Source of the DNA: a virus
Taxonomy: Duplodnaviria; Caudoviricetes
Strand: one strand, 5' to 3'
DNA: 64,000 nucleotides
IMG/VR virus record: IMGVR_UViG_3300032007_000065
Span: 1-64,000 of that record
The notes under the pieces: model-generated
Database searches by the model: none
What the model saw: only the letters and a program-made list of their open reading frames with translations
What the model was told of the DNA's origin: nothing
Part shown: positions 1 through 64,000 of the stretch, one piece after another
How positions within the stretch are numbered: position 1 is the first letter of the stretch
How the letters are laid out: each line of letters begins with the position of its first letter
Made by a program: the position numbers and the translations under genes

Positions 1-98
1 AACCCCACAAAGGCATTCTGAATTCGATTTAAAAAGAACGAACTGACGAAAGTCAGTTCGTTCTTTTTAAATCGAATTCAGAATGCCTTTGTGGGGTT
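1..98. repeat. Perfect 47-bp inverted repeat with GAAA loop (may extend past the window start)
   Basis: 1-47 is the exact reverse complement of 52-98; loop gaaa at 48-51; overlaps the stop of the minus-strand gene ending at 78. Confidence 0.95.
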
Positions 99-986
99 GC
101 GGCGCCCGATGACGCCCTTCAGTGCCGGGACCGAGCTCGACTGAACAGGCTTCGGGAACGGCTTCGGTGCCGGCTGGGTCGGACGACCAAATTCGTCGAG
201 ACGGTCTTCATTGCTCTTGTCCTTACCGTCGAGAATCCGGTCGATTTGTTTCACCTGGGCCCTGGCCTCGATGTCAGCGACGGCCCGTTCGGTTTCTTTC
301 TTGGTCTCTTCAATGATGCGCTGCATCGCCAACGTTGCGTTGCGAGCGGCATTGGCACGGAGACGATCTCCGTAGTCCATCTCCTCCTGATAGACCTTGA
401 TTGGTTCCGGTGCCTTAACGAGGCCGGCTGCGATGAGATCCTCCAGCGGAATGCCCGAGCTGACATTCTTCGGATCGACGACGTACTCGATGGCTTTGCC
501 TTCGGGTTGACGCTTCGTCTGGGACGGGCGTAGAAGACCGGCTGCGATGAGTTCGGCCTCCGTGGGTCCGGCAAGTCCCAGCTTCTGAGAATCCGGTTTC
601 TTGGATTCCGACGTCGGAGTCTGTGTCGTGGCCGGACGTTCGGGTGTTTTCACGGGCTGGCTGAGTCTGACGAATTGCAGCTGCCGCTCGACACGGTCAT
701 TGACGAAAGCCGACTCAATGGCCTTCTTCCTGGCGACGACGTTGCTTCGACGCAGAGTCTCGAGATCGCCAAGGGTGACCCGGGCAATCGGAGACTTCTG
801 GGGATCGACGAGCTGGACATCGAAGGCCAACCGATCGTCGAACTTGCGATTGTAACCGGTGATCTGGAGTGTTCCTTCGGAGTCGTGGATCTTCATCATA
901 ACGGACACTTCTTCGGCGGAAAACAATGGACCGAGCGCACTGGCTACAATGTTGACCACCTGAGGAGCTGAAATGTGGATGTCCAT
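78..986 (-). CDS. Hypothetical protein (302 aa)
   Basis: ATG at 986 (MDIHISAP) follows GAAAGGAG; the longer ORF-track start at 1349 crosses a terminator and overlaps another gene. Confidence 0.75.
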   Translation of the reverse strand: MDIHISAPQVVNIVASALGPLFSAEEVSVMMKIHDSEGTLQITGYNRKFDDRLAFDVQLVDPQKSPIARVTLGDLETLRRSNVVARKKAIESAFVNDRVERQLQFVRLSQPVKTPERPATTQTPTSESKKPDSQKLGLAGPTEAELIAAGLLRPSQTKRQPEGKAIEYVVDPKNVSSGIPLEDLIAAGLVKAPEPIKVYQEEMDYGDRLRANAARNATLAMQRIIEETKKETERAVADIEARAQVKQIDRILDGKDKSNEDRLDEFGRPTQPAPKPFPKPVQSSSVPALKGVIGRRNPTKAF

Positions 987-1041
987 GGTGCGAGTTCTCC
1001 TTTCGTTGAAAATTCCATTATGGTCTTGCTCCAGCCAAAGC

Positions 1042-1071
1042 AAAAAAGAAAGGCCGGAGCCTTCCTTTTTT
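1042..1071. terminator. Intrinsic terminator
   Basis: aaaaaagaaaggc-cgga-gccttccttttt. Confidence 0.7.
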
Positions 1072-1381
1072 ATCTCGCGAGCCACCCGATCACTGATCGG
1101 AGGCTCGTGTCGATGCTGTGGTCCGTGCAGTAGACCCCGGCTGTGAATGCCACAACCATGACGGTCCGCGACAGCCAGGATCTCATGACGGAGTCGTAAA
1201 GCCGATGGTCGACCTTTGAGATGACGATGCTTGTGAGCGACGCCATCAGGTAGCCGACCGTCAGGTCCTGCAGGATCTCTGTCCCAGGGAGACCCATAAG
1301 GGTGAAACCTCCGGCGATCATCAGAATCATGACGAACGTCGGCAGCCATCTGATGTCTTCAGTCTTCATCGCTGACGTCAT
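1070..1381 (-). CDS. Small membrane protein
   Basis: 103 aa with three hydrophobic segments; part of a tightly packed minus-strand operon. Confidence 0.7.
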   Translation of the reverse strand: MTSAMKTEDIRWLPTFVMILMIAGGFTLMGLPGTEILQDLTVGYLMASLTSIVISKVDHRLYDSVMRSWLSRTVMVVAFTAGVYCTDHSIDTSLRSVIGWLAR

Positions 1382-1721
1382 CCTCCATGTTTGTCTTCAG
1401 CAGCTTGTCGTTGATGTACGTAACAATGCCCAGCAGAGCATCATTGACTTTATCACCTTCCATGTAGTAGGAACACGGGTTCCCAGAGACGAGCTTGTAG
1501 GCGTCTTCGCGCTTCATCTTCTTGTAACGATCGATAAAGTCTCTGTAGGTGGCGACGCACTTCGACGTGTCGTAGATATCGAGTTTCGAGTCGACTTCAT
1601 AGATGTTCGACCCGTATACGATTCCGACGTAGACGTCATGTGGGTGGCGCATGACAACGATGACAGTGTCGTCTTTGAAGCGCTTGAACCAATTGGTTCC
1701 GTTGTTATAGATCTTGGCCAT
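1359..1721 (-). CDS. Hypothetical protein
   Basis: ATG 1721 (MAKIYNNG) after AAAGGAG. Confidence 0.75.
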   Translation of the reverse strand: MAKIYNNGTNWFKRFKDDTVIVVMRHPHDVYVGIVYGSNIYEVDSKLDIYDTSKCVATYRDFIDRYKKMKREDAYKLVSGNPCSYYMEGDKVNDALLGIVTYINDKLLKTNMEDDVSDED

Positions 1722-1741
1722 GGTGATATTCTCCTTTCTTA

Positions 1742-1927
1742 TTAGCACCAGAGGTCGAACTTGATGATCACCGCCAAAAGAACGACGATCGTTGCTGTGT
1801 TGATGCGCTGGACCAGTTTGCTCATTGACGGATACTTCTTCTCGTCATCAAAGGCAATGTTGAGAAAGACGAGCAGTGCGACGTAGAAGATGGCAGCAAT
1901 GATGCCGATGGTGGTACGTGTAAACAT
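1742..1927 (-). CDS. Small two-TM membrane protein
   Basis: ATG 1927 (MFTRTT) after AAAGGAG; two hydrophobic stretches. Confidence 0.65.
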   Translation of the reverse strand: MFTRTTIGIIAAIFYVALLVFLNIAFDDEKKYPSMSKLVQRINTATIVVLLAVIIKFDLWC

Positions 1928-1985
1928 GAGAAACTCCTTTCGAGCGGGTTGGAATTTTTGTAGGTCCCGCTCTTTACTCATGGAA

Positions 1986-1996
1986 ATGATATGTGG
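1986..1996 (-). promoter_or_regulatory. Phage promoter motif CCACATATCAT
   Basis: Copy of a recurrent intergenic motif, upstream of the minus-strand operon. Confidence 0.7.
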
Positions 1997-2068
1997 CCAG
2001 AAGTCAGGATTTTACGGGTTTCCGGCCCGGAAACACACGCTTAACGATTCAACGACAAAGGCAGGTGA

Positions 2069-3445
2069 ATGCTTATGTCTAACCTGAGCGTCGAATCTGC
2101 GAGCTATGCCAATTCACAGGCACAGTTCATATCGAGCGTCAAGAAGTCGGCATTTGCCCGCTTCCTGAATAAGAATCCGTTCTACGTCAAGTACTACGTC
2201 AACAACTCAGTTGAGTCGAAGACTGACTCCGGAACGGGAAGCGTCTACGAAGAAATCGGTCCGCAGTCGCCGATGCGATTCAATCGAGTTTCGAATCTTC
2301 CGGTCTTCAACATTCCGGAGCTGAGACCCGACGTCGTCCACGACGAAGGCGGCTACGACGTCGAAATGGACATCACCGACATCGGGTTCATCCCGGGCAC
2401 AGTCCGACCGAAGCCGGCTGACTACATGCTACTGGAAATTCCCGGTGCTCCGAAACTGCTCTACCGATGCAACGCCTGGCGTCACAACTCCATCATGTCT
2501 CAGGACTTCTACCTGGCCGACTTCGACCTTGTCGACATCGGCAGCCAGTCGCAGCTGAACCGAGAGAACTCGACGGAGCTCCGCAACGGCAACTACATCG
2601 AGCAGATCGACAAGCAGGTCGTCCGTGACCTGACATGTCGCCAGATCGACGTCGGCACCAATGAGAAGTACATCGTCGACAGCGACGACCAGCAGGCCAT
2701 CGCTGACGCCGATGAACTCATCGACACTCTGACTCAGTTCTTCAACGACGCCTTCTACAACGCAGAGATCGACGCCTTCGCCCTCATGACGAACCCCGGC
2801 AACGTTCCGGTGGCTCCGGGCACCCAGTGGTACGTCGACAACTACCAGACCCGCTTCATCAACGAATCCGAGATCTTCCGCAACGACGGCTCCGACTACA
2901 CGGTCCGTCTGACGTATCCGGAGATGAAGCAGCTGAACTTTGACTATCTCTACAAGCGTTCCATGTGGTACGCCGTACTGACTCGGTCGAAGGACTACCT
3001 GACTCCATATCTCTATGCATGGAATCGCATGATCCAGAAGCGGACGTCTCCGCTGATGCTGCATTCGATTCCGGCGGTCCATCCGACGCTCCAGGAAATC
3101 GACCACTACGTCGAACCGGAGGCGCCGTACGACCCGAACCTCAAGGACCTGGTCTACACACCGGGTCAGTGGTGCGGCTGGACGGGAACCGATCCCGCCA
3201 TGCGCTCCTACTTCAACATCAAACTCGTCCGTTCTGTCCTTGGCAACGTCATGGATCCGCGTCTCAACTACGTCGAGCGCATGATCTTCCAGTACATCTG
3301 CCAGGGCGTCAAGAACGTCACCTACAAGAAGCAGGAACTGCTGAAGTTCGCCTTCACGCAGGACCTGTTTACGTTCCAGCATCTGCCCATTGTGATCGCG
3401 ATTCTGAAGGCACATCGCGCATCACTTGTGACAGCCGAATCTTAA
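2069..3445 (+). CDS. Probable virion structural protein (neck/head-completion-like)
   Basis: 458 aa with typical codon usage, upstream of the terminase; family call is from recollection of AR9-like proteins (FARFLNKNPFYVKYY...SPMRFNRV). Confidence 0.5.
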   Translation: MLMSNLSVESASYANSQAQFISSVKKSAFARFLNKNPFYVKYYVNNSVESKTDSGTGSVYEEIGPQSPMRFNRVSNLPVFNIPELRPDVVHDEGGYDVEMDITDIGFIPGTVRPKPADYMLLEIPGAPKLLYRCNAWRHNSIMSQDFYLADFDLVDIGSQSQLNRENSTELRNGNYIEQIDKQVVRDLTCRQIDVGTNEKYIVDSDDQQAIADADELIDTLTQFFNDAFYNAEIDAFALMTNPGNVPVAPGTQWYVDNYQTRFINESEIFRNDGSDYTVRLTYPEMKQLNFDYLYKRSMWYAVLTRSKDYLTPYLYAWNRMIQKRTSPLMLHSIPAVHPTLQEIDHYVEPEAPYDPNLKDLVYTPGQWCGWTGTDPAMRSYFNIKLVRSVLGNVMDPRLNYVERMIFQYICQGVKNVTYKKQELLKFAFTQDLFTFQHLPIVIAILKAHRASLVTAES

Positions 3446-3463
3446 GAAAGGTGGATTTCCAAC

Positions 3464-4921
3464 ATGAGCAATCCGCTGATGGGCATGATCAGCCAGGAGC
3501 TGTTCAATGACGCCCAACTCCATCGTTTCACCGCCGCCGAGGAAGGTGTTCTCGACGGCATCAAGGAGAAGCTCAAGGGCATCTCCAAGGCACTCAAGAA
3601 CCGTAACAGCGAGCCCATGGCCGACGGTGTCGAAGCCCTCTACGACGCCAAGTACAAGGCCGACGTCGAGGCCATTCGTGCGAAAATCATCAAGGACGTC
3701 AAGGCCAATGCAGCTCGTCTCGACATCGATCCGAAGCTCCAGGAGCTCAATGGCGGCAACGGCGCCGAGATCGACTGCATTGGCTACGACTTCAAGTCCT
3801 TCGCCAACACCGGCTACTGGAACCAGATCGACAAGATGCCGAAGGAGCTCCGTTGCCCGGAGTCCGACAGCCATGGCGACAGGCATCTCGACTGGGAGAC
3901 CAAGGCCGTCCACTGGCTCAGCGAGCAGCTGTTCGGTGACGTCGTCAAGAAATACGACCGTGAAATCAAGAGAGTCTATCCGAAGGCCCAGGTGACCTAC
4001 GACGTCTTCTCCGACAGCCCCGACATGGTCACCGTCTTCATCTGGTTCGACAAGAACTGGCTCGAGAACCAGGTGCCCAAGGCAGTCGCCCAGGAGAGCT
4101 TCCAGAAGGGCATGTCCGCCGAGGACTTCCTGGCGGCCTATGAGTCCCAGATGGCTCTGAAGTCCGAAGTGCTCGGTGGCGAAGACAACTTCAAGTCCGC
4201 CATGGAGTCCGAAGCCGAGGCTCTCCACCAGGGTCTCGAGGACACGCTCCAGGATGAAGCGGCGCCCTACGATCCCACTGAGGAGCTCGAGAACATCACC
4301 CAGGTCCTCGCCGGCATCGACGACGGCTCTGACTACGTGGAGCAGCAGGACGAAGAGCAGAACGTCAAGCCCCAGGACAACGTCGAGAACATGATGGCGA
4401 CTCCTACCGACACCGACCAGGCTGCTGGCGCTATCGAGTCTGGTGTTCAGGCGAAGTTCAATGACTTCAAGAATCGAAATCTTGTCGCCGACTATCAGAA
4501 CTACGGCAAGTATCCGAAGTTCCCGTCCATCAAGGAGATGATCGGCGCCAAGTGCAAGCAGGCGACGGTCCATAACGTGCCGCTGACACTCGATGGTGAT
4601 ATCTCCGACTTTGAAAGTGATGACGCCATCAGGGAAGTCGAGAGGCTCGTCGGCGACGCATCCAAGGTGAAGCGCCTCTTCCTGAACGAGATCTCCGACA
4701 AGAATGGCAAATATGCCGAGTGGATGAGCCCCGACGAGATCAAGAAGATCACCACTTCCGGCATGACTGTCGTTGGTGTTCGCATCGTCAGGTTCGACAG
4801 TGAGCACTTGTCTGCTGAGTATACCTATTACCATCCGGTCTTCGGTGACCACATTGGTGTCGTCGAATACTTCCCGGACGCTAAAGGTGGCGGCAAGATT
4901 CGTTCCATGCTCGACGGCTGA
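3464..4921 (+). CDS. Probable head protein with protease-cleaved acidic regions
   Basis: 485 aa, acidic, several A-x-E motifs (AAEE/G, AQE/S, AME/S). Confidence 0.5.
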   Translation: MSNPLMGMISQELFNDAQLHRFTAAEEGVLDGIKEKLKGISKALKNRNSEPMADGVEALYDAKYKADVEAIRAKIIKDVKANAARLDIDPKLQELNGGNGAEIDCIGYDFKSFANTGYWNQIDKMPKELRCPESDSHGDRHLDWETKAVHWLSEQLFGDVVKKYDREIKRVYPKAQVTYDVFSDSPDMVTVFIWFDKNWLENQVPKAVAQESFQKGMSAEDFLAAYESQMALKSEVLGGEDNFKSAMESEAEALHQGLEDTLQDEAAPYDPTEELENITQVLAGIDDGSDYVEQQDEEQNVKPQDNVENMMATPTDTDQAAGAIESGVQAKFNDFKNRNLVADYQNYGKYPKFPSIKEMIGAKCKQATVHNVPLTLDGDISDFESDDAIREVERLVGDASKVKRLFLNEISDKNGKYAEWMSPDEIKKITTSGMTVVGVRIVRFDSEHLSAEYTYYHPVFGDHIGVVEYFPDAKGGGKIRSMLDG

Positions 4922-4932
4922 TATATAGAGCT

Positions 4933-4972
4933 AAAAAGACCAAAGAGAGTTTCGACTCTCTTTGGTTTTCTT
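4933..4972. terminator. Intrinsic terminator
   Basis: ccaaagagagt-ttcg-actctctttgg followed by a T-rich run. Confidence 0.8.
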
Positions 4973-5008
4973 CTCTCGGACACGACGCTAAAAGAAGGTG
5001 ATTAACGA

Positions 5009-7642
5009 ATGGCTCAGATAGTAAACACCAAACAGCGGCCCAGTGTCGGTTCGGACCCGTACCATAACGAACTGAACACAGCCGGCATCCCATTTGGAGA
5101 AAACCTTTACGACGACACCTACAACGACCATGATGAAGCCTACGTTAACTCGAAGTTGAAGAGTGATGACCAACAGAAGATGCCCGAGGCCATCGCCGAT
5201 AACTCAGCGACGCTAGTGGCTGCAGCAAAGAAAGTCTTTTCTAAACGTCGTCCAATCTACGACTGGAAAACGACAAATCAGAGCTTCATCGACGTCTATA
5301 ATGACCTGAAGCGACTCGGCATCAAGAATAACAAGTTCCATCTGATTCTCTACGATCGCGAACTTCAGGGAGTCGATCCATATGCACCCGGACTCCCTCT
5401 CGACATGCAGATTCGCATCTATCTCGAGTGTGTCGTCAACCCCTGGTATTTCATTCGTGAAATTGCGCGTATTCCGGCACAGGGTAAACCCATCGAACCC
5501 GGTGGCGGTGACCGATATAGACTCGACCGAAATAATCTAGCTACCTGGTATCTCTATGTGAACCACATTGACCACTACGCATCGAAGCCCCGTCAGTGTG
5601 GCAAGACACAGGATGCACTCCTGAAGGTCAACTATGCCTTCCACTTTGGTTCGGCATCGTCGAGTGCACTGCTGTTCTCGAAAGACCTCCCACTATGCAA
5701 AGAGAACCTGGCCCGTCTTAAAGATCAGAGAGACCTGTTTCCGACATACCTTCAGATGCGCGCGGCCTTCGACGAAGAGACTGGCAACATTGTCAAGGGT
5801 ATCGACAACATCATGACCATGAAGAATCCGGTAAATTCGAATTCTATCAAGGTCATGCCTTCTGCCAACTCTGCAGAAATGGCCACCCGACTCGGACGTG
5901 GTTACACTGCTCCGATCGAGTTCTTCGACGAAATTGACTTCACGAATTTCCAGATTAACATCCTGATGGCTTCGGTATTTGCCTATGCAACGGCATCGGA
6001 GAACGCCATCAACAATGGCTCGATGGCCTGCAGAGTGCTCTGCAGTACGCCAGGCGATTTGTCAACCCGAGACGGCAAAGCGATGTCTGACTACATCAAG
6101 GGCACGAAAGAAATGCGCGGCATGTTCATGTGGAACGACCGTTGCTTCGATCAGCCCATTGCGGACTTCAAGAAAGTCGTCCAGTCGACAGCTTACAATG
6201 GCATTGTCTACGTTGAGCATAACTGGCGTCAGTTGAAGAAGTCGATGGCCTGGTATGAGCGTCAATGCAACCTCTGCTCGTACAATCAGGAGATCATTCT
6301 TCGTGAAATCAATCTCCAGCGTCTGGCCGGTTCGAGCCTATCCCCCTTTACTCGTGAGCAGCAGCTGTATCTGGCTCAGCACGTTCACAGACCGAAACAG
6401 GAAATCGACATCAAGACGAAGGACACATTGTCGACGCTGTACCTCTATGAAGATCTTGACAGACGCATTCCGTACATCTTCGGCATTGACCCCTCTGAAG
6501 GTCTCAGTGCCGATAACAATGCACTCTGCATCATCAACCCATTCACGCTGGAAGTTGCTGGTGAATACTCGTGCCCATATATCTCACCTGTCGATATGAG
6601 TAAGATGCTAGTCAATCTCATGGATCGGTACTGCCCGAGAGCACTTCTGGTTGTGGAGGCGAACCGTGGTCGACAGTTGATCCAATACTTGGTCGATGGC
6701 CCGTATCAGTCGAGAGTCTGGTACGATGCCGACCGAATGAATCAGCTGCTGTCGGAGCATACGGACCAGTATGGTGGCATTCCACAGAGTGTCATCACCC
6801 GTAAGTGTCAGGGCTTCATTACCGGTGTCAAATCAAGAAACCTTCTGTTCCAGACCCTAGAGGAGATGGTCAACGAGTCCATTGACAAGATCTACTCGGC
6901 AAAGTTGGTTGGCGAGATTCTGACCCTCATCAGAAAACCGACGACCGGAAAGATCGAAGCTGCGCCAGGTGAGCACGACGATATGGTCATGGCCTATCTA
7001 ATCGGCCTCTACGTCTATCTCCATGCCAGCAATCTACACGAGTACGGCATGTCGAGACGAATGAGACCCGTCGACCAGATGGGTGTCAAGGACAAGGAGA
7101 CCGAGCAGAACTATCGATCCCGTGTGGCGGCTGCAGTCAACAGCCTTCCGGATGAGTATAAGGCCATCTTCGCAGACTATCTTCAGGAGCGAAATCCGGT
7201 CACCGATGCCCGACGATATGCCCAAGAAGTGGAACGAGCCAGACGACAGGATCCGTTCTACCGTCAAGCCACGACGTCGCAGTTCGACGATCCCGACGTC
7301 ATTCCGTTCGATGAACAGTTCAACCAGTCGAAACAGAATAATGGATCGCCACCGACGAACTACAAACCGATTGGCTACCAGTACCAGCGTTATGCCAACC
7401 GACAGTCTCAGGACGGCATCTACATTGGCGATGGCTCCGACGTCATGAACTTTGATGAACGCGAGAGCTTCGAGAACCAGATTTTCGACGCGAATCGAGA
7501 CCGCAGTGGTGGCATGATGCCCATTGAGACTGATCCGTACGAGAGTTTTGGATTCGCCCAGCCCGGTGGATTCGGCCCAGATGGAGACTCCATGTATCCG
7601 CCCGGATCTCTCGATCTCGACGACTGGACCGACCGATACTGA
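5009..7642 (+). CDS. terL: Terminase large subunit
   Basis: Walker A KPRQCGKT, Walker B FFDE, nuclease motifs IFGIDPSEG and HDDMVMA; 877 aa. Confidence 0.92.
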   Translation: MAQIVNTKQRPSVGSDPYHNELNTAGIPFGENLYDDTYNDHDEAYVNSKLKSDDQQKMPEAIADNSATLVAAAKKVFSKRRPIYDWKTTNQSFIDVYNDLKRLGIKNNKFHLILYDRELQGVDPYAPGLPLDMQIRIYLECVVNPWYFIREIARIPAQGKPIEPGGGDRYRLDRNNLATWYLYVNHIDHYASKPRQCGKTQDALLKVNYAFHFGSASSSALLFSKDLPLCKENLARLKDQRDLFPTYLQMRAAFDEETGNIVKGIDNIMTMKNPVNSNSIKVMPSANSAEMATRLGRGYTAPIEFFDEIDFTNFQINILMASVFAYATASENAINNGSMACRVLCSTPGDLSTRDGKAMSDYIKGTKEMRGMFMWNDRCFDQPIADFKKVVQSTAYNGIVYVEHNWRQLKKSMAWYERQCNLCSYNQEIILREINLQRLAGSSLSPFTREQQLYLAQHVHRPKQEIDIKTKDTLSTLYLYEDLDRRIPYIFGIDPSEGLSADNNALCIINPFTLEVAGEYSCPYISPVDMSKMLVNLMDRYCPRALLVVEANRGRQLIQYLVDGPYQSRVWYDADRMNQLLSEHTDQYGGIPQSVITRKCQGFITGVKSRNLLFQTLEEMVNESIDKIYSAKLVGEILTLIRKPTTGKIEAAPGEHDDMVMAYLIGLYVYLHASNLHEYGMSRRMRPVDQMGVKDKETEQNYRSRVAAAVNSLPDEYKAIFADYLQERNPVTDARRYAQEVERARRQDPFYRQATTSQFDDPDVIPFDEQFNQSKQNNGSPPTNYKPIGYQYQRYANRQSQDGIYIGDGSDVMNFDERESFENQIFDANRDRSGGMMPIETDPYESFGFAQPGGFGPDGDSMYPPGSLDLDDWTDRY

Positions 7643-7890
7643 TAGAAGAACGCAAGTGATCGATAGAGCACCCCGCTCTATCGATCGCTCATTCACTCTA
7701 TGTGGGTGCCTGCTTCGCATCGGCATCGGCATTTGCCGACATCGTGGTAACCGGTCGGGTCCCGAGTGAATTTAGGGATCTGTCCGTCATCAGTGTGTTG
7801 AAATCTAAATGTCCCGTTGACACAGAGTAAAGGCGGGAAATGTCGAGGTTTCAAGCTTAACGAAACTGATGAAAGGAGCAGAATGCTACT

Positions 7891-8628
7891 ATGGCATCCA
7901 TCGACAATTATCTCGACCTATCCGATCTCATCGAGACGTTCGATCTCGACGAGAACCGCCGACTTCTTCGTGAGCAACTCGAAGCGATCCAGACTGGGGA
8001 TCCCGATCTGGTCGACAACTTCCAGCTCATATACCAACGTTACAGTACCGTCAAGACCCATCCGGAGCGCACCTCCGTCGACACGAAGGACGACGTCGAA
8101 GAGCTCTACCTGAACATCTGTCGCATGTACGTCGACATGATCGGAGACAGCTTCAATGCCCAGATCGATGAAGAGTATCTCGAAGACCACGAGAAGTCCA
8201 TGGCCGCAACGGCTCTGGCCTACTACCTGTTCTTCGTGCTCCACCTGCGGTCGAACCTGTTCAATGTGCTGCTGTCGTTCATCAGCAGTCACAAGTCCAC
8301 CATCGCAGCGAACTTCGAGTCTCTGCGGCAGCGTCACGACGCCGTCACCGAGACGAACCGTTCCATCGAAGACCCGGACGTCGCACTGATCACGTCTTGC
8401 ATCTATGACGTCATCGACTGGGTCATGGAAGAAATGACCGCCGACGACTTCTTCCTGCACATGGAAGACGGCTACGTCGCCAAGGACCCGATTCGTAAAC
8501 TCTACGAAGACGGTCACATCGACGGCGGTTTCGTCGTCGCCATGCGAGACCTGCTGAAGGAGAACATCTCCCTGAAGGCACGCATCGGCTTCGACATCAT
8601 CTGTCGTCTCCGCGGCTTCGACATCTGA
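7891..8628 (+). CDS. Hypothetical helical protein
   Basis: 245 aa, AAAGGAG upstream, typical codon usage. Confidence 0.8.
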   Translation: MASIDNYLDLSDLIETFDLDENRRLLREQLEAIQTGDPDLVDNFQLIYQRYSTVKTHPERTSVDTKDDVEELYLNICRMYVDMIGDSFNAQIDEEYLEDHEKSMAATALAYYLFFVLHLRSNLFNVLLSFISSHKSTIAANFESLRQRHDAVTETNRSIEDPDVALITSCIYDVIDWVMEEMTADDFFLHMEDGYVAKDPIRKLYEDGHIDGGFVVAMRDLLKENISLKARIGFDIICRLRGFDI

Positions 8629-8702
8629 TCGGAGTCCGAGAAGAATAAACAGAAAAACTATCTCTAGCGGAATCTATTTCAAAGAAAGGTGTGGACACAC
8701 CC

Positions 8703-11399
8703 ATGGCAAAGATCATCAATGAATCGAACATGTACAGTCCCGCATCCGGGGTTTCCGAAATCAAGGAACCCCAGAATCTCAATGCTGTCAAGGACAGTGT
8801 CGAGACCTACAACATTCAGGCCAAAAAGGACCTGATGGAGACTCAGGAGGCACTTCAGAAGGAGGTCGAAGCCCATGCTGCCGGTGAACCGGAGCCCGGT
8901 GTCGGGAACACTGCTGGTGATGGAGAGCCGGCCGGCGACGGAGCCGTCGACACCGGAACCTCCGAAGCCGCCGACGAAAACGTCGCTGTGGCAGAGGATC
9001 GTCCGGCGACTGACGCCGAAGAGACGACGGAAGCCGACGAGAAACACGTCGCCGACGATCATGTATCTGGAGACGATGCCGGAGCCGCCGAAGGTTCCGG
9101 ATCTGACGCATCCGAAGTGCTGGTGAAGGGCTCCGAAGCGACGGCCGGCTACGTCGACGTCTCCAAAGACGCTGTCGAAAAAGCACTGAAGAACGACGAT
9201 GTTGTCCAGGAGCGCCCCATCCCCACCGAAGAGGAGCAGCGCGACATGAATCGGAAGGCCTTCGACGTGCTCAAGAAACTTCCGTACATCGACCTCTACA
9301 ACCAGCTCCAGGACGCTCAGAAGCAGGTCCACGAGCTCATCCAGATGCACGATGCCGTCGCCGCCTACAACGACGGAACGGCCGCATCGGTCATCGCTTC
9401 CATGAACGAAGCCGAACGCAACAAGTGGCTCGGCTCCGTCAAGGAGTTCCGTCAGAACTATCGCTCCACCTACGTCGACGGCCGCCGTCTCGTCAAGTTC
9501 ATTACGGCGATGCTCCAGTGCTACGACGGCACCAAGGTCAGCTCGACTTCGTTCATCTCGAAGTCCATGGTCGAGTCGGCCGAGATGCGTCGCGACGCCG
9601 TCGAACGTCGTGAGATCGAGAACGGCCGTGCCGACAACAAGGAGATTCTTCTCCGTCGCATCAACAACACCATCGCGGCCTATGCTGACCGCATCCACTA
9701 TCCGACCCTCATCAACAAGCTTCGCTATCCGAATAACATTCTCGAACTCTGGAAGACGTTCTTCAAGATCGGCCCCGAAGAGGTGCTGAAGATCGTCGAC
9801 CGTGTTCTGTCGAACCAGTTCAACGACGTCCACATGGCACGGTTCCGCAACGCCGTCCAGAACATGGTCATCTCCCACGAGACACCGGACTTCGACAAGA
9901 AGATCTCGAAGGACCGTCTCGGCGTCATCATCTTCTTCATGACCTACTGGCTGGCCACCGTCTACGAGAAGGAGTTCGAGTCCGGCAAGTGCGCTGAAGT
10001 CAAGACCTACATCATGTCGGTCTACGACTGTGACGTCAACAACCGCATCTACGACATGCCCGGTGGCCCGGCTCTCGTCGAGTCGTTCAGCTACCTGATG
10101 TTCACCATCTTCCTGGTCACCACCTCCGGCAGCTACAGCGTCAAGCAGCTGCACCGTGAGGTCGGCCGCATGTTCAACGACCTGCTGAAGGTCTACGACC
10201 AGGAGGAACAGGCCCAGATCGCCAAGTTCCCGGGCACCGCCGTGACAGAACCGACGAACTTCGAGTCGACCGTCGGCGGCAGCTTCGAAGACGTCGACGC
10301 CATGGTCGATTACAACGAGAGGATCCCCGGCGACGATGCTGCCGCTGGACCCGTCTACGAGCTGGTGAAACAGCTGCCCGACGAGTCCGATGTAGCACCG
10401 AACACCATCTACCTGAAGGAAATCGTCGGTGAAGATGGCGCCGAAGCCTACGAGCAGTGGACCGTCGACGAGCTCGGCTGGTCTCAGGGTGAGACCATCA
10501 CGAAACTCGACGGCGACCGCCTTCTCTACGGCGAGCTGCCCGAGACCGATGAAGTGGAATCCGGCGGCACGTCGGACTTCGTCTACCGCATCGTCAGGGA
10601 GCTGCCCTCTCCGGACGACATCTCCTTCAATCGTCGCACCATCTACGTTGTCAAGACCGATGACGATACCTATCGCCAGTACGTCTGGAAGGACGACGGC
10701 TTCAAAGAACTCGGCGACATCTCGGCTTCCGAAGCCAATGCTCTGACGGGCAACTACGACTACTTCGTCAAGGGCAACGGTGACAAGGCCGATGCTACGG
10801 AGGAGACGGCCGACTCCGACGCTGCGAAAGAGCCGGACGACTCTGACACTGTAGAGGAGTCGAGCGAGTGCTCCGGCGACAGCTGCCCCATCGTCTTCCC
10901 AGACGACGAAACCGAGACTGTTGTCACGGAAGAGCCTTCTCAGACGTCGGAAGATCCCGAGCCCGAGACACCCGTCGAAACCGGAAATGCTTCCGAAGAG
11001 CCGAAGGTCGAGACGTCACCCGAGCCCACCGAGAAACCGGCGTACATCATCGAAGAGACCAAGAAGCAGCCGGAAGTCGACTGTGTCGTCGACAACGACG
11101 ATCCCTGGGATCCGACGACGGCTGGCAATCCGGAGGTCCGCTACTGGATCCATAATGCCGACGGCAACTACACGCCGATGATGTACGACGGCAGCTGGAA
11201 GGTCTGCGGTGACGACGAGTCCCCTGACCGTGTCAAGGGTCTCCGTCACATCAGCAACGACTGGCCCGGCACATCGTTTGCTCCGGATCTCCCGGCGAAC
11301 ACCGTCGTCGTGGAGCAGCCGAAGGTCGAGCTGACTCAGCAGGCTCCGCGCGGCTTCGGCCAGATTCAGCAGCCTCCCCAGAGGCGTCCCGTTAACTGA
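8703..11399 (+). CDS. Large acidic protein with C-terminal fibre-type repeats
   Basis: ATG 8703; acidic low-complexity ends, helical core, repeats of V-x-x-LP...TIY...Y-x-Q-[WY]. Confidence 0.7.
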   Translation: MAKIINESNMYSPASGVSEIKEPQNLNAVKDSVETYNIQAKKDLMETQEALQKEVEAHAAGEPEPGVGNTAGDGEPAGDGAVDTGTSEAADENVAVAEDRPATDAEETTEADEKHVADDHVSGDDAGAAEGSGSDASEVLVKGSEATAGYVDVSKDAVEKALKNDDVVQERPIPTEEEQRDMNRKAFDVLKKLPYIDLYNQLQDAQKQVHELIQMHDAVAAYNDGTAASVIASMNEAERNKWLGSVKEFRQNYRSTYVDGRRLVKFITAMLQCYDGTKVSSTSFISKSMVESAEMRRDAVERREIENGRADNKEILLRRINNTIAAYADRIHYPTLINKLRYPNNILELWKTFFKIGPEEVLKIVDRVLSNQFNDVHMARFRNAVQNMVISHETPDFDKKISKDRLGVIIFFMTYWLATVYEKEFESGKCAEVKTYIMSVYDCDVNNRIYDMPGGPALVESFSYLMFTIFLVTTSGSYSVKQLHREVGRMFNDLLKVYDQEEQAQIAKFPGTAVTEPTNFESTVGGSFEDVDAMVDYNERIPGDDAAAGPVYELVKQLPDESDVAPNTIYLKEIVGEDGAEAYEQWTVDELGWSQGETITKLDGDRLLYGELPETDEVESGGTSDFVYRIVRELPSPDDISFNRRTIYVVKTDDDTYRQYVWKDDGFKELGDISASEANALTGNYDYFVKGNGDKADATEETADSDAAKEPDDSDTVEESSECSGDSCPIVFPDDETETVVTEEPSQTSEDPEPETPVETGNASEEPKVETSPEPTEKPAYIIEETKKQPEVDCVVDNDDPWDPTTAGNPEVRYWIHNADGNYTPMMYDGSWKVCGDDESPDRVKGLRHISNDWPGTSFAPDLPANTVVVEQPKVELTQQAPRGFGQIQQPPQRRPVN

Positions 11400-11407
11400 C
11401 GACAATG

Positions 11408-11442
11408 AAAGAGTCCGAACTTCGGTTCGGACTCTTATTTTA
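11408..11442 (+). terminator. Intrinsic terminator
   Basis: aagagtccgaac-ttcg-gttcggactctt followed by a T-rich tail. Confidence 0.85.
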
Positions 11443-11469
11443 TTGCGATCCGGGCAACGGAAACCGTAA

Positions 11470-11480
11470 CCACATATCAT
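11470..11480 (+). promoter_or_regulatory. Phage promoter motif CCACATATCAT
   Basis: Recurrent motif, about 20 nt before the SD of 11512. Confidence 0.7.
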
Positions 11481-11511
11481 AGAGAAGATTCTAATGAAGG
11501 AGGTACGAACC

Positions 11512-12012
11512 ATGTTGATGTTCGACCATGCGATTTCCAGTTCCGGTGAGCCCACTGTGGTGGACCGGAGAAACGATCTCTATCGGGTGACGCTTGAGGG
11601 CGCCCACTACTATGAGATCGGTAAGACCCTTCCATTGATGGTCATGGGCCGCGGCGTCGTCGATCTCGTGACCCCGACGCAGATGGTCATCAACGAATAC
11701 GGCACGACGGTGGAGTTCCGTCGTCTCAACGTCGTCCAGCGCAGACTCCTGACGACGAAAGAGCTCGAGCTGCTGGGCAAGGTTCTCCAGATGACCGAAG
11801 GCGCAACGCCGGGCTTCATGCATTCAGACAGCGACACGCAGCGCACCGGAATGGACGCCGCCATGCGCATGATGGTTGGTTCCGACCGCAGCGCCCGCCA
11901 GATCGCCAGAGGCGACGACGATGACGATGACCGTCGTGGGCCGTCTCTCGTTGACATGATGAAGCGGTCGAATCCCGGCATGCTTTTCGACGATGACGAC
12001 GACCGCTGGTGA
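11512..12012 (+). CDS. Hypothetical protein
   Basis: ATG 11512 after AAGGAGG; acidic C-terminus. Confidence 0.75.
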   Translation: MLMFDHAISSSGEPTVVDRRNDLYRVTLEGAHYYEIGKTLPLMVMGRGVVDLVTPTQMVINEYGTTVEFRRLNVVQRRLLTTKELELLGKVLQMTEGATPGFMHSDSDTQRTGMDAAMRMMVGSDRSARQIARGDDDDDDRRGPSLVDMMKRSNPGMLFDDDDDRW

Positions 12013-12049
12013 TTTGACACTTCTCTAATCAAGAGAAGGAGGAATCGAC

Positions 12050-12508
12050 ATGGATCCCATCAGAAACTTTCAGAACTACGCCGTGCCGTTCCGAATTATC
12101 ACCGGCACCAGTCATGACGTCAAGGGCGTCGTAGACTCTCTGTCGAAGAAGGAACTCCACTTCATCTGCCCAAAGTCGAAGCACTGGGTCGAATCTCCGT
12201 TCAAAGACCTGCGTTACATTGCCAAGGCCGAGAACGGTGACGTCATGGGCTTCGTCGACGGCTACTGTTTCCCGGACGATCTCGATACGGTGGTGCTGGT
12301 CATCGCCGTCAAGAAACAGTACCGGGGCACCGGAGCCGCTGATCAGTTGCTGCAGAAGGTCGTCGACTACTGTAGGCGGTACCACAAGAAGATCTTCTTC
12401 CGTATCGACAAGGACAACGCTGCATCGGTAGCGTTCTTCAATCGGTTCCATCCGAAGTTGATTCGAACCACCGAAGACCAGTACGTCTACGAGATGACCG
12501 TTGCTTAG
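12050..12508 (+). CDS. GNAT-family acetyltransferase
   Basis: Motif A IAVKKQYRGTGAA and motif B DNAASVAFF. Confidence 0.8.
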   Translation: MDPIRNFQNYAVPFRIITGTSHDVKGVVDSLSKKELHFICPKSKHWVESPFKDLRYIAKAENGDVMGFVDGYCFPDDLDTVVLVIAVKKQYRGTGAADQLLQKVVDYCRRYHKKIFFRIDKDNAASVAFFNRFHPKLIRTTEDQYVYEMTVA

Positions 12509-12666
12509 AAAATCATCTGTCGGACCATAACTTATTAAAGACTCGGCATTGGTCGAGTCGAGAGGATCGAACGGGCCGTCCCGCTTCGGCGGTGATCCTA
12601 GGACGAATCCGTCGAACTTAGCGACCCTTTTGATACACATACTTTCATGAAAGGAAGCGAATACCC

Positions 12667-12924
12667 ATGACGAATCCCATCGAGAAACTGAATCTGACCA
12701 AGAAAGACGCCGTCATCGGTGCCGTTGCCGCTGTCGTGGCCGGTGTCGGTGCCATCGCCGTCAATCATCTCGTCTGCAAGGACGGTGACGACTGCGAGGG
12801 CGAGCCCGAGACCGACGAGTTGGACGCAGCCGCGGCGGACCTGGCGAACGCCCAGGCTGACGAGCCGGAGAACCACTTCGTTCCGACCGGCAGTGCCGTC
12901 GACAAGGACCAGACTCAGATCTAA
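12667..12924 (+). CDS. Small membrane-anchored acidic protein
   Basis: N-terminal hydrophobic segment, acidic tail, terminator directly after. Confidence 0.7.
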   Translation: MTNPIEKLNLTKKDAVIGAVAAVVAGVGAIAVNHLVCKDGDDCEGEPETDELDAAAADLANAQADEPENHFVPTGSAVDKDQTQI

Positions 12925-12935
12925 TCGGGAGTCAC

Positions 12936-12970
12936 AAAAGAAAGACGATCTTCGGATCGTCTTTCTTTTT
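12936..12970. terminator. Bidirectional intrinsic terminator
   Basis: aaaagaaagacgatc-ttcg-gatcgtctttctttt. Confidence 0.85.
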
Positions 12971-13034
12971 GCCCATGTTTCATGTTCGTAATTCATTTTG
13001 GCCAAGCGATCAACGCGAAGGGAGGGTTACGAAC

Positions 13035-13433
13035 ATGAGTGAAGCTTTGCTAATGCAGAGCGCTGGATTTGGTGGTTCTACGACTAACCTAAAGATGGCT
13101 ACAAGTTATACGTATACTGATCGGAACGGTAATTGGTATAGTGCATCATTGTCACTGTCGGCACCGGGGAGTTTTGCATGTGGTGTATCGAGTTGGGTAA
13201 ACAATAGTCAATATGGCTGCTCGTGTGGCAATGGTTATACGCCTATTATGTCATCTGGTCAAAGTTCGAATTATACCGCATTATGGGTTTGGTCTTCCAA
13301 TAGTTCATCTATCTCTAATATAGTTGGATCACGGGAGTTTAGTGGGTACTGGGCTTCATATAATGGCACAACGTTTACATTTGGTCAACTTACAAATTTT
13401 AGTCAACTGATGACAGTCGTTGTTTATATTTGA
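13035..13433 (+). CDS. AT-rich small Ser/Gly/Thr/Tyr-rich protein (cassette-family member 1)
   Basis: MSEALLMQSAGFGG... (132 aa) after GGAGG; A/T-ending codons unlike its neighbours. Confidence 0.75.
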   Translation: MSEALLMQSAGFGGSTTNLKMATSYTYTDRNGNWYSASLSLSAPGSFACGVSSWVNNSQYGCSCGNGYTPIMSSGQSSNYTALWVWSSNSSSISNIVGSREFSGYWASYNGTTFTFGQLTNFSQLMTVVVYI

Positions 13434-13497
13434 TTAGTCGATCTGACATCTCCGGCCCTGCGACACCCCATTAAATCAAGCGTCTCTAGGCAAGGAG

Positions 13498-14259
13498 ATG
13501 AAGTCAATGAACGAATTCATTCGCAAAGACGACAAGATTCTGCTGAACGTGCCCTACGCCGAAGCCTACTTCCCGTACGATCTCTACTCGGACGATGAAG
13601 AGACGGCATCGTCGCTGGCCGTTCGCTACGCCGAAGGTTTCCGAATCATCGGCATTTTCAACATTCGCTTCTACGAATCTGACCAGCAGCCGCGAGACTC
13701 CGTCAAGCTCAGAACGTTCAGTTACCCGAACATGATCCTGACATTCCCGACGGATTCGACGAAACTGCAGCTACAGCTGAGTCCCGACATGCAGCCGGAC
13801 AAGTACCTGGTTCTCCAGTACTACATGGGTGACGTCATCATGTCGGCCGAAGAGGTCCAGTCGACGTCGAACTGCACGAAGCTTCTGAACATGATCACGA
13901 AGGGCAAGGTGCCGAACACCATTCCCTACGATCAGTTCGTCGGCTCCATTTGGGAGAAGAACTTCGACATCAACAAGTTCGATCCGAGAGTTCCGTCCAT
14001 CTCTCTTCAGATGATCTGGAGTGAGATGTGCCGCAACCCGGACAACATGAACGAGCCGTACCGTTTCATTTTCGGCAAGGGCAATGCGTCTCCCTACGGC
14101 TATGCGACGGGCAACATGAACAACGTCGCTGCGGCAACGTCGGTGTTCTCGGCGTTGAGCTTTGAACGCATCAAGGAGAAGCTGGCGTCGTCCATCAACA
14201 TGACGAAGTCCGGTGTCGAGCAGCATCGGTCGCCCGTCGAAGAAGTTCTGTCGATGTGA
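13498..14259 (+). CDS. Putative RNA polymerase beta' C-terminal fragment (possibly virion RNAP)
   Basis: LQMIWSEMCR and SVFSALSFERIKEKLASS...SPVEEVL resemble beta' C-terminal IEVIVRQMLR and SFISAASFQETTRVLTEA. Confidence 0.5.
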   Translation: MKSMNEFIRKDDKILLNVPYAEAYFPYDLYSDDEETASSLAVRYAEGFRIIGIFNIRFYESDQQPRDSVKLRTFSYPNMILTFPTDSTKLQLQLSPDMQPDKYLVLQYYMGDVIMSAEEVQSTSNCTKLLNMITKGKVPNTIPYDQFVGSIWEKNFDINKFDPRVPSISLQMIWSEMCRNPDNMNEPYRFIFGKGNASPYGYATGNMNNVAAATSVFSALSFERIKEKLASSINMTKSGVEQHRSPVEEVLSM

Positions 14260-14921
14260 CGGAGGTGAATCCCATGGGAAACTCTCTGAACCCGAGCGAC
14301 TTTCTCGACGAGATGAGTCGCCACGCCGACAGCAAGACGGAACTGAGACTTCAGAGTCAGGGCGCCTACGAAGCCGAAGGCTACGACGACAGCGACTACG
14401 ATCCCATGACGGGTCGTGGCCGCAACTCTGAAGGACGTGGTCGGCCCGACACCATTCACGGACGCCACTACGAGCGAACCAATGAGCTCATCAAGGTGGC
14501 CCACGACGAACTGATGCGATGGATCAACGGCTCCAGCTACCGGGACAGCTGTCTCGCCTGTCTGTCGTTGAATCCACCCGACAACTCGTACTTCGACAAG
14601 TTCAAGAAGGGCGAGACCGATAGTTGCACACTCGGGCGTTTCAACTACGTCTGGAGTGGCAACAAGGGAAATCTCGAATACAACAAGACGCCCCAGCAGA
14701 TCAAGCGCGGTTTCTATCTGGCCGTCTGGAATGCCAATAAGGCCTTTATGAAACGGACAGACGGAGAGTACTCGCTGACGGGAGATCTCGTCACCTCCGG
14801 CTGGACCATCACGCTGAAGAAGGCCGATAGTCGCACCGTCCTGAACCGTGCCAAGAATCCGAGAAAACCGAAACTGGAACGCGTCGACGCCAGATCGTAT
14901 CTCGACGACGACATGTTCTGA
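14256..14921 (+). CDS. Hypothetical protein
   Basis: 221 aa, coupled to the upstream gene; start could be the ATG near 14274. Confidence 0.7.
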   Translation: MTEVNPMGNSLNPSDFLDEMSRHADSKTELRLQSQGAYEAEGYDDSDYDPMTGRGRNSEGRGRPDTIHGRHYERTNELIKVAHDELMRWINGSSYRDSCLACLSLNPPDNSYFDKFKKGETDSCTLGRFNYVWSGNKGNLEYNKTPQQIKRGFYLAVWNANKAFMKRTDGEYSLTGDLVTSGWTITLKKADSRTVLNRAKNPRKPKLERVDARSYLDDDMF

Positions 14922-14935
14922 GAAGGAGACGAACC

Positions 14936-15772
14936 ATGAAACTGACGTTTTCCGAAGCTCTGGAGAAGGCCGACGAAGGCCGACTCTGGAGACAGCAGTA
15001 CCGCCAGGCCGCTCAGGAAGGCATTCTCGACAGTGTCTTCGGCCGGTCGGCGAAGACCTACTATCGCACAACCTACCCGATCGCCCCTGGAGACAAAGCA
15101 ATGACTAGTGTGCCCAGTCTCGAAGAGCTCCAGAATAGTCGATCCAACACCGTTCCGTTCTGCTATGCCACCGAAGACGAAGCACTTCTGCACGGCATCG
15201 TACTCGTCAACGACAAAGTTGACGCCGCTGCGAAGGTCATCTACACGACGGCGAAACGTCTTAGGCGTATCGGCTCTGAACGAATCACGCTCTACAGCAT
15301 CCAGGCTTCTGGATTCAAACAGTGCAGAGGCGACAGCTTCTATTCTGGGTCGCCGAAGTCTGTCCAGAGTGTCACGACAATCTCGACCATGACGGTGGCC
15401 GAAGCTGCGAAGCGTCTCGGCTACAGATTCGAAGCCAAGAACGACGACAGTTTCGAACGCCATACGGCTTTTATCTGTGCCGTCACGTTGTTGAAGAAAG
15501 AGATGAAGCAGCTGGGCATCAACATTCGAATCGACGTTCCGAAGGCTGATGTCCAGGACTGGATGGACCAGGAAGAGGACGAGATCTGGCTGGCGCAGGC
15601 GACTTTCCGTCCCATTGGAGGAGACGAGGAGACGGCCATTGCCAACATAAACCGATTCATGGGAGTCGTCGGATCCGTCAACGAGAAGTTCCAGGCCCAG
15701 TACGGCCGGAAGTATCGTATCGTCGGCGACAGTGACAAATGGGAAGTCTGCGCCGTGCTCGAAGCCAGATGA
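14936..15772 (+). CDS. Probable head protein with propeptide
   Basis: SD GAAGGAG; N-terminus MKLTFSEALE...AAQE/GILD. Confidence 0.55.
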   Translation: MKLTFSEALEKADEGRLWRQQYRQAAQEGILDSVFGRSAKTYYRTTYPIAPGDKAMTSVPSLEELQNSRSNTVPFCYATEDEALLHGIVLVNDKVDAAAKVIYTTAKRLRRIGSERITLYSIQASGFKQCRGDSFYSGSPKSVQSVTTISTMTVAEAAKRLGYRFEAKNDDSFERHTAFICAVTLLKKEMKQLGINIRIDVPKADVQDWMDQEEDEIWLAQATFRPIGGDEETAIANINRFMGVVGSVNEKFQAQYGRKYRIVGDSDKWEVCAVLEAR

Positions 15773-15788
15773 ATGGGGGTGACTCCGA

Positions 15789-16361
15789 ATGCTCATGAGC
15801 TATGAGGAGGCCCTGGAGCAGTTCGCCGTCACGGCGGAGATCCGGGCCGACGACAGAAGAGCCGCCCAGGAGGCACTGTTCGGTCGATTCGACCACTCGA
15901 ACAGCCACTACTACGCATCGACGAATCCGGCCCAGAAGTCCTACGTGCCGACGACGAAGCCGAGGAATCTCAAGACCTGGAAGTTCGTCATCGGCTACAA
16001 GACCCGGGACGAGGCCGCCCTCTTCGCCATGTGTCGATCGTCGGATCGACTCGACATGAGGCGAAAGGAACTCTGGACGACCCAGAAGAACGTCAACATC
16101 CTGGCGACGAGACGATTCTGGCTCTGGGAATTCGATGGCACCGACATGAGACCGTTCATACCCGACGGACTCATTGGAGACCGTTGGACGAAGATCAACT
16201 CGTACCGATCGACAGATTCAAGTGAGTTCTCGAACATCAAGGTCATTGGTGAATTCGACCGTGAGAGCTGTGCCAAACTCATCGGCTGGAAGATACACGT
16301 CGTCGATCCGGCACCGCCGAAACCCGGTGGTCTGTCGAGCCTCAAGATCCACTCGGGATGA
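15789..16361 (+). CDS. Probable head protein with propeptide
   Basis: N-terminus MLMSYEEALE...AAQE/ALFG parallels that of 14936. Confidence 0.55.
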   Translation: MLMSYEEALEQFAVTAEIRADDRRAAQEALFGRFDHSNSHYYASTNPAQKSYVPTTKPRNLKTWKFVIGYKTRDEAALFAMCRSSDRLDMRRKELWTTQKNVNILATRRFWLWEFDGTDMRPFIPDGLIGDRWTKINSYRSTDSSEFSNIKVIGEFDRESCAKLIGWKIHVVDPAPPKPGGLSSLKIHSG

Positions 16362-16497
16362 TTCCACGTCGGAATCATCCCTTCTTTTTCTTGTGGAACC
16401 CAGCAGTCTCCGACATTGGGGCCGGCTACAAGCCAATAAAGTCACTGCAATTACTTCGGCCGTTTCGGCCAATTCCTGTAGAAGGAGGTCAAAAGCT

Positions 16498-19431
16498 ATG
16501 CCGTCCTATAGCCAGATTGTGCCTGAGCACAGCTACGCACATGTCATGACGGTCATCAACGACAACAGCGCCAAAACCCAAGCCGCGCTGCAGTCCGTCG
16601 ATGAAACCTACTGCGACATGACGTTCGTGTTCAGTTCTCCGAAGGGCAAAGACCGCGAGCTCCAGTCCGTTTCCGGGCTTGATCAGTTCCGCGAGCGCTT
16701 CGGCGTCGGCACATTTGCAGCTTACGGCCAGCCGTACATGAACGCATATGCGGCTGCCAGCACCAACGCGGCTACGCTGCACTGCCTGCGTGTCACCGCA
16801 GACGATGCGACGTACTCTCTCGGCGCCCTCGTGGCGCACTACAAAGTGACTCCCGGTACCGACACCAACGGTGTCTCCACCGAGCCCGAGTCCTCCAGCT
16901 ACGTGAACCTGATGGGCCACGACCTCGTCGCCATGGATGAAACTGATGACTTCAACGTGACGACAGTCTCCATCGCCGGTCTCAACGTGGCTGCTGGCAT
17001 TTCCGCCGAAAACCACGACACCTTCGGCGACGACGCCGACCTGTCCCACTGCGTCGACGTCACTCTCGATCTGAATAAAGTCTTCACGTTCGATCCCGAG
17101 AAGACCTACCAGATCACCCAGAAGAATCCCCTGCTGGCTCGCTACGCCAACATCGACCCGTTCATCTCCGAGATCGACGGTGTCTGGACGAAGATCAAGA
17201 CCTACTCCGGTGCCGACCTGGCCACCGAAGGGTTTGCCATTCTCGTCGGCAACGTCGTCGATGTGGAGCTCCAGATCGTCGAGTGGGGCAAGATCGAGCC
17301 GACGAATCCTATTAGCAACAACACCGCCATCGGCGTCTCCTGTGCCGACGACCGTGCCGTCATCAACGTCGACAAGGTCAAGTCCGGCAGCGTCGACGGT
17401 GCCAGTCTCATTCTGTCCGGTTCCGTCGTGGCCGGTGTCCTGAACTCCGACCTCTGGGGCGAAGTTTCGGGCAACAACCTCGAGATCGACCTGGTGTTCC
17501 CGAACCTGTCCGACAACGGTCTCTACCGCATCGTCCAGGTCAACGACAACCTGTCGAAGTTCGCCCAGGATCCGACCATCTCGCAGGAGTCCGACGGCTG
17601 GACCAAGGACAAGACCTACGCCGGTGCCGACCTGAAGGACGGCTACGGCATCCTCCTCGGCGAGGGCAAGGGTGGCGCCACCGTCATGGTCTACGACGAA
17701 AACGACGAACTCGTCAGCTTCGCCAACGTGACGAACAACGCTGTCTTCGTGACGGCCCATTCGTCCGAGGCCAATATGGGCGCCATCGGCAATCCGACGA
17801 TCGAGAAGATCTTCGCCGCCGTCGCCTTCACCGACAACGACAGCCTCAGCGTCAAGCTGCAGGCCGAGACCACCTACAATCGCATCATGGCTGCGATCAC
17901 TCCGGAAGAGGACGTCGACATCGACGGCTCCATGGACGTCTACTTCACCTTCGAAGGCACCGATACGGCCGTCACCGACGTGTCGAATCTCGGCAGCATC
18001 ATCGACGTCCCGGCAACTCCGGATGCCGACGGCTACATTGCCGTCAAGATCTTCGAGATGGCCGCTCGCGGTCGTGGTTCCTGGGGCGACAACATTCGTT
18101 TCGTCATCGAGAACTATCCGCGCGGTGATCGTCAGGGCGCCTACAAGTGCTACAAGATGACCATCTACGAGATCGATCGTGCGACGCTCGTCAAGAAGGA
18201 GGAGCACATCTTCTCGCTCGAGAAGCGTGCCGTGTCCGCCAACACCGGTTCTGCGCTCTACGCCGATCTGGTCCTCGGCGATCCGTTCAACGCCTCCGAC
18301 TACGTCGCCATCGCCACCAATGCAAATGTAAATGCCGAGCTCTTCGCCGCCTACAAGCGTGCTGTCCCCAGCACCCAGGTGACGCAGATTCGTTTCGACC
18401 CGCTGTTCGGCATGGCCTACGGCACGTCGCTGACGAAGCTCGACGGCTACACCATCGACACCACCAGTGCCGGCACCGTCTCCCTGTCTGGGGCCTCTGG
18501 CATCCAGCTGCTGAACGGCAGCGACGGCGCCTTCGCTGAGGATGCGCCGAATCGCATCGCCGCTCTCAACGCCGCCTATCTGAAGGCCTACTCCGGTGAG
18601 ATCGACCGGAACATTGCTTCGAGAAAGCTCTTCCCGACGGACGTCTTCCTCGACGCCAACTTCGACACGCCGACCAAGGCCGCGCTCCACAACCTGGTTG
18701 AACAGCGCAAGGACTGCATGGCCATGTACGACATCGGTACGGCGTTCAACACCTACGCCGGGCTTCTCGAGAGCCTCGCCGACATTGAGCCCTACGTGAC
18801 TCTCTACGCCGAGACCATCGAGGCCTACCGTGGCAAGATCCAGGATCCCGTCAGCTTCGAAGTCGTCGATGTGACGTCGACGTACGCACTGGCGGCGATG
18901 CTGCCGACACACTTCCGTGCACACGGCGGCAAGTACGTTCCCATGGCCGGTTCCGCCTACGGCGTCATCTCCGGCTTCATCTCCGGGTCCGCTTACCCGG
19001 TCTACGATGAGGATCTCGACAGTAAGATTCTCGACGAGCTCGAGGCCAACAAGGTGAACTTCCTGAAGGTCAACAGCCGCAAGCAGGTTGTGCGCGGGAA
19101 CCAGGCGACCCGTCAGGACGTCGACACCAACCTCAGCGAGCAGTCGAACGTCTTCATCCTCTTTGACATCGTACGCGATGCCAATCGCCTCTGCGAGCTC
19201 TACGAGTACAACTTCGCCAAGACCGAAGACATGGCTCGGTTCAACAAGCAGGCTGCCACACTGGTGAGCAAGTACGCTCCCCAGGTCAAGACGATTTCCG
19301 GTCAGTTCACCATGACCGACTGGGAGCGCGAGAACGGCATTCTGCACCTCTACATTGACTTCGTCCATGAAGACATCATCAAGCGTTCCATCGTTGAGGT
19401 CAACGTCAACCGTGGACGCATTGACTACTGA
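16498..19431 (+). CDS. Contractile tail sheath protein with duplicated inserted domain
   Basis: ATG 16498 after GAAGGAGG; GRGSWGDNIRFVIE, LLNGSDG, VFLDANF, C-terminal LHLYIDFVHEDIIKRSIVEVNVNR; followed by a tube-like gene. Confidence 0.85.
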   Translation: MPSYSQIVPEHSYAHVMTVINDNSAKTQAALQSVDETYCDMTFVFSSPKGKDRELQSVSGLDQFRERFGVGTFAAYGQPYMNAYAAASTNAATLHCLRVTADDATYSLGALVAHYKVTPGTDTNGVSTEPESSSYVNLMGHDLVAMDETDDFNVTTVSIAGLNVAAGISAENHDTFGDDADLSHCVDVTLDLNKVFTFDPEKTYQITQKNPLLARYANIDPFISEIDGVWTKIKTYSGADLATEGFAILVGNVVDVELQIVEWGKIEPTNPISNNTAIGVSCADDRAVINVDKVKSGSVDGASLILSGSVVAGVLNSDLWGEVSGNNLEIDLVFPNLSDNGLYRIVQVNDNLSKFAQDPTISQESDGWTKDKTYAGADLKDGYGILLGEGKGGATVMVYDENDELVSFANVTNNAVFVTAHSSEANMGAIGNPTIEKIFAAVAFTDNDSLSVKLQAETTYNRIMAAITPEEDVDIDGSMDVYFTFEGTDTAVTDVSNLGSIIDVPATPDADGYIAVKIFEMAARGRGSWGDNIRFVIENYPRGDRQGAYKCYKMTIYEIDRATLVKKEEHIFSLEKRAVSANTGSALYADLVLGDPFNASDYVAIATNANVNAELFAAYKRAVPSTQVTQIRFDPLFGMAYGTSLTKLDGYTIDTTSAGTVSLSGASGIQLLNGSDGAFAEDAPNRIAALNAAYLKAYSGEIDRNIASRKLFPTDVFLDANFDTPTKAALHNLVEQRKDCMAMYDIGTAFNTYAGLLESLADIEPYVTLYAETIEAYRGKIQDPVSFEVVDVTSTYALAAMLPTHFRAHGGKYVPMAGSAYGVISGFISGSAYPVYDEDLDSKILDELEANKVNFLKVNSRKQVVRGNQATRQDVDTNLSEQSNVFILFDIVRDANRLCELYEYNFAKTEDMARFNKQAATLVSKYAPQVKTISGQFTMTDWERENGILHLYIDFVHEDIIKRSIVEVNVNRGRIDY

Positions 19432-19448
19432 GAAAGGAGGAGTTGAAC

Positions 19449-20315
19449 ATGGCACTGAAGACGATTCAGAACGGCATCAAGTCCAACACCAAGGACTATA
19501 ACAGGTTCAGCTACTTCCTTAGCGGAATCGATGTCACCCAACAGAACCTGGCGGGTTTCGACCCGTACATCCAGGGCACCAGCAGAATCTTTCTTTACAC
19601 GCCGCCCTTCTTCATGGAGCAGGGCTTCCCGACTCAGACGACGGTCTTTAAGTCCATCGTCGAGACCGGCTACACCCGCGTCGACGGCATCGCCGATCTG
19701 ACGGTCGACTTCGTGGAGTTCGAAGGTGGCTTTGCGGGGCAGAAGTTCTCGAACGTCAGCCTCGTCCGCGACGACACCGACACCTTCACCATCACGGTCT
19801 ACGAGCAGTCCGGTTCTCCGGTCCGCGAGTTCCTTGACACGTGGGTCACCGGTGTTCGCGATCCGCGCAGTGGCGTCGCCCACTACCACGGCCTGCTTCT
19901 CGAGCACGGCGAGACCTACCCGACTGCCACCGTCATCAACGCCGACGGCGCTCAGGTTCCCAAGGTTCCCTACGGCGAGAAGTACCACACTGCGGAATTC
20001 ATCTACTACGATCTGACGCCCGACATGCAGGACATTGAATATGGCTGCATGCTGGCCCACTGCTTCCCGACGAAGGTGCCGAAGTCCCACCTGAACTTCG
20101 AGCACGGCGTCCGCGACAACGTCAGTCTGGAGATCGAGCTGCGTACCACCAAGTACGAGTCCAGCTACATCAACCAGATCTGCGAGTGGTATCGCCAGAT
20201 CGACAAACTCAAGTGGAGCTACCTGTCCTTCAACCCGGGCATCACCCAGGAGGAGGTCAACTCCAGCTACAAGCTGCAGCTCAGCGACGGCGCTGGCTCC
20301 GGTCTTGCAGAGTAA
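19449..20315 (+). CDS. Tail tube protein (putative)
   Basis: Directly after the sheath; FLDTWVTGVRDP, EFIYY, AHCFPT typical of myovirus tubes. Confidence 0.75.
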   Translation: MALKTIQNGIKSNTKDYNRFSYFLSGIDVTQQNLAGFDPYIQGTSRIFLYTPPFFMEQGFPTQTTVFKSIVETGYTRVDGIADLTVDFVEFEGGFAGQKFSNVSLVRDDTDTFTITVYEQSGSPVREFLDTWVTGVRDPRSGVAHYHGLLLEHGETYPTATVINADGAQVPKVPYGEKYHTAEFIYYDLTPDMQDIEYGCMLAHCFPTKVPKSHLNFEHGVRDNVSLEIELRTTKYESSYINQICEWYRQIDKLKWSYLSFNPGITQEEVNSSYKLQLSDGAGSGLAE

Positions 20316-20351
20316 CTACTGTCAGTCCTTCCATCAGGAATTGCAGTATAG

Positions 20352-20386
20352 AAAGGCTACTAGGCTTTCAGGGCCTAGTAGCTTTT
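20352..20386 (+). terminator. Intrinsic terminator
   Basis: aaaggctactaggc-tttcagg-gcctagtagctttt. Confidence 0.75.
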
Positions 20387-20433
20387 CACCGTCTCGGCGA
20401 CGTCCTGTTAAAACTGTCAATCATAGACGAATG

Positions 20434-20444
20434 CCGTATATCAT
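20434..20444 (+). promoter_or_regulatory. Phage promoter motif CCGTATATCAT
   Basis: Motif variant just before the SD of 20470. Confidence 0.65.
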
Positions 20445-20469
20445 AGACCTGAAAGGAGGACTGACATCT

Positions 20470-21207
20470 ATGAAGAAGTACGCAACCAGAGACCAGGTGA
20501 TCACCGTGCTGCAGCGTTTGAGTCAGACCATGAGTCCCGATAAACTCATGACGCTACTCGGACTGCCCGCAGGTCACGTTGTCAATGGTCATTACAATCT
20601 AAGCTGCACCATGGAGCAACTTGCAACTGCGATACGCCGTTACATCGACAATCTCCGCAGCGACGACGACGAGACCATCATTGTCGACTCGCTGCCGTCG
20701 ACTGACTCCGATGAACCTGTCGCTCAGGGCGGCGACTTCGTTCGAGCCGTCACTCGGCCCGACGTCGAAGTCGACCCATTTAAGAAGCCGGAGGTCCCCG
20801 GAGGCCGGAAAGTCACGAAGTCTGACGTCGTGAATTCCATGGACCGCGTCGAAGGGCTCGATGAACTCCGGGCGAAGATTCAACTGCCAATCGATCAGAA
20901 AGTCACCGGTGCCGTCCCAGTGGAAGATAGTGTCGGACTCGAATACCAGCACATTCGGATGCCATTTGATCCGGGCGACGAGAACATGTTCCTCGGCGGC
21001 GACAGCTATGAGACGATGATGGCCATTGAGCAGAGACTCAAGAAATGGGGAGTCGGCCGTCGCCATATCACTGAAGTCTACGACATCGATTCGACGTCCA
21101 TCTATCCACGCATGATCGTTCAGGTGCCAACGTTTGGACCGAAGATGAGAATCCCGTCTCCGCTTGACTCATTGAATCTCGATACGACGACACTGAGTTC
21201 CATCTGA
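20470..21207 (+). CDS. Hypothetical protein
   Basis: ATG 20470 after AAAGGAGG. Confidence 0.75.
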   Translation: MKKYATRDQVITVLQRLSQTMSPDKLMTLLGLPAGHVVNGHYNLSCTMEQLATAIRRYIDNLRSDDDETIIVDSLPSTDSDEPVAQGGDFVRAVTRPDVEVDPFKKPEVPGGRKVTKSDVVNSMDRVEGLDELRAKIQLPIDQKVTGAVPVEDSVGLEYQHIRMPFDPGDENMFLGGDSYETMMAIEQRLKKWGVGRRHITEVYDIDSTSIYPRMIVQVPTFGPKMRIPSPLDSLNLDTTTLSSI

Positions 21208-21209
21208 AA

Positions 21210-21220
21210 CCACATATCAT
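21210..21220 (+). promoter_or_regulatory. Phage promoter motif CCACATATCAT
   Basis: Exact motif copy upstream of 21272. Confidence 0.65.
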
Positions 21221-21271
21221 TCGGATGGACGAAGAAAGTCGGAATCGAGATTTGATGAAAGAGAGGAATGG

Positions 21272-21457
21272 ATGAATCTAATCAATGCATTTGTGGCAAT
21301 GTATCTGGTGAGCGGTCTCATATGCGGTGGGCTCTACGTCATTGGAGCGCTGCGTCGGTCGCCGGATCATCTCAGGCGGCACTGGGTCTCTTGCATTTTG
21401 GCGTTCCTGCACTGGCCGGTGATTTTCATCGACACAGTCGACGCCAGATTCGGCTGA
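21272..21457 (+). CDS. Small membrane protein
   Basis: 61 aa, two hydrophobic segments, lies between a promoter motif and a terminator. Confidence 0.65.
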   Translation: MNLINAFVAMYLVSGLICGGLYVIGALRRSPDHLRRHWVSCILAFLHWPVIFIDTVDARFG

Positions 21458-21465
21458 CCGCCGAG

Positions 21466-21504
21466 AAAAAAAGAAACAGAGCACTCGGCTCTGTTTCTTT
21501 TTTT
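21466..21504. terminator. Bidirectional intrinsic terminator
   Basis: aaaaaaagaaacagagc-actcg-gctctgtttcttttttt between convergent genes. Confidence 0.85.
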
Positions 21505-21513
21505 GTATGTGGA

Positions 21514-24279
21514 TCAGATGTTGAGGTTCAGGTCTTCACCCTCGCCACCGGCGGGCTGTTCAGCTCCAGCTTCGGGTGCTCCGGGTTCCGGCGCTTCATC
21601 CATTCCGGGGATTCCGGAGACGACGTCGTCGGGGTTCTCGACCTTGGCCATTTCGTTCATGGCTTCGACGGTCTGTTTCTTGACCTTGTCACCCATAACT
21701 TCGGCCACTGCCTGTTCATAGAGGTCATCGAGGTTGTCCCAGTCGAGGAACGGCACCTCGCGACGAACGATCTTTTCGGTGTATACGGACTTGATGCGCA
21801 TGTCGGCCGGTTCACTCTTGTCTTCGCCGACCTTAACGTTGGCCAGCATCTGGGCGTTCTGGTAGGCGGTGCCGAGGGCTTCGGAGTTATTCTGGTTCGC
21901 CAGAATCCTGGGCCTCGGCAGTTTCACCTGCAGGGTACCAACGACGAGATTCTTCAGAGTGTCGTCCATGTCGGAGTCTCGGACCAGACAGCGATAGAGT
22001 TCCGTCAGGGGCTCTTCGAAGTCGCTCTGGAGAGATGCTACACGTCCGGCCACTTTGATGTTGTCGGAGACGATCTTCTTGGCAACTTCGACATTCGACT
22101 CGTAGTCCATGGCCGTCGGCGGAATGCCGGTGGCTAGGATGCCCCAGCGTTCCAGCATCTGTTCGTAGTCCGTCGACAGGTTGATGTCCTGACCCTCCTG
22201 GGTCTCAAAGTCGACGAGTCGATTGCCGGACAGATCCTTCGGCATTGCAATGTTCGAGTCTCTGGTAATCTTCGAGAACACCATGGAGCTCGACAGAAGG
22301 TCGGTGAACGTGACGTTGCCGGCCTGGAGGTCTCGGATGACGCGGTTCACCTGATTCGACAGGGACTTCGTCACCTTACCACTCGAGATGTGGGCGATGG
22401 TCTTGTTGCCACCTTTGTTGATGTAGTTCAGCATCTTGGTGATGACGATCGACAGCAGCAGATGGGCCGGGAACATGGCCTCCGACAGAATCGATTCGCC
22501 GTGGCCGTTCTCGTCTTCGTTGCACTTGAACTCGATCATGTTGTCGACGGGAATGAACTGGATCATGTAGTCGTTGTCAACGAGTCCATTGGCAATGATG
22601 CACTCGGCGATGAGCTGCTTGAAGGCAGCATTCTTTTTGACGAACTTCACCGAGAACTGGTCGATGATGGCACCGGAGATGCTGTCGACGATGTTCTGGA
22701 TGGCGTCCTGTTTCTTCTTCTCGGAGATGTCCATCTGGTCGAAGAGAGACATGGAGGCGCCGGTCAAGATGCCGCCAATCTCGGTGCCGTGGCCACCGGT
22801 CTTGGAGCCGCGGCCGCGACGTTTCCGATTCTTCGGTGTCGCGATGACGTGGTAGTAGCCGACCCGCTGGCCAAGTACCTCGATGGGGATGACGTACTTG
22901 TAGTCGATCCACTTCAGATAGGTGCCGGAGACGCCGTCGAAGTTCTGGCCGCGACGACGGTTCGTCGGATCGTCGGGGTCGACGGTGCCGTCGGGGACTC
23001 TGTCGTCGTAGGACCTCGGCGCATTCGCCACGTCAGCCTTCGACTTGGTCGACTCCCGGTAGTCCTTTCGGAGATTGAAGAAGTCGTTGTAGCCCTCCAT
23101 GGCAATGGTGGCCGTGTCGTCGATGGCCGAGAACATGATCGGCGAATCGATGAAGTAGAAGTTCGGCATGTCGGCTTCAATAGCGCCGACGAGCTTCTTC
23201 GAGAACTCCTCTGCGGTGACGGCGTTTCCGTCCTGGTCACGGCCGAATCGAGTCGCCTGTTCAATGGCACCGGAGACGGCGTCACGAATCAGGGTGCTGT
23301 CGAGGTCGGCCTTGTAGACGAATCCGTCTCGGGCCAGGTACTTCATTTCGGAACCGAAGTTCTCGAAAGCCGGTTCGAAGCCGAACTGTTGGATTGGGCG
23401 CAGCGGAGCGACGTATCCTTCAAAGGCTTCACTGAGGCCGGCGTTCTGTTGGGACTCCTGGGCGATGCCGAGGACATTTGGCTTCGAGGGCTTGCGTCCG
23501 TTGCCGCCGGCGATGGTGCCGGGACTGTCGTGGGGGTCTCCCATGCGGGCATTCGTCGTCTGCTGGGCGCCGAGCTTCGTGATCTTTCCTTCGGCGAGGC
23601 CTCGGCTGTACATGCCAAAGAGCTCCGTGTAGGGAATGTGGTAGACATAGAAGGATCCGGTCACCAGTGTCTTGCGGATGGCGACCTTGACCTTACGCTG
23701 GATCTTGTACTGGTCCTCCAGGGTCTCGATGGCCTTTGTAGCGAGACGAAGCGAGTTGTCGTCGGAGATGCCGGGGATCAGCAGGTTTCGTGTAATGGTC
23801 TGAGAGACGTCGTCCGACGAGACAATGGCATCGAGATAAATGCGCACGGCCTCGCCCAACGACGGGATGAATTTCGAAATGAACTTCAGATCGGACACTT
23901 CGAGATAGCGATTCTTGTGGATGTCCTGGAAGTATCCGAAGATCTCGCCGACGTTCTGTGTGAATAGGTCGGCAGTGTCGACGGACGGTGCCCGATTTCC
24001 GCCACGCGGGCGAATCCGTTTGCCGTCCTGCTGCGCCCGGATGGACGCGATGAAGTCGACGATCTGGTTGCCGGCGACGCCCTTGGCGACGTCGAGCTGT
24101 CGGTCGATGACACGCTGGAATTCGGCATCCTGCTCCGACAGCAGCTTCCGGTCGGTGTACGTGGGGTCGGTGGCCTGCAGCACTCGGTTGACGGCCCGGT
24201 CGAGCAGCGATGCTCTCTTCATGGCCTGGTTGTACTGCTGACTACTCATCGACTCCTGAATATCTTTATCGTCGGGCAT
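21514..24279 (-). CDS. Portal protein (putative)
   Basis: 921 aa; GESILSEAMFPAHLLLSIV...NYINKGGNK and GIPPTAMD resemble T4 gp20-type portal segments; located in the virion gene region. Confidence 0.65.
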   Translation of the reverse strand: MPDDKDIQESMSSQQYNQAMKRASLLDRAVNRVLQATDPTYTDRKLLSEQDAEFQRVIDRQLDVAKGVAGNQIVDFIASIRAQQDGKRIRPRGGNRAPSVDTADLFTQNVGEIFGYFQDIHKNRYLEVSDLKFISKFIPSLGEAVRIYLDAIVSSDDVSQTITRNLLIPGISDDNSLRLATKAIETLEDQYKIQRKVKVAIRKTLVTGSFYVYHIPYTELFGMYSRGLAEGKITKLGAQQTTNARMGDPHDSPGTIAGGNGRKPSKPNVLGIAQESQQNAGLSEAFEGYVAPLRPIQQFGFEPAFENFGSEMKYLARDGFVYKADLDSTLIRDAVSGAIEQATRFGRDQDGNAVTAEEFSKKLVGAIEADMPNFYFIDSPIMFSAIDDTATIAMEGYNDFFNLRKDYRESTKSKADVANAPRSYDDRVPDGTVDPDDPTNRRRGQNFDGVSGTYLKWIDYKYVIPIEVLGQRVGYYHVIATPKNRKRRGRGSKTGGHGTEIGGILTGASMSLFDQMDISEKKKQDAIQNIVDSISGAIIDQFSVKFVKKNAAFKQLIAECIIANGLVDNDYMIQFIPVDNMIEFKCNEDENGHGESILSEAMFPAHLLLSIVITKMLNYINKGGNKTIAHISSGKVTKSLSNQVNRVIRDLQAGNVTFTDLLSSSMVFSKITRDSNIAMPKDLSGNRLVDFETQEGQDINLSTDYEQMLERWGILATGIPPTAMDYESNVEVAKKIVSDNIKVAGRVASLQSDFEEPLTELYRCLVRDSDMDDTLKNLVVGTLQVKLPRPRILANQNNSEALGTAYQNAQMLANVKVGEDKSEPADMRIKSVYTEKIVRREVPFLDWDNLDDLYEQAVAEVMGDKVKKQTVEAMNEMAKVENPDDVVSGIPGMDEAPEPGAPEAGAEQPAGGEGEDLNLNI

Positions 24280-24349
24280 TGGTTTTCACCACCTTGTGAT
24301 TTTCGACGTATTAACCCGATGTTTCCGAGCCAGTATCCTACGGGACCTG

Positions 24350-24391
24350 AGCGAAAAGTCTCGAATTTCGGCCACATATAATTCTAGTGAG
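24350..24391 (+). promoter_or_regulatory. Stable-RNA-type promoter, copy 1
   Basis: agcgaaaagtctcga-N7-ccacatataattct-N-gtgag; same blocks and spacing at 30632. Confidence 0.8.
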
Positions 24392-24405
24392 AAAACATGG
24401 AGAAA

Positions 24406-24478
24406 CATACCGAAGTTCTAGTGGTGGAACGCAAGTCCAGAAAACTTGAGGTTGTCGGTTCGAGTCCGGCCGGTGCGG
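24406..24478 (+). tRNA. tRNA-like gene, anticodon AGA (Ser?), atypical or pseudo
   Basis: Acceptor cataccg/cggtgcg (one mismatch), D stem gttc/gaac, anticodon stem caagt/acttg with loop cc-aga-aa, T arm gtcgg-ttcgagt-ccggc; no encoded CCA. Confidence 0.7.
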
Positions 24479-24533
24479 GGCGCAAGCTCCGCGCTATGTT
24501 TTCTTGCTAGTGAATCTTCTTTTTTGTTGCTGG

Positions 24534-24580
24534 GGAACGACTGCTGTTGGCACCGTAAGAGTTTTGTCGTTTCATTTTCA
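24534..24580 (+). repeat. Cassette-associated hairpin site S1
   Basis: ggaacgac-t-GCTGTTG-gcaccg-TAAGAGt-ttt-GTCgtttc-attttca. Confidence 0.85.
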
Positions 24581-24593
24581 CAATATCTTCATC

Positions 24594-24968
24594 ATGAGCA
24601 ATGCACTTCTGGCGATGTCCGGCCCAGCTTTCGGCAATATGGATGTTACTGTCTACGATGTCTACACAGTTACATCTAGCGAGAATCTTGTATCATCTAG
24701 CAACGCCATCACGATTTTCTCCAATCGCTCATGGACCTGGGCGTTTGTGGATATGCAGAATGCGGGTATAATGATAGCGAGACCATTTGCTATCAAGAAT
24801 TCAGTCAATTTTCAAGACAAGCAAATTTATGGGTTGCAGGGCAATAGTACTACTAGTTTCAATGTAACACTGATTGGCACATCTACTAGTCTACGGGGCG
24901 GGATGATGCCATATACCAATGCCCCATATTACTTCTGGACAATCACCGTCTATGTTCCATCTGCATAA
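24594..24968 (+). CDS. AT-rich cassette protein A (124 aa)
   Basis: MSNALLAMSGPAFG...WTITVYVPSA; no SD; 51 nt after the S1 core start. Confidence 0.75.
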   Translation: MSNALLAMSGPAFGNMDVTVYDVYTVTSSENLVSSSNAITIFSNRSWTWAFVDMQNAGIMIARPFAIKNSVNFQDKQIYGLQGNSTTSFNVTLIGTSTSLRGGMMPYTNAPYYFWTITVYVPSA

Positions 24969-25012
24969 CTCATCGCTGTTGCGTCGTAAGAGCTTCAGTC
25001 GTTTCATTTTCA
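24965..25012 (+). repeat. Cassette-associated hairpin site S2
   Basis: ataact-catc-GCTGTTG-cgtcg-TAAGAGc-ttca-GTCgtttcattttca; overlaps the stop of cassette A. Confidence 0.85.
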
Positions 25013-25024
25013 ACTTTCTTCTCT

Positions 25025-25363
25025 ATGGCAGATTCTCTTGGCACTTTCTGCATTGCCTCGGCCGGCAGCGGATCGACAACTGTGACTCTGGTCGCAAGTG
25101 GAGCAGCATCAGGCGGCACATCTGTTACTCTATCATCGGCGGCAGTATTCGTCATGTGCCGACCAATAACATGGTATGGGGCATCCATAACGTCTAGCAC
25201 ACTATGCGTGATCGCTGGAGGGCGGGCGACTGCAGGCTATGATCATCCAGGTGGCGTTACTTATCAGGCGACTGCATCATTAGCTTCTTCTGGAACTACA
25301 CTAACCCTGGGAAATTGGACCGGTGGTTATACCGCAACTTGGGAGTACAATGCATTTGCATGA
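25025..25363 (+). CDS. AT-rich cassette protein B (112 aa)
   Basis: MADSLGTFCIASAGSG...TWEYNAFA; no SD; 50 nt after the S2 core start. Confidence 0.75.
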   Translation: MADSLGTFCIASAGSGSTTVTLVASGAASGGTSVTLSSAAVFVMCRPITWYGASITSSTLCVIAGGRATAGYDHPGGVTYQATASLASSGTTLTLGNWTGGYTATWEYNAFA

Positions 25364-25492
25364 CCGCCGTCACATACCCGACCGAAGATGTGCGAGCCGA
25401 GCCTGGTCGACATGCCGGGGTCTGAAGGCCGCGAAAAAATCCGCCCGGTGGGCGGCGCGGCGCGCCTTCCGCTCCCTTCGGTCGCGCTTTTT

Positions 25493-25522
25493 AGAGACGA
25501 ATTGCTGGTGCAATTCGTCTCT
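25493..25522. terminator. Hairpin/terminator between convergent genes
   Basis: agagacgaattgc-tggt-gcaattcgtctct. Confidence 0.7.
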
Positions 25523-25527
25523 TGATG

Positions 25528-26454
25528 TTACTGCAGTTTCTTTTTGAGTGTGTCGATCTCGGTGTTGAGCTCGGCGATGTATCGATTGATGTCGTAGAGA
25601 CTCCTGGACAGATTCGCAGTCTTGGCTTGGAGCAATTCAATGGATGCCATGACTTCAGCTTTATCGATGACATCCTGGTTCGGCTCTTCGATAGGCTCGT
25701 CGAATGTCAGGACGGCATCGATGATGCGAGTGGTGCTCGTCAGCTTGCTGATGCCGAGATCTGGGCACTTGAAGATGAAGGATCCGCCACCATCGAGTTT
25801 GATGATGTCTCGGAACCCAGCTCCTTTGATCTGGTTGAAGAACTCCATACCGTAGATGAGGTTACCGGTCTTCGATTGGTAGTACATGACGTAGACCATT
25901 GACGGGTCATCTTTGACACCGACGAAGACATGGTATGCCGCTCTGACGGTGTCCTTGGCCCAGCCCTGAGGTAGCACGTAGTTGTAGAACGACACGTCGT
26001 CACCATTCCGAAGCACCGGCACACCGGAGACGGCATAGTCGGCATTTTCGTGCCCAGTGAGGTATTCGGTGTCTTTGATGGTCGCCTTCCCGTTCTCGAT
26101 GAAGAGAGTCGACGGCGCATGGCCGTAGCAGGGATTCATGTACTCCCATTTACCACTGTCGAAGGTGAACTTCCGGCCGTCGTTGGAGATCTTGCCGCGC
26201 TCGTGCATGTAATGCTCTTCGATGTCGTGGAGTTTGAAGCCGGGATAGATGTCGCATTTCAGATGGCCCGCCGGAAGACGGAACTCGATACCTTTCTCTT
26301 CGTAGTATCCGAAGAAGTTGGCATTGCAGAAGTTGCCGTCTCGAGTGACGTCGCCGCCGGTCCGCTTCTCACGATCGAGCCAGACGACCTTCAGCATGGA
26401 GGCCGGCATCTCGACAATGGTGACGTCGTTGTACATGTAAGTCTTCTTCAGCAT
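25528..26454 (-). CDS. Phosphodiester glycosidase (NAGPA-like) protein with C-terminal coiled coil
   Basis: CNANFFG, AVSGVPVLRNG, RAAY..VG, KLDGGGS; ATG 26454 after GAAAGGAG. Confidence 0.8.
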   Translation of the reverse strand: MLKKTYMYNDVTIVEMPASMLKVVWLDREKRTGGDVTRDGNFCNANFFGYYEEKGIEFRLPAGHLKCDIYPGFKLHDIEEHYMHERGKISNDGRKFTFDSGKWEYMNPCYGHAPSTLFIENGKATIKDTEYLTGHENADYAVSGVPVLRNGDDVSFYNYVLPQGWAKDTVRAAYHVFVGVKDDPSMVYVMYYQSKTGNLIYGMEFFNQIKGAGFRDIIKLDGGGSFIFKCPDLGISKLTSTTRIIDAVLTFDEPIEEPNQDVIDKAEVMASIELLQAKTANLSRSLYDINRYIAELNTEIDTLKKKLQ

Positions 26455-26480
26455 AGATTCGGCTCCTTTCGACTTGATTA

Positions 26481-26525
26481 TGGGATTGCTTGCTGTTGCC
26501 TGGTAAGAGCTTTGTCGTACCATTC
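26481..26525 (+). repeat. Cassette-associated hairpin site S3
   Basis: tgggattgc-tt-GCTGTTG-cctgg-TAAGAGc-ttt-GTCgtaccatt. Confidence 0.85.
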
Positions 26526-26542
26526 TACGCGATTCAATTTAT

Positions 26543-26830
26543 ATGGCCAATGCGCTTCTTGCTGCCGGGGTTATTGAGAGCTCTGACCATGATTTATTAA
26601 CTGCACATCAAGGATATGGGACTAGAGATAATCCACTTTTTACATCATCGTCGACTGCTCTCCTTGGAATATTCACTCCTTTCTTTGGTTACTGCATACC
26701 GGTAATAAATGCTCCAGGAAATACCATTGCGACTCCAGAGGGGCAGTGTCAAATTGTATGGAATATCTCTGGACAATGTACTGCTCAAGGCAGTTTTTCA
26801 GATACTATCTATTGGGTATATATCGAGTGA
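26543..26830 (+). CDS. AT-rich cassette protein C (95 aa)
   Basis: MANALLAAGVIES...TIYWVYIE; no SD; 51 nt after the S3 core start. Confidence 0.75.
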   Translation: MANALLAAGVIESSDHDLLTAHQGYGTRDNPLFTSSSTALLGIFTPFFGYCIPVINAPGNTIATPEGQCQIVWNISGQCTAQGSFSDTIYWVYIE

Positions 26831-26867
26831 CTTGCTGTTGCACACTAAGAGCTTTGTCACACATTCA
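26827..26867 (+). repeat. Cassette-associated hairpin site S4
   Basis: gtgac-tt-GCTGTTG-cacac-TAAGAGc-ttt-GTCac-acattca; the TGA stop of cassette C lies in the left arm. Confidence 0.85.
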
Positions 26868-26881
26868 CATACTACTATACA

Positions 26882-27262
26882 ATGGCAGAATCTCTCATCT
26901 CGGCAAGCATCTCGGCCGGAGGATCTAATGCGAATATTTCTCTCATCGCATCTGGCTCATTTTATGTATATACCAGATCACAAACGATTTCTTTTTCTAA
27001 TGGCTTATTTGCAGTAATATTTAGCAACCATGCACGCAATGGCTGGAATAGTAACGAAGCGATGGAACCGGGATATGCCGTGGTATTTGCTGGAGACACT
27101 GGTATATCGACACCACCATATCGTTATGCCAATGGTACGGCTGTTGATACTAGCGCTAAGGCATCCATGACCACTAGTACATTGACAATCGGTGCTGTCA
27201 TAACTGGAAATTGGCAAGAAACGTATTATCAAAAGTCTGGTACATACCGAATTGTCGGATGA
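26882..27262 (+). CDS. AT-rich cassette protein D (126 aa)
   Basis: MAESLISASISAGGS...GTYRIVG; no SD; 48 nt after the S4 core start. Confidence 0.75.
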   Translation: MAESLISASISAGGSNANISLIASGSFYVYTRSQTISFSNGLFAVIFSNHARNGWNSNEAMEPGYAVVFAGDTGISTPPYRYANGTAVDTSAKASMTTSTLTIGAVITGNWQETYYQKSGTYRIVG

Positions 27263-27394
27263 CTGACCCGGGGAAGGCCCGAAAGGAGCCAGCTTTTAAG
27301 GGTATCAGCCGCGGGCGCGACGGGTTCGCGCAGTTTACGTTTTAATGTACCACAGAGACAGACACCTATCTAAACGAATCGAGTTGTCTAAGGA

Positions 27395-28195
27395 GTGATC
27401 CAATTGGCACTTAATTTCGGAGACTACATCGCGAATCCCTATGGAAAGGGAACGGGAATCGTACCGTCGAACGTCATCCGATCGAACATCGAGAACGAGA
27501 CGGCGACGATGTACCCGGCTCCCATTCGATTCAAGGCCTACAAAGCTCCCCACCAACATCTGGTGCTGCACTGTAAGCTGCCGTCACGTACGAAGAATGA
27601 CGTCTTCTACGACATCGTCATGGACTTCGACCTGGCCCCGGGTTTCGAGACCAGACGGGCCATCACGAAGTACGACTGTACCGTCTTCTCGAACTCTCCA
27701 TCGTTCTACTACACCTATGCCAAGGTGTTCCGGGAGAAGGGAGCACTTTGCCCCTGGCTCCAGAAGAAGTACGAACGCCAGATCATGAAGAAGAGTCCGG
27801 AGAAACGGAATCCATCGAACATTATCGGCTACGAGCGAACGCTCTACACCGGCATGTGGGTGACGATGCAGCAGACGAGAGGCCGCAGTGCGCGAGACCT
27901 CTACGATAATGCACCGGAAATGACCTACAAGGAGCTGGCGAAGCTCGTTCAGTCCCAGGACGAAATCGAGACCGCCTACGAGAAGGCCCCGTACACCGCT
28001 CGGGAGCAGGCCCGCCGCAACGACATCGAACAGCGGAAGCTGCTACGGCAGAACCTCGGCCCGAAACGGCCGCTGAAACCGAAGACCACGGCACCGACGT
28101 CGTCGACTGTCCAGAGAACTTCGACGACCCAGAAGACAAAGAAGACGAGTCTCTTCTCGAAGATTCGCCACACGACGAAGACGAAGAAGATATGA
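27395..28195 (+). CDS. Hypothetical protein with basic C-terminal tail
   Basis: GTG start after AAGGAG; 266 aa; typical codon usage. Confidence 0.75.
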   Translation: MIQLALNFGDYIANPYGKGTGIVPSNVIRSNIENETATMYPAPIRFKAYKAPHQHLVLHCKLPSRTKNDVFYDIVMDFDLAPGFETRRAITKYDCTVFSNSPSFYYTYAKVFREKGALCPWLQKKYERQIMKKSPEKRNPSNIIGYERTLYTGMWVTMQQTRGRSARDLYDNAPEMTYKELAKLVQSQDEIETAYEKAPYTAREQARRNDIEQRKLLRQNLGPKRPLKPKTTAPTSSTVQRTSTTQKTKKTSLFSKIRHTTKTKKI

Positions 28196-28259
28196 GTCCG
28201 AATAAACACACAAACACATCATCGTTCAGAATAGACGTAGTTGAAAGGAGAACCGTATT

Positions 28260-30443
28260 ATGCCCAGAAAGCCGAAAGCTGCCGAAGCTACGGCAACCGA
28301 AACTGAAGTGATCCCCACCGTCGAACCGATTCCCGCGGATGACAAACCAGCTCCGGATCCCGTCCTCGTCGACGCCACCATCCGGTCCCACGGCCTCTAT
28401 CCAAACTTTCGGTTCGACCCGAATGCAAAAGACAGCTACGAAGAGCAGGTCGTCCACAGCTGGTGGTTCCAGAACATCGAGAACTGCATGAGAATCATGA
28501 TCGACGACGGCTGGTACATCGAGAACTCGGAGACACCGTCGACCCTGGAAGAAGCCAGACCGGTGTTCGACCGGGTCTTCAAGTCCAGCGTCCCCATCGA
28601 CGACGAGCTGCTGGCGACGGCACTGCTGAACCACAGAATCCAGGTGTCGCCGAATCCGCCGAAACGTCGCCGCCGTGGTGGTCTGAAACCGCCGACTCCG
28701 GTCGACATTGCGGACGTCGTCTCCATTAAGGATGTCATGGCAGCAACGCCGGTCGGCGAACCAGTGTCCATCAAGCCGCTCATCGACCCGAAAACGAAAC
28801 TTTCGCAAATCGACATCTTCGACAACGTCGAGAATGCTGACAACGCCATCACATACAAGATCCCGGAAGACCCCTTCGAGGTGTCCGACGACGACAATGA
28901 GCCCATCATCCTGAAGGGGCGCGGTGGCTTCGTCGATCGGCCCGACAGCTTCAACATGATGACCTGGATCCCGCTGCCGGAGCAGACGTTCTTCGTCGAG
29001 AAGGATGGCATGATCGTGGCCCAGTACCTCGTCAACAGGTTCAACGTCCCGGAGGACCGCCACCTGTTGGAGTACATCATCGCCAAGAAGCACTATAAAG
29101 AGCGCATTCCGGATCTGATCCAGCACATCAACTACTTCGAGTCGTTCTATGACCATGACCATGAGTACCTTGTGTCGACACTGGCGACGAAGGACTACAT
29201 TGACCATCACCCGACGATGACCCAGAAGGCCTTCTGTCGTATGGTCGATGTCCGCATCATCACGCCGACCTTGGTCCGTAAGGTGAAGCACATGGCCCTA
29301 GATCTCTATCGACTCAACATCAACACTGACAAGGACGGCAAGTACAAGACGACGCCGAAGATCACCAATGACCATGCCCGCATGATTGTGGCGGTTTCCT
29401 TCTGCATCCGTCTCATCCTGCCTCTCTGCATCCATTTCTCGAACACCAATGCCACGTTCATCAACAAACGTGACTACATCGACTGCTTCGACCGCATTTT
29501 CATGAAGGTGGTCCAGAAGTTCGAAAAGAATGACACCGAGATCTGGAACCCTATCTGCCGCTTCGTCGCCTATCGCGTCGAGCGTTCCCAGACGACCGAT
29601 GCCGTCATCTGGGAAAAGAAGAAGCAGCTCTACGGCACCACCATGGAACTGTATCTCGAGACTCTGATTCACGAGGTTATCCTGGTGAAGTCTCTCCACA
29701 AGCTGGCATACAACCGGTCCATCGTGTCGTTCATCGATGGCATCATCACCCATTCGTACATGCACTACCGCTACGAAAACTTCAAGTTCAAACCCGTCGA
29801 AATCGAGAACGAAGACTCGGACTCCGACGACTATCTGAGCCACGTCGAGGCACTGGAGATGCAAATCTCTCGTGTTGACGAGAGCAATCAGCTGGTCAAC
29901 GAGACGAACATCGCCCAGGTCATGGCATCTCTCGAGAAACGGTTCAACGTCCCTATTGCAGAGGGAGAGCTGGAGTTCTACGTTGAAAACATCCACTTCA
30001 ACTCCCTGATGCAGTCGTTCCTGCATGCCTTCTTCTCGAAGTACTTCAACGACACCAACGCCATCCGCCTGCTGGATCGTCGTCGGTCTGCTCAGTTGGC
30101 ACTGTACCTGAAGAAGTATCTGCAACTCCGTGGTATGGTCATCCTGCCGCAGATCTGCACCGCCCGTGTTCACGGCAAGTTCAAGGACACCTGCATCAAG
30201 AACGCCAAGTTTCTCGAGAAGTTCACGACATCGAGCGTCTATCAGCACATCATCGCCGACAAGTATCGCTACATCGCCGAACTCCATCTGAAGGAGGACC
30301 CGATCGTCAAGATGCTGTCGACTATGCTGAATTCGAGCTTCGAGTTCTGTGACTTCGACCCCGAGATCAACGGACGCGTCGCCGAAGAGTTCGACACCGA
30401 CATGCTGGTGTCTGAATTCATGACGTTCCTGTCGATCTGCTGA
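28260..30443 (+). CDS. Large helical protein, candidate promoter-specificity subunit of non-virion RNAP (AR9 gp226/phiKZ gp68-like)
   Basis: CDS is solid (727 aa, AAAGGAG); the family assignment rests on recalled resemblance only. Confidence 0.4.
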   Translation: MPRKPKAAEATATETEVIPTVEPIPADDKPAPDPVLVDATIRSHGLYPNFRFDPNAKDSYEEQVVHSWWFQNIENCMRIMIDDGWYIENSETPSTLEEARPVFDRVFKSSVPIDDELLATALLNHRIQVSPNPPKRRRRGGLKPPTPVDIADVVSIKDVMAATPVGEPVSIKPLIDPKTKLSQIDIFDNVENADNAITYKIPEDPFEVSDDDNEPIILKGRGGFVDRPDSFNMMTWIPLPEQTFFVEKDGMIVAQYLVNRFNVPEDRHLLEYIIAKKHYKERIPDLIQHINYFESFYDHDHEYLVSTLATKDYIDHHPTMTQKAFCRMVDVRIITPTLVRKVKHMALDLYRLNINTDKDGKYKTTPKITNDHARMIVAVSFCIRLILPLCIHFSNTNATFINKRDYIDCFDRIFMKVVQKFEKNDTEIWNPICRFVAYRVERSQTTDAVIWEKKKQLYGTTMELYLETLIHEVILVKSLHKLAYNRSIVSFIDGIITHSYMHYRYENFKFKPVEIENEDSDSDDYLSHVEALEMQISRVDESNQLVNETNIAQVMASLEKRFNVPIAEGELEFYVENIHFNSLMQSFLHAFFSKYFNDTNAIRLLDRRRSAQLALYLKKYLQLRGMVILPQICTARVHGKFKDTCIKNAKFLEKFTTSSVYQHIIADKYRYIAELHLKEDPIVKMLSTMLNSSFEFCDFDPEINGRVAEEFDTDMLVSEFMTFLSIC

Positions 30444-30447
30444 AGAC

Positions 30448-30484
30448 AAAAGAAAGAAAGAGAGCCGATGCTCTCTTTCTTTTT
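30448..30484. terminator. Intrinsic terminator
   Basis: aaaagaaagaaagagagc-cgat-gctctctttcttttt. Confidence 0.85.
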
Positions 30485-30631
30485 ATCATGACGATAGGAG
30501 GGTCGGGAGAGACCGCTGCCGATAACGGTCTCTCCCTGTCGTGACGCAGTTTGAAATTGAAAAGTCCAGTCGAAACTGTCGCGGTTCCCCAACCGCTTAC
30601 GTTTCTGTCCATCTGTGTATAAATTTGAAAA

Positions 30632-30673
30632 AGCGAAAAGTCTCGATTTTAATCCACATATAATTCTTGTGAG
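30632..30673 (+). promoter_or_regulatory. Stable-RNA-type promoter, copy 2
   Basis: agcgaaaagtctcga-N7-ccacatataattct-N-gtgag, matching 24350-24391. Confidence 0.8.
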
Positions 30674-30865
30674 CAAACGGTGAAGAGTGGATAGCCGGTT
30701 GCTCGAAAAATGGTTCCTAGCTGCTCGGGACAAAGAGAGCGGTCGACGTCGCAGCGTCGAAATTAAATGTCGCCGTCTCCTGCTGAGGGACGTTGGTTCA
30801 GAAGCGACGAGTGGCGTAGTTTATGCCAGAAAGAAAAGATGTGACACTCCACAGCTTTTCTTTTT
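30670..30865 (+). ncRNA. Putative structured non-coding RNA (about 195 nt)
   Basis: Bounded by the tRNA-type promoter and a U-tailed hairpin; stems gagcaa/ttgctc, cgacg/cgtcg, gtcgc/gcgac, ggcgta/tatgcc. Confidence 0.55.
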
Positions 30866-30942
30866 GCCTGATAAACTACTATCGGCTCGACGAATCTCTA
30901 AGTCCCCAAGAAAACCACTTCATTAGAAAGGATGTGACACAA

Positions 30943-31995
30943 GTGGACCAGAATACACAAGCACCGGCGACGGAAGAGTCTCCGGCGCGTCCGCCTGTCG
31001 AACACAGTGACTGCACTCCTCCGGTTCAGATGACGCCGCATCGTTCGTTCAGCGACTTCCTCATCCGCGTCGACAATCTGACGTCGCAGCGAGCCGACTG
31101 GAGTGACCCGACGAACAAGAATCGGCCGTTCAAGCACAGCTTCATCGAGTTCATTCATCGGCTGGTGCTGCGCATGCCGGTGGCACCGGAACTGGTGCCG
31201 CTCACCGACGGAACGGTTCGATTCCGTTACCGCAAGAACCATGCTCCGAAGGACAAGTGGCAGGTGTTGGAAATCATCGTGACACCGAAGCGTGTCTTCA
31301 GTCTGACGGCGAGATCCCGTCTCCCGAACCAGGCACCGTACACCCGCACCAACACCGCCAGACCCGACATCCTGTCGGACCTCGTCCGGTCGTTCTACGA
31401 GCTCGACTCGGTCAATGTCCAGGACCATCCTCTGAAGTTCCGGTCCATCAATGTCAATGACATTCCGTACATCTCGGCCATGTGTCAGACATCATTTGGG
31501 CCGCACACCATCTATAAACCGAAAAACATCGGCGTCCTGCTGGACCACACCGTCGTTGCCGAAGATCCCATCTACGGCATCATGTCGGTGGCCGCCATCC
31601 ACAAGTCTGAACGCGATGACTTCGACTACGAAGTGTCTTTCCTGATCACGGTGGAGAATTGTCGTGGTCTGTCTCTGGCGTCCCAGTGTCTCCGGAAGGC
31701 CGTCACCAATGTGCTGGCCCAGGAGCCCGAAGCCGAGATTCTGGCGACGTCGATCCTGCCCGACGGACAGGTGAAGGACGTTGCCCAGTCGGCACTTCGC
31801 CGTGCCGGATTCCGTCGCATTCGCATCGTCCGCGGCGAGCGTCGCTATCGTTGCTTCGACTGCGATCGCTGCAACAAGACGAACGGCTGGTGTGACTTCG
31901 AAGATCCGAATTCGGTCTGCTCCACGGTCTACTACAGATTGTCGAACCACGGTGGCAAACTCGGCTATGGTGGTCGCAAGGTGACAGGCCAGTAA
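30943..31995 (+). CDS. Protein with C-terminal GNAT-like domain and Cys cluster
   Basis: GTG 30943 after AAAGGA; ITVENCRGLSLAS...LRRAGF followed by CFDCDRC..C..C. Confidence 0.6.
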   Translation: MDQNTQAPATEESPARPPVEHSDCTPPVQMTPHRSFSDFLIRVDNLTSQRADWSDPTNKNRPFKHSFIEFIHRLVLRMPVAPELVPLTDGTVRFRYRKNHAPKDKWQVLEIIVTPKRVFSLTARSRLPNQAPYTRTNTARPDILSDLVRSFYELDSVNVQDHPLKFRSINVNDIPYISAMCQTSFGPHTIYKPKNIGVLLDHTVVAEDPIYGIMSVAAIHKSERDDFDYEVSFLITVENCRGLSLASQCLRKAVTNVLAQEPEAEILATSILPDGQVKDVAQSALRRAGFRRIRIVRGERRYRCFDCDRCNKTNGWCDFEDPNSVCSTVYYRLSNHGGKLGYGGRKVTGQ

Positions 31996-32017
31996 CTTCT
32001 AGAAGGAGGTCCGGTGA

Positions 32018-32821
32018 ATGGCCGACCAACTGTTGCCGCCGAAGATGTACCTGCCACACAGCGAAGACACAATGATTGAAGTCCGAGCCATTGTTGCCAC
32101 AGACAAGGTAGGTGTCATCGGCTACGACAATCATCTGATTTTCAACAACCCAGACGATCTCAAGACCTTTCGAGCAAAGACCATCGGTCGTGTCGTCGTC
32201 ATGGGTCGAAAGACATTCGAATCCATCGGCAGGATTCTTCCGGATCGTCAGACCATCATCCTGACACACGACCCGAAGTCCTACACCGAGAAAGTGCTCA
32301 AGAACTACCACTGCAAGAGAGGCACCGACACCCCGAGACCGATCGCAACGGATCGACTCGACCAGACCGTTCCGGAAGTCTGTGAAACCTACGGATCCCA
32401 TAAGGTCTGGATCGTTGGTGGCGCCGAGCTCTACCGTGGCTGCAGCAATGCCATCGGCACCTGGATGGTCACCGAATACGCCATCGAACTCGAGCAGTAC
32501 CTCAGTGACAGCGATCAGGATCCGGTCGGTGTCAGCTGCGGCCTTCTGCCGAAGGACTATGACTACCGGAAACTGACGACACTCGAACGATCCATCTATA
32601 CGAATCAGGCGTCCGTCAACACCCTGGAACTTGGACGCTTCAACGTCGACGGCCACGACATTCGTTATGCCGTCAAGTCCTACAATCGCATGGGTCGTCT
32701 CCCGTACGGTAAACCGACGACTCGTAACAAGACGATCGACGAGATCGAAGAGATCAACCGTCGGCAGTACAGTCTTCCCCAGGACGAACACTACGGAATG
32801 GAGGCTGACAGCCATGATTGA
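32018..32821 (+). CDS. folA: Dihydrofolate reductase with extensions
   Basis: IVATDKVGVIGYDN, DDLKTFRAKT, VVMGRKTFESIG, LPDRQTIILT, WIVGGAELY. Confidence 0.92.
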   Translation: MADQLLPPKMYLPHSEDTMIEVRAIVATDKVGVIGYDNHLIFNNPDDLKTFRAKTIGRVVVMGRKTFESIGRILPDRQTIILTHDPKSYTEKVLKNYHCKRGTDTPRPIATDRLDQTVPEVCETYGSHKVWIVGGAELYRGCSNAIGTWMVTEYAIELEQYLSDSDQDPVGVSCGLLPKDYDYRKLTTLERSIYTNQASVNTLELGRFNVDGHDIRYAVKSYNRMGRLPYGKPTTRNKTIDEIEEINRRQYSLPQDEHYGMEADSHD

Positions 32822-33011
32822 CATCAGAGAGGTAACCGAGCTCCGAGACCGAGCAGTCGACGATCTTCATCGACTTCGCGGTCAGGTCTCTGATGCCATC
32901 GATGAGATCAGATACTCGAGCAACTGCGGCATTCCGCCCGGGAGACTCCTGGACGAATACCAGAAACTTCTTGAGTCCATCGACTGGTATCTCGGCAGGC
33001 AATCGAACTGA
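32814..33011 (+). CDS. Small hypothetical protein
   Basis: ATG 32814 after GGAGG overlaps the folA stop; terminator follows. Confidence 0.6.
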   Translation: MIDIREVTELRDRAVDDLHRLRGQVSDAIDEIRYSSNCGIPPGRLLDEYQKLLESIDWYLGRQSN

Positions 33012-33050
33012 AAATGAAGACTAGAGCTTCGGCTCTAGTCTTCATTGTTT
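33011..33050. terminator. Bidirectional terminator
   Basis: aatgaagactagagc-ttcg-gctctagtcttcatt. Confidence 0.8.
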
Positions 33051-33745
33051 TTCTTTTTGTATGTCGAATGTCGCACGATCTCTTCGATCTCGCGAATCTC
33101 TTTCTCGGCCTTCTGATCGTCCGTTGCCAGAGGCTCCGTGAAGAAGTCCTTCTGTTTCTCGATGATCTGGTCAATGAATTCCGTGTGGGCCTTGGTGTTG
33201 TCGTCGATCTTGTCGTTGATCTTCTTGGCATCTTCCGGATCCAGAAGAGCGCCGGCCATGATCTCGCCAATGGCCCGAAGCGTCGTAGACGTCTCGTTGG
33301 TGAATCGCATGTTGTATCCTTCGATCTCCATTAGCGCCTGAAGACGGTTCTCCGTCTGGGTGTGCATGTGCATCATCTGCGACATGGCCCTGGCGTTCTT
33401 CGATAGGATGGCCACAATGGAGTTGATGGATTCTTCGGCATGCGCCATGCGCTCCGCCATCTCAGTTGACACGTGGGTCAACTGAGTTTCAATGGAGTTG
33501 ATCTGGCGCTGCATCGAGTCCAGTGTCACCTGGAGTTTCTCACGCTCCTGCTGCTCATGTTCTTCCCGCAGCTGCTTTTCAGCAGCGTCGGCACGGGCCT
33601 TTTCGGCGGCAGCTTCGGCGTTCTGTTTCTTCTCTTTATCGTTACGGTGTGTGATCCAGGCGACGAGTACGGCGGAAAACATCGTACAGAGAGCCGGGAT
33701 GGCGACTGACAGAAGTGTTGCGGTAGTGCTGTCCATTGGCGTCAC
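33035..33745 (-). CDS. Membrane-anchored coiled-coil protein (holin/antiholin-like architecture, unconfirmed)
   Basis: One N-terminal TM segment followed by a long charged helix. Confidence 0.55.
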   Translation of the reverse strand: MTPMDSTTATLLSVAIPALCTMFSAVLVAWITHRNDKEKKQNAEAAAEKARADAAEKQLREEHEQQEREKLQVTLDSMQRQINSIETQLTHVSTEMAERMAHAEESINSIVAILSKNARAMSQMMHMHTQTENRLQALMEIEGYNMRFTNETSTTLRAIGEIMAGALLDPEDAKKINDKIDDNTKAHTEFIDQIIEKQKDFFTEPLATDDQKAEKEIREIEEIVRHSTYKKKNNED

Positions 33746-33816
33746 CTCGCAAAAATAGATTCATAATTAGGGGTGTGTTTTGGGAGTCGAGCCATAGCGG
33801 CTCGACTCCCTTTCTT

Positions 33817-35061
33817 TCAACTCTGGCTGTCGTCCAGCGACAACGGTCGATAGAAACTAGGCTGGTTCATTCTGGTTTCGAAGATGATGTCCATGGCAAT
33901 GTCGATGGACTCTTCGGCTCGCGTGATCGATGTGTACTCGACCTTTCGAGTCATCTCGGCATCTCCGAACCACTGATCGATAAAGAGCACTCTCGGGTAC
34001 TCGGAGCCCTGCGACGAGTGCGTCGTAATAGCGTAGGCATACTCGAACTTCTCGAACTGGGTGAAGCCATGGTTCTTCCGCTCTTCATAGTCCATCTTGA
34101 TGTAGTTGGCATCGATCTGGAGATTGAAGAACTCTTCATCGGAGATGTCCGGCTGGAAATCGATTGACAGGAATCGGCCGCCACTGAGTGACCGGTGGAT
34201 GTCGGTGACGACTCCAGCGAGGCCGTTCGTCAGGAAGATGTTTCCTTCGATAGACCGCTCCCAGTTGTTCTGGCGACAGATGACCTTGTCGCCGATGACC
34301 GGCAGTGGGTTTCGAATGCCGAGCACCTCTTCCCGGATGTAGTGGTTGATGTTATCCCGTGTCCGGTTCCTGGCCGTGATGATGGCGTCGTAGTCTCGGA
34401 AGTTCTCTCCGAGTCGGATCTGGGGCATGACGCGACACTTGCCATAGGAGCCATACGGGATCGGTTTGTGGTTCAGGACGCACTGAGACAGATAGACGAT
34501 AGGGTCGTCCTCCGCCTGGCGCATGATCTTCGTCAATCGAAAGTTCGGCATGGCCATGACCGACGAGACGCCGAAGACCGGCGGCAGTTGGTTCATGTCT
34601 CCGATGAAAATGGTCTTGACACCGAAGCTCAGGATGTCTTCGGCCAGGTCGTCGTTGACCATGGTGGCTTCGTCGACGATGATGAGTTCGAGACCCGACG
34701 TCAGATTCGGCTTCAGGTGGAATTCGACCTTCATCTTCGGCTCACCGTTCGGCTTGTAGATGGGGAATCCTTCGGCGTCCTTCTGTTCGACCCACTCGAC
34801 CTGATAGATGAGCGAATGGATCGTCGACGCCGGAAGGCCATGTCTCGACAGGACCGTCACCGCCTTACCGACGTAAGCAACGGCGATGTAGTCCTTCAGG
34901 TCGAGCTCTTCAATGAATGACTTGATGACCGTCGTCTTGCCGGTGCCGGCAGCTCCCGTGTACGAGAACCACTGGGGCGACGACGGTGACCGATACCAGG
35001 CGCAGAGCCGTTTCACCAGCTCATGTTGCTCGTCGGTCAGATCAATGTGCTTCCAGGCCAT
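33817..35061 (-). CDS. SF1B (RecD2/Dda-like) DNA helicase
   Basis: GAAGTGKTT, IIVDEATMV, IGDMNQLPPV, IMRQ, YAITTHSSQGSEY, YTSITRA. Confidence 0.92.
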   Translation of the reverse strand: MAWKHIDLTDEQHELVKRLCAWYRSPSSPQWFSYTGAAGTGKTTVIKSFIEELDLKDYIAVAYVGKAVTVLSRHGLPASTIHSLIYQVEWVEQKDAEGFPIYKPNGEPKMKVEFHLKPNLTSGLELIIVDEATMVNDDLAEDILSFGVKTIFIGDMNQLPPVFGVSSVMAMPNFRLTKIMRQAEDDPIVYLSQCVLNHKPIPYGSYGKCRVMPQIRLGENFRDYDAIITARNRTRDNINHYIREEVLGIRNPLPVIGDKVICRQNNWERSIEGNIFLTNGLAGVVTDIHRSLSGGRFLSIDFQPDISDEEFFNLQIDANYIKMDYEERKNHGFTQFEKFEYAYAITTHSSQGSEYPRVLFIDQWFGDAEMTRKVEYTSITRAEESIDIAMDIIFETRMNQPSFYRPLSLDDSQS

Positions 35062-35847
35062 TCAGTTCAACTCCTTCAGGATGCGTTCTTCGTAGTTGGT
35101 GGCGACCCGTTCCATGATGATGGCTCGAGTGATGACACCGATGCCACCGATCTTTGGAGTCGTGGCAATGGAACCGGCATCGATCGGCAGATTCTCCCAG
35201 TAGCTGAGGTCGAAGTTGTTGCCGATGTCGATGAGAATGGTGCCACTGTGCAGCAGATCACCCTGGAACTTTGTGCCATAGGGAGCCGTTGAAACGACGA
35301 CGTCGGCGACATCAATGAGACTCTTCAATCTTTCGTTCCCCGTCTTCGAGTGGGCCACAATGACGGTCTTGTCGATGCCGAGAAGTCGGCGGGCGATGAC
35401 CTTCCCAATGGAGTCGCTGCGACCGATGACCAGGACGGTGTCGCCGTCGGTTGAGACGATACGCCGATCGAAGATCGCCATGGCAGCTTCGACGACGGCC
35501 TTCTCATAGGGTGTGCCGAAGCCATCGTCGACGGACAGAGATCTGTCGTTGTCGTACGGGATACTGAGCCCAGCTCCACTAAGAGAGACATAGCCGTCGA
35601 TGACACGTTCACCTTTGACGACAGAGTCGATGTCCGATTGTGTATAGGCATCAAATACTTCGATGCCGACGTCTTTGGCGGTCTTCTTCAGCATGCGGCT
35701 GAAGATTAGGTCGTCTTCGGCATTGCTGCCGTTCAGCAGCATCAGTGTCGGGTCGGCGAATCCGAGATCAGTCTTCTTATGAATGCGACCTCTGGTGACG
35801 CCGTTCGTAATATTGGCGATGTATTGACAGTCCAGATAGTGGACCAT
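35062..35847 (-). CDS. folD: FolD-like methylene-THF dehydrogenase, divergent
   Basis: VIGRSDSIGK, TVIVAHSKT, ADVVV, ILIDIG, TPKIGGIGVIT; the N-terminal catalytic YxxxK appears to be altered. Confidence 0.8.
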   Translation of the reverse strand: MVHYLDCQYIANITNGVTRGRIHKKTDLGFADPTLMLLNGSNAEDDLIFSRMLKKTAKDVGIEVFDAYTQSDIDSVVKGERVIDGYVSLSGAGLSIPYDNDRSLSVDDGFGTPYEKAVVEAAMAIFDRRIVSTDGDTVLVIGRSDSIGKVIARRLLGIDKTVIVAHSKTGNERLKSLIDVADVVVSTAPYGTKFQGDLLHSGTILIDIGNNFDLSYWENLPIDAGSIATTPKIGGIGVITRAIIMERVATNYEERILKELN

Positions 35848-35906
35848 AGGATCAACTCCTTTACGAATTTCTTAGTTTAGATGAAAGTTAAAACGATGAT
35901 AGAGCA

Positions 35907-36353
35907 CTAGGCTCTATCATCTTGCAGTAGGGACGGATTCAGGTCTTTCGTTTCGGCAGTTCGTTTCCAGCTCAGCGACCATGTGCCGCAGTTTCGGCAC
36001 TGACTGATGACGACGAAGACATTCGAGTGGAGCTCGGGCTCCGGAAGGTCTGCAGCGTCTTCAATGTCGTTCGGCACGTCGTTCGGCCATGGGATCTGGG
36101 TGATCTTTCCATGGTCAAAGTCATCTGGGTCGACACAGCAGCTCAACTCCTGACGTATCCAATGATACATGGTACGTCCGGGACGCAGTATGCCAATCGA
36201 CAGTGTCACGTAGCCGATGACGTAGCGGTCGACAAACTCACAGGGTTGACTGTACTGGAGTTTCGGATCCCAGTTGGTGCCCATCGGTGGCGACGGGCAT
36301 CTTCGGACTCTCGCAGTCTCAAGGGTTGTCGGTGTGTTGATCATGACCGTCAT
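35907..36353 (-). CDS. Hypothetical protein with CxxC
   Basis: 148 aa, SD GAAGGAG, SQCRNCG near the C-terminus. Confidence 0.65.
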   Translation of the reverse strand: MTVMINTPTTLETARVRRCPSPPMGTNWDPKLQYSQPCEFVDRYVIGYVTLSIGILRPGRTMYHWIRQELSCCVDPDDFDHGKITQIPWPNDVPNDIEDAADLPEPELHSNVFVVISQCRNCGTWSLSWKRTAETKDLNPSLLQDDRA

Positions 36354-37068
36354 TCTCCTTCTTTGGAGAAACCATTGTGCTCATTACCAGTTCTCCATTA
36401 CCCATTCGTACCAAATCGGGAATGTGGGTCATGTCCATCGTCGTACGGAATTCTTTCATCTGCGATGCGAACTTCAGGATCTTGATCGGATCCGGAATGT
36501 CGGCTTCGTCGTCGTAGAGTGGGCGATACTCCTCATCGTAGATGCGCTTCTGGAAAGACGTCGACGTGATGTCCATGGTGACGACGTCGGCGTTGTAGCT
36601 GTTCGGGTTGCCGTCGGCGGGTACGGCGTCGTCCTTTTTCTGAAGTCCGACAACTCTCGAAATGCCGGCGTTGACGATGAGTCGATGGCAGATCAGACAG
36701 GGAGATGGGTTGGCATAACGGCCGTCTTTCTCGATGCCAACGATGTAGAGAGTCGAGCCGATCATGTCACGCCGTGCGGCGGATATGATGGCATTCATCT
36801 CGGCATGGACTGACAGACATAGGTTGTAGCCCTTACCCTTCTCGACGTTGGCGACGTCGCGCATGCAGATGCCCATGTCGGTGCAGTTGATGCAGTCTCT
36901 CGGCGAGCCGTTGTAGCCCGTTGCCAGGATCTCGTCGTTCTTGACGATGACGGCACCGTAGTGACGACGCTGACACGTCGACTTCAGTGCCACTGCTTGG
37001 GCGATACTGAGATAGTACCGATCCTTCGACATCTGTTTGATGTATCCAGCTTTGGTGGTATCGGACAC
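36319..37068 (-). CDS. dCMP deaminase (ComEB-like) with C-terminal extension
   Basis: STCQRRHYGAVIV, TGYNG, HAEMNAI, PCLIC; GTG 37068 after AAAGGAG. Confidence 0.9.
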   Translation of the reverse strand: MSDTTKAGYIKQMSKDRYYLSIAQAVALKSTCQRRHYGAVIVKNDEILATGYNGSPRDCINCTDMGICMRDVANVEKGKGYNLCLSVHAEMNAIISAARRDMIGSTLYIVGIEKDGRYANPSPCLICHRLIVNAGISRVVGLQKKDDAVPADGNPNSYNADVVTMDITSTSFQKRIYDEEYRPLYDDEADIPDPIKILKFASQMKEFRTTMDMTHIPDLVRMGNGELVMSTMVSPKKENDGHDQHTDNP

Positions 37069-37201
37069 AGCTGTCACTCCTTTCATTCGTTTCGTGTTCA
37101 AAACGATTTTAACTGGGTGTGGAATTCTACATAGAAATCCGAACATGGCCGTTTCAACGATATATCATTCAGTCGACACCAAATAAAGGAGGTACAACAG
37201 C

Positions 37202-37240
37202 ATGAACATCGGAAACCCAACTGTAGGAGGTGGCCAATGA
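37202..37240 (+). CDS. 12-aa micro-ORF MNIGNPTVGGGQ
   Basis: Strong SD AAAGGAGG 9 nt upstream; stop overlaps the next ATG (ATGA). Confidence 0.4.
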   Translation: MNIGNPTVGGGQ

Positions 37241-37488
37241 ACCTCATAACCGCGGTCAATGCCGCCTGCATTTTCGTCGGTCTGTCACTACTGCTGCTGT
37301 CCATTGTGGCAACGGGTCTGGAGGAACGTCGAATCATCGCAGATCGAAACCTGTCGAAGACCTTCACAGTATCGACGGCAATTGTCATCGGTGCAGTCAT
37401 GGTCTTTGACGTCGTTCTCGTTAGAATCGGACGGCTGACGACCGGAGAACTCGTGGAAATACTGGAGGAGATACTCATATGGTGCTGA
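37237..37488 (+). CDS. Small membrane protein
   Basis: 83 aa, two TM segments, SD AGGAGG. Confidence 0.7.
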   Translation: MNLITAVNAACIFVGLSLLLLSIVATGLEERRIIADRNLSKTFTVSTAIVIGAVMVFDVVLVRIGRLTTGELVEILEEILIWC

Positions 37489-37673
37489 GAATCTGGGTCA
37501 TCGTAACTGCATCGATTGCACTGGTCTGTCATCTGGGCGTCATGTACCTGGAGATTCGCCAGCAGGTCGACAAACATCCGAACGTCTACTACTGGTTCAT
37601 GGAGATTCGCCGACCCGCAGCAGCGGCGGCAATCACCGGATTCGTCTGTCAACTCATTACGACGCCGAAATAG
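37479..37673 (+). CDS. Small membrane protein
   Basis: 64 aa, hydrophobic, SD GGAGGAG. Confidence 0.65.
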   Translation: MVLRIWVIVTASIALVCHLGVMYLEIRQQVDKHPNVYYWFMEIRRPAAAAAITGFVCQLITTPK

Positions 37674-37683
37674 GAGAATGCCA

Positions 37684-37881
37684 ATGATTGAAGCAATTGG
37701 ATCGGTTCTGCCGCTCATACTTATTTTGACGGTGGTGTTTGACCTGTTCTTCACCATCGTTAAACCACCCAATTCGAGACTCCTGAGACGGGTTTACTTC
37801 TTTGGACACAACGTCATTCTCCCCTGTCTCATCTGGCTCAGCTGTTTGTTTACGTTTGCATTTCTGCTCCACGTATTCTGA
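37684..37881 (+). CDS. Small membrane protein
   Basis: 65 aa, two hydrophobic segments, SD AGGAG. Confidence 0.65.
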   Translation: MIEAIGSVLPLILILTVVFDLFFTIVKPPNSRLLRRVYFFGHNVILPCLIWLSCLFTFAFLLHVF

Positions 37882-37892
37882 CCGCATATCAT
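37882..37892 (+). promoter_or_regulatory. Phage promoter motif CCGCATATCAT
   Basis: Motif copy upstream of the ligase gene. Confidence 0.65.
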
Positions 37893-37917
37893 TCTACCGA
37901 AAGAGAGGTGAAAGAAT

Positions 37918-40098
37918 TTGGCACTGAGAACCAATGTCATCGGCAGTTGTCAGAGCATCCACGGCCGCATCGTCCAGGGCAAGATCACCGTCGATGAGGT
38001 CGTCAAGAAGTACCAACGGGACTTCGAACTGGCCGCCCATGACATCATCAACGAATGGGAGGAACGTCATTCTCTGAATGAAGTGACTCGCCGAAACCTG
38101 AAGTCGTACCTCATGATCTGTCTCGACGTCTACACGTACTCCGAGATGGGCGACGTCATGATCCCGGACTGGACCTATGACCGAGTCATGACCATCTGGT
38201 GCGACCTGACGTCGAATGAGCGACTGTCGAAGGCCGACTACATCCAGTCGAAGACCATCTGGTCGTTCGTGAAGCATGAAGCACCGTTCATGGTCGGCAC
38301 CATCAGTCGGAAAATCTACGACCTTCCAACACTGGAGTTCTTCCTGAAGGAGCTCCGGAGAGACGGCTATCGGCGACTGTTGTATGCACCGAAATTCGAT
38401 GGTATCTCGTCTGCGGTGACGCTGAAGGACGGCAAGATCACCCGAGCCGTCACCCGCAACAACGGTGTCGAAGGTCAGGACATCACCGACCTCATCGTCG
38501 CCATGAATCGGGTCAAGAAGATCTTTGACCGTTCCATGCCCGACGGCTACTACAAGTGTGAACTCGTGGTGACGACGGCGGATCTCGACGAACTGACGAA
38601 GATCAAGCCCTACAAGAATCGCCGGTCGGCAGCGTCGGCCATCGTGTCGACTCCGAGCAACATCATGTACGCCGAGTACCTGACGGCCCTGCCGTTGGCC
38701 TGGGTGAACTTCGAAGGAAGTCGACTCCAGTATCTGGCCTGGAAACAGGTCGAAGCCTACGTCGACGATCCGACGAGTTTCGACACCATGACGGTCTACG
38801 ACAACATCGAACGGATCCTGGCGCACATCCGCAGCGCCGACTATCCGGTCCGTGTCGACGGCGTCGTCATCTTCCCGGTCCACGACGTCACATCCGAAGA
38901 GCCGAACACCGTCGATCTCATGGCCAATGCACTGGCATACAAGGTCAACACCCAGGAGAACCGGACGACCATCGACCACGTCTACGTCTCCGTCGGACGA
39001 ATGGGCATCGCCCGTCCGATGGCCAAGGTAACGCCGGTCGAGGTCAACGAAACCATCGTCCAGGACGTCTCCATCGGCTCCTGGTCGATCTTCGGCGCCC
39101 TGAATCTACACGAACACGAAGACGTCATCGTCTATTCGGCAGGTGACGTCATCCCGCAGATCAAGATGCCGGAGCCGAGAAACTATCCGAGAAATGCCAA
39201 GAGAATCCAGGTCGACATGAGGTGTCCGTACTGTGGCCATCGTCTCCAGCACAAGAACACCGATGTCGCCGCCAACGAGTGGGTCTGTGGCTATCCGAAG
39301 TGCAACCGAGTCGTCGCCGGGCGCATCGTGAACTTTCTCGACAAGCTCGACATCGCCGAGGGCTTCCGTGACCAGGTGTTCTTCAAACTGGCGAAGGACT
39401 ATCTGGTCCAGTCCATCGACGATCTCTTCACGCTTCAGAACCACTATGAGGAGCTCGTCAAGTCCATGGGCAGCCAACTCCAAGCTGACAAGCTGCTCGA
39501 CGGTCTCAAGGAGCTGACGACGAAGAAGTTCGAAGTTTCCGACGTCATCGGAGCATTGGGCATCGACGGCATCGGTCCCAAGACCTGTAAGGCGATCTTT
39601 GCCGACGTGACCCTGGATTCGCTGCTGGAGCTGAAGAAGAATCGCATCTACTTCGCACTGCTCGGCATCCCGAACATCGGCGATGCAACGGCGAAAGTCT
39701 TCTCGGACTTCCTCATCGAGAACCATGATCTCATCGAGTTCCTTCAGGAGCACATGAACATCACAGACGACTCCATCACCTACGGCAACATCGTCTTCAC
39801 GGGGTTCCGTAACAAGGACTACGCCGAGATCTTCAAGACACTCGGGTTCCCGACGAGAGACAGCATTACCACCGACACCGTAGCCGTCGTCTATGCAGGC
39901 GACACGACGTCGACGAAGGCCAAGAAGGCCATCCAGAAGAACATCCCGCTGGTCCACTTCGGCCAGATCGACGACCTCGTCGATGAAATCAAGCGGCGCC
40001 GTGTCCAGTTAGAGAACCAGAACATCAGCTACGGCAAGGGCTCTCTGGTCCGAGACATCTCTCGGAACGTCCGGACCTACAGCGACATATCATCGTGA
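37918..40098 (+). CDS. ligA: NAD-dependent DNA ligase
   Basis: Adenylation KFDG, TRNNGVEGQDIT, DGVVI, AYK, AGDVIPQI, Zn finger CPYC...C...C, HhH repeats, BRCT-like end. Confidence 0.95.
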   Translation: MALRTNVIGSCQSIHGRIVQGKITVDEVVKKYQRDFELAAHDIINEWEERHSLNEVTRRNLKSYLMICLDVYTYSEMGDVMIPDWTYDRVMTIWCDLTSNERLSKADYIQSKTIWSFVKHEAPFMVGTISRKIYDLPTLEFFLKELRRDGYRRLLYAPKFDGISSAVTLKDGKITRAVTRNNGVEGQDITDLIVAMNRVKKIFDRSMPDGYYKCELVVTTADLDELTKIKPYKNRRSAASAIVSTPSNIMYAEYLTALPLAWVNFEGSRLQYLAWKQVEAYVDDPTSFDTMTVYDNIERILAHIRSADYPVRVDGVVIFPVHDVTSEEPNTVDLMANALAYKVNTQENRTTIDHVYVSVGRMGIARPMAKVTPVEVNETIVQDVSIGSWSIFGALNLHEHEDVIVYSAGDVIPQIKMPEPRNYPRNAKRIQVDMRCPYCGHRLQHKNTDVAANEWVCGYPKCNRVVAGRIVNFLDKLDIAEGFRDQVFFKLAKDYLVQSIDDLFTLQNHYEELVKSMGSQLQADKLLDGLKELTTKKFEVSDVIGALGIDGIGPKTCKAIFADVTLDSLLELKKNRIYFALLGIPNIGDATAKVFSDFLIENHDLIEFLQEHMNITDDSITYGNIVFTGFRNKDYAEIFKTLGFPTRDSITTDTVAVVYAGDTTSTKAKKAIQKNIPLVHFGQIDDLVDEIKRRRVQLENQNISYGKGSLVRDISRNVRTYSDISS

Positions 40099-40160
40099 CG
40101 GTGTAGAATCGGACCGTCAATTCGACATCGTCAGTAAATTAAACTAGTAGGAGGATCGAT

Positions 40161-40901
40161 ATGAATCAAAACATGCAAATCGGTGCAGAGCGCAGCCATT
40201 ATCTCGTGAGTCCAGCAGATGAAGTCCAGAGGACGCTGCTGGAGCAGGTGGAACACGCCTGTCGCCGAGAATTGATTCAGACGTACAAGATCAACCTGAA
40301 TCCGGGCTACATGACGACCATCGCCTGCGTCTATGCGGAGTCCATCGTCAGGACGCTGACCCGGCTCATGAAGGAGCAGCCCGACGGCAGTTCCATCGAC
40401 TTCCTGGGCCTATTCTCCGTCGGCTACACGAATCGTCAGAACGACGATGCCGACAAGGACGGCAACATCAACGTCAAGTACGTGCCCGGAGAAATCATCG
40501 ACTCCATTATGGAGCGCGACTTCGCTCCGACGATCACCCCGGAGCAGTGGAAGGGCACCATCATCGAAGTCGTCGAGCGCGAGTGTGGCAAGATGCTGGC
40601 GACGAAGCACAAGATGAATGCCAACTATTCGTACAACTGGACCATCGTCGCCTACGTCTACTTCCAGTATCTCTTCCGGACCCTGAAGGTGCTGACGAAG
40701 GCGGCCTTCGAGAACGGCAAGACCATGGCAATGATCAACTTCCTGGAGGTCTTTGAGGCCCACGGCATCATGGAGCAGATCCCGATGGAAGACAATCCCG
40801 AGATCGTCAACGAGAAGATCACGGTGAAGATTCGTCCCGGCTTCCAGAGCAAGCTGCTCATCAAGGACGATGATACAACCGAGCTTCAGGGTGACGACTG
40901 A
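40161..40901 (+). CDS. Two-repeat protein, possibly tandem HU/IHF-like
   Basis: Halves both read helix-RTL...I(D/N)FL..F...VK..PG. Confidence 0.45.
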   Translation: MNQNMQIGAERSHYLVSPADEVQRTLLEQVEHACRRELIQTYKINLNPGYMTTIACVYAESIVRTLTRLMKEQPDGSSIDFLGLFSVGYTNRQNDDADKDGNINVKYVPGEIIDSIMERDFAPTITPEQWKGTIIEVVERECGKMLATKHKMNANYSYNWTIVAYVYFQYLFRTLKVLTKAAFENGKTMAMINFLEVFEAHGIMEQIPMEDNPEIVNEKITVKIRPGFQSKLLIKDDDTTELQGDD

Positions 40902-41305
40902 TGGCTCCGAGAACCAGAACAGCTCACGATGGGGAGACCCGTCGTGAGCTGAAGGCTTCCTACATCCGGAGCAGTCGCGACGAGAAGTACGCCGCTCTAA
41001 GGACGGCCATCGAGACCGTTAAGGCGTATCTGGCGGAGCACCATCCGGACGCAACCATCGTGCCGTCGCCCGACGTCAAGAAGACGTCCCAGAAACTCGA
41101 AGACTTCATGTCTGGCACCGAAGGAGTCATTCGGATCATGGACATCCGGTTCGCCGGACCCTACGACCGAGACGACTTCAGCCGTGCCATGTTCCACGCA
41201 AACGAAGAGAAGTTCCCGAAGTTTCTCATTGTCATTCTGCCGGGGTTCGGAGACAACATCTGCTCCGTCTCCATGAGACGCCGGCGGACTGACCGGAAAG
41301 GATAG
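40901..41305 (+). CDS. Paralog family X member 1
   Basis: 134 aa; ends VSMRRR like the neighbours at 41866-43480. Confidence 0.7.
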   Translation: MAPRTRTAHDGETRRELKASYIRSSRDEKYAALRTAIETVKAYLAEHHPDATIVPSPDVKKTSQKLEDFMSGTEGVIRIMDIRFAGPYDRDDFSRAMFHANEEKFPKFLIVILPGFGDNICSVSMRRRRTDRKG

Positions 41306-41307
41306 AC

Positions 41308-41841
41308 ATGTACTACGGAGAGATCAAGAACTACGACATCGCAAACGGCTACGGAGTCAGAGTGTCGCTCTTCGTCTCCGGATGCCGCAACCACTGTCCC
41401 GGATGTTTCCAGCCGCAGACCTGGGACTTCCACTATGGGAAACCGTTCACCAGAGAGACGGCCGACCAGATCATTGAATGGCTGAAGCCGGACTATATCA
41501 ATGGCCTCAGTCTGCTCGGTGGCGATCCATTCGAGATCGAGAACCAGATGGCTCTGATCCCATTTCTCGAGAGAGTCTGTGACGAGGTACCCGGCAAAGA
41601 CATCTGGTGCTACACCGGCTACACGCTGGAGCAGATCCTCAGCGACCCGAAGCTGCTCGACGGCTACGGCGCCAAGATGCTGAGCTTCATCGACGTACTC
41701 GTCGACGGACCGTTCATCGAAGACCAGAAGGACATCTCCCTGAAGTTCAGGGGATCCCGCAACCAGCGCATCATCAATCTGGCGGCGATGCGCAGAACTA
41801 ACATACCGTATACCGGCGACCTTATACTCTGGGATCGCTGA
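41308..41841 (+). CDS. nrdG: Anaerobic ribonucleotide reductase activating protein
   Basis: SGCRNHCPGCF radical-SAM motif, LLGGDPF, DVLVDGPF, FRGSRNQRII. Confidence 0.95.
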   Translation: MYYGEIKNYDIANGYGVRVSLFVSGCRNHCPGCFQPQTWDFHYGKPFTRETADQIIEWLKPDYINGLSLLGGDPFEIENQMALIPFLERVCDEVPGKDIWCYTGYTLEQILSDPKLLDGYGAKMLSFIDVLVDGPFIEDQKDISLKFRGSRNQRIINLAAMRRTNIPYTGDLILWDR

Positions 41842-41865
41842 ATATTAAGAAGGAGGAACCACAGT

Positions 41866-42399
41866 ATGGACACCAAGACCAGCAGCACCAAGAAGCAGGT
41901 GAGAGGACTGAAGAAGTCTCGCAGCATCTCCTGCACTTACTTCCAGAAGAAGGAAATGGTCAAGACCCTCATCGAAGAAGCCAAGGCATACTTCGGCGCC
42001 TATGGTGTCGAGGTCGAAGAGCTCCAGGCCAATGCCAACACCAAGAAAGGCGAGATCCGCAGCGATTTCTTTAAGGGCAAGCGTCCGCGTGCTCTCTTCA
42101 TTCGCTGCAAGTATGACTCGTCGATCCCGTGCTTCAGCAATGAACGGCTCGAAGCCTGGCGCGAAGAGGTTGCGACGAAGCTGCTGCCCGGCTGGGCTGT
42201 CACCTACAGCATCACCTGTAGCCGCGACTATCCAAAGGACACTGCGCCCGAAAAGATTCCGTCGTTCGGAGAGACCTTACTGAATGCAGAACTCGATATC
42301 GATGACGACCTCGGCCCCTGGGTCGGCAACATTCGCATCGGGCTCGGCCGCACCACTCGCAAAGACTGTGGTGACGACATGAAGAAGGAGGTGAGTTGA
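41866..42399 (+). CDS. Paralog family X member 2
   Basis: 177 aa; DFFKG..PRALFI, NIRIGLGR. Confidence 0.7.
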   Translation: MDTKTSSTKKQVRGLKKSRSISCTYFQKKEMVKTLIEEAKAYFGAYGVEVEELQANANTKKGEIRSDFFKGKRPRALFIRCKYDSSIPCFSNERLEAWREEVATKLLPGWAVTYSITCSRDYPKDTAPEKIPSFGETLLNAELDIDDDLGPWVGNIRIGLGRTTRKDCGDDMKKEVS

Positions 42400-42771
42400 A
42401 TGTCCGCTAAGGTTATCTCGACCGCGGAGGAGCACAACGCCAAGGTTGAGCTTCTGGAGCTGACGAAGAAGGCCAACACCGATACCCTCAACATCTTCCT
42501 GGCGGAGGCCAAGAAGTTCTTCACCGACGAGCACGGCATCGTGCTTCGTGACTGGGACGAATCGAAATTCCAGCGCGAGCGGTTCTTCACCGGCATGTCG
42601 CCGAGGAACTACTTCCTGGCCATCACCCGGCGTCGCTACGAGCCGATGCCGTCGATCGACATTGGTGTCGTTCAGGACTGGGCCGACGAGGTCCACAAGA
42701 AACTGACTGGTTATCTGCCGGTCATCGAGATTCGCGATTCGTTCATTCGCATTGGACTGAAGCGTGAGTGA
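42400..42771 (+). CDS. Paralog family X member 3
   Basis: 123 aa; FFTGMSPRNYFL, FIRIGLKR. Confidence 0.7.
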   Translation: MSAKVISTAEEHNAKVELLELTKKANTDTLNIFLAEAKKFFTDEHGIVLRDWDESKFQRERFFTGMSPRNYFLAITRRRYEPMPSIDIGVVQDWADEVHKKLTGYLPVIEIRDSFIRIGLKRE

Positions 42772-43129
42772 GGTGAGAAATTTGGACAGTCTCGACAGCT
42801 ACGTCATGCCCCATGACGAGAAGGTTGTCTACTGTGATCGGCTCAGGAACTCCGTCATCGATTATATGAAAAAGAAGTATCCGACAACGGACGTCGAAGA
42901 CGATGCCGGAGAGTTCGGTTCAGCTGACTATCAGCAGAAGTTCATCGACGGCGTCATGAGCCGCGCCTTCTTCCTGGCATTCCGGGAGCCGGAGGACTTC
43001 GATCGTACCGGTTTCCGTCACTACATTCAGAATGAACTCCAGTCGACGTTGCCGAAGGTTCGTATTCTGATCCGTGGTGAAGGAGACCATAGCAATTACA
43101 CCTATTCGGTGGGACTGAGACGGAGATAA
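42764..43129 (+). CDS. Paralog family X member 4
   Basis: 121 aa; FIDGVMSRAFFL, YSVGLRRR. Confidence 0.7.
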   Translation: MSEVRNLDSLDSYVMPHDEKVVYCDRLRNSVIDYMKKKYPTTDVEDDAGEFGSADYQQKFIDGVMSRAFFLAFREPEDFDRTGFRHYIQNELQSTLPKVRILIRGEGDHSNYTYSVGLRRR

Positions 43130-43135
43130 CGGACA

Positions 43136-43480
43136 ATGGCAAAGATAACAGTCGAAGATCGAATCGGCTACATTGAGACGTTGGTGCTCGCATTCACCCA
43201 GTACTTCGAAGACAGCAACATCTGGAAAACCCAGCGGATCGATAACGACAGTCCGGGTGTCAAACAGACGTTCTGCATCAATCGGTCTTCGAAACTGGCG
43301 ATCATCTGGATATCGACAATACGACACGACTTTTCGGCCGATGAGCTCGTCCACTTCGCCAAGTTCCTGCAGCGTCTCAACCAGGAGTTCGTAGGTTACG
43401 AGACGTATCTCGAGGTCTCGAACAACGCCGCCGTGATAGGTCTGAAAAGAAAGGCGAAAACCAATGGCAAAACGAATTGA
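43136..43480 (+). CDS. Paralog family X member 5
   Basis: 114 aa; AVIGLKRK. Confidence 0.65.
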   Translation: MAKITVEDRIGYIETLVLAFTQYFEDSNIWKTQRIDNDSPGVKQTFCINRSSKLAIIWISTIRHDFSADELVHFAKFLQRLNQEFVGYETYLEVSNNAAVIGLKRKAKTNGKTN

Positions 43481-44192
43481 TCCTGAATTCAAGAACCTGA
43501 GCCCGCTGGAGCTGTCCCAGAAGTCCGGCGAGTGCTTCAAAGCATTCATGTTTCAGCACCAGGATCCGGACATGAACGTCAACATGGATGCCGACTCGTT
43601 CGCCCCGTCCATCCCGGCGGCGATTCGACTGCTCTTCAGCAAGACCCTGACCCGCAGCCAGGTGTTGTCGATCCCGGACATCAAGATGGTCTATCGAGTC
43701 GGCGACGAGAAGTACGAGGACGTCAAGATCGAGAAGCAGACGACGAACGAACTCATGCGCAATGTGCTCATCGTGAAGCTCGATGCCTACCAGATCGACG
43801 AGTTCCGTCAGGCCATTGTCGGTACACCGAGTGACGACGAGATCGTCCTGAAACTCAAGGACATGATCCACGGCTACGTGTCGAACATCCAGATGTACAA
43901 CATTGACGAGGTCGTCGTCCGTACCGAGTCCAAGACCGGCGGCGAACTGTTTCTCCACACGGCGAAACTCACCGTCGTCGATCCGGATCGGGCATCTCCG
44001 TCGTTCCCGATCGAAATTCTCATGAACGAGAGCGACGAGATCAAGTACATGGAGATGCGATTCTCGAAGGCCAAGGGCACGCCGCCCGAGGGCTTCTACG
44101 TCGGCGCGCTCGACCCGCGCTACGAAAACAAAATCGATTTCAACTCCATGCTCGACGGCATCTCCGATGTCTTCGCATCTGATCCCGACTAG
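43464..44192 (+). CDS. Hypothetical protein
   Basis: 242 aa, typical codon usage, terminator follows. Confidence 0.8.
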   Translation: MAKRIDPEFKNLSPLELSQKSGECFKAFMFQHQDPDMNVNMDADSFAPSIPAAIRLLFSKTLTRSQVLSIPDIKMVYRVGDEKYEDVKIEKQTTNELMRNVLIVKLDAYQIDEFRQAIVGTPSDDEIVLKLKDMIHGYVSNIQMYNIDEVVVRTESKTGGELFLHTAKLTVVDPDRASPSFPIEILMNESDEIKYMEMRFSKAKGTPPEGFYVGALDPRYENKIDFNSMLDGISDVFASDPD

Positions 44193-44200
44193 TTCGGGCT

Positions 44201-44235
44201 AAAAGAAAGAGAAGCTGAGCTTCTCTTTCTTTTTT
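44201..44235. terminator. Bidirectional terminator
   Basis: aaaagaaagagaagc-tga-gcttctctttctttt. Confidence 0.8.
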
Positions 44236-44238
44236 GAT

Positions 44239-44775
44239 TTAGTTGTCGCTGTTGTCGGTGACTTCGTCCGCCCGCTCGGCTTCCAGCTCACCCTTCTCGA
44301 CGGGTGCCGGTCCGGAGATGTCCATCTCGGAAAGTTCGCCATCGTCGGGCGTGTAGAGCGGATTGTGGAGCGTCGGCTCGAAGGTGTCCTGCTCGATGAC
44401 GGCCTCGAGAACGTCGATCATGTCGGGCAGCGCCTGATCGTCGGGATCCTGGCCCATGTACTCGTGGAGATCAGGCTCCAGGGCGGTGCCGCGATAACGG
44501 TACGTCAGATTCGTGGCGTCGAACGTCCCTTCGGGCGTCGGCGCAATGGCGATGGTCAGGTTGATGGTGCCCGGCATATAGTTCTCGAAGTATGAGCCCA
44601 TGATCTCGTCGACGTCCTTCTGCTTCAGGCGAAGCGTCAGGGACACCAGCAGATCCAGTGTGTCGGAGTCCTTTGTGTTCTGCAACATGTCGTGGACCTG
44701 ACGCCAGTTGTTGGTGACCAGGTTGTTGAGCTCGCGGGAGAACGCCAGGGCAACTTTGTTACGAAGATTCGTCAT
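44239..44775 (-). CDS. Hypothetical acidic protein
   Basis: 178 aa, AAAGGA upstream. Confidence 0.75.
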   Translation of the reverse strand: MTNLRNKVALAFSRELNNLVTNNWRQVHDMLQNTKDSDTLDLLVSLTLRLKQKDVDEIMGSYFENYMPGTINLTIAIAPTPEGTFDATNLTYRYRGTALEPDLHEYMGQDPDDQALPDMIDVLEAVIEQDTFEPTLHNPLYTPDDGELSEMDISGPAPVEKGELEAERADEVTDNSDN

Positions 44776-44810
44776 GTGAAAGTCATCCTTTCTAGAAGAT
44801 TGATGGTCTG

Positions 44811-45248
44811 TTAGGTGTCAGATGGAATATAGAACAGGCCGGTGACTGCGAAGACAGTCCAGGTGCCGTTGTTTTCGTCGACTTCGGCGGTCGTTCTGCC
44901 GTCAACGCTGGGCTGTGCGATGGTCGATGCCCGAATGACACCTCCGTTGGTGGCCAGTGACTCGTCGATGACTTCGACGTCGTAGCTGTCGCCGTCGAAA
45001 CTCTTGACGTAGCCAAAGATCCTGCGTCCGGGCGGATAGTAGATATTGCCAGACCGGATGACGTTGATGGCTTCGATGAACTCTTTGGAGCCGAGTTCAT
45101 GGAACTCTTCGGTCAGCTGAGGACCCAGGAAGACCGGAATACGGTCTCCGCGGTCGAGATGGCTGTCGACGTAGTTCTTCAGGAACTTCGTGAGGTTGAT
45201 GAACCTGTGGGTCGATGTGGCGGGTCTCGGGATGCGCATAGTCGTCAT
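44811..45248 (-). CDS. Hypothetical protein
   Basis: 145 aa, coupled to 45245-45832. Confidence 0.7.
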   Translation of the reverse strand: MTTMRIPRPATSTHRFINLTKFLKNYVDSHLDRGDRIPVFLGPQLTEEFHELGSKEFIEAINVIRSGNIYYPPGRRIFGYVKSFDGDSYDVEVIDESLATNGGVIRASTIAQPSVDGRTTAEVDENNGTWTVFAVTGLFYIPSDT

Positions 45249-45832
45249 TCCTTTCTGATTGATTCGTTCTCCAGCAGCGCGGCTTTGGCCTCGTCGCTGA
45301 AGTCTTCGTCCATTGCATTGCTGGTCTTGGTGACCGGATCTAGCAGCGACAGAATGAAGGCAAAGATGCTGGTGTATCCACCGATGATCTCCTTGATACC
45401 GACGCTTCGGATGAGGGCGTCGTAGAGGGTCAGCGGCTTTCCGCTGTCGTCGGAGCCGATGACGATGCTCCGATACGGCTTGAAGAGAAAACGGCGTCCG
45501 ACGTGAAGACTGTCTCCGGTGCGCATGATCTCGACGGTGTCGATGAAGTACTTCATCTCGGCCATGTGCTTCAGTCGGTGTTCAGCATCTGTACCGAAGA
45601 TCATTCGAAAGTGAATGGAGCCGGGATCGTTGTAGAGAGATCCGAAGGCCGCCTTCAACAGGGGATCCGTCTCTTCTGTTGGAATTGAGAACGTGATGGA
45701 GTCGACTTCTTCCAGGGTCATGTTGCCCATGTAGTCCATCGACTTCCGACGTTTCCTGCCGATGTCGACGAGTCCCTGGTTCAAAAGTAGAATCCTATCC
45801 ATTGTGTCCATAGTGTGGTACCTCCGTGGCAT
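45245..45832 (-). CDS. Hypothetical protein
   Basis: 195 aa, GGAGG upstream. Confidence 0.7.
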   Translation of the reverse strand: MPRRYHTMDTMDRILLLNQGLVDIGRKRRKSMDYMGNMTLEEVDSITFSIPTEETDPLLKAAFGSLYNDPGSIHFRMIFGTDAEHRLKHMAEMKYFIDTVEIMRTGDSLHVGRRFLFKPYRSIVIGSDDSGKPLTLYDALIRSVGIKEIIGGYTSIFAFILSLLDPVTKTSNAMDEDFSDEAKAALLENESIRKE

Positions 45833-45918
45833 TTATTTAAGTATCGGTTTCGGGGTCCGGTGTCATAGAAAGCCATTCCGCGGCCAACGGACTAATTAAA
45901 TTATCACGTTCGGATATC

Positions 45919-47712
45919 ATGAACCAGATTCTGAACGAGAAAGGATGGTTCACGTTGCTTAACTACATCCACGAGTATCCGAACCCGCATGTGGGCGAGT
46001 TCAACGAAGACTTCATCTACGCAAGGGACGACATTCCCATCGAAGATCTAGTCATCATGGTCATGAAGGACTTCGAGACGATCGAGAACATCGAGATCCT
46101 CAGCGTCGAAGTCATCACCGACCAAGACGAAGTGGACTACAACTACCACACCGTCAATATCAACTACAAGAAGAAACGTCTTGACCAGATTGAGATACCG
46201 AAAAATAAATTCGTCACCGACTCCAGATTCGGCGAAGTGGTCTTCACCATTCGCATTCACACGAATCTGAACGAAACGACCATTGTCAAACGCATACTCA
46301 TTCCGGTCGAAGAGGACGGCCAGTTCCTGCTGTCGTCGAAGACGTGGAAGCCGATCTGGCAGCTCTGTGACGCCAACACCTATACCCAGCGCGGCAAGGT
46401 GACGTTCAAGTCCCGTATGCCGATCATCATATACCAGACGAAGAACCGCATCATGCAGGACATCTCCGGCAACGAATGGAACTTCACGTCGCATTCATAT
46501 GCGCTCGACACCAAATCGAAGCGCCGCGGATCGAAGAAAAAGACGAAGTTCATCAACCCGCTGATGATATTTGCCGCCAAGATGGGCATGCGCCGTGCAC
46601 TGGCCTACTTCCACATGGACGGCATCATTCGACTGGTGCCGAAGATCGACGACGACTACCATGAAGCCAGTCTCTGCAGCTACTTCAAACTCGACGACGT
46701 CTACGTCGAAGTGCCGACGGAGCTGCTGGACAAACACGAACTGGTGCGCCACGTCACCTGTATGCTGCTCTACTGCGGCTCCAGAGATTTCCCGGTCCAA
46801 TGGGACGATCTCGAGAACCGCGAATACTGGATCTGCCGCATCGGCTACATTGGATCCATCAAGAGCCCGAGTCTCTATTCGTTCCGCGACAAGGGCTACA
46901 CCACCATGCACATGATCGAGCGTCTCTACGACTCGATCTCCGAGCAGAACCTGCGGCTGCCCGAGGTCTACAAGGACTCGATCTATTCCATTCTATACTG
47001 GATGATTCTCAATTTCGACACGCTGAAGTCCAAGAATAACATGGACATGATGACGAAACGAATTCGTCGCAACGAGTGTATTGTCATGTCGTCGCTTGGC
47101 AAGAAGGTCGCCGAGAACATCAATAAACTCATCGAAAAGAAATCGAAGTCCAAGATGAACACCATGGACACGCTGCTGGAGCTCTTCAACTTCCCCAGCG
47201 ACATCGTCATGAGTGGTGTCAAGAACAACTCCGACATCGTCAAGTCCGACGACATCGTCAACGACATGAGCTTCCTACAGGATCTGGCCTACAGCTCCAA
47301 GGGACCGAACTCACTCGGCGAGAATTCGTCGAAGTCAATTCCGGCGCGATACCGCTACCTGCACCCGTCTCAGATGGGCATACTCGATTTGAACGTCAGC
47401 TCGAACTCCGACCCCGGCATGAGTGGATCGTTCACGCCGTTCGTGAAGCTCTACGATGGATTCTTCTTCAATCCGAATCCCGACCCCTGTGATGCCGAGT
47501 ACGAGCACCTGAAGGGACTCCATGAGTTCCTGAAAGGCAACCGGGCGTTCCTGAAGTCGTTCCCGGAACTGAAGGACTCCATCCTGGTGAAGATTCCGGA
47601 CAAGTCGCTGGCGGATCTCGACAGCTTCGTCAAGTACGTCACCAAGTACCGGACGGAGTTTGCAGACGCCCTTCGGTATCTGCCCATCGAGATCCACGAG
47701 AAGGAGGACTGA
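45919..47712 (+). CDS. Multisubunit RNA polymerase beta subunit, N-terminal fragment
   Basis: KRIRRNE, YSSKGPNSLGE, RYLHPSQMGILDLNVSSNSDPGMSG match beta RRIR, SALGPGGL, RDVHPTHYGRVCP..TPEGPNIG. Confidence 0.85.
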   Translation: MNQILNEKGWFTLLNYIHEYPNPHVGEFNEDFIYARDDIPIEDLVIMVMKDFETIENIEILSVEVITDQDEVDYNYHTVNINYKKKRLDQIEIPKNKFVTDSRFGEVVFTIRIHTNLNETTIVKRILIPVEEDGQFLLSSKTWKPIWQLCDANTYTQRGKVTFKSRMPIIIYQTKNRIMQDISGNEWNFTSHSYALDTKSKRRGSKKKTKFINPLMIFAAKMGMRRALAYFHMDGIIRLVPKIDDDYHEASLCSYFKLDDVYVEVPTELLDKHELVRHVTCMLLYCGSRDFPVQWDDLENREYWICRIGYIGSIKSPSLYSFRDKGYTTMHMIERLYDSISEQNLRLPEVYKDSIYSILYWMILNFDTLKSKNNMDMMTKRIRRNECIVMSSLGKKVAENINKLIEKKSKSKMNTMDTLLELFNFPSDIVMSGVKNNSDIVKSDDIVNDMSFLQDLAYSSKGPNSLGENSSKSIPARYRYLHPSQMGILDLNVSSNSDPGMSGSFTPFVKLYDGFFFNPNPDPCDAEYEHLKGLHEFLKGNRAFLKSFPELKDSILVKIPDKSLADLDSFVKYVTKYRTEFADALRYLPIEIHEKED

Positions 47713-47713
47713 C

Positions 47714-48082
47714 ATGGCGAAGACGAATCCAACGTTCGAAGAGTTTATGGACAGATGGTCCAATAAGGTCTTTCGCAAACGGATCACCGCCTTCTATCGA
47801 TTCGCCATTGAACGATCGCTGAATCTCGGAAACGGTTCGAACTGCACCGTGTCAGTGCCGGAGAATCTGGATCCGAAGTTCGTCTACAACTACTTCTACG
47901 GGAATCCGCTACGGCTCGATGCCAAATCGGACCAGGTTACTTTCTGGGACGACGTCGCATCGAGACCGTACGGGTCAATCCCGATTTGTAAGGAGGACTG
48001 GTATGGACTTCTTTGCATACATCAGAACGACTCTCGGAGACGATATCAGTTTCGACGAGTTCATGGCGCAGTGGTTGAATGA
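47714..48082 (+). CDS. Hypothetical protein, tandem paralog 1 (possible frameshifted C-terminus)
   Basis: ATG 47714 after AAGGAGG; VPENLDPKFVYNYFYGNPL...FWDDVASRPY. Confidence 0.65.
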   Translation: MAKTNPTFEEFMDRWSNKVFRKRITAFYRFAIERSLNLGNGSNCTVSVPENLDPKFVYNYFYGNPLRLDAKSDQVTFWDDVASRPYGSIPICKEDWYGLLCIHQNDSRRRYQFRRVHGAVVE

Positions 48083-48314
48083 ATCCATTCGCCGCAGTCT
48101 CATCGACTGTTACCGCAGTGATCTGACAGCGGCACTGGAGGTCTTCCGAGACTCTCAGTTCAAGTATTCGGTGCCGGAGAATCCGAATCCGAAGCTCATC
48201 TACAACTACTTCTACGGGAGTCCGTTGCAACTCAATGCCGACGAAGACCAGAGCTTCTTCTGGGACGACGTCGCATCGAGACCGTATGTGACGATCCCGA
48301 ACCTACAACGTTAA
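48003..48314 (+). CDS. Hypothetical protein, tandem paralog 2
   Basis: ATG 48003 after AAGGAGG; VPENPNPKLIYNYFYGSPL...FWDDVASRPY. Confidence 0.7.
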   Translation: MDFFAYIRTTLGDDISFDEFMAQWLNESIRRSLIDCYRSDLTAALEVFRDSQFKYSVPENPNPKLIYNYFYGSPLQLNADEDQSFFWDDVASRPYVTIPNLQR

Positions 48315-48325
48315 CCGCATATCAT
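48315..48325 (+). promoter_or_regulatory. Phage promoter motif CCGCATATCAT
   Basis: Motif copy upstream of the sfsA-infA operon. Confidence 0.65.
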
Positions 48326-48390
48326 ATGAACGGAGAGACCAGGACCATATCCCGGTCTCTCCGTCAGATTAAGTAAATGGAGGTGTTGTA

Positions 48391-49161
48391 TTGAACGAAA
48401 AGTATCAGTTCCAGGAGCCGCTCAGGAGAGGGACCATTCTCAAGAGGTTGACCCAGTTCACCATGCTGGTCGATATCGATGGTGTCGAGACCCGATGTCA
48501 CTGTCCGTCGTCGACCAGAGTCGGGGACTTCGACAACGCCGATCTACCCTGTCTCTACTCCGTCAGCAGCGACCCGAAACGAAAGCTGCCCATTACCGTC
48601 GAAGCCATTTCCTGTAACGGCGGCGAGAAATGGGTCGGCATCAACATGACGAGATCGAACCGCATCGTCGAGCACTTTCTCAGGACCCATCAGCTCGACG
48701 AAATGATCTCGGACTACGAAGACCAGGACGTGAAACGCGAACAGTGGCTCGGCATGTCGAAACTTGATTTCCTGGTCAAGGACACGTATCTCGAAGTCAA
48801 GACGCCGTGTATGTCCATCGACGTCAACTACGGACCTGATATCAAGGTCCAGAAACAGGCGCCACTCCACGACATCGACCGAATGCTGAAGCACTCGACG
48901 ACGTTGGCCAACTCACTCGAGAGTCACCAGAGGGCCATCTTCCTACAGGTACACCAGTACATTCCGGACGACATCCAGAGACCCCATCCAATAGTCCGTC
49001 ACATCGACGACGTCATTCGGACGTTTCTCTATGCACTGGAGCACGGCGTCGAATGGTGGACACTCGACTGTGACTTTCGACCGGACGGTGTTTCGTTCCA
49101 TCGAATTCGAAACACCAGCAGACAGAACATCGAAGAACTACGAGAAGAAGTGGAGGACTGA
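48391..49161 (+). CDS. sfsA: SfsA-like nuclease / DNA-binding protein
   Basis: RLTQFTMLV..CHCPSSTR, WVGINMTRSNRIV, REQ..GMSKLDFL, YLEVK, R..KH. Confidence 0.8.
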   Translation: MNEKYQFQEPLRRGTILKRLTQFTMLVDIDGVETRCHCPSSTRVGDFDNADLPCLYSVSSDPKRKLPITVEAISCNGGEKWVGINMTRSNRIVEHFLRTHQLDEMISDYEDQDVKREQWLGMSKLDFLVKDTYLEVKTPCMSIDVNYGPDIKVQKQAPLHDIDRMLKHSTTLANSLESHQRAIFLQVHQYIPDDIQRPHPIVRHIDDVIRTFLYALEHGVEWWTLDCDFRPDGVSFHRIRNTSRQNIEELREEVED

Positions 49162-49164
49162 TAT

Positions 49165-49392
49165 ATGTCAAAAGAAGATATGATTGAACTCGAGGGCACG
49201 GTCATCGACAAGCTGCCCGGAGGAAAGTTCAAAGTGAAGGCGAAGCTCGGCGACACCGAGATTGAAACGGTCTGTCAGCCGTCGGGCAAGCTCCGCACCA
49301 ACTACATCAGGATTCTCATCGGAGACCGCGTCAACGTCGACGTGTCTCCCTATGACCTGAGCAAGGGTCGCATCACCTGGAGGTACAAGTGA
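49165..49392 (+). CDS. infA: Translation initiation factor IF-1
   Basis: [13 protein letters not shown]...[34 protein letters not shown]. Confidence 0.95.
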
Positions 49393-49763
49393 TGGGCGCG
49401 CCGGAGAAGAGTTCCGACCTCTACAGTCGGATGTTCCTGCGGTCCATCGCCCAGTGGTACCTCGGCGGCACCATTCTGAGCTACGACGTCATCGACGACC
49501 AGCCGATTGTCGATGGTGGGCCCTACGACCGCATCACCACTGTCGCCGTGACGAGAATCCACAGCATCGACTGGCAGAAGTTCCGGACGTCGTCATACCT
49601 GGTCGTCCAGACCGTCGAATACAATTCGACCACCGGCAAAGCAGTCTTCGAAGTCCGTGAGCAGGACACGCCGGACATTTCTGGTGGCAACTACGATCGT
49701 ATACGCTACTCGCCGCAGATCGGATTCTTCTACAGCATTGGCGACGACGACGATGACGATTAA
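49389..49763 (+). CDS. Hypothetical protein
   Basis: 124 aa, start overlaps the infA stop. Confidence 0.7.
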
Positions 49764-49774
49764 GGAGGTAACTC

Positions 49775-50137
49775 ATGAAACAGAAGAACGGTCACACCAT
49801 CGAGACACTTCGAGACTACACCATGCTGAGTCAGATTGTCGACTCACTGGCCAGGACTTGCTTTCCCGCCAACGTCGACCCGAATGACATCGACCGTCAT
49901 TGGTCAGCATCGGAAATCGACGTGAAAACTGTCACCGCCACCGTCGGAATCAAGCCGGAGGACGCCAACGTCATCGGAATCCTGCTGTTGACGACGCTCA
50001 AGTGGAATGGCCAGATCCGGCGCTTCAGCTACTACATCATGGCCATCGAAGGCTCCGACCGACTCTTCATGATACAGGCACCGGATACCACCAGTGGCAT
50101 CGTCTCCGTTGACATGGACATCGAAGCTGCAGACTGA
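49775..50137 (+). CDS. Hypothetical protein
   Basis: 120 aa, SD AAGGAGG. Confidence 0.7.
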   Translation: MKQKNGHTIETLRDYTMLSQIVDSLARTCFPANVDPNDIDRHWSASEIDVKTVTATVGIKPEDANVIGILLLTTLKWNGQIRRFSYYIMAIEGSDRLFMIQAPDTTSGIVSVDMDIEAAD

Positions 50138-50152
50138 ACGCAGAAAGAAAGG

Positions 50153-51322
50153 ATGATCCAAAACATGAAGAAACCCATTGTGCTGACCATCGACGGCATC
50201 GATGGCTCGGGCAAAGCAACGATAACGGAATGCATCATCGACCACATTCGTGACAGCGGCCACAGTGTCACGTCCGTCAGTTTCCCGGACTATCTCAGTC
50301 CGACTGGCCAGGCCATCTCGGAGTACCTTGGCAACGGATACGGCCAGTCGAATAACCGGACAGCGGCAGCGACACTCTACAGTGCCGACCGGAACCGCTA
50401 CTGGATGAATAACTTCTGGCGTCTCTTCGGCAGCGGCGGCTACGACTATGTCGTCCTGAATCGAAACTGGATGGCCAACATCTTCTTCCATACGGCGCTT
50501 CTGACGGCGAAGGCAACCGAACTCAATGCCGTCGAGCAGAAGTACAAACTGAGCTACTGGATGCCGGCCATGACACTGGCCGAATGGTACCACCTGTTGA
50601 AGGCTGCCGGAATGATCATGACGGACCGACTCTGGTCGGAGCAGTACATCCGGAACTTCATCGACTCCCTTCCGACAGAGACCAGCCTCGACGGTGCCCG
50701 CATCGGCATAAACGGCGGTATGAAACGAGCCTTCGATAAGAAGCTGACGGCGTACGAGTACCTGACTAAGGTGTCGATGACGGCCAATGTTGAGTTTCCG
50801 AATTCTGCTGCGGAGAACGGCTTCGAAGTCAAGACCATCGACCATCCGCTCATCCACGAGAACTGGGAGGAAATTCTTCAGGCATACAAGATGAACCGAA
50901 TCAATACCGTCCGCATCATGATGCTGACGATGTTCCAATCGGAGATCATGCCGTGGTTCGGAAACGAAGACTTCGAATTCCGGACCGTCGTGCTGTCATC
51001 GTCGAGACCGAGCCATTCGCAGCAGCTGTTCCGCAAGAACCTGCTGAAGCGCTACAACGGAGATGCGTCGAAGCTCGACGTCCACGAACAGTCCGGCGAC
51101 TATCTCGGATCTGTCGTCGAGAACGTGGCCTTCATCAAAGAGAACATGCCGGAGATCCTGTCGATCGATGGCATCTTCCGCGCCCTGCTGCCGCAGTCGA
51201 CGGGTCTCATGAAGTACTTCGACTACGACGTCATCAACATCGACGCCGGCTACGACGATCCGATACTCCGTACTCTCGACGACGAAGTCGCCGAGACCAT
51301 TGAGAAACTTCGGCTCGACTGA
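50153..51322 (+). CDS. tmk: Thymidylate-kinase-like protein with large central insertion
   Basis: IDGIDGSGKAT P-loop, VSFPDY.SPTG..I.EYL, LYSADR, DVHEQ. Confidence 0.7.
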   Translation: MIQNMKKPIVLTIDGIDGSGKATITECIIDHIRDSGHSVTSVSFPDYLSPTGQAISEYLGNGYGQSNNRTAAATLYSADRNRYWMNNFWRLFGSGGYDYVVLNRNWMANIFFHTALLTAKATELNAVEQKYKLSYWMPAMTLAEWYHLLKAAGMIMTDRLWSEQYIRNFIDSLPTETSLDGARIGINGGMKRAFDKKLTAYEYLTKVSMTANVEFPNSAAENGFEVKTIDHPLIHENWEEILQAYKMNRINTVRIMMLTMFQSEIMPWFGNEDFEFRTVVLSSSRPSHSQQLFRKNLLKRYNGDASKLDVHEQSGDYLGSVVENVAFIKENMPEILSIDGIFRALLPQSTGLMKYFDYDVINIDAGYDDPILRTLDDEVAETIEKLRLD

Positions 51323-51332
51323 GAGTCGAGAC

Positions 51333-51365
51333 AAAAAGAAAAGAGCTCGCGCTCTTTTCTTTTTG
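51333..51365. terminator. Bidirectional terminator
   Basis: aaaaagaaaagagc-tcgc-gctcttttcttttt between convergent genes. Confidence 0.8.
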
Positions 51366-51380
51366 GTGTCCGGATACCGG

Positions 51381-52334
51381 TCATTGACGGATGACCACCG
51401 GGTCGTCGTCGGGATGCTGGCGCTCATCCCAGGTCTTCTCGAGATGCATCATGACCTCACGGGCAACGGCTCGGGTCGAGAAACTTGCTGTGAACTTTCC
51501 CGGATGGACAAAGGTGACCTTGTCGCCAAAGGTCTCCTTCATCCAGTTGATGTCCTGGTCTGTCAGGGCGTCGCGATTCTCGCCGAAGATTCGGGCTGAG
51601 TAGATCTGCCAGCCGCCTCTGAGGGACGGATACATAGCCCAGGCGAACGACGCGTTCTTGAAGCGACGGAACGTCGGTACGAATTCGGCGTACCTGTCGA
51701 GCTCAATGAAGTGACGGATGCCCTGGTCGAGAGACTTCCTAATGGCGGCCTCCACCAGCTCGTCAGCTTCTGTGTCGTGCTTGATGTGGTCGATGGTCCG
51801 TTCAATGTAGTCTCGGGCCAGCGCGACTGCTGCCATGAAACGACTGAACTGGACACCGCTGGAGTTGTCTTCGTACCAGCTACCGTTCATCGACGAGATG
51901 AAGTCACTCAGCATGTTCGGTGCACCACCCCAGAGCTTTCCGACGCAGTCGGTGTAGTCAATGGGGACGCAGATGCGCCGATCGAATCTCTGATATTCGT
52001 CGTCCGACATAAGATAGTCGTGATATGCTCTGACAATCTTGCCGAACGACGAATACGGTTCATCGTGAGGGTCGCGCATTGGGCGCGGCGGTCGCTTCTC
52101 GACGGTCTCCGGCGTATGGTGGTCGAATTCACCACCACCGATGTCGAAGACGACGTAGTTCAGCGATGCAAATAGTCTCGGGTCATGGAGCTTCGCCGCT
52201 TCAACGTCATTCGTCCGCAGGACAGTGATGCGACTGTTGATCAACTGCAGGAAGGCACATGCGCAGACGTCATCGGCATGGAAAATTCCTGCGTGGGTGA
52301 CGGCCAACTCAGGAAACGGCATCAAATGATCCAT
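51381..52334 (-). CDS. MYG1-family (DHH-like) exonuclease
   Basis: THAGIFHADDV, VFDIGGGEFDHH, YSSFG, FVHPGKF. Confidence 0.85.
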   Translation of the reverse strand: MDHLMPFPELAVTHAGIFHADDVCACAFLQLINSRITVLRTNDVEAAKLHDPRLFASLNYVVFDIGGGEFDHHTPETVEKRPPRPMRDPHDEPYSSFGKIVRAYHDYLMSDDEYQRFDRRICVPIDYTDCVGKLWGGAPNMLSDFISSMNGSWYEDNSSGVQFSRFMAAVALARDYIERTIDHIKHDTEADELVEAAIRKSLDQGIRHFIELDRYAEFVPTFRRFKNASFAWAMYPSLRGGWQIYSARIFGENRDALTDQDINWMKETFGDKVTFVHPGKFTASFSTRAVAREVMMHLEKTWDERQHPDDDPVVIRQ

Positions 52335-52863
52335 TGTGGTTTCTCCTTTCGAAATCTAATTTGGTCAAGTGATATACATATTTCTCATTGGGGTGATTCT
52401 CGTGGAGCACCCAGTAGCCGAAGCCGTTCCGAAGCGGCTTGAAGCCGAGCTTCTCGTAGAAGCCGTCGAGACTGGTGCATAGGTAAATGTGGCCGATCTT
52501 TCGACGGGCCGATTCGTGGAAGATGAAGTTGCCGACGCAGTCGACGAGGCCACTAGCAATGCCACGGTTCCGGTACGCCGGATCGACGTAGAGCGATGAC
52601 ACGACCGGATAGAGCGGTCGGCTGGCAACGGCGGGATTGTCAACCGATATGGCCATGACGGCGCCGACTGCGGTGTCTCCATCGGCTGCGATGTACATCT
52701 GAGGCAGCCAGTTTTCTCTGGCCATTCGAAGGGCGCCGTCGACGACCGTCAGTGCATGGTCCATGTCGAAGCCCTCTTCCTCCATGTACCAGTCGAACCA
52801 GAGCTTCGCAATCGATTGACGAAACCTGTCATCGGGATTCGCCATGTATCTGATTTCAGACAT
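52309..52863 (-). CDS. GNAT-family acetyltransferase
   Basis: VSSLYVDPAYRNRGIASGLV, FYEKLGF. Confidence 0.85.
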   Translation of the reverse strand: MSEIRYMANPDDRFRQSIAKLWFDWYMEEEGFDMDHALTVVDGALRMARENWLPQMYIAADGDTAVGAVMAISVDNPAVASRPLYPVVSSLYVDPAYRNRGIASGLVDCVGNFIFHESARRKIGHIYLCTSLDGFYEKLGFKPLRNGFGYWVLHENHPNEKYVYHLTKLDFERRNHNGSFDAVS

Positions 52864-52865
52864 AG

Positions 52866-52920
52866 AAAGACTCCTTTCTCAGTTTCATCGTAATGATATG
52901 TGGCTGAGAAAGGAGTCTTT
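52866..52920 (-). promoter_or_regulatory. 17-bp inverted repeat that sequesters an SD, with the phage promoter motif in its loop
   Basis: 52866-52882 and 52904-52920 are perfect reverse complements; loop holds CCACATATCAT (52893-52903, minus strand); one arm holds GAAAGGAG of the GNAT gene. Confidence 0.75.
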
Positions 52921-52924
52921 TACG

Positions 52925-53722
52925 TCAGGCATTGACCAGGCATGTGGCCCTGGTGCCGTCGTCGAGAAACTTCTGTGTCGAGTAGCGGAGCCGGAACCGA
53001 ATCCGGTTTCCGTCGACGGCGACGTCCTTGAGCCAGAGCGGATACCGAAGCTTCAGCATTTCGGCGAGATCGCTGCCGACCGGCTGCAGAGCAGCTACAA
53101 TGTTCGGATCGTCACTTCGACTGAACCGAATGTTGTCGAGTCGGTCCTTCGACGGAATGATCTCGAGTTTCGATTCAAAGTAGTCCTTCGGCAGTTCCTG
53201 ACCGTCCTGGTCTGCGGGCGCCAGGCAGCTCCTGAAGCTGTCCCTCAGAGACCGGGTCTCCGGAATGACGTCGTTTCTATTGGGATCCGAAAGCGATCGA
53301 TTGTAGAGGTTCGTCAGGTACCGGTAGCTAAAGTCGAAGGCTCGACTTCCAATGATCTTCTTCAGCATCTTCTCCGCATAGCTGCAGACGCTGCTGTAGA
53401 CCTTCTCCGGAGAATCGTCGCTGAACTTCTGGAGCAGCTCCGGCGGCTGGTCCAGCAGCCAGTTCGAGTCGATGTCGTAGAATCTGGCGGCCTGGAACAC
53501 CTGTTGGGCGAGACAGTTCTTGTCCATGTAGGCTCGAGCAGAAATGGCTTCGTCGACGACTTTTCGGAAGTCGTCTCCGGACCAGTCTCTGTAGAGGTCC
53601 GGGCGGTCGTAGATGTTGCTCGCAATGAGCACCGACCAGACCCAGATGTTTTCGTTTCCGCGGTTGCAGGAGGCGTCGAATGCCTCCATTGCATAGAGTT
53701 CAAAGTTGTCAATGTGACCCAT
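52925..53722 (-). CDS. Hypothetical protein
   Basis: ATG 53722 (MGHIDNF) after GAAGGTGG. Confidence 0.7.
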   Translation of the reverse strand: MGHIDNFELYAMEAFDASCNRGNENIWVWSVLIASNIYDRPDLYRDWSGDDFRKVVDEAISARAYMDKNCLAQQVFQAARFYDIDSNWLLDQPPELLQKFSDDSPEKVYSSVCSYAEKMLKKIIGSRAFDFSYRYLTNLYNRSLSDPNRNDVIPETRSLRDSFRSCLAPADQDGQELPKDYFESKLEIIPSKDRLDNIRFSRSDDPNIVAALQPVGSDLAEMLKLRYPLWLKDVAVDGNRIRFRLRYSTQKFLDDGTRATCLVNA

Positions 53723-53835
53723 GGAGCCACCTTCTTTCAAGTGATTACATGAATGTCGACTGCCTCAGAAGTCAGCAAACTACGGCCCCTGAACGATCCC
53801 ATAATCTGATTCTAAAAGAAAGGAGGGTCTGCGGT

Positions 53836-56751
53836 ATGGCAGTTGATCTGACCATGAGGACCTGCGGCAGCTGCAGTCACGCAAGTGTCTGTCCGAATCG
53901 CGACGTCTTCATGAAGTTCTTCGAAAACCGCAATGCTCTCTTATGCAGAACCGGTGGCGACTCGAACGGCGAGACCGGCTACATCGACACGTCGAAACAG
54001 GTGTCGATCCGAGTCGAACACCGATATCTCAATGGCCCCGGCCTTGAGAAGCTCTACCACGATCTGGGACTCATGAGCGGGGACTGGTCTCCCTGTCTTT
54101 CGGCAACGTACTCCGGCTGCCCGTTCCAGAGAGTTTGGCATCATCCATTCGATGCGCCGATCTATGCACCGTTTCCGCACCCTGCCGGCTACATCGAGCC
54201 CCTCTGTCAGGAGGCTCGTGACATTCATGGTCATCGGCTCCAGTTCCATGCGCCGAAGTCTCCCGGGACCATCAATACGTACCCGACGATTCCCCAGGTC
54301 AACAACTGGTGGAACTGCAGCTCCTGCCTCCACCACGGCGAATGCAGCGACGCCAACGACTACGCCAGACTCGGTGGCACCGTCTACTCGGTCTTCGGCG
54401 TCGAATACAAGACCTTCAACATTGGCGACACCGTCATGACGGCCGATATCGACACGCCGGCAACGGTACTGCCCGGCTACAGTCGTTCCGACAGAACACC
54501 GGAGACGTTCCAGGTCACCGGCGAGGACGACGTGCTGATTCTCTACTATGAGACCGAAAAGAAGGATCCGGAGAAACCGGTGTACCAGTACCTGACGCTC
54601 AAGGAGATTGAGGAGAAGGGACTCATGCACACGGCGGAGCTATTCTTCAACGACAAGTCGTTCTTCTATCCGTCCATCGACCCGACGGTGAATCCAGATC
54701 GCAAGATGGACGTCTATCTCGACGGCGTCGTCTGTGGTCCCATCAACCGTATGAACGAAGACGGCACTGCTGCCTGCGTCACCGGCGACTACATCCGTCT
54801 GTCGAAGGTCAACGACGAGATGGCTCTGTTGTACACCAACGACGGTATGGCCATCGACACCAAGAACCTGGAGTTGATCGGCGCCTACGCCGGCAAGATG
54901 CTGGCCATCGACGACGAGGCCATCGAAATCTCCGGCAAGTATCCGGTGAAACCCGAATCCATCGACAAGGGCAACTATCGGAAGTTCCGTGTCGCCGAGG
55001 GCGACCGCATCATGATTCGCTACGTGCTCGATCCGAAGTATCGGCTCGATCTCGACACCATGCGGATCATGAACTATGGCATCGACCTGAAGCTGGCTTC
55101 GAACCGTATCACGACGACGAAGGCCGGCAAGCGTTACACCGAAGAGATCCTTCTCGTCGACTGCCCGAATGGTGACTTTGTCATTCAGACGGCACTCGTC
55201 AACGTCGACTTCTTCAATGACCCGGCGAACTTCGTTCCAATCAACTACATCGAAAACTGGGATTCGTTCCAGATCGGCTGGAACTACCATTCGACGGAGG
55301 TCATCAACGACACGGTAGCTCTGACTGCTTGGCAGCCCATTGCACCGAGACGTTGGCCGGAAGCCATGGTTCACGATGACACACCGGCGTATCCGACGGA
55401 TCTGCCGCAGGAGGACGAGACCCAGATTGTCCGTCCGTATTTTAGACTGCTCGGCTACACGCAGGACGCCAACAAGCGCTACCACTACGTGCCGAACGTC
55501 GAAGTCTGGCCGGCCCATCGGGCCACCTATCCGGCCTTTGCTCGATTCTTGAAGACTGAGACTTTCAAGGACTCGACATACTGGGCCATGTGGGCTCTGC
55601 AGTTGCAGCAGCTGGCCATTCAGATGCACGGCTGCTTCAATGACATCAGTGAAGAGACCGTCGGACCCGACATCAGTCGAGTCATCGACACCTACGTCTC
55701 CAACTATCTGGTCGCCGACGACGGCACCGAACTTCCGGAGTTCGAGATGAAGGAGACCCGTGGCTGGGAGAAGGCGATGGTGGTGCTGCCGTACCAGCCG
55801 GACATCAAGACCTGGTTCGCCGAGAACTTCGTCAAGACCAGTCACTGGCCGGACAACTTTGAAGTGAAGGTCATCGAGATCCCCATCGACATCGTCAAGG
55901 TCCAGAGCTACGATGCCTTCAACCACGAACTTGTCTCCTGGACACCGCTGCTGCGCGGCTTCGACGCCGACGGCAACTCTCGCATTCTCAACGACGAAGT
56001 CGTCGAGTCGACTGGTCTGACGAGACACTTTGCGGTGCTGGTCTATCCGGACAAACCGTACGGCTGTCACGTACTCTACCAAAGTCATCTGGCCATGCTG
56101 GTCGACGTCGTTCAACGGAAGAAGACGGTGACTCCGAATCTTATCTACGATGCGTCGTACATGCCAACGAGCTATCCGTACCGTCAGCCGAATCCGTCCG
56201 AAGCGAAGGCCTACCGCCTCGACGGCATCTTCCCGGAAGACGCTGAGAAAGTACAGCTGGCCTTCGACGAAGAAGGTGCCATGCATCTCGTCGGAGACGC
56301 CGCCGGCTACTACGAACTCAGCCGGGAGTCCATTGTGTCGTACCAGCAGGCGGTGACCATCAACACCACCTACGACAATGCTCGAATCGACGAGACTCAG
56401 GAGGCCGAGATCGCATCCTTCGGAGGTGCCAACTTCGAGTTCGAGATTCCGGAGGGCCGTTCCCTGAAGGCTCTGGCCGTCAACGGAGTCACCATGTACT
56501 CCGTCGCCGATGCCATGGTCGACGACAAGACCATCGTCACCGAGAACTACACGGCTCAGTTGACGCTGTCGAAGTCGAAGTTCATCGTGACACTGACGAA
56601 CGTCCGAATCGACGTGACCGTCGACGTGCTGATGCACATGGGCGACAACGGCACCGTAGAAGGCTGCTCTCGCTGCAGACCCTACGTCGACGTGACGCCC
56701 TACAGTTGGATCCAGTGGTATCCGACCTGTGACAACTTCACCGAATCCTAG
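53836..56751 (+). CDS. Large Cys-motif protein, probably virion-associated
   Basis: ATG 53836 after AAGGAGG; CGSCSH..VC, CSSCLH..EC and terminal CSRC...C; 971 aa. Confidence 0.7.
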   Translation: MAVDLTMRTCGSCSHASVCPNRDVFMKFFENRNALLCRTGGDSNGETGYIDTSKQVSIRVEHRYLNGPGLEKLYHDLGLMSGDWSPCLSATYSGCPFQRVWHHPFDAPIYAPFPHPAGYIEPLCQEARDIHGHRLQFHAPKSPGTINTYPTIPQVNNWWNCSSCLHHGECSDANDYARLGGTVYSVFGVEYKTFNIGDTVMTADIDTPATVLPGYSRSDRTPETFQVTGEDDVLILYYETEKKDPEKPVYQYLTLKEIEEKGLMHTAELFFNDKSFFYPSIDPTVNPDRKMDVYLDGVVCGPINRMNEDGTAACVTGDYIRLSKVNDEMALLYTNDGMAIDTKNLELIGAYAGKMLAIDDEAIEISGKYPVKPESIDKGNYRKFRVAEGDRIMIRYVLDPKYRLDLDTMRIMNYGIDLKLASNRITTTKAGKRYTEEILLVDCPNGDFVIQTALVNVDFFNDPANFVPINYIENWDSFQIGWNYHSTEVINDTVALTAWQPIAPRRWPEAMVHDDTPAYPTDLPQEDETQIVRPYFRLLGYTQDANKRYHYVPNVEVWPAHRATYPAFARFLKTETFKDSTYWAMWALQLQQLAIQMHGCFNDISEETVGPDISRVIDTYVSNYLVADDGTELPEFEMKETRGWEKAMVVLPYQPDIKTWFAENFVKTSHWPDNFEVKVIEIPIDIVKVQSYDAFNHELVSWTPLLRGFDADGNSRILNDEVVESTGLTRHFAVLVYPDKPYGCHVLYQSHLAMLVDVVQRKKTVTPNLIYDASYMPTSYPYRQPNPSEAKAYRLDGIFPEDAEKVQLAFDEEGAMHLVGDAAGYYELSRESIVSYQQAVTINTTYDNARIDETQEAEIASFGGANFEFEIPEGRSLKALAVNGVTMYSVADAMVDDKTIVTENYTAQLTLSKSKFIVTLTNVRIDVTVDVLMHMGDNGTVEGCSRCRPYVDVTPYSWIQWYPTCDNFTES

Positions 56752-56760
56752 AACACAGCA

Positions 56761-56794
56761 AAACGCTCTTAGGCACGAAGCCTAAGAGCGCTTT
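56761..56794. terminator. Bidirectional hairpin containing perfect GCTCTTA/TAAGAGC half-sites
   Basis: cgctcttaggc-acgaa-gcctaagagcg flanked by A and T runs. Confidence 0.75.
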
Positions 56795-56820
56795 GTTAAG
56801 CAATCTGAAATGAGAAAGAA

Positions 56821-57204
56821 TTAGAAATAGATAACAGTGCACGGAGAAAAGAAATAAGTAGTGCCGTAGTTATAAACATATGACTGTGTTACACCAGTTG
56901 AAGTCACTGTAAATGAGCACGAAATAGTTGCAATACTTGTACCATTGAAGTATACTATAGTACACGTGCCACTGCTTCCTGCCATAACAACACAGCCACC
57001 ATGTCCCGGATATATTGTAGCTCTAGAATCGGCATAGCATCCAGTACAAATGCAGACTGCTGCAGAAATACCAGTCGCATTGGATACGCATGTACGTGAT
57101 GTAGAAGCTCGCTCTGAATAGCCATCGCAAGATACTGCACCAATAGTTGCAGCACTATTTCCACTCACGTCACTGTCGAATCTCAAAGCTAATCCTTCAC
57201 TCAT
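56821..57204 (-). CDS. AT-rich small protein (cassette-family member 6)
   Basis: MSEGLALRFDSDVSG...PCTVIYF (127 aa); alternative start at 57279 has an SD 12 nt upstream. Confidence 0.7.
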   Translation of the reverse strand: MSEGLALRFDSDVSGNSAATIGAVSCDGYSERASTSRTCVSNATGISAAVCICTGCYADSRATIYPGHGGCVVMAGSSGTCTIVYFNGTSIATISCSFTVTSTGVTQSYVYNYGTTYFFSPCTVIYF

Positions 57205-57301
57205 AGTAAAATACCCAATCAATGTCAGTTCAGTTCCACCATTCGCGCATGGCTTCCCTGAGCCTAGTCGATTTCGCATTTAGTTCGATGTCCTCCTTCA
57301 G

Positions 57302-57312
57302 CCGTATATCAT
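57302..57312 (+). promoter_or_regulatory. Phage promoter motif CCGTATATCAT
   Basis: Motif copy before the SD of 57337. Confidence 0.65.
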
Positions 57313-57336
57313 TTCGATGTGAAAGGAGGCTCATAC

Positions 57337-57981
57337 ATGGCAAAGAAAAACGAAACCCACCGCATCAGACGACGCGAACTCAATGCCACTCGTGTCGTCG
57401 AAACCAATGATTCTCCAGAGGAACGGTTCGCCAACATTCGGAAGACCATCGACAACTTCATGGCCGAGAGTCACCATCATGACGGCATCGGCGACTGGTA
57501 CGTCCACGAGTTCATTCGGAAGTTCCGGACTCGTTGGGCCGGCGACATGGAGAACTTCCAGGAGGTGCTCATTGCAAATTTCGTCGGCGGCTACTGTCTC
57601 ATGTTCGCCAGGATTCTCCAGATGACATTCGACAACCGGGGCACCATTGGGCTCATGTACCCGTACAGCCATGTCGTCTGGAGAGACCGAGACAACATCC
57701 TCTGGGACATCCGTGGCCGCTACCGTGACGACGGCGAAGACTCGTATCCGAGTGTCTTCATCCCAATCTCATATGTGCCAGACTGTGGCATCGCGGCTCT
57801 GGAGCATCGGACCGACACCGACGATGAAATCGACCACGGCAACTGGGAACTGACTACATTCATGATGTGGTCAAACGACTATCCCGAAGAGTCCAGACGC
57901 TACCGTGCAATCCGCGACCGATGGCTTCTCGAGAAAGGTCCGGATAGCGACTTCCGACGACTCAAGGAAGCGGTGCAGTGA
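57337..57981 (+). CDS. Hypothetical protein with possible Cys-His-Asp (papain/transglutaminase-like) triad
   Basis: GGYCLMFARIL...SHVVW...LWDIRG. Confidence 0.5.
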   Translation: MAKKNETHRIRRRELNATRVVETNDSPEERFANIRKTIDNFMAESHHHDGIGDWYVHEFIRKFRTRWAGDMENFQEVLIANFVGGYCLMFARILQMTFDNRGTIGLMYPYSHVVWRDRDNILWDIRGRYRDDGEDSYPSVFIPISYVPDCGIAALEHRTDTDDEIDHGNWELTTFMMWSNDYPEESRRYRAIRDRWLLEKGPDSDFRRLKEAVQ

Positions 57982-58361
57982 CCAGAGACATTATCCTTCC
58001 AGACGAAAAGAAACTCGAGTCTCGGGGTGCCGTGTCGAAGATCCACTTCTCGAACTGCATCGTCGAGGCCCTGGTTCAGAAACTCAGAAACCCGAAGCTC
58101 CGGCTTCGGGTATTTCCTGCCCGTTACAACGCCGTCCCGTTTCCCCACATCTACTGGCAGGACGACAACTACGACTACGACTTCACCGGCATCTACTGGG
58201 TGCCCTGGTATCGGCGTCTCTGGTACCGAGGCTTCACCCGTCGTCGCGACCATGGTTACATCGAGAAACTCAAGTACGCCAAGATCGCACTGCGGAAGCG
58301 GGAGCAAATCAGAAGAAAGCAAAAGATCCATGCCAAAATAAATTCTATTTTCAGGAGGTAA
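57978..58361 (+). CDS. Basic aromatic-rich hypothetical protein
   Basis: 127 aa, GTG overlapping the upstream stop. Confidence 0.6.
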   Translation: MTRDIILPDEKKLESRGAVSKIHFSNCIVEALVQKLRNPKLRLRVFPARYNAVPFPHIYWQDDNYDYDFTGIYWVPWYRRLWYRGFTRRRDHGYIEKLKYAKIALRKREQIRRKQKIHAKINSIFRR

Positions 58362-58367
58362 CACACC

Positions 58368-59210
58368 ATGGCATTCGAAATCAATATTAACAACAAGACC
58401 AGTCTGTCGACAAAGGACCTCGCCGCCAAGATTCACTACAGCTTGGTTGGCTGCCCGGCCTACGTCGACAACGACATCCTTCTCCACCAGCCCGACGAGA
58501 CCGACCCCAAGGACACTATCCTGCTGCTCTTAAACGGTGAGCGTGCCAGTTCCCCGGAACCCCTGAATCCCCAGGTGACGCTCAACATCGACGTTACCGA
58601 CGCCGACGTCAGCTTCATGGATCTCAATAAAGTCAGGGAGAACTGGGCCAATGTCAAGGCGGATTACGACAAACACGACGCCATCAAGGAGAAGCAGGCC
58701 AGACTCCATGATGCGGTTGCGGCATGGCTGACGGAACACTGCGAGCACGACATTTGGTCCGCAACACCGGAGGGCCAGCTCTACGACGCATACATTGCCA
58801 GTATCCGAGACACCAATGCAACCATTCCGACCCGTCTCGAATTCTCCATTGCCTGCATCGACGCCTTCCTAAAGCGCGACGTCCTCATGTGCGACGGCGA
58901 TGTCGATGTCGAGCTCTTCGATACGGATATGGTGACTCGTCTTTGGGAGAACGTCCTCTATGATGATGGCTCTCTCGACGGGCTCGAGTTGACCGCCGTA
59001 GTCCGGAATAAGGAGAAGGCCGACTACGACAGCATGTCCATCGATGAGCGTTGGGCCACGTTTACCAGAGACATGACCGATGAGGAGAAGGCCATCTGGC
59101 TCGACAGGGACGGCAAGCGGAAGGGCTTCGACTATCCCATCACCATCGAAGAGGACGACCAGCTCAAGAAGAAGTTTGCCGAGCTCCACGCCCTCAGAAA
59201 GGACGACTGA
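58368..59210 (+). CDS. Hypothetical acidic protein
   Basis: 280 aa, SD GGAGG; middle domain is duplicated in the next gene. Confidence 0.8.
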   Translation: MAFEININNKTSLSTKDLAAKIHYSLVGCPAYVDNDILLHQPDETDPKDTILLLLNGERASSPEPLNPQVTLNIDVTDADVSFMDLNKVRENWANVKADYDKHDAIKEKQARLHDAVAAWLTEHCEHDIWSATPEGQLYDAYIASIRDTNATIPTRLEFSIACIDAFLKRDVLMCDGDVDVELFDTDMVTRLWENVLYDDGSLDGLELTAVVRNKEKADYDSMSIDERWATFTRDMTDEEKAIWLDRDGKRKGFDYPITIEEDDQLKKKFAELHALRKDD

Positions 59211-59214
59211 GACA

Positions 59215-59547
59215 ATGTTGAAGAAGGAAAGGCTGGCCAAGCTTCACGACTCTGTAGCAGAATGGCTATCGGAGAACTGCGAACACGATCCTGAATCCTC
59301 CACTCCGGAGGGCCGGCTCTACGATGCCTATGTCGCCAGCATTCGTAACGACGCCAATGCAACTGTCCCGTCCCGTGAAGAATTCTCCATCGCCTGTATC
59401 GACGCCTTCCTGAAGCGCGACGCCCTCATGTGCGGCGGTGACGTCGATGTCGAGCTCTACGATACGGATCTGACGAATCGTCTCTGGATGAACGTCCTCT
59501 ACATGTCGTGGAAGAACGCCGTCAATGAATTCAAGGAGGATAAATGA
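59215..59547 (+). CDS. Stand-alone copy of the middle domain of 58368-59210
   Basis: LHD.VA.WL.E.CEHD...TPEG.LYDAY.ASIR...EFSIACIDAFLKRD.LMC.GDVDVEL.DTD shared. Confidence 0.75.
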   Translation: MLKKERLAKLHDSVAEWLSENCEHDPESSTPEGRLYDAYVASIRNDANATVPSREEFSIACIDAFLKRDALMCGGDVDVELYDTDLTNRLWMNVLYMSWKNAVNEFKEDK

Positions 59548-59548
59548 A

Positions 59549-59923
59549 ATGCTGAAAGTCGTATTCAACAACTGCAGTGGCTTCAAGACCGAAGCCCTCT
59601 ACGACAAGATGGTCGCAGCACTTGGCGACATCTTCGGAGAATTCCAGGAGCACAACCGTTTCGAACTGATCTGCGATGAGAACGACGAAACCATCACGAT
59701 GCAGTTCAACACCGACTACGAAGGTAATCCGGGCGGTCCGGAATTGACACTGTTCGTGCCCATCGAAGATGATGATTCGATCGACGAAGTCACTCCCGCC
59801 GAAGCCAGAGAACTCGACCGGATCTACGGCGACGACGCACCCGACGAAGAGGACGACGTTGCTCGAAACAATGTCCTTGCCATGATGCAGCTGGAGGACG
59901 AAGACCGCGACAACTGGGACTGA
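59549..59923 (+). CDS. Acidic hypothetical protein
   Basis: ATG 59549 after AAGGAGG; terminator follows. Confidence 0.75.
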   Translation: MLKVVFNNCSGFKTEALYDKMVAALGDIFGEFQEHNRFELICDENDETITMQFNTDYEGNPGGPELTLFVPIEDDDSIDEVTPAEARELDRIYGDDAPDEEDDVARNNVLAMMQLEDEDRDNWD

Positions 59924-59935
59924 GTTCCAGACACA

Positions 59936-59970
59936 AAAAGAAAGAGAGCGTCGCGCTCTCTTTCTTTTTT
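59936..59970. terminator. Bidirectional terminator
   Basis: aaaagaaagagagcg-tcg-cgctctctttctttt. Confidence 0.8.
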
Positions 59971-59982
59971 GCTTAGATTTGC

Positions 59983-62001
59983 TTAGATGACGTCGGCCAA
60001 CACCGGTACGAACAACGGATCCAGATGGGACGGCGCCGATGCCTGGTAGAGCGCAGTCGACGTCAGAGCCTTCTTCAGCCACCCAGAGCTCAACCGAATC
60101 ATCGGACTCGGGTTCTTGCTGAGGCTCGTCGTCAGTCTCAAGATGACGTAGTCCTCATGGTCTCCGTTCGGACCGAAGTCCGGCTGCTCCAGTTCATTGT
60201 CGCGCTTTCGCAGCAGCGCTCTAGCCACCATCTCCAGATGGACCAGATTGTAGTTGATGCCTGCATCCATCATGATCTCGGCGTACTTCTGGCAGAAGCC
60301 GTCGATGTCATAGAGATAGCCCATGTGGTCCTTGCTGTCGAGAATCTGAGTAATTTGCTGAATCGACTGGGACACCGCCTTCGACTTGATCTCGATGTTG
60401 AACAGCACCGGGCTCTCGTCGTCGTCGGCATAGTCATCGAGAATGTCCAGCGGAATGGGACGATCCCGATACTGCTTCCAGATCGCAGTCATGGTCTTGG
60501 AGAAGTAGAGTTTGAAGCCGTGCTCCTCCTGGACATGGGCCTTCAGCTCCCCGTTATAGTCGATAAGATTGAATTCTTCGATGTAGTAGGCGTCGCCGTC
60601 CTCCGTCTCTTCGGTATGGACCTCGCCAAGCAAAATCATCAGAGAATCTTCAACCGAATCGGAAACCGTCACTTCGGTGGCGGTGATGTCGAAGCTCTTG
60701 TAGAACTCTTCGGCAAATGTAATTTCGTCAGAGTGTGTTTCCTGAAAATGTTTCTGTTTTAGAACCAGCTGACCGGTGGGCTCCGAGACAACCGTGGCAG
60801 CGAACGATCCCGGGCTGAAGAGATCCATATTGATGTCAAAGAGTTTCTCACCATAGCAGGCTCTGCAGACGCCGTCCTTCGATGTGCAGGTACAGGGAGA
60901 ACGGAATCCGATGCGCTTGCCGATGAGCTGTGTGTCTTTGAATCCGTCGAGAATTTTCTCCTGACCCTCCTCATCGTAGTAGGTTCTACCGTCGAGCAGT
61001 TTCAGGAAAATCTCGTCCTTGATGTTGTAGTAGATGGGTCGAGTCGAGTTACAGACCTCGCGGTCTTTCCTCAGCACGACCGACGTCGCGTTGTTGTTCA
61101 TCTTCTTCGACAGGGCACCGGGCTTCGACATAGACAGTTTCATGTCCATGAGAGCCTTTCGTCCGCCGGCGGCACCGGTGTAGAATCCAGCCGGGGTGTC
61201 GATACCGGTGATCAGCAGGTTGCTGCCGATGAACCAGGGAATCGTTCTCGAGCTGATGTCCGCCTTGTAGCCGACGTGGAGGAAGATCTCCTTGACCTGA
61301 GCCGGTGTCAGGTTCTTGCCGGACTTGATGAGTGGCTTCAGGTCGGAGTCGCTGTTTCCGAACGCCTTGATGAGTCGCGTCGTCATGTCGTTCAGATCGT
61401 CTTCGATCTCTTTCGCCTGACGCGTCGAGTCAAAGTCGCTGTACATGAGGTCGTGAATCTCGGGGTTTGCCTTTTCGGCCTGCATGATGTCCCAGATGGA
61501 CGCCGAGTAGCCGAAGATGAGGCAGAAGGTGTCGGAAATGGCTCTGATGTGGAAGATGATTTCGTCAATAATGGCATTGAGCGTGTGGAAGTCACCGTCG
61601 TAAGCAGGAATGATCTGGTTGTCGATGATGTCGCCAATGTCCTGGACGGACTTGTCCCTCCAGTCGATGACGCGGCTCTCGTCCAACAGATCGGTCCTCT
61701 CCATCTTCATGTAGGCGTACCAGATGACCATGTTCGACAGGAAGTGGCGACACTGCAGGGTGTAGATCGTCGCGTTCTTCTGGTCGAGGTCCGACTGGTG
61801 GAAGACAAAGTTGATCGGAAACTCGCGGACCTCCTTGTACTCGAGCCCGTACTTCAGGAAGTCGAGAATGTCCTGGTAGACGTACGAATAGGTGTCGTCG
61901 TCCAACAGTACATCTTCGAGCACGAGCGTCTTCGTCGAGTAGGTCTTGACGAGTTCCTTGAATGGTTTCTTCGGGTGGCCCTTGTAATCGATTGTGATCA
62001 T
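59983..62001 (-). CDS. Multisubunit RNA polymerase beta' subunit, C-terminal fragment
   Basis: Bridge helix GGRKALMD..LSMSKPGALSKKM, Zn site RSPCTC...GVCRACYG, trigger loop GSFAATVVSEPTGQLVLKQKH. Confidence 0.9.
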   Translation of the reverse strand: MITIDYKGHPKKPFKELVKTYSTKTLVLEDVLLDDDTYSYVYQDILDFLKYGLEYKEVREFPINFVFHQSDLDQKNATIYTLQCRHFLSNMVIWYAYMKMERTDLLDESRVIDWRDKSVQDIGDIIDNQIIPAYDGDFHTLNAIIDEIIFHIRAISDTFCLIFGYSASIWDIMQAEKANPEIHDLMYSDFDSTRQAKEIEDDLNDMTTRLIKAFGNSDSDLKPLIKSGKNLTPAQVKEIFLHVGYKADISSRTIPWFIGSNLLITGIDTPAGFYTGAAGGRKALMDMKLSMSKPGALSKKMNNNATSVVLRKDREVCNSTRPIYYNIKDEIFLKLLDGRTYYDEEGQEKILDGFKDTQLIGKRIGFRSPCTCTSKDGVCRACYGEKLFDINMDLFSPGSFAATVVSEPTGQLVLKQKHFQETHSDEITFAEEFYKSFDITATEVTVSDSVEDSLMILLGEVHTEETEDGDAYYIEEFNLIDYNGELKAHVQEEHGFKLYFSKTMTAIWKQYRDRPIPLDILDDYADDDESPVLFNIEIKSKAVSQSIQQITQILDSKDHMGYLYDIDGFCQKYAEIMMDAGINYNLVHLEMVARALLRKRDNELEQPDFGPNGDHEDYVILRLTTSLSKNPSPMIRLSSGWLKKALTSTALYQASAPSHLDPLFVPVLADVI

Positions 62002-62076
62002 GCTACTCCTCCTTCGATTGACAAATTTATGGTCTGTCAGTTGACCGATGAGTTTCTATTCTGCGGATCCCAATAT

Positions 62077-62115
62077 AAAAGAGAGAAGAGTCGAAACTCT
62101 TCTCTCTTTCTTTTT
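62077..62115 (-). terminator. Intrinsic terminator
   Basis: aaaagagagaagagt-cgaa-actcttctctctttcttttt. Confidence 0.8.
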
Positions 62116-62117
62116 GG

Positions 62118-64000
62118 TCAGTGGGCCTCACCGGAATCGGTTCTGCCGATCGTCGTGGTGTAGTCGGGAGTGTGGTGCTGGTATCCGGTGCCGGTCGACT
62201 GGACCTCGGGTTCGATTGTTTGCAGTTCCCCGGTGATCCAGTTCTTGAACGGCTCGGCGATCTGTCGCATGAGACGGACAGCCAGGTCGTCCGGATGGGC
62301 GATGGCGTACTGCTCGACGGCATTGAAGATCGTCGACACCTGCTGGGTGGTGCCTCTGGCGTTGATGGCCTCCTGCTGACGAATGGCGGCAGCCTTGTCG
62401 TAGGCGCGGCTCACCGACAGGTACTGGTCCGACGTCAGGATCATGCCGAGAATCGACACGATGCCCTGGAGAATCTCGACGTCGGTGGCGACGGAGTTGC
62501 AGACGCTCGGGATGCGTCCGGTGCAACCCTCTTCCTTGACGATGTCGTAGCCAGTCCAGTAGCCGCGGTCCATGTAGTTCAGGATGACGGCCAGGAACGG
62601 TTCCGACTCGTAGTCACTATAGTTGACAATGTGTAGACCGTCGGTCGTGTAGACGGGGCAGCGCCACATGGCCTTCTTGGAGTTCAGGATGCCGAGGGTG
62701 GTTCTCCAGAAGGCATTGTGGAAGACGCCGGCGACACTGCGCAGCATCCTTTGGTGTTCCGTCGTGTCGCCTTGGACGGTGAGCTCACCCATGACGTGGT
62801 GCATGGCCACGAGTGTGCCGAGGTTCATGCCGGCGACGACACCGGACTCGTAGGCGGAGCGACAGGCCCGGATGACGTCGTCGACGACGTCCATGTTGCA
62901 GGCGCGCTCCAGGTCGGAGACACCGCCGACGTGGATGACGCCAATGGTGCCGCGGAGCCGGTTGAGACGTTGAGACGCCTCCAGATAGTCCTTCATGAGG
63001 TCGGTGGGGCTCGATGCCGCCTTCTTCTTGGCGTCGTCGTAGTCCTTCTGGCACTGCTCCAGCAGAGCATTGTAGCGGACCCGATCCGTCGCATCGTCTT
63101 CGAGGTTGATGAACTTGCGACCGATGGTGACGTTGACAACCTCGCCGACGCAGGACTGCATCAGCTGCTGGGCCGTCGTGAACTGGTACTCGTCGAGTTT
63201 CGCAGCCGGGTCATTGATCTGCTCGTCGGCAGCCGCCGATGCGTTGTGGCGCAGCACCGTGAAGAGACGCACCTTGGTGGCATCGGTGATCGGCGTGTTG
63301 GCGATGACGGAGAAGTCGTGGAGAGCGTTGCGGGCGGCACTCCTCGTCAGTTCCGGCACCTGGAGAATCAGCATGCCCGGAATGGTGTTCGGGTACTTCT
63401 TCAGATGCTCGTTGACGGTGAGAGCGATCTGGCTCGAAATCAGATCATCGTAGTACGGCGCCATGATGATAATGGGCCGCCCGTTCTGGTTGGCGTACTG
63501 GAGAATCGCCGAGATGAGCTCGCCGTGCTTCTGGTAGGTGACGTTGTGGTCGAAGATGACCATCATGTGCGGGTTGCCGTTGGAGCTGTAGTAGCCTTCG
63601 GCGGTGTTGCGGTAGCGCTCCGCCATGAGGAGAGAGGCGTCGATGCGGAAGCCGTTCTGGACCTCATGGGTGTAGCCAGTCTGGCCGCCGTCGCGATCGA
63701 CCATGATGTTCGGCTGACCGGTCTTCTTGTAGATGTCCTGGACAGCTCTGGCCAGTTCCTCATTGCCGTTCGACGACACGTATGCGACGTTGTAGATGTC
63801 TTCGTAGGTCGGGTCTTCGTCGTCAGGATTCGGCACGACGTCGACGGCCATCTTCTGGAGCTCTTCGATGATGCGGTCGCGGACCTCCTGGAGGGATCGG
63901 ACGATGTCGGCCTGACGGGCGTTGCGGAGAACCGCGTCGCCTTCGAGAGCCTTCGTCAGCTCCTCCATGAAGTTGTCGGCAGTGACCATGGCAGTGGTGG
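62118..64000 (-). CDS. groEL: GroEL-like chaperonin, 5' end outside the window
   Basis: Frame is open to the window edge reading xTTAMV (GDGTTT motif); IGVIHVGGVSDLE, DDVIRACRSAYESGVVAG, SVATDVEIL. Confidence 0.85.
   Translation of the reverse strand, partial: TTAMVTADNFMEELTKALEGDAVLRNARQADIVRSLQEVRDRIIEELQKMAVDVVPNPDDEDPTYEDIYNVAYVSSNGNEELARAVQDIYKKTGQPNIMVDRDGGQTGYTHEVQNGFRIDASLLMAERYRNTAEGYYSSNGNPHMMVIFDHNVTYQKHGELISAILQYANQNGRPIIIMAPYYDDLISSQIALTVNEHLKKYPNTIPGMLILQVPELTRSAARNALHDFSVIANTPITDATKVRLFTVLRHNASAAADEQINDPAAKLDEYQFTTAQQLMQSCVGEVVNVTIGRKFINLEDDATDRVRYNALLEQCQKDYDDAKKKAASSPTDLMKDYLEASQRLNRLRGTIGVIHVGGVSDLERACNMDVVDDVIRACRSAYESGVVAGMNLGTLVAMHHVMGELTVQGDTTEHQRMLRSVAGVFHNAFWRTTLGILNSKKAMWRCPVYTTDGLHIVNYSDYESEPFLAVILNYMDRGYWTGYDIVKEEGCTGRIPSVCNSVATDVEILQGIVSILGMILTSDQYLSVSRAYDKAAAIRQQEAINARGTTQQVSTIFNAVEQYAIAHPDDLAVRLMRQIAEPFKNWITGELQTIEPEVQSTGTGYQHHTPDYTTTIGRTDSGEAH

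Follow-up and report, generated by a model that had tools for sequence, protein, structure and literature searches.

A 3-kb block in the genome of an uncultured giant phage, a relative of Bacillus phage AR9, includes four copies of a site of about 50 nt, each located immediately upstream of a small gene. These sites probably are promoter-bearing regulatory cassettes, analogous to the PeSLs of T4-like phages, that head autonomous units encoding hypervariable small proteins. The window analyzed, 64,000 nucleotides in length, belongs to a 77,897-bp record that covers only part of the genome of an AR9-like jumbo phage, with two thirds of it missing.

The order within the block is a tRNA-like gene, sm1, sm2, an inverted lysin-like gene, sm3 and sm4 (Table 1). 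The array starts directly after a tRNA-like gene, as had been described in a first-pass annotation of the window, and this gene is called by both ARAGORN and Rfam. The block is flanked by divergent AR9-type late promoters, that of the portal gene on one side and that of a neighbor gene on the other. The same two late promoters are found about 20 nt apart in the relative L124, where a homologous motif is present at the junction and no genes lie between them, which supports the view that the block is a variable, accessory region missing from this relative. Blastn comparison of the block to GenBank phages gave no matches, and none were found for the neighbor gene in metagenomes. The phage encodes an AR9 gp226-like specificity subunit (phrog_25005) and has both AR9 promoter classes: an early class, ATATCAT-N6-G, present in 15 copies, and a late class, AACA-N6-TA, found before structural genes. 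In AR9 the late consensus, AACA-N6-TA/G, is placed immediately ahead of the gene on its coding strand (PMC5312081). The criterion for AR9-type early (virion polymerase) promoters was an extended AT-rich motif with G(+1) 6 nt later; the matrix used for this class, with the consensus CCrY-ATATCAT-N6-G, scored 22 bits or more at the 15 sites.

Table 1. Features of the variable block and additional members of the small gene set.
Feature	Coordinates	Strand	Remarks
sm5, fifth member	13035-13433	+	Same N-terminal tag, low GC3; with SD, without site
AR9-type late promoter motif (AACA-N6-TA), portal gene	24312-24323	-	Left edge of variable block
Early-type promoter (CCAC-ATATAAT-N6-G class)	24372-24395	+	Drives tRNA-like gene; one of the 15 sites scoring at least 22 bits
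tRNA-like gene	24406-24478	+	73 nt, anticodon AGA, without long variable arm; ARAGORN and Rfam (37.3 bits)
Terminator-like hairpin and T-run	24472-24505	+	Closes tRNA unit
Site S1	24543-24593	+	5' regulatory element of sm1; core kept in diverged relative (P0009 read-through)
sm1	24594-24968	+	124 aa, without SD, GC3 0.46-0.48
Site S2	24975-25024	+	
sm2	25025-25363	+	112 aa, without SD, GC3 0.39
Hairpins between convergent sm2 and lysin-like genes	25441-25524		Terminator region
Lysin-like gene	25528-26454	-	NAGPA-type glycosidase domain, C-terminal coiled coil; with SD; GC3 0.72, normal
Site S3	26492-26542	+	In divergent gap with lysin-like gene
sm3	26543-26830	+	95 aa, without SD, GC3 0.30
Site S4	26834-26881	+	
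sm4	26882-27262	+	126 aa, without SD, GC3 0.34
Weak terminator-like hairpin	27315-27340	+	3' of sm4
AR9-type late promoter motif	27361-27372	+	Next conserved gene (27395-28195); right edge of variable block
sm6, sixth member	56821-57204	-	Without SD, without site

The pattern GCTGTTG-N5/6-TAAGAG occurs exactly four times, always on the plus strand, and was absent from 100 shuffles. The four copies begin 51, 50, 51 and 48 nt before the ATGs of sm1 to sm4, and S2 and S4 start 6 and 3 nt past the previous stop codon, confirming that the unit is a site plus an ORF. No fifth copy is present across the whole record; when two mismatches were allowed there were only two extra matches, both intragenic and due to chance. 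Conservation covers the site and the first codons and ends on both sides, and the core of S1 is retained in a relative in which sm1 has strongly diverged. The description of the site as a conserved hairpin needs to be qualified: an inverted repeat is there, but it is an imperfect one of 7 bp, with one G-G mismatch and one G-T pair that is possible on the sense strand only, and its folding energy is no better than that of shuffled sequence (z -0.5 to -1.25). The pattern was found in no context other than this phage, since IMG/VR yielded chance single matches only, and the JGI metagenomes 22 chance matches and one 1,087-bp contig that is 99.9% identical to the window.

All that the four small proteins (95 to 126 aa) have in common, in agreement with the earlier description, is a short N-terminal tag with the sequence M-[S/A]-[E/D/N]-[A/S/G]-[L/F/I]. 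Neither blastp nor hhalign detected homology between the bodies of the ORFs, the likeness being limited to the element and the first codons, and no Pfam or PHROG family was found for these proteins. A profile search of 1.84 billion proteins recovered only close relatives of the six paralogues, sm5 and sm6 included; a profile search of the PDB gave nothing, the ESM Atlas nothing usable, and iteration of an HMM across five genomes did not extend the family. AlphaFold2 applied to a small protein produced an unusable model (pLDDT 36), and a role of these proteins as receptor-binding tips is pure speculation. The preference for A/T-ending codons in a genome of C-ending codons was upheld, with a GC3 of 0.35 in the small genes versus 0.76 in the bulk genes. 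By a strict count (GGAG, GAGG or AGGA at -20 to -4) none of the four small genes has a Shine-Dalgarno sequence (SD), as opposed to 30 of 49 other genes, so that the lack of an SD in the former stands while the statement that almost every other gene has one was somewhat overstated.

The gene located between sm2 and sm3 had been considered an inverted glycosidase gene of normal G+C content. Its composition and orientation are as described, but the gene itself matches the NAGPA glycosidase family with a score that falls short of the threshold (E 0.024). It is referred to here as lysin-like because in many of its homologues the NAGPA domain is joined to domains of the amidase, M23 or peptidoglycan-binding type. 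No homologue is present in the relatives G001 to G004, which rules this gene out as a constant neighbor of the sm genes.

The same module is found in related phages with a portal about 58% identical. ORFs that start with ATG, carry the tag, have a low GC3 and lack an SD number at least 21 in the 176-kb relative G002, where the arrays comprise up to seven, 8 to 9 in G003, 3 in G004 and 2 in G001; in the related phages they occur both as arrays and as scattered single units. Low GC3 characterizes the class in all of the relatives and is not evidence of recent import. The element of the relatives is a small hairpin whose stem covaries and whose apex, which contains TAAG, is conserved, with a TGT tail on the 3' side. 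This small hairpin is found at most about 190 nt ahead of 19 ORFs in G002 and 7 to 8 in G003, the background rate of the pattern being about one match per 12 kb. The 3' half of the site in the window aligns with it and, on this alignment, the site is a derived form of the clade-wide element. Within a sub-array of G002 the preceding gene has a terminator of its own ahead of every unit, and identity reaches 77% in the 100 nt upstream versus a random level of 52% in the coding bodies and farther upstream. Strong hairpins are found in the relatives (z about -5), where one with a T-run separates the small hairpin from the ATG. This architecture, shared by arrays and single units, fits both the co-regulation of variable small proteins and the analogy to PeSLs that had been proposed by the first-pass annotation.

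That annotation had also proposed a platform for acquisition, in which a system for cassette capture, integron-like or of the HUH type, would recombine at the sites. The presence of repeated structured sites between unrelated ORFs, of arrays and scattered single units in relatives, and of a strand-biased hairpin that carries a mismatch, together with the absence of the block in L124, would be expected of such a system, but we consider it highly improbable. The site is located on the 5' side of the ORF, at a constant spacing from the ATG, and is continuous with the conserved first codons, it is found in no other context, sm5 and sm6 have no site at all, and the hairpins of the relatives are perfect palindromes with no extrahelical bases. 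Furthermore, no recombinase was matched in the window, as had been noted, nor did tyrosine recombinases (PF00589, Phage_integrase) or serine recombinases (Resolvase) give any match in G000 to G005, or Y1 HUH transposases (PF01797, Y1_Tnp) and reverse transcriptases (PF00078, RVT_1) in G000 to G004, a scan of about 570 kb of the clade in which only G005 is not a fragment. An integron attC is argued against by the location of the site 5' rather than 3' of the ORF and by its 7-bp stem with one mismatch, an IS200/IS605-type HUH element by the lack of a PF01797 match in G000 to G004, and the target of a diversity-generating retroelement by the lack of both a PF00078 match in these records and a long repeat pair within the block. 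The leaders of S1 and S2 are 79% alike, yet the N-termini pair as sm1 with sm3 and sm2 with sm4, a weak mosaic hint that recombination may have occurred at the sites. The sharp drop in identity at the element borders in the G002 sub-array bears on the same question.

The location of the units argues that they need a promoter of their own, since S1 follows the terminator of the tRNA unit, S3 lies in an 88-nt divergent gap, and terminator-like hairpins are found after sm2 and sm4. This promoter would not be of a recognizable kind. No early-type promoter was found upstream of the sm genes (matrix scores of -9 to -12, compared to at least 22 at the 15 true sites), which rules out this class for the site. 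The sense-strand late class was likewise ruled out, its motif being absent from S1 to S3 and represented in S4 by two chance-like matches, with nothing consistent. A sigma-70 scan gave a single 10-of-12 match, overlapping the sm4 ATG, and no common -35/-10 pair, so that this type was discarded as well. On reading the sequence, sigma-54 or ECF look-alikes were seen in S1 only and were not retained. As the four sites fit neither AR9 class, they would define a third one. The site was also discarded as a target of the phage's guide-RNA array, as the best match (12 nt, E 0.014) is not meaningful. Besides the failure to match a recognizable phage class or sigma-70, what counts against a cassette promoter is that sm5 and sm6 have no site, that the strong hairpin with a T-run in the relatives would attenuate a transcript started upstream, and that their covarying stems, which a plain double-stranded promoter leaves unexplained, point to a function in single-stranded form, as RNA or extruded DNA.

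The conserved letters could instead represent late promoters of the AR9 type that lie on the other strand and point away from the small genes. When reverse-complemented, the relatives' element gives ACA and, after 5 to 8 nt, TA, S3 gives AACA-N6-AA 32 nt before the ATG of the lysin-like gene, and the phage has both the gp226-like subunit and clear AACA-N6-TA motifs before structural genes. However, the spacing of 5 to 8 nt differs from the constant 6 nt of the true late motifs, and because of this variation the antisense promoter was rejected; there is very little chance that it is correct. In addition, the -1/+1 letters are not TA in S1, S2 and S4, the transcripts would run antisense to the tRNA, sm1 and sm3, and both the covarying stems and the tie to the downstream gene would be left unexplained.

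A different explanation of the covarying stems is that the site acts as RNA only, as a hairpin within a longer transcript that is bound by a phage protein, with the promoters located elsewhere. Its role could be to let transcription pass terminators, to direct RNA processing or to allow the small genes to be translated independently of an SD. The conservation of the apex and 3' tail in the relatives, the G-T pair restricted to the sense strand, the lack of an SD and the succession in the relatives of a small hairpin and, immediately ahead of the ATG, a strong one with a T-run are all in line with this, and premature termination in 5' UTRs has been documented in the giant phage 201phi2-1 (PMC11512511). 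Nevertheless, no same-strand gene or recognizable promoter is found upstream of S3, S1 comes after a terminator, the G002 units are set apart by the previous gene's own terminator, and the hairpins in the window are no more stable than shuffled sequence. We therefore regard an element acting exclusively as RNA as unlikely, while an RNA element can coexist with a promoter inside it.

Among known systems, the closest to the promoter-bearing cassette are PeSLs, which are composite elements of a promoter and a stem-loop found upstream of ORFans in hyperplastic regions (PMC2839356, PMC4122927). In both cases a short composite element starts right after the upstream stop codon and runs to the start codon, it is repeated ahead of ORFans in variable regions that split conserved modules, and unrelated ORFs lie between near-identical elements. 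The elements described here differ in the lack of an SD, in the weak hairpin of the window, in the N-terminal peptide tag shared by the ORFs, and in the absence of a sigma-70 consensus, which is accounted for by the use by the phage of its own multisubunit polymerases. Morons, which are autonomous promoter-gene-terminator units, are also insulated accessory genes of deviant base composition inserted between conserved genes; unlike them, the small genes form a multi-copy class (six in 78 kb and at least 21 in the 176-kb relative) with a shared 5' element and N-terminal tag, and a low GC3 that is typical of the class. Integron gene cassettes (an ORF plus attC, with IntI) also form arrays of unrelated small ORFs with repeated structured sites between them, but here the site is 5' and tied to the ATG, has no extrahelical bases and is confined to the lineage of this phage, and no integrase was found.

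Two other phage systems resemble parts of this module. The virion RNA polymerase of phage N4 recognizes, in single-stranded form, hairpin promoters with a short stem and a small conserved loop located upstream of early genes; the N4 enzyme is a single-subunit polymerase, and none such was seen here. The internal proteins of T4 are diverse small proteins that share an N-terminal capsid-targeting sequence and whose genes occupy a polymorphic locus close to those of the head; here too diverse small proteins carry a common N-terminal peptide, although the motif is only about 5 residues long. A bolder and rather doubtful proposal is that the stem-loop, including the conserved apex and the TGT tail, constitutes a third class of promoter, recognized in single-stranded form by a phage multisubunit RNA polymerase, as in N4 but by a different enzyme family, and giving short SD-less leaders, and that the same element is the crossover point at which N-terminally tagged hypervariable virion or injected proteins are shuffled among rumen jumbo phages.

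In the favored reading, an element of about 50 nt would hold a promoter together with an imperfect stem-loop, and a short A/U-rich leader that is unstructured and lacks an SD would come next; the element would be the local, derived form of a module present throughout the clade of AR9-like jumbo phages. Each unit would express one member of the hypervariable set of small proteins, the N-terminal tag presumably being a sorting, assembly or processing signal. The arrays would grow by tandem duplication, and ordinary homologous recombination from one conserved element to another probably reshuffles them, as is the case for the T4 PeSLs, without a dedicated recombinase.

If this is correct, AR9-like jumbo phages would possess a counterpart of the T4 PeSL/ORFan system, in which a structured 5' cassette expresses, and probably helps to shuffle, dozens of unrelated small proteins with one N-terminal tag. 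The element would be a candidate for a third class of promoter or leader used by non-canonical phage RNA polymerases, and the small genes would constitute a natural set of SD-independent starts in a phage whose other genes have strong SDs. The proteins would define a hypervariable repertoire that is likely to act at the phage-host interface.

The pattern GCTGTTG-N5/6-TAAGAG occurs exactly four times in the window, always on the plus strand and starting at the first base of sites S1 to S4 (see the table), and it was not found in 100 shuffles of the sequence. As the first-pass annotation had described, each copy precedes the ATG of a small gene (sm1 to sm4), the distance from site start to ATG being 51, 50, 51 and 48 nt, respectively, and S2 and S4 start 6 and 3 nt behind the stop of the previous gene. 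Conservation runs from 2-3 nt 5′ of the site, across the leader, to codon five of the small genes; similarity is at random level in the 30 nt upstream of the sites and in the coding bodies. The same annotation had called the site a conserved hairpin. It is a conserved repeated site, but the stem is an imperfect 7-bp inverted repeat (3 bp, a G-G mismatch, 2 bp and one G-T pair) with a variable loop of 5-6 nt, and its folding energy is no better than that of shuffled sequence (z -0.5 to -1.25). P0009, an over-long ORF call from a relative of the window's phage, reads through S1 with the core letters unchanged, and sm1 is strongly diverged there. A 12-nt exact match (E 0.014) between the S3 leader and a guide-like non-coding array at 68258-68269 of the record, beyond the window, was judged to be due to chance.

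The ORFs behind S1 to S4 (124, 112, 95 and 126 aa) all open with ATG. None of the four has a Shine-Dalgarno (SD) core; the core is found in 30 of the 49 other genes, which is fewer than the "almost every other gene" first supposed. Their preference for A/T-ending codons was confirmed (third-position GC, or GC3, 0.35 versus 0.76 in other genes). Serine accounts for 14% of their residues, with TCT as its commonest codon (27% versus 10%). Two more low-GC3 genes, sm5 and sm6, carry the same N-terminal tag, M-(S/A)-(E/D/N)-(A/S/G)-(L/F/I), but not the site, and an SD is present in one of the two. The likeness of the ORFs is indeed confined to this short N-terminus: blastp among 40 compared family members links just a few recent duplicates, and profile comparison of the six window paralogues aligns the first 20-38 residues only, at a probability below 10%. 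Four different codons are used for the leucine at position 5 and two codon families for the tag serine, so the tag is conserved as a peptide. As it heads small beta-rich proteins that are otherwise unrelated, it may serve in sorting, assembly or processing.

It had been proposed that these sites form an integron-like platform for gene capture, and that the genome be scanned for more sites and for recombinases. The site is placed like an expression signal and unlike an attC: it precedes the ORF at a constant distance and runs on without a break into the conserved first codons. There is no fifth copy in the whole 77,897-bp record, the two extra matches obtained with two mismatches being intragenic and ascribed to chance. 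In the rest of IMG/VR and in the JGI metagenomes the pattern gave a single genuine hit, on a contig of 1,087 bp that shares 99.9% identity with the window; the lack of others is weak negative evidence. In agreement with the earlier remark that no recombinase is visible, Phage_integrase and Resolvase had no match in the record (G000) or in records G001-G005, all of these six but G005 being fragments, nor had Y1_Tnp and RVT_1 in G000-G004, all fragments, so that absence is not proof. The capture platform is thus not borne out. Exchange at the sites is hinted at solely by a small mosaic: S1 and S2, which are neighbours, have leaders of 79% similarity with one identical 15-mer in common, whereas first-codon similarity pairs sm1 with sm3 and sm2 with sm4.

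The analysed stretch (bases 1-64000 of the record, which is 32% complete by CheckV, about one third of a genome) encodes a large terminase, a tail sheath, a portal and RNA-polymerase-like subunits. Together with the top named-phage matches of the portal, those of Bacillus phages AR9 and PBS1 (25% identity), this gene content identifies the record as a fragment of an AR9-like jumbo phage carrying its own multisubunit RNA polymerases. Promoter classes were read straight from the intergenic regions of this phage, and two were recognised. The early-type class, CCrY-ATATCAT-N6-G, has 15 copies of at least 22 bits with the class matrix, three of them outside the window, and the next-best position reaches 12 bits. 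Copies lie ahead of genes for a ligase and an acetyltransferase, of the tRNA and of a duplicated non-coding unit, and the layout of the class mirrors the AR9 early (virion polymerase) promoter, in which G(+1) lies 6 nt after the motif (PMC5312081). The late-type class, (A/G)ACA-N6-TA, matches the AR9 late consensus (PMC5312081); it sits ahead of structural genes, among them the portal gene, gene 27395 and those with upstream regions at 2069, 5009, 13498 and 33035, and in most cases a strong AAAGGAGG-type SD comes after it. S1 to S4 were rejected as members of either class, with early-type matrix scores of -9 to -12 and no consistent late motif, and as sigma-70 promoters, having no common sigma-70 pair. 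The early-type promoter at 21214 (+), within the 306-nt gap that follows the portal gene, is directed into the 3′ end of that gene and could be a source of antisense or short RNA. The promoter region of about 50 nt of the tRNA-like gene (24351-24400) is duplicated at 30633-30690, ahead of a second, apparently non-coding unit.

Coordinates of the sites, genes and promoter motifs in the window
Feature	Position	Strand	Remark
S1	24543-24593	+	site heading sm1
S2	24975-25024	+	site heading sm2
S3	26492-26542	+	site heading sm3
S4	26834-26881	+	site heading sm4
sm1	24594-24968	+	small gene
sm2	25025-25363	+	small gene
sm3	26543-26830	+	small gene
sm4	26882-27262	+	small gene
sm5	13035-13433	+	tagged, low GC3, no site
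sm6	56821-57204	minus	tagged, low GC3, no site
Portal gene	21514-24279	minus	
tRNA-like gene	24406-24478	+	73 nt, anticodon AGA
Lysin-like gene	25528-26454	minus	inverted
Early-type copies	11474, 20438, 21214, 37162, 37886, 40087, 48319, 57306, 24376, 30658	+	
Early-type copies	52899, 1992	minus	
Late motif of portal gene	24312-24323	minus	
Late motif of gene 27395	27361-27372	+	

The array starts, as first reported, at a tRNA-like gene, which is unlike a bacterial tRNA-Ser: its anticodon is AGA, it lacks the long variable arm and it has C at position 33. TCT ranks first among the serine codons in the small genes. A 15-nt inverted repeat (arms 24384-24398 and 24496-24510) pairs its leader with its trailer and resembles a processing stem. 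The tRNA unit is closed by a terminator-like hairpin 38 nt 5′ of S1, S3 lies within an 88-nt gap between divergent genes, and hairpins are found 3′ of sm2 and of sm4; the units are thus insulated. Given that hairpin and the divergent gap, S1 and S3 at least must, as judged from this layout, bring their own promoter, unless transcription starts within the lysin-like gene on its antisense strand, on which neither the early-type matrix nor a late-motif scan detected a promoter motif. On the opposite strand of S3, AACA-N6-AA is located 32 nt before the ATG of the lysin-like gene. This gene has the look of a cell-wall hydrolase. Its homologues often have an NAGPA glycosidase domain in fusion with amidase, M23, CHAP or peptidoglycan-binding domains, and the Pfam match of the gene itself stays below threshold. 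One homologue is annotated from Lawsonibacter, a hint at a Gram-positive Clostridia host; none was found in G001-G004.

The block from tRNA to sm4 is accessory. In the relative L124 (record G002; portal identity 59%), the portal gene and gene 27395 have homologues that are direct, divergent neighbours, with their late motifs about 20 nt apart. The same two motifs are 3.0 kb apart in the window, and between them lie the tRNA, sm1, sm2, the inverted lysin-like gene, sm3 and sm4. At the same junction G003 has tRNAs and two tandem small genes of this class, on the portal's strand.

Four related records were screened for ORFs of 70-300 aa beginning with the tag, family membership being set by signature (tag, size, GC3, element) and not by demonstrable homology. 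There are at least 21 in G002 (arrays at 5.1-9.7, 14.3-15.6, 29.1-35.2 and 167.9-169.1 kb, plus single units), 8-9 in G003, 3 in G004 and 2 in G001; ATG is the start codon of every one, and almost none has an SD. Arrays in G002 (L172:5073-9663; L173:9143-15222; L180:7873-9065) reach seven tagged small genes. Low GC3 (0.26-0.38 in G002, versus typically 0.5-0.64 or more in long ORFs of the related genomes) is therefore a trait of the class, not a sign of recent import into the window's phage. A small hairpin, with a background frequency of about 1 per 12 kb, is located 5′ of 19 tagged ORFs in G002 and 7-8 in G003. Its stem of 4-7 bp varies in sequence between copies with complementarity kept, and its apex includes TAAG, commonly as C-TGTAA-G or GTAA, followed by (T)TGT. 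A larger perfect hairpin and a T-rich run come next (z about -5), then the ATG within 8-20 nt. In one G002 sub-array the large leader hairpin has a conserved loop and a covarying stem. In the sub-array at 29-34 kb identity is 77% across the 100 nt 5′ of the ATG, 59% over the first 30 coding bases and 52% (random) in the body and further upstream, and the terminator hairpin of the previous gene precedes each unit. The 3′ half of the window site (TAAG-AGC-TTTGTC) aligns with TAAG-GCTT-GTAG of the relatives, while the 5′ arm is changed and the large hairpin absent, so the window's site is a derived form of an older element.

Covariation of the stems in relatives indicates that the element acts, at least in part, when single-stranded. 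In RNA it might serve as a leader hairpin, an attenuator or a protein-binding site, and premature termination in 5′ UTRs is known from giant phage 201phi2-1; extruded from DNA, it would work on the principle of an N4-like promoter. In the best-supported reading, of moderate confidence, the site is a regulatory cassette that contains a promoter and goes along with each gene of a hypervariable class of small proteins with an N-terminal tag. In T4-like phages, composite promoter/stem-loop elements (PeSLs) flank ORFans of variable regions (PMC2839356, PMC4122927). The window's sites differ from PeSLs proper in that a sigma-70 promoter and an SD are absent and the stem-loop is weak, but these regulatory cassettes would be the analogue of PeSLs in the AR9 lineage.

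Follow-up and report, generated by a model that had tools for sequence, protein, structure and literature searches.

A conserved block repeated ahead of four fast-diverging small genes in an AR9-like jumbo phage is a predicted promoter/operator-plus-leader cassette

Four copies of a conserved block precede four small paralogous genes in an uncultured AR9/PBS1-like jumbo phage from the rumen, and the block is a real repeat that is under selection. We assign a probability of roughly 50% to the reading that it acts at the level of DNA as a promoter/operator-plus-leader cassette, resembling the PeSL cassettes of T4-like phages. Gene control in AR9-like jumbo phages is poorly understood beyond two promoter classes. 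As a promoter or operator, the block would add a third, cluster-specific control element in this group, and the notion of regulatory cassettes doubling as recombination handles would extend beyond T4-like phages.

The window is a stretch of 64,000 nt, and the record examined comprises 77.9 kb (∼32% of the genome). Relatives were sought through the gp226-like, portal and 308-aa proteins. This yielded one real relative (G001/L124, 58 kb; 135 kb together with the phage) and a 1.1-kb metagenome contig that was 99.9% identical and added nothing. Protein queries found no phage relatives in prokaryote genomes, the 308-aa protein had no relative among viral contigs, and no relative was detected among GenBank phages compared by DNA. 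The portal neighbourhood showed no synteny with that of AR9. The features of the region are as follows.

24376 onwards: early-type promoter of the tRNA-like gene, ATATAAT core
24406-24478, + strand: tRNA-like gene, anticodon AGA
24472-24495: terminator-like hairpin, directly upstream of S1
24532-24579, + strand: block S1, core 24543-24562 (pattern match, covariance-model score of 53.1 bits, fold)
24570-24593, + strand: leader of A1, of the G-free type lacking a Shine-Dalgarno sequence (SD)
24594-24968, + strand: small gene A1, 124 aa (open reading frame, family alignment)
24964-25011, + strand: block S2, core 24975-24993 (pattern match, covariance model, fold)
25002-25024, + strand: equivalent leader, same type
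25025-25363, + strand: small gene B1, 112 aa (open reading frame, homologue P0004)
25528-26454, - strand: inverted gene of 308 aa with a good SD, between the two gene pairs
26481-26527, + strand: block S3, core 26492-26510 (pattern match, covariance model, late-promoter scans)
26518-26542, + strand: equivalent leader, same type
26543-26830, + strand: small gene A2, 95 aa (open reading frame, family alignment)
26823-26868, + strand: block S4, core 26834-26852 (pattern match, covariance model, fold)
26860-26881, + strand: equivalent leader, same type
26882-27262, + strand: small gene B2, 126 aa (open reading frame, predicted beta-sandwich)
28260-30443: gene for a gp226-like subunit, adjoining the small-gene cluster

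The repeated conserved site described in the initial annotation was borne out. The pattern GCTGTTG-N(4-8)-TAAGAG has four exact matches, at 24543, 24975, 26492 and 26834, all on the + strand, and shuffled sequence yields 0.00. A pattern scan of the 77.9-kb record gave no fifth copy, and the covariance-model search that the annotation had proposed, run on the 135 kb of phage and relative, returned S1-S4 only. Pattern scans elsewhere produced single unrelated matches in viral contigs, about the number estimated for chance, and 28 single matches in prokaryote genomes, scattered over unrelated taxa. Within the ∼32% of the genome examined the block is confined to one paralogue cluster. Two more paralogues, at 13035-13433 and 56821-57204, are without it.

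Placement of the block relative to the genes is close to fixed. The distance from the block end to the ATG of the following small gene is 30-33 nt in all four copies, and the cores of S2 and S4 begin 6 nt past the A1 stop codon and 3 nt past the A2 stop codon, respectively. The 88-nt gap separating the divergent minus-strand gene and A2 contains S3. Core identity between copies is 71-83%, and conserved TTTGTCG and CATT boxes lie downstream of the two invariant 7-mers. The gene bodies, by comparison, have diverged to random identity (0.51-0.64, against 0.51-0.60 in shuffled sequence). The 3' part of the block tracks the unit, GTCGTTTCATTTTC being common to S1 and S2 and CTTGCTGTTGC to S3 and S4, unlike the N-terminal codons, which track the A/B gene type; this suggests local exchange. 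Such a pattern, together with confinement to one cluster, might be expected of a functionless relic of a tandem duplication of gene plus upstream region, homogenised by gene conversion while the bodies were driven apart or swapped. We regard this as very unlikely, given the identity retained by the block next to bodies at random identity, its persistence in two diverged strains (see below), an ATG distance held within 3 nt, and leaders that keep a property, the lack of G, and not a sequence.

That property is pronounced: the four leaders together contain 2 G in 94 nt, compared with 27% G genome-wide. The annotation had also noted a missing SD, and indeed the four small genes have the worst anti-SD complementarity of 57 genes and are the only ones with none at all. 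These observations, with the fixed ATG spacing and the presence of an IF-1 homologue in the phage, count in support of a different reading, in which the block lies in 5' leader or inter-cistronic RNA and a weak hairpin with a G-G mismatch controls SD-independent translation, either because a phage or host protein reads the hairpin or because it sets mRNA stability or processing. Acting as RNA, the block would distinguish a group of mRNAs whose translation needs no SD, in a phage that otherwise depends on SDs.

The core is an imperfect inverted repeat, and the central G-G mismatch and terminal G-T wobble claimed for it are present in 4/4 copies. The wobble pairs exist on the sense strand only, and the sole stem substitution in S1 (G-C to G-T) keeps pairing. 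Both are what a sense-strand structure predicts, and both count against a cassette read as DNA. The loops are GCACCG, CGTCG, CCTGG and CACAC, as previously listed; the statement that they vary freely was too strong, as the C at loop start and the G at loop end are conserved in 3/4 copies. Five of the six inner-stem pairs are invariant and the sixth is altered on one side only. Invariant stems around a varying loop are the reverse of a typical structured RNA, and are characteristic of two boxes that proteins recognise on either side of a spacer.

The outer stem, described as covarying, did not survive analysis. Its helix is 64.5% paired, and its covariation score was reached by 271/500 shuffles. 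By hand the stem measures 8 bp in S1 (possibly GGAACGAC with GTCGTTTC), 5 bp in S4 (possibly GTGAC with GTCAC), 3 bp in S2 and 2 bp in S3, so that a real outer stem is confined to S1 and S4, which differ by two compensatory pairs as read by hand. Flank shuffling gave p = 0.064, 0.53, 0.41 and 0.08, which combine to ∼0.09 (Fisher, by hand). The proposed covarying hairpin is thus not supported.

A structured single strand, also claimed, showed no stability excess over shuffles as RNA or as ssDNA. As RNA, the proposed hairpin is the minimum-energy fold in S1 and S4 only, with z-scores of -0.4 to -1.25; the core hairpin is worth -2.4 to -5.2 kcal/mol and is followed by no T-run. As ssDNA the segments fold at -3.2 to -5.0 kcal/mol (z = -0.8 to +0.1 against shuffles), with the proposed hairpin in S4 only. 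The + strand does fold better than the - strand, in 4/4 segments of 47-48 nt and 3/4 windows of 65-68 nt, as the asserted sense-strand bias requires, but the T/G-rich composition of the + strand would suffice to produce this. The Rfam comparison that had been suggested (Rfam 15, 24000-27500, E up to 1) returned a tRNA and one chance-level sRNA match, and no curated model matched the block.

In the relative, the equivalent position is taken by a small hairpin, whose two copies show one compensatory change; this is in keeping with an RNA element and was counted against a cassette acting as DNA. The relative's module also contains a perfect hairpin of 19 bp, with a T-rich run after it. Adding to the covariation and folding results, no recognisable promoter upstream of S1 or S3 would transcribe the block as RNA. 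On balance an RNA operator or SD substitute is less likely than a promoter/operator cassette at the DNA level, and we hold it as a tentative alternative. Its specific form, a sense-strand operator in which the weak hairpin with its G-G pair and the G-free leader recruit ribosomes or a phage factor for SD-free initiation, appears unlikely. The same applies to its proposed scope, restricted to the hypervariable beta-sandwich family while other phage genes use strong SDs. If true, such an operator would give a jumbo phage a signal for translation initiation that is specific to one class of genes.

Integron attC sites have RYYYAAC/GTTRRRY outer boxes, extrahelical bases, a stable folded strand and a length of 57-141 nt. 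The block resembles them as an imperfect inverted repeat with a variable centre and a mismatch, placed between small variable genes, and might in principle be an ssDNA-folding substrate, of attC kind or for another enzyme, through which the small genes move as cassettes. The AAC...GTT flanks noted earlier are indeed present at S1 (GGGGAAC/GTTTCAT) and S2 (CATAACT/GTTTCAT); they are absent from S3 and S4, and the full attC consensus is not matched. Moreover, the block is ∼45 nt long, has a 1x1 G-G mismatch and no bulged base, folds no better than shuffled ssDNA, and is positioned relative to the downstream start codon and not to a cassette 3' end. The 77.9-kb record (∼32% of the genome) contains no match to the tyrosine recombinase family PF00589, and the only resolvase-like match is sub-threshold and in an antisense frame of another gene. 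Every testable defining feature of an attC or ssDNA recombination substrate fails, which makes this the least probable of the readings considered.

The cluster is nevertheless mosaic between strains. In contigs from two other runs, S1-S3 are retained together with the leaders and first codons, and gene bodies are replaced, at 24668/24676-24951, from 26540 to 26607 or 26873, and at 26922-27272. In this comparison of two strains, breakpoints 24951, 26540 and 26873 fall at block edges, as a recombination substrate would have it, whereas 24668/24676 and 26922 fall inside coding sequence, which fits homologous exchange. In T4-like phages, PeSL cassettes recur as short composite motifs before non-core open reading frames in a variable region, and combine a sigma-70-like early promoter with a stable, GC-rich stem-loop terminator; the motifs border gene replacements between close relatives, short homology being sufficient and no dedicated recombinase being needed (PMC2839356, PMC4122927). 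The four block copies before four hypervariable paralogues are arranged similarly, and in both systems an inverted repeat lies inside or beside promoter boxes. In contrast to PeSL, the block has no sigma-70 promoter, its hairpin is weak and not a terminator-grade stem-loop, the genes lack an SD, and the phage uses its own multisubunit RNA polymerases.

Two promoter classes were recognised in the phage. The early class is CC[AG][CT]ATATCAT. The late class, [AG]ACA-N6-TA, lies 19-33 nt upstream of an SD and start codon at eight genes (9/24 genome sites), is conserved at the relative's portal and p266 orthologues, and matches the published AR9 consensus (PMC5312081, PMC9209446). This positional evidence for the late class stands; genome-wide depletion of the motif was discarded as evidence, since all spacings from N3 to N10 are depleted. 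Late promoters of AR9, AACA-N6-TA/G, are read by the non-virion RNA polymerase with gp226 (PMC5312081, PMC5449584, PMC9209446), and our phage, likewise, encodes a gp226-like subunit and carries [AG]ACA-N6-TA ahead of many genes.

On the sense strand the block fits neither class, which is an argument against a promoter cassette. Neither an early-type nor a late-type promoter was found at S1 and S3, and the best sense score of the late profile within 110 nt of the four ATGs is at most 2.8, compared with 14.2-20.2 at the eight training sites. The layout is similar to that of an AR9 late promoter, a box of 4-5 nt being separated from TAA by a spacer of 5-6 nt; however, the sense-strand box is TGTT(G) and not [AG]ACA, and the AR9 consensus fixes only 6 bases whereas ∼45 nt are conserved here. 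A sigma-70-like consensus scan of the blocks gave no qualifying -35/-10 pair. By eye, S1 and S2 contain TTGnnn-16/17-TTTCAT, without the essential second-position A of the -10 box. Resemblances to sigma-54, ECF and MotA-box elements, also seen by eye, each fit one to three copies only and were rejected.

The virion RNA polymerase of phage N4, a single-subunit enzyme, reads hairpin promoters with stems of 5-7 bp and a conserved loop of 3 nt. They set a precedent for phage promoters in which recognition depends on a small DNA hairpin and on particular bases in its stem and loop, but the block has a variable loop and a mismatched stem.

On the bottom strand, S1, S3 and S4 read GACA-N7-TA (3/20 such sites in the genome), and S3 also reads AACA. 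Other N7 sites precede the genes starting at 8691, 40161 and 66203, and the S3 site is 50 nt upstream of the minus-strand gene's ATG; no other promoter is recognisable for that gene. Late promoters in antisense orientation or with aberrant spacing are known from AR9 (PMC5312081). The main function could accordingly reside on the bottom strand, each block being a leftward AR9-type late promoter, with S3 and S4 driving the glycosidase-like gene and antisense RNAs running across the upstream small genes. We consider this improbable. S2 has GACT and a longer spacer, a sensible leftward target exists at S3 only, and the spacing of N7 here and N5 at the relative's equivalent site departs from the canonical N6, by one nucleotide in the block. 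In addition, the spacer is invariant here and varies in canonical late promoters, block spacing is fixed with respect to the + strand ATG downstream and to nothing on the left, and a chance match of so short a motif in a 45-nt block is estimated at ∼5-10%.

The reading that we prefer is a DNA-level cassette. In it the block would form the conserved head of an expression cassette before four paralogous, fast-diverging genes. The two invariant 7-mers, TTTGTCG and CATT would be recognition boxes on double-stranded DNA, and not arms of a functional RNA or ssDNA hairpin. We infer that they make up a promoter and/or operator that is specific to this cluster and serves the phage's own transcription apparatus. 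As the bottom strand carries AR9-type late boxes, the dyad is best seen as back-to-back protein-binding boxes, and those at S3 would probably fire leftward into the glycosidase-like gene. A promoter would be needed at S1, which follows a terminator-like hairpin, and at S3, in its divergent gap. The transcription start would be the TAA of TAAGAG or the purine of GTC[G/A], within the block or immediately past it, giving a G-free leader of 23-38 nt without an SD, which would have to be translated independently of an SD. A start inside the block would give leader lengths similar to those of late-promoter genes. Being repeated, the block may also serve as a homology patch at which related phages exchange gene bodies. 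Against a cassette, a general promoter class should recur, and the block occurs in one cluster only. Conservation also extends ∼25 nt beyond any plausible -10-like box and the promoter-like spacer of the bottom strand is invariant, indicating selection on something beyond a minimal promoter.

Whichever reading holds, the block flags a family of small, predicted beta-sandwich proteins that strains swap rapidly. P0005 is a second homologue in addition to P0004. RNA run X4 covers a small share of the stretch, with two contigs inside B2 and the 308-aa gene, and so cannot show a start site, strand or transcription. The 308-aa protein has a weak phosphodiester-glycosidase (NAGPA) match, with E = 0.024, below the Pfam cut-off. 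Third-position GC in A1 is 0.46, compared with 0.7-0.85 in typical genes. A search of a protein atlas gave no usable lead to small-gene function, and the B2 model (pLDDT 76) had no match in the PDB. The fold search with this model returned weak matches of tail-fibre kind only, the best viral one at E = 8e-4 and a TM of ∼0.47, and the small proteins are candidates for host-surface interaction.

The motif GCTGTTG-N5/6-TAAGAG has exactly four matches, all on the plus strand (S1 to S4, around 24543, 24975, 26492 and 26834), whereas shuffled sequences give none, and the repeated site of the initial annotation is therefore real. No fifth copy was found by pattern search in the rest of the 77.9-kb record, or by a covariance model built from S1-S4 in 135 kb comprising the phage and one relative. 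The conserved block extends over ∼45 nt (GCTGTTG(G)C, three unconstrained bases, (G/C)TAAGAG(C/T)TT, GTC(G/A), CATT), and in each copy its end lies 30–33 nt ahead of the ATG of a small ORF. S2 and S4 start 6 and 3 nt past the preceding stop codon. Both a tRNA-like gene and a hairpin resembling a terminator lie ahead of S1, and S3 lies within the 88 nt that separate A2 from a divergent gene.

Features around the block and related genes
24406-24478, tRNA-like gene, anticodon AGA, in the small-gene slot
24594-24968, plus strand, A1, small ORF behind S1
25025-25363, plus strand, B1, small ORF behind S2
25528-26454, minus strand, 308-aa protein, sub-threshold NAGPA (phosphodiester glycosidase) match (E = 0.024)
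26543-26830, plus strand, A2, small ORF behind S3
26882-27262, plus strand, B2, small ORF behind S4
13035-13433, plus strand, and 56821-57204, minus strand, further family members with low third-position GC and an MSE(A/G)L N-terminus, without the block

Because the block core is 71–83% identical while gene bodies from codon 11 (0.51–0.64) match the level of shuffled sequence (0.51–0.60), sequence comparison indicates that the block is maintained and argues against a neutral relic. The block is a real cis element under selection.

The proteins of A1, B1, A2 and B2 form one very divergent family, with two members in the relative G001; a profile run against 1.8 billion proteins gave only seven matches. 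All members share the N-terminus M-[SA]-[EDN]-[SA]-L, and the predicted model of B2 is a beta-sandwich (pLDDT 76) weakly resembling tail-fibre domains. Third-position GC is 0.30–0.46 in the four genes, compared to 0.7–0.85 in typical phage genes; they use A/T-ending codons, contrary to the remaining genome. The member at 13035-13433 has a normal SD and an upstream GTTCGTAATTCATTTT remnant resembling the 3' part of the block. The C-terminal part of the 308-aa protein looks helical by eye.

Core pairing is feasible as originally described, including the G-G mismatch and the G-T pair. Five of the six inner pairs are invariant and the sixth is altered on one side alone, while the outer helix is 64.5% paired, with covariation at the level of shuffles. 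Aligned by hand, the outer stem has 8 bp in S1, 5 in S4, 3 in S2 and 2 in S3, and two compensatory pairs distinguish S1 from S4. Flank shuffling gave p values of 0.064, 0.53, 0.41 and 0.08 for S1-S4. The minimum-energy RNA fold is the proposed hairpin in S1 and S4 only (z −0.4 to −1.25); as ssDNA (−3.2 to −5.0 kcal/mol) it is recovered in S4 only. The claimed covarying hairpin thus finds no support in covariation, flank shuffles or either type of folding, and the suggested Rfam comparison returned no match to the block, leaving little evidence that the structure is functional. Judged by sequence, invariant blocks flanking a variable spacer look like protein-recognition boxes, unlike an RNA stem.

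The suggestion of an attC-like ssDNA recombination substrate is likewise not supported: the block does not have attC features, and no tyrosine recombinase was found in 78 kb, where the sole resolvase-like match was spurious. In contigs from two other runs, S1-S3, leaders and first codons align at ∼90–96%, while small-gene bodies are swapped for unrelated sequence of similar length (24668/24676 to 24951; 26540 to 26607 or 26873; 26922 to 27272); S4 lies inside the swapped stretch 26540-26873 in one strain. This mosaic fits homologous exchange at conserved flanks, which has been shown in T4-like phages for their PeSL (promoter/stem-loop) cassettes (PMC2839356, PMC4122927). The 308-aa gene is ∼90% conserved in both strains, where its small neighbours are swapped.

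The portal (21514-24279, minus strand, ∼25% identity to that of AR9/PBS1), a homologue (28260-30443) of gp226, the promoter-specificity subunit of AR9, and a tail sheath gene within the window identify the source as an uncultured AR9/PBS1-like jumbo phage. CheckV puts the completeness of the record at ∼32%; the window covers its initial 64 kb, and the stretch is present in sequencing runs from bovine, sheep and goat gut samples. A Pfam scan of 55 proteins detected thymidylate synthase, DHFR, dCMP deaminase, thymidylate kinase, a divergent family-B DNA polymerase, NAD-dependent ligase, two GNAT acetyltransferases and an SfsA-like nuclease.

Two promoter-like motifs recur in this genome.

Examples of promoter-like sites
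11474, 37886, 48319, 57306, plus strand, early-type
52899, 1992, minus strand, early-type
2032, 4979, 12016, 13462, 27361, 31983, plus strand, late-type [AG]ACA(C)-N6-TAA
24323, 33779, minus strand, late-type [AG]ACA(C)-N6-TAA

CC[AG][CT]ATATCAT, near gene starts at about 16 sites, is probably the early (virion polymerase) class, resembling the AT-rich early consensus of AR9 (PMC5312081). An included ATATAAT variant, with ∼40 nt of shared upstream sequence at 24376 and 30658, stands ahead of two short units, one of them the tRNA-like gene. The late-type [AG]ACA-N6-TA matches AACA-N6-TA/G of AR9 (PMC5312081, PMC9209446); it lies 19–33 nt ahead of an SD and start at 8 genes (9/24 sites), and is kept at the relative's orthologues of the portal and of p266, the gene next to the small-gene slot. 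N7-spaced variants precede genes starting at 8691, 40161 and 66203.

Neither class has a sense-strand site ahead of the four small genes, where the best late-profile score is 2.8, compared to 14–20 for true sites. A promoter is required at S1 and S3, since S1 lies past a terminator-like hairpin and S3 in a divergent gap, and no conserved sequence other than the block is available there. Its layout (TGTTG, five bases, TAA) mimics that of late-type sites (ACAC, five bases, TAA). The likeliest reading, at about even odds (∼0.5), is that the block acts at the DNA level as a PeSL-like cassette combining promoter/operator and leader, in a form suited to a phage that has RNA polymerases of its own. 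Transcription starting at TAA would give leaders of 35–38 nt, and starting at GTC[G/A], of 23–26 nt.

On the bottom strand GCTGTTG reads CAACAGC, and in S1, S3 and S4 TAAGAGCTTTGTC reversed is GACAAAGCTCTTA, i.e. GACA-N7-TA; these are 3 of only 20 such sites genome-wide, and other N7 sites lie ahead of genes. The S3 site is 50 nt ahead of the ATG of the minus-strand gene 25528-26454, for which no other recognisable promoter was found, and from sequence the dyad may represent back-to-back promoter-like boxes. That a bottom-strand promoter fully accounts for the block is argued against by a leftward target at S3 only, the invariant spacer, and N5 spacing in the relative's equivalent.

The missing SD noted by the initial annotation was confirmed: GAAAGGAG-type sites are present in most phage genes, and A1, B1, A2 and B2 have the four lowest anti-SD complementarities among 57 genes. 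Their leaders contain 2 G in 94 nt, compared to 27% G genome-wide. A less likely but live alternative to the promoter cassette is that the block works in the RNA leader, in connection with translation that does not depend on an SD. The phage also encodes a 75-aa IF-1 homologue (49165-49392, plus strand; PF01176, E = 9e-17, above cut-off). IF1 genes are known in huge phages (PMC7162821); linking this one to the SD-less small genes is speculation.

G001, whose gp226-like protein is 73% identical to that of the phage, carries its two small family members in the same portal-p266 slot, each preceded in order by a small hairpin, TGTTCG, a perfect 19-bp terminator-like hairpin and an AT-rich, SD-less leader. 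Its small hairpins, ATGCC-AGTAA-GGCAT and AGGCC-TGTAA-GGCCT, differ by one compensatory pair. GTAAG..GC..TGT(T)CG is common to this module and the block, but the hairpin register differs. In both phages tRNA-like genes share the slot with the small genes; those of the relative (L124 7003-7078 and 7902-7987) are one Leu-TAG and one odd gene with a four-base anticodon call. A hairpin family (GGTACTACGG.. / ..CCGTAGTACC) recurs at four intergenic positions of L124, all inside a 3.9-kb span (5820-5859, 6258-6297, 7843-7878, 8907-8944), and these repeated hairpins look like a shared terminator module.

Follow-up and report, generated by a model that had tools for sequence, protein, structure and literature searches.

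Phage T4 makes two stable RNAs of 100–200 nt with no known function, species I and species II. Both are co-transcribed with tRNAs (PMC2330249). In the giant phage 201phi2-1, short promoter-to-terminator units yield small RNAs (sRNAs), 8 of 11 of which come from premature termination in 5′UTRs (PMC11512511). The guide RNAs of VIPR (vrRNAs) consist of a conserved tail preceded by 9–16 tandem copies of a five-base repeat, YNNGG (GGY/NN) (bioRxiv 10.64898/2026.04.26.720920). AR9 early promoters have the form AAATATATATTAT-(6N)-G+1 and are read by an injected virion RNA polymerase, and AR9 genes active all through infection carry an early and a late promoter together (PMC5312081). The AR9 late motif has the consensus AACA-(6N)-TA/G (PMC5449584).

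We analysed a window of 64,000 nt at the start of an IMG/VR virus contig of 77.9 kb that is estimated to be 32% complete, and within it a stretch at 30632–30865 that a first-pass annotation had put forward as a structured RNA with the promoter of a tRNA gene. Our reading, held with slightly better than even confidence, is that this stretch encodes a discrete early small non-coding RNA made from a self-contained unit (Table 1). The RNA may also serve the acetyltransferase–DHFR operon that follows it, as a leader terminated close to the promoter.

Source phage and early promoter class

Judged by its genes, the source is an uncultured AR9-like jumbo phage of the rumen, because the gene upstream of the unit matches chain A of PDB 7S01, the AR9 non-virion RNA polymerase (E = 4.4e-15), as well as the PHROG family 'RNA polymerase'. 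DNA of this phage is present in gut metagenomes of cattle, sheep and goat from 17 studies. Assembled contigs from two bovine gut metatranscriptome runs are 100% identical to the window at 30126–30276, in the polymerase-subunit gene, and at 32135–32494, in the DHFR gene, and only there; that no contig falls on the unit speaks neither for nor against its expression. Downstream of the unit, the GTG start at 30943 is fixed by 27 homologues of ~350 aa each, among them one (P0002) that is 78% identical. The 350-aa product has no match in Pfam or PHROG; its C-terminal half is predicted to adopt a GNAT acetyltransferase fold (pLDDT 82; PDB matches with TM up to 0.72), and a conserved Cys cluster lies at its end. 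Together with the DHFR gene and a small ORF, the GNAT-fold gene forms an operon that is closed by a terminator near 33058.

The 36-base pattern AGCGAAAAGTCTCGA-N7-CCACATATAATTCT occurs at exactly two sites when up to three mismatches are allowed, 24350–24385 and 30632–30667, both on the + strand. It gave 0 matches in 100 shuffles, is absent from the 13.9 kb of contig past the window and returned nothing from IMG/VR. The first-pass annotation was thus right that blocks of identical sequence and spacing stand only here and before the tRNA-like gene. Past the pattern the two copies agree again, in TCTnGTGAGnAAAC, and BLAST aligns 47 nt at 87%. Five of the seven N7 positions differ between the copies while the flanking blocks are identical, which argues that the blocks are conserved functional elements and not the product of a recent duplication. 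In X4, a DNA run with a 96% identical strain and the only strain compared, the spacer is altered again (30651–30652) and both blocks are unchanged. The tRNA-like gene of the sister unit has an AGA anticodon, C at position 33 and a score of 37 bits, and follows a 17-nt leader counted from G24389; its A24409 is G in X4, where the acceptor pair is kept as G-U.

The downstream half of this promoter is widely used. With at most one mismatch, CCRYATATMAT occurs at 16 sites on the contig, nearly all of them in intergenic DNA and directed towards a gene. At 15 of the 16, among them 30654 and 24372, the element is followed at exactly 6 nt by a G, in a genome of 27% G; these 15 sites have the AR9-type early layout of an AT-rich element, exactly 6 nt and G. 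The −10-like half CCACATATAAT, at first taken to be private to the two RNA units, instead belongs to a class of 15–16 sites. What holds of the earlier claim is that the unit and the tRNA-like gene have the same promoter; what does not is its status as a dedicated stable-RNA promoter, since it belongs to a general early class.

Three other class sites, all on the − strand (52903, 1996 and 71622), have parts of the upstream block in the same register; partial matches are AAAAGnCTC at 52903 and CTCGATTTTcAT at 71622, the latter site driving a protein gene. From this partial recurrence at other early promoters, we take it, on sequence grounds, that the early promoter is bipartite and that the two RNA units have its fullest version. 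By analogy with AR9, we infer that the early class is read by an injected virion RNA polymerase. The early motif is also carried by relatives G001–G003, above a reversed-pattern control.

Followed downstream, the other class sites reach a start codon within ~18–85 nt (a count that covers all but the − strand sites 74994 and 73916); for the unit's own site the next start codon is 272 nt away, with a terminator between. A hairpin at or just past +1 is also seen at early sites 48315 and 1996. Several other promoter assignments were considered and set aside. A sigma-70 reading of the 30654 promoter has no −35 match, and a simple scan makes no call there. TCTAAG as a genome-wide promoter was rejected. 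TATAAT-variant sites in relatives lie mostly in apparent coding sequence, none of them followed by an obvious RNA unit.

Table 1. Coordinates of the unit, its parts and its surroundings, in window positions unless marked as contig positions.
Feature	Position	Strand	Remarks
Early-class sites, + strand	11470, 20434, 21210, 24372, 30654, 37882, 40083, 48315, 57302	+	In window
Early-class sites, − strand	52903, 1996 (window); 74994, 73916, 71622, 66304 (contig)	−	
Sister unit	24350–24505	+	Same promoter, predicted start G24389, tRNA-like gene 24406–24478, own terminator
Upstream gene	28260–30443	+	AR9 gp226-like promoter-specificity subunit, non-virion RNA polymerase
Upstream promoter block AGCGAAAAGTCTCGA	30632–30646	+	Identical at 24350–24364
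Core early-promoter element CCACATATAAT	30654–30664	+	Class CCRYATATMAT-(6N)-G
Predicted transcription start G	30671	+	By the (6N)-G rule; hairpin 1 begins with it
Hairpin 1	30671–30704	+	5′-terminal, 12-nt loop GAAGAGUGGAUA; −12.4 kcal/mol, z = −3.65; invariant in X4
Hypervariable single-stranded linker	30705–30719	+	In X4, 4 substitutions and 3 indels at 30705–30717
Hairpin 2	30720–30743	+	7 bp, 10-nt purine-rich loop; −9.5 kcal/mol, z = −2.7
Hairpin 3	30744–30759	+	6 bp, 4-nt loop; −6.5 kcal/mol, z = −1.8; no X4 change listed
Hairpin 4	30764–30823	+	60-nt branched or bulged stem; −22.7 kcal/mol, z = −3.1
Extended 66-nt inverted repeat	30816–30881	+	Encloses terminator; −26.7 kcal/mol, z = −7.2
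Intrinsic terminator	30828–30865	+	AAAGAAAG...CTTT(T)CTTTTT family; −14.5 kcal/mol, z = −3.9
16-nt copy (15/16) of next gene's ribosome-binding region (30925–30940)	30832–30847	+	In terminator 5′ arm
Late-promoter-like GACG-N6-TAAG	30889–30902	+	TCTAAG part kept in all relatives
Downstream gene	30943–31995	+	350 aa, GTG start
DHFR gene	32018–32821	+	Adjoins GNAT-fold gene, downstream
Other terminator-family members	12930–12970, 30452–30490, 44195–44235, 51325–51365, 59935–59970, 62075–62115 and others		

Predicted transcript, fold and strain variation

The transcript is predicted to run from 30671 to ~30865, a length of 195 nt. Folding of 30669–30868 gives four hairpins followed by that of the terminator, with −72.6 kcal/mol and z = −3.15 for the whole. 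With the terminator left out, z is −2.14, only moderately better than chance, and the single elements range from z = −1.8 to −3.9. At the 3′ end, the terminator hairpin runs into the U run CUUUUCUUUUU. This agrees with the picture drawn in the first-pass annotation, which had described a separate unit of about 195 nt with four or five hairpins and a U-tailed terminator before the next gene: we find a promoter, four hairpins and the unit's own terminator, in that order, ahead of the downstream gene.

The terminator belongs to a family of common design, AAAGAAAG(AGAG), loop, (CTCT)CTTTCTTTTT, whose members are often bidirectional. The CTTT(T)CTTTTT tail has 15 matches on the contig, mostly at gene ends, several of which are the two strands of one bidirectional hairpin. 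A simple terminator scan missed the member at 30828–30865 because its stem contains an A-G mismatch. The inverted repeat that encloses it adds a 9-bp outer stem, GTAGTTTAT with ATAAACTAC, and each of these 9-mers occurs only here; the 5′ half of this outer repeat competes with the closing stem of hairpin 4. Since the terminator 5′ arm is a near copy of the sequence at the next gene's ribosome-binding site (AGAAARGATGTGACAC), RNA that continues past the terminator could have this site paired with the 3′ arm. The ribosome-binding site of relative L005 keeps AGAAAGGACGTGACAC.

Strain X4 is invariant from 30613 to 30704 except in the promoter spacer, and the divergence of the RNA body beyond is about that of synonymous sites in the neighbouring gene, or higher. 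Among the 12 changes listed for 30705–30766 (the span covered for substitutions), 10 are unpaired, 2 keep a pair and 0 break one. Hairpin 2 has an A>G change in its loop and, through U30743>C, a G-C pair in place of G-U; in hairpin 4, A30766>G turns A-U into G-U, and indels lie at 30778 and 30784. A placement simulation of the 12 changes gave P ~0.005 if they are independent; because 7 of the 12 fall in one 13-nt linker, they probably represent few real events (perhaps 4–5 independent ones), and the support for conserved stems is modest. No double-sided compensatory change was seen in X4.

The sole + strand ORF of at least 40 aa within the unit, 30687–30926 (79 codons), crosses the terminator, just as the earlier annotation had noted. 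Six of the seven X4 indels in 3 kb fall at 30708–30784, all of them single-base, and give this ORF a net frame shift. The flanking genes carry no indels and differ at third-codon spacing only. This distribution of indels, six in the unit against none in the flanking genes, argues that the 79-codon ORF is not coding, and the ORF matches no PHROG family. By this evidence the unit is non-coding, in line with what had been claimed.

Relatives and known RNA classes

Neighbour-gene searches returned only four related loci (L003/L004, L005, L006 and L007), and none in GTDB genomes. All four keep the downstream gene, each with a different upstream neighbour, and at the unit's place they have non-coding spacers of 190–320 nt with hairpins and no early promoter. 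In these loci the RNA found no match by BLAST, local alignment or a single-sequence covariance model (three related contigs for BLAST and the model), and no remnant of the relatives' upstream genes was detected in the RNA region. Phage GenBank records likewise gave no homologue by blastn or tblastn. The homology and covariation search proposed in the first-pass annotation therefore returned nothing beyond strain level, and the RNA has been seen only in this phage's own strains. A single IMG/VR match to the hairpin-1 loop lies inside an unrelated gene and was dismissed as chance.

Significant similarity between the window and the relatives' spacers is confined to L005 and to the stretch from a T run to the start codon. 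Conserved across the relatives, 3′ of the terminator, are the TCTAAG element, which stands ~40 nt ahead of the acetyltransferase start codon, and an extended Shine–Dalgarno region. The relatives have AACC or AACT-N6-TA at this place (L004 ~2947–2963; L005 ~2930–2950; L006 ~2915–2930), which fits the AR9 late motif and its spacing. Within this phage, intergenic DNA is enriched 8.6-fold in AAC[ACT]-N6-TA; the copy at 30889–30902 is degenerate, departing from the motif at −11 and −8 with GACG in place of AACN. At the unit's place, L005 has a 43-codon ORF (2786–2917) with a strong AGGAGG Shine–Dalgarno, and L004 and L006 have a Shine–Dalgarno and an ATG followed by only 13 and 8 codons.

Searched against Rfam 15 with E up to 10, the unit returned only miRNA-model matches of 15–16 bits on the terminator palindrome, and the RNA belongs to no Rfam family, whether riboswitch, T-box, 6S, Y RNA, CRISPR repeat or ribozyme. 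It was also said not to match tRNA or tmRNA ends by eye, and our scans show neither type: ARAGORN and the Rfam tRNA model match only 24406, and 85% thresholds gave nothing in 30600–30950. Lowering the threshold to 70% gave only intron-containing calls, which are meaningless. An FsrA match of 26.5 bits (gathering score 80) lies upstream of the unit, at 30453–30536, and was rejected as a structural coincidence; it spans a bidirectional terminator and a second strong hairpin at 30505–30536. The phasing of vrRNAs is absent from the RNA, whose period-5 power of 0.39–0.59 compares with a shuffle mean of 0.73–0.81; array parts at 66.9–67.9 kb of the contig reach 2.3–3.6. Apart from the nearby 16-mer, the 78-kb contig has no repeat of the RNA and no match antisense to it above chance level, and pairing with the tRNA-like RNA is no better than for shuffles. 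A CsrA sponge was discarded, as the three GGA motifs are about the number expected by chance.

Competing readings and comparison with described systems

As we picture the discrete RNA, an injected virion RNA polymerase would read the bipartite promoter, by analogy with AR9, start at G30671 and stop near 30865 at a standard intrinsic terminator, leaving an RNA of ~195 nt. The hairpin that begins at +1 and the 3′ terminator hairpin would close the RNA, an arrangement that should favour stability. It would be made from the first minutes of infection, alongside the tRNA-like RNA, and would act in trans through its invariant 5′ hairpin, the stems of its fast-evolving body being kept for shape. Polymerase reading past the terminator would add early transcription of the acetyltransferase–DHFR operon. 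In favour of a discrete trans-acting RNA are the strong terminator of standard type, the absence of an antiterminator, the variation that spares the stems and the promoter in common with the tRNA-like gene. No target or partner was found among contig matches or by pairing with the tRNA-like RNA.

Read-through could also be the main purpose of the locus, with 30654 as the early promoter of the operon, the terminator metering read-through as an attenuator and the 195-nt RNA a by-product. This terminated leader, which we consider rather unlikely, gains because 30654 is the sole early-class promoter upstream of the + strand genes at 30943–33012 and the late element is degenerate here, in contrast to the AACC or AACT of relatives that lack the early promoter; in AR9, both promoter types stand before genes that are active throughout infection (PMC5312081), 8 of 11 sRNAs of 201phi2-1 arise in just this way (PMC11512511), and the RNA body is poorly conserved. 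Yet the terminator belongs fully to the family found at gene ends elsewhere, no alternative pairing that would open it is apparent by eye, and the body holds no complement to its 5′ arm. Strain variation spares the stems, and the promoter and first transcribed bases are common to the tRNA-like gene and not to mRNAs. A leader that senses a ligand or tRNA (riboswitch or T-box) would share the order of promoter, structured RNA, terminator and gene, and a VIPR guide might be suspected from the 5-base phasing at 66.9–67.9 kb of the contig; both are very improbable and largely refuted, as there is no Rfam family even at E up to 10, no antiterminator alternative, no period-5 signal in the RNA and no special pairing with the tRNA-like RNA, and relatives that keep the regulated gene do not conserve the RNA.

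That the stretch makes no functional RNA at all, its promoter copy being inactive or irrelevant and the remainder a fast-evolving spacer at a variable gene junction, we hold to be improbable. In its favour, each lineage has a different gene upstream of the acetyltransferase, the relatives' spacers there are unrelated, the body diverges fast between strains and the fold without its terminator stands out little from chance (z = −2.1). On the other side, both promoter blocks and the first 34 transcribed bases are invariant between strains while the N7 spacer and the body change, and the identity of the blocks in both units despite a different N7 indicates selection; a dedicated terminator also follows. 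Of all the readings, a small protein gene is the least credible and extremely improbable. The 79-codon ORF and an 18-codon ORF from ATG 30710 do exist, and L005 has its 43-codon ORF with a strong Shine–Dalgarno at the equivalent place; against this, the single-base indels of X4 shift the frame where the flanking genes have none, the 18-codon ORF stops after two codons in X4 (with the linker as reconstructed), and the 79-codon ORF crosses both the terminator and the promoter-like element of the next gene. Neither a PHROG match, a convincing Shine–Dalgarno nor a likeness to the L005 peptide was found.

On the preferred reading of a discrete early RNA, one further and quite speculative extension, to which we give little credence, is that this RNA forms a dedicated pair with the tRNA-like RNA, itself odd in having C33, an AGA anticodon and no long arm; the strongest early promoters of a thymine-DNA AR9-like phage would drive both, and the injected polymerase would make them ahead of any phage protein. 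The two might serve as joint decoys or cofactors against a host defence that targets RNA or tRNA, or might be the RNA component of a new phage ribonucleoprotein.

Such units are already known in other giant phages; if the RNA is real, the AR9 branch of the jumbo phages gains an early, polymerase-independent small RNA, none having been described there so far. For now the wider importance of the RNA is limited, as it is confined to one lineage and no partner of it is known. The two promoter copies, one before the tRNA-like gene and one before the sRNA, are a clean pair for defining early-promoter strength in the group, and the CCRYATATMAT-(6N)-G rule allows early genes to be predicted in its uncultured rumen phages.

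Compared with described systems, the locus resembles attenuation leaders such as riboswitches and T-boxes in its order of promoter, structured RNA, intrinsic terminator and gene, and differs from them in that it matches no Rfam family, lacks an alternative antiterminator fold and is not conserved along with the regulated gene. As with T4 species I and II, a phage RNA stands under the same control as a phage tRNA. The T4 RNAs are cut from one long tRNA precursor, whereas here the RNA and the tRNA-like gene lie 6 kb apart, each with its own promoter and terminator, and there is no sequence relation between the T4 RNAs and this one. The early promoters are like those of AR9 in their extended AT-rich conserved element, fixed 6-nt gap and following G, at ~15 sites before genes, and the phage likewise codes for a gp226-like subunit and has AR9-type late motifs; unlike in AR9, the consensus is CCRYATATMAT, the genome has 54% GC and some sites have an extra upstream block. 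In layout, the unit is like those of the 201phi2-1 sRNAs and of the phiKZ sRNA upstream of gp182. Transcript sequencing revealed those sRNAs, one of which is conserved between genera, whereas the unit described here is predicted, in one species. Similar to them, it has a predicted start and terminator within 250 nt in an intergenic region or 5′UTR, and 201phi2-1 and phiKZ are, like this phage, jumbo phages with their own RNA polymerases in which one known unit adjoins a tRNA (PMC11512511).
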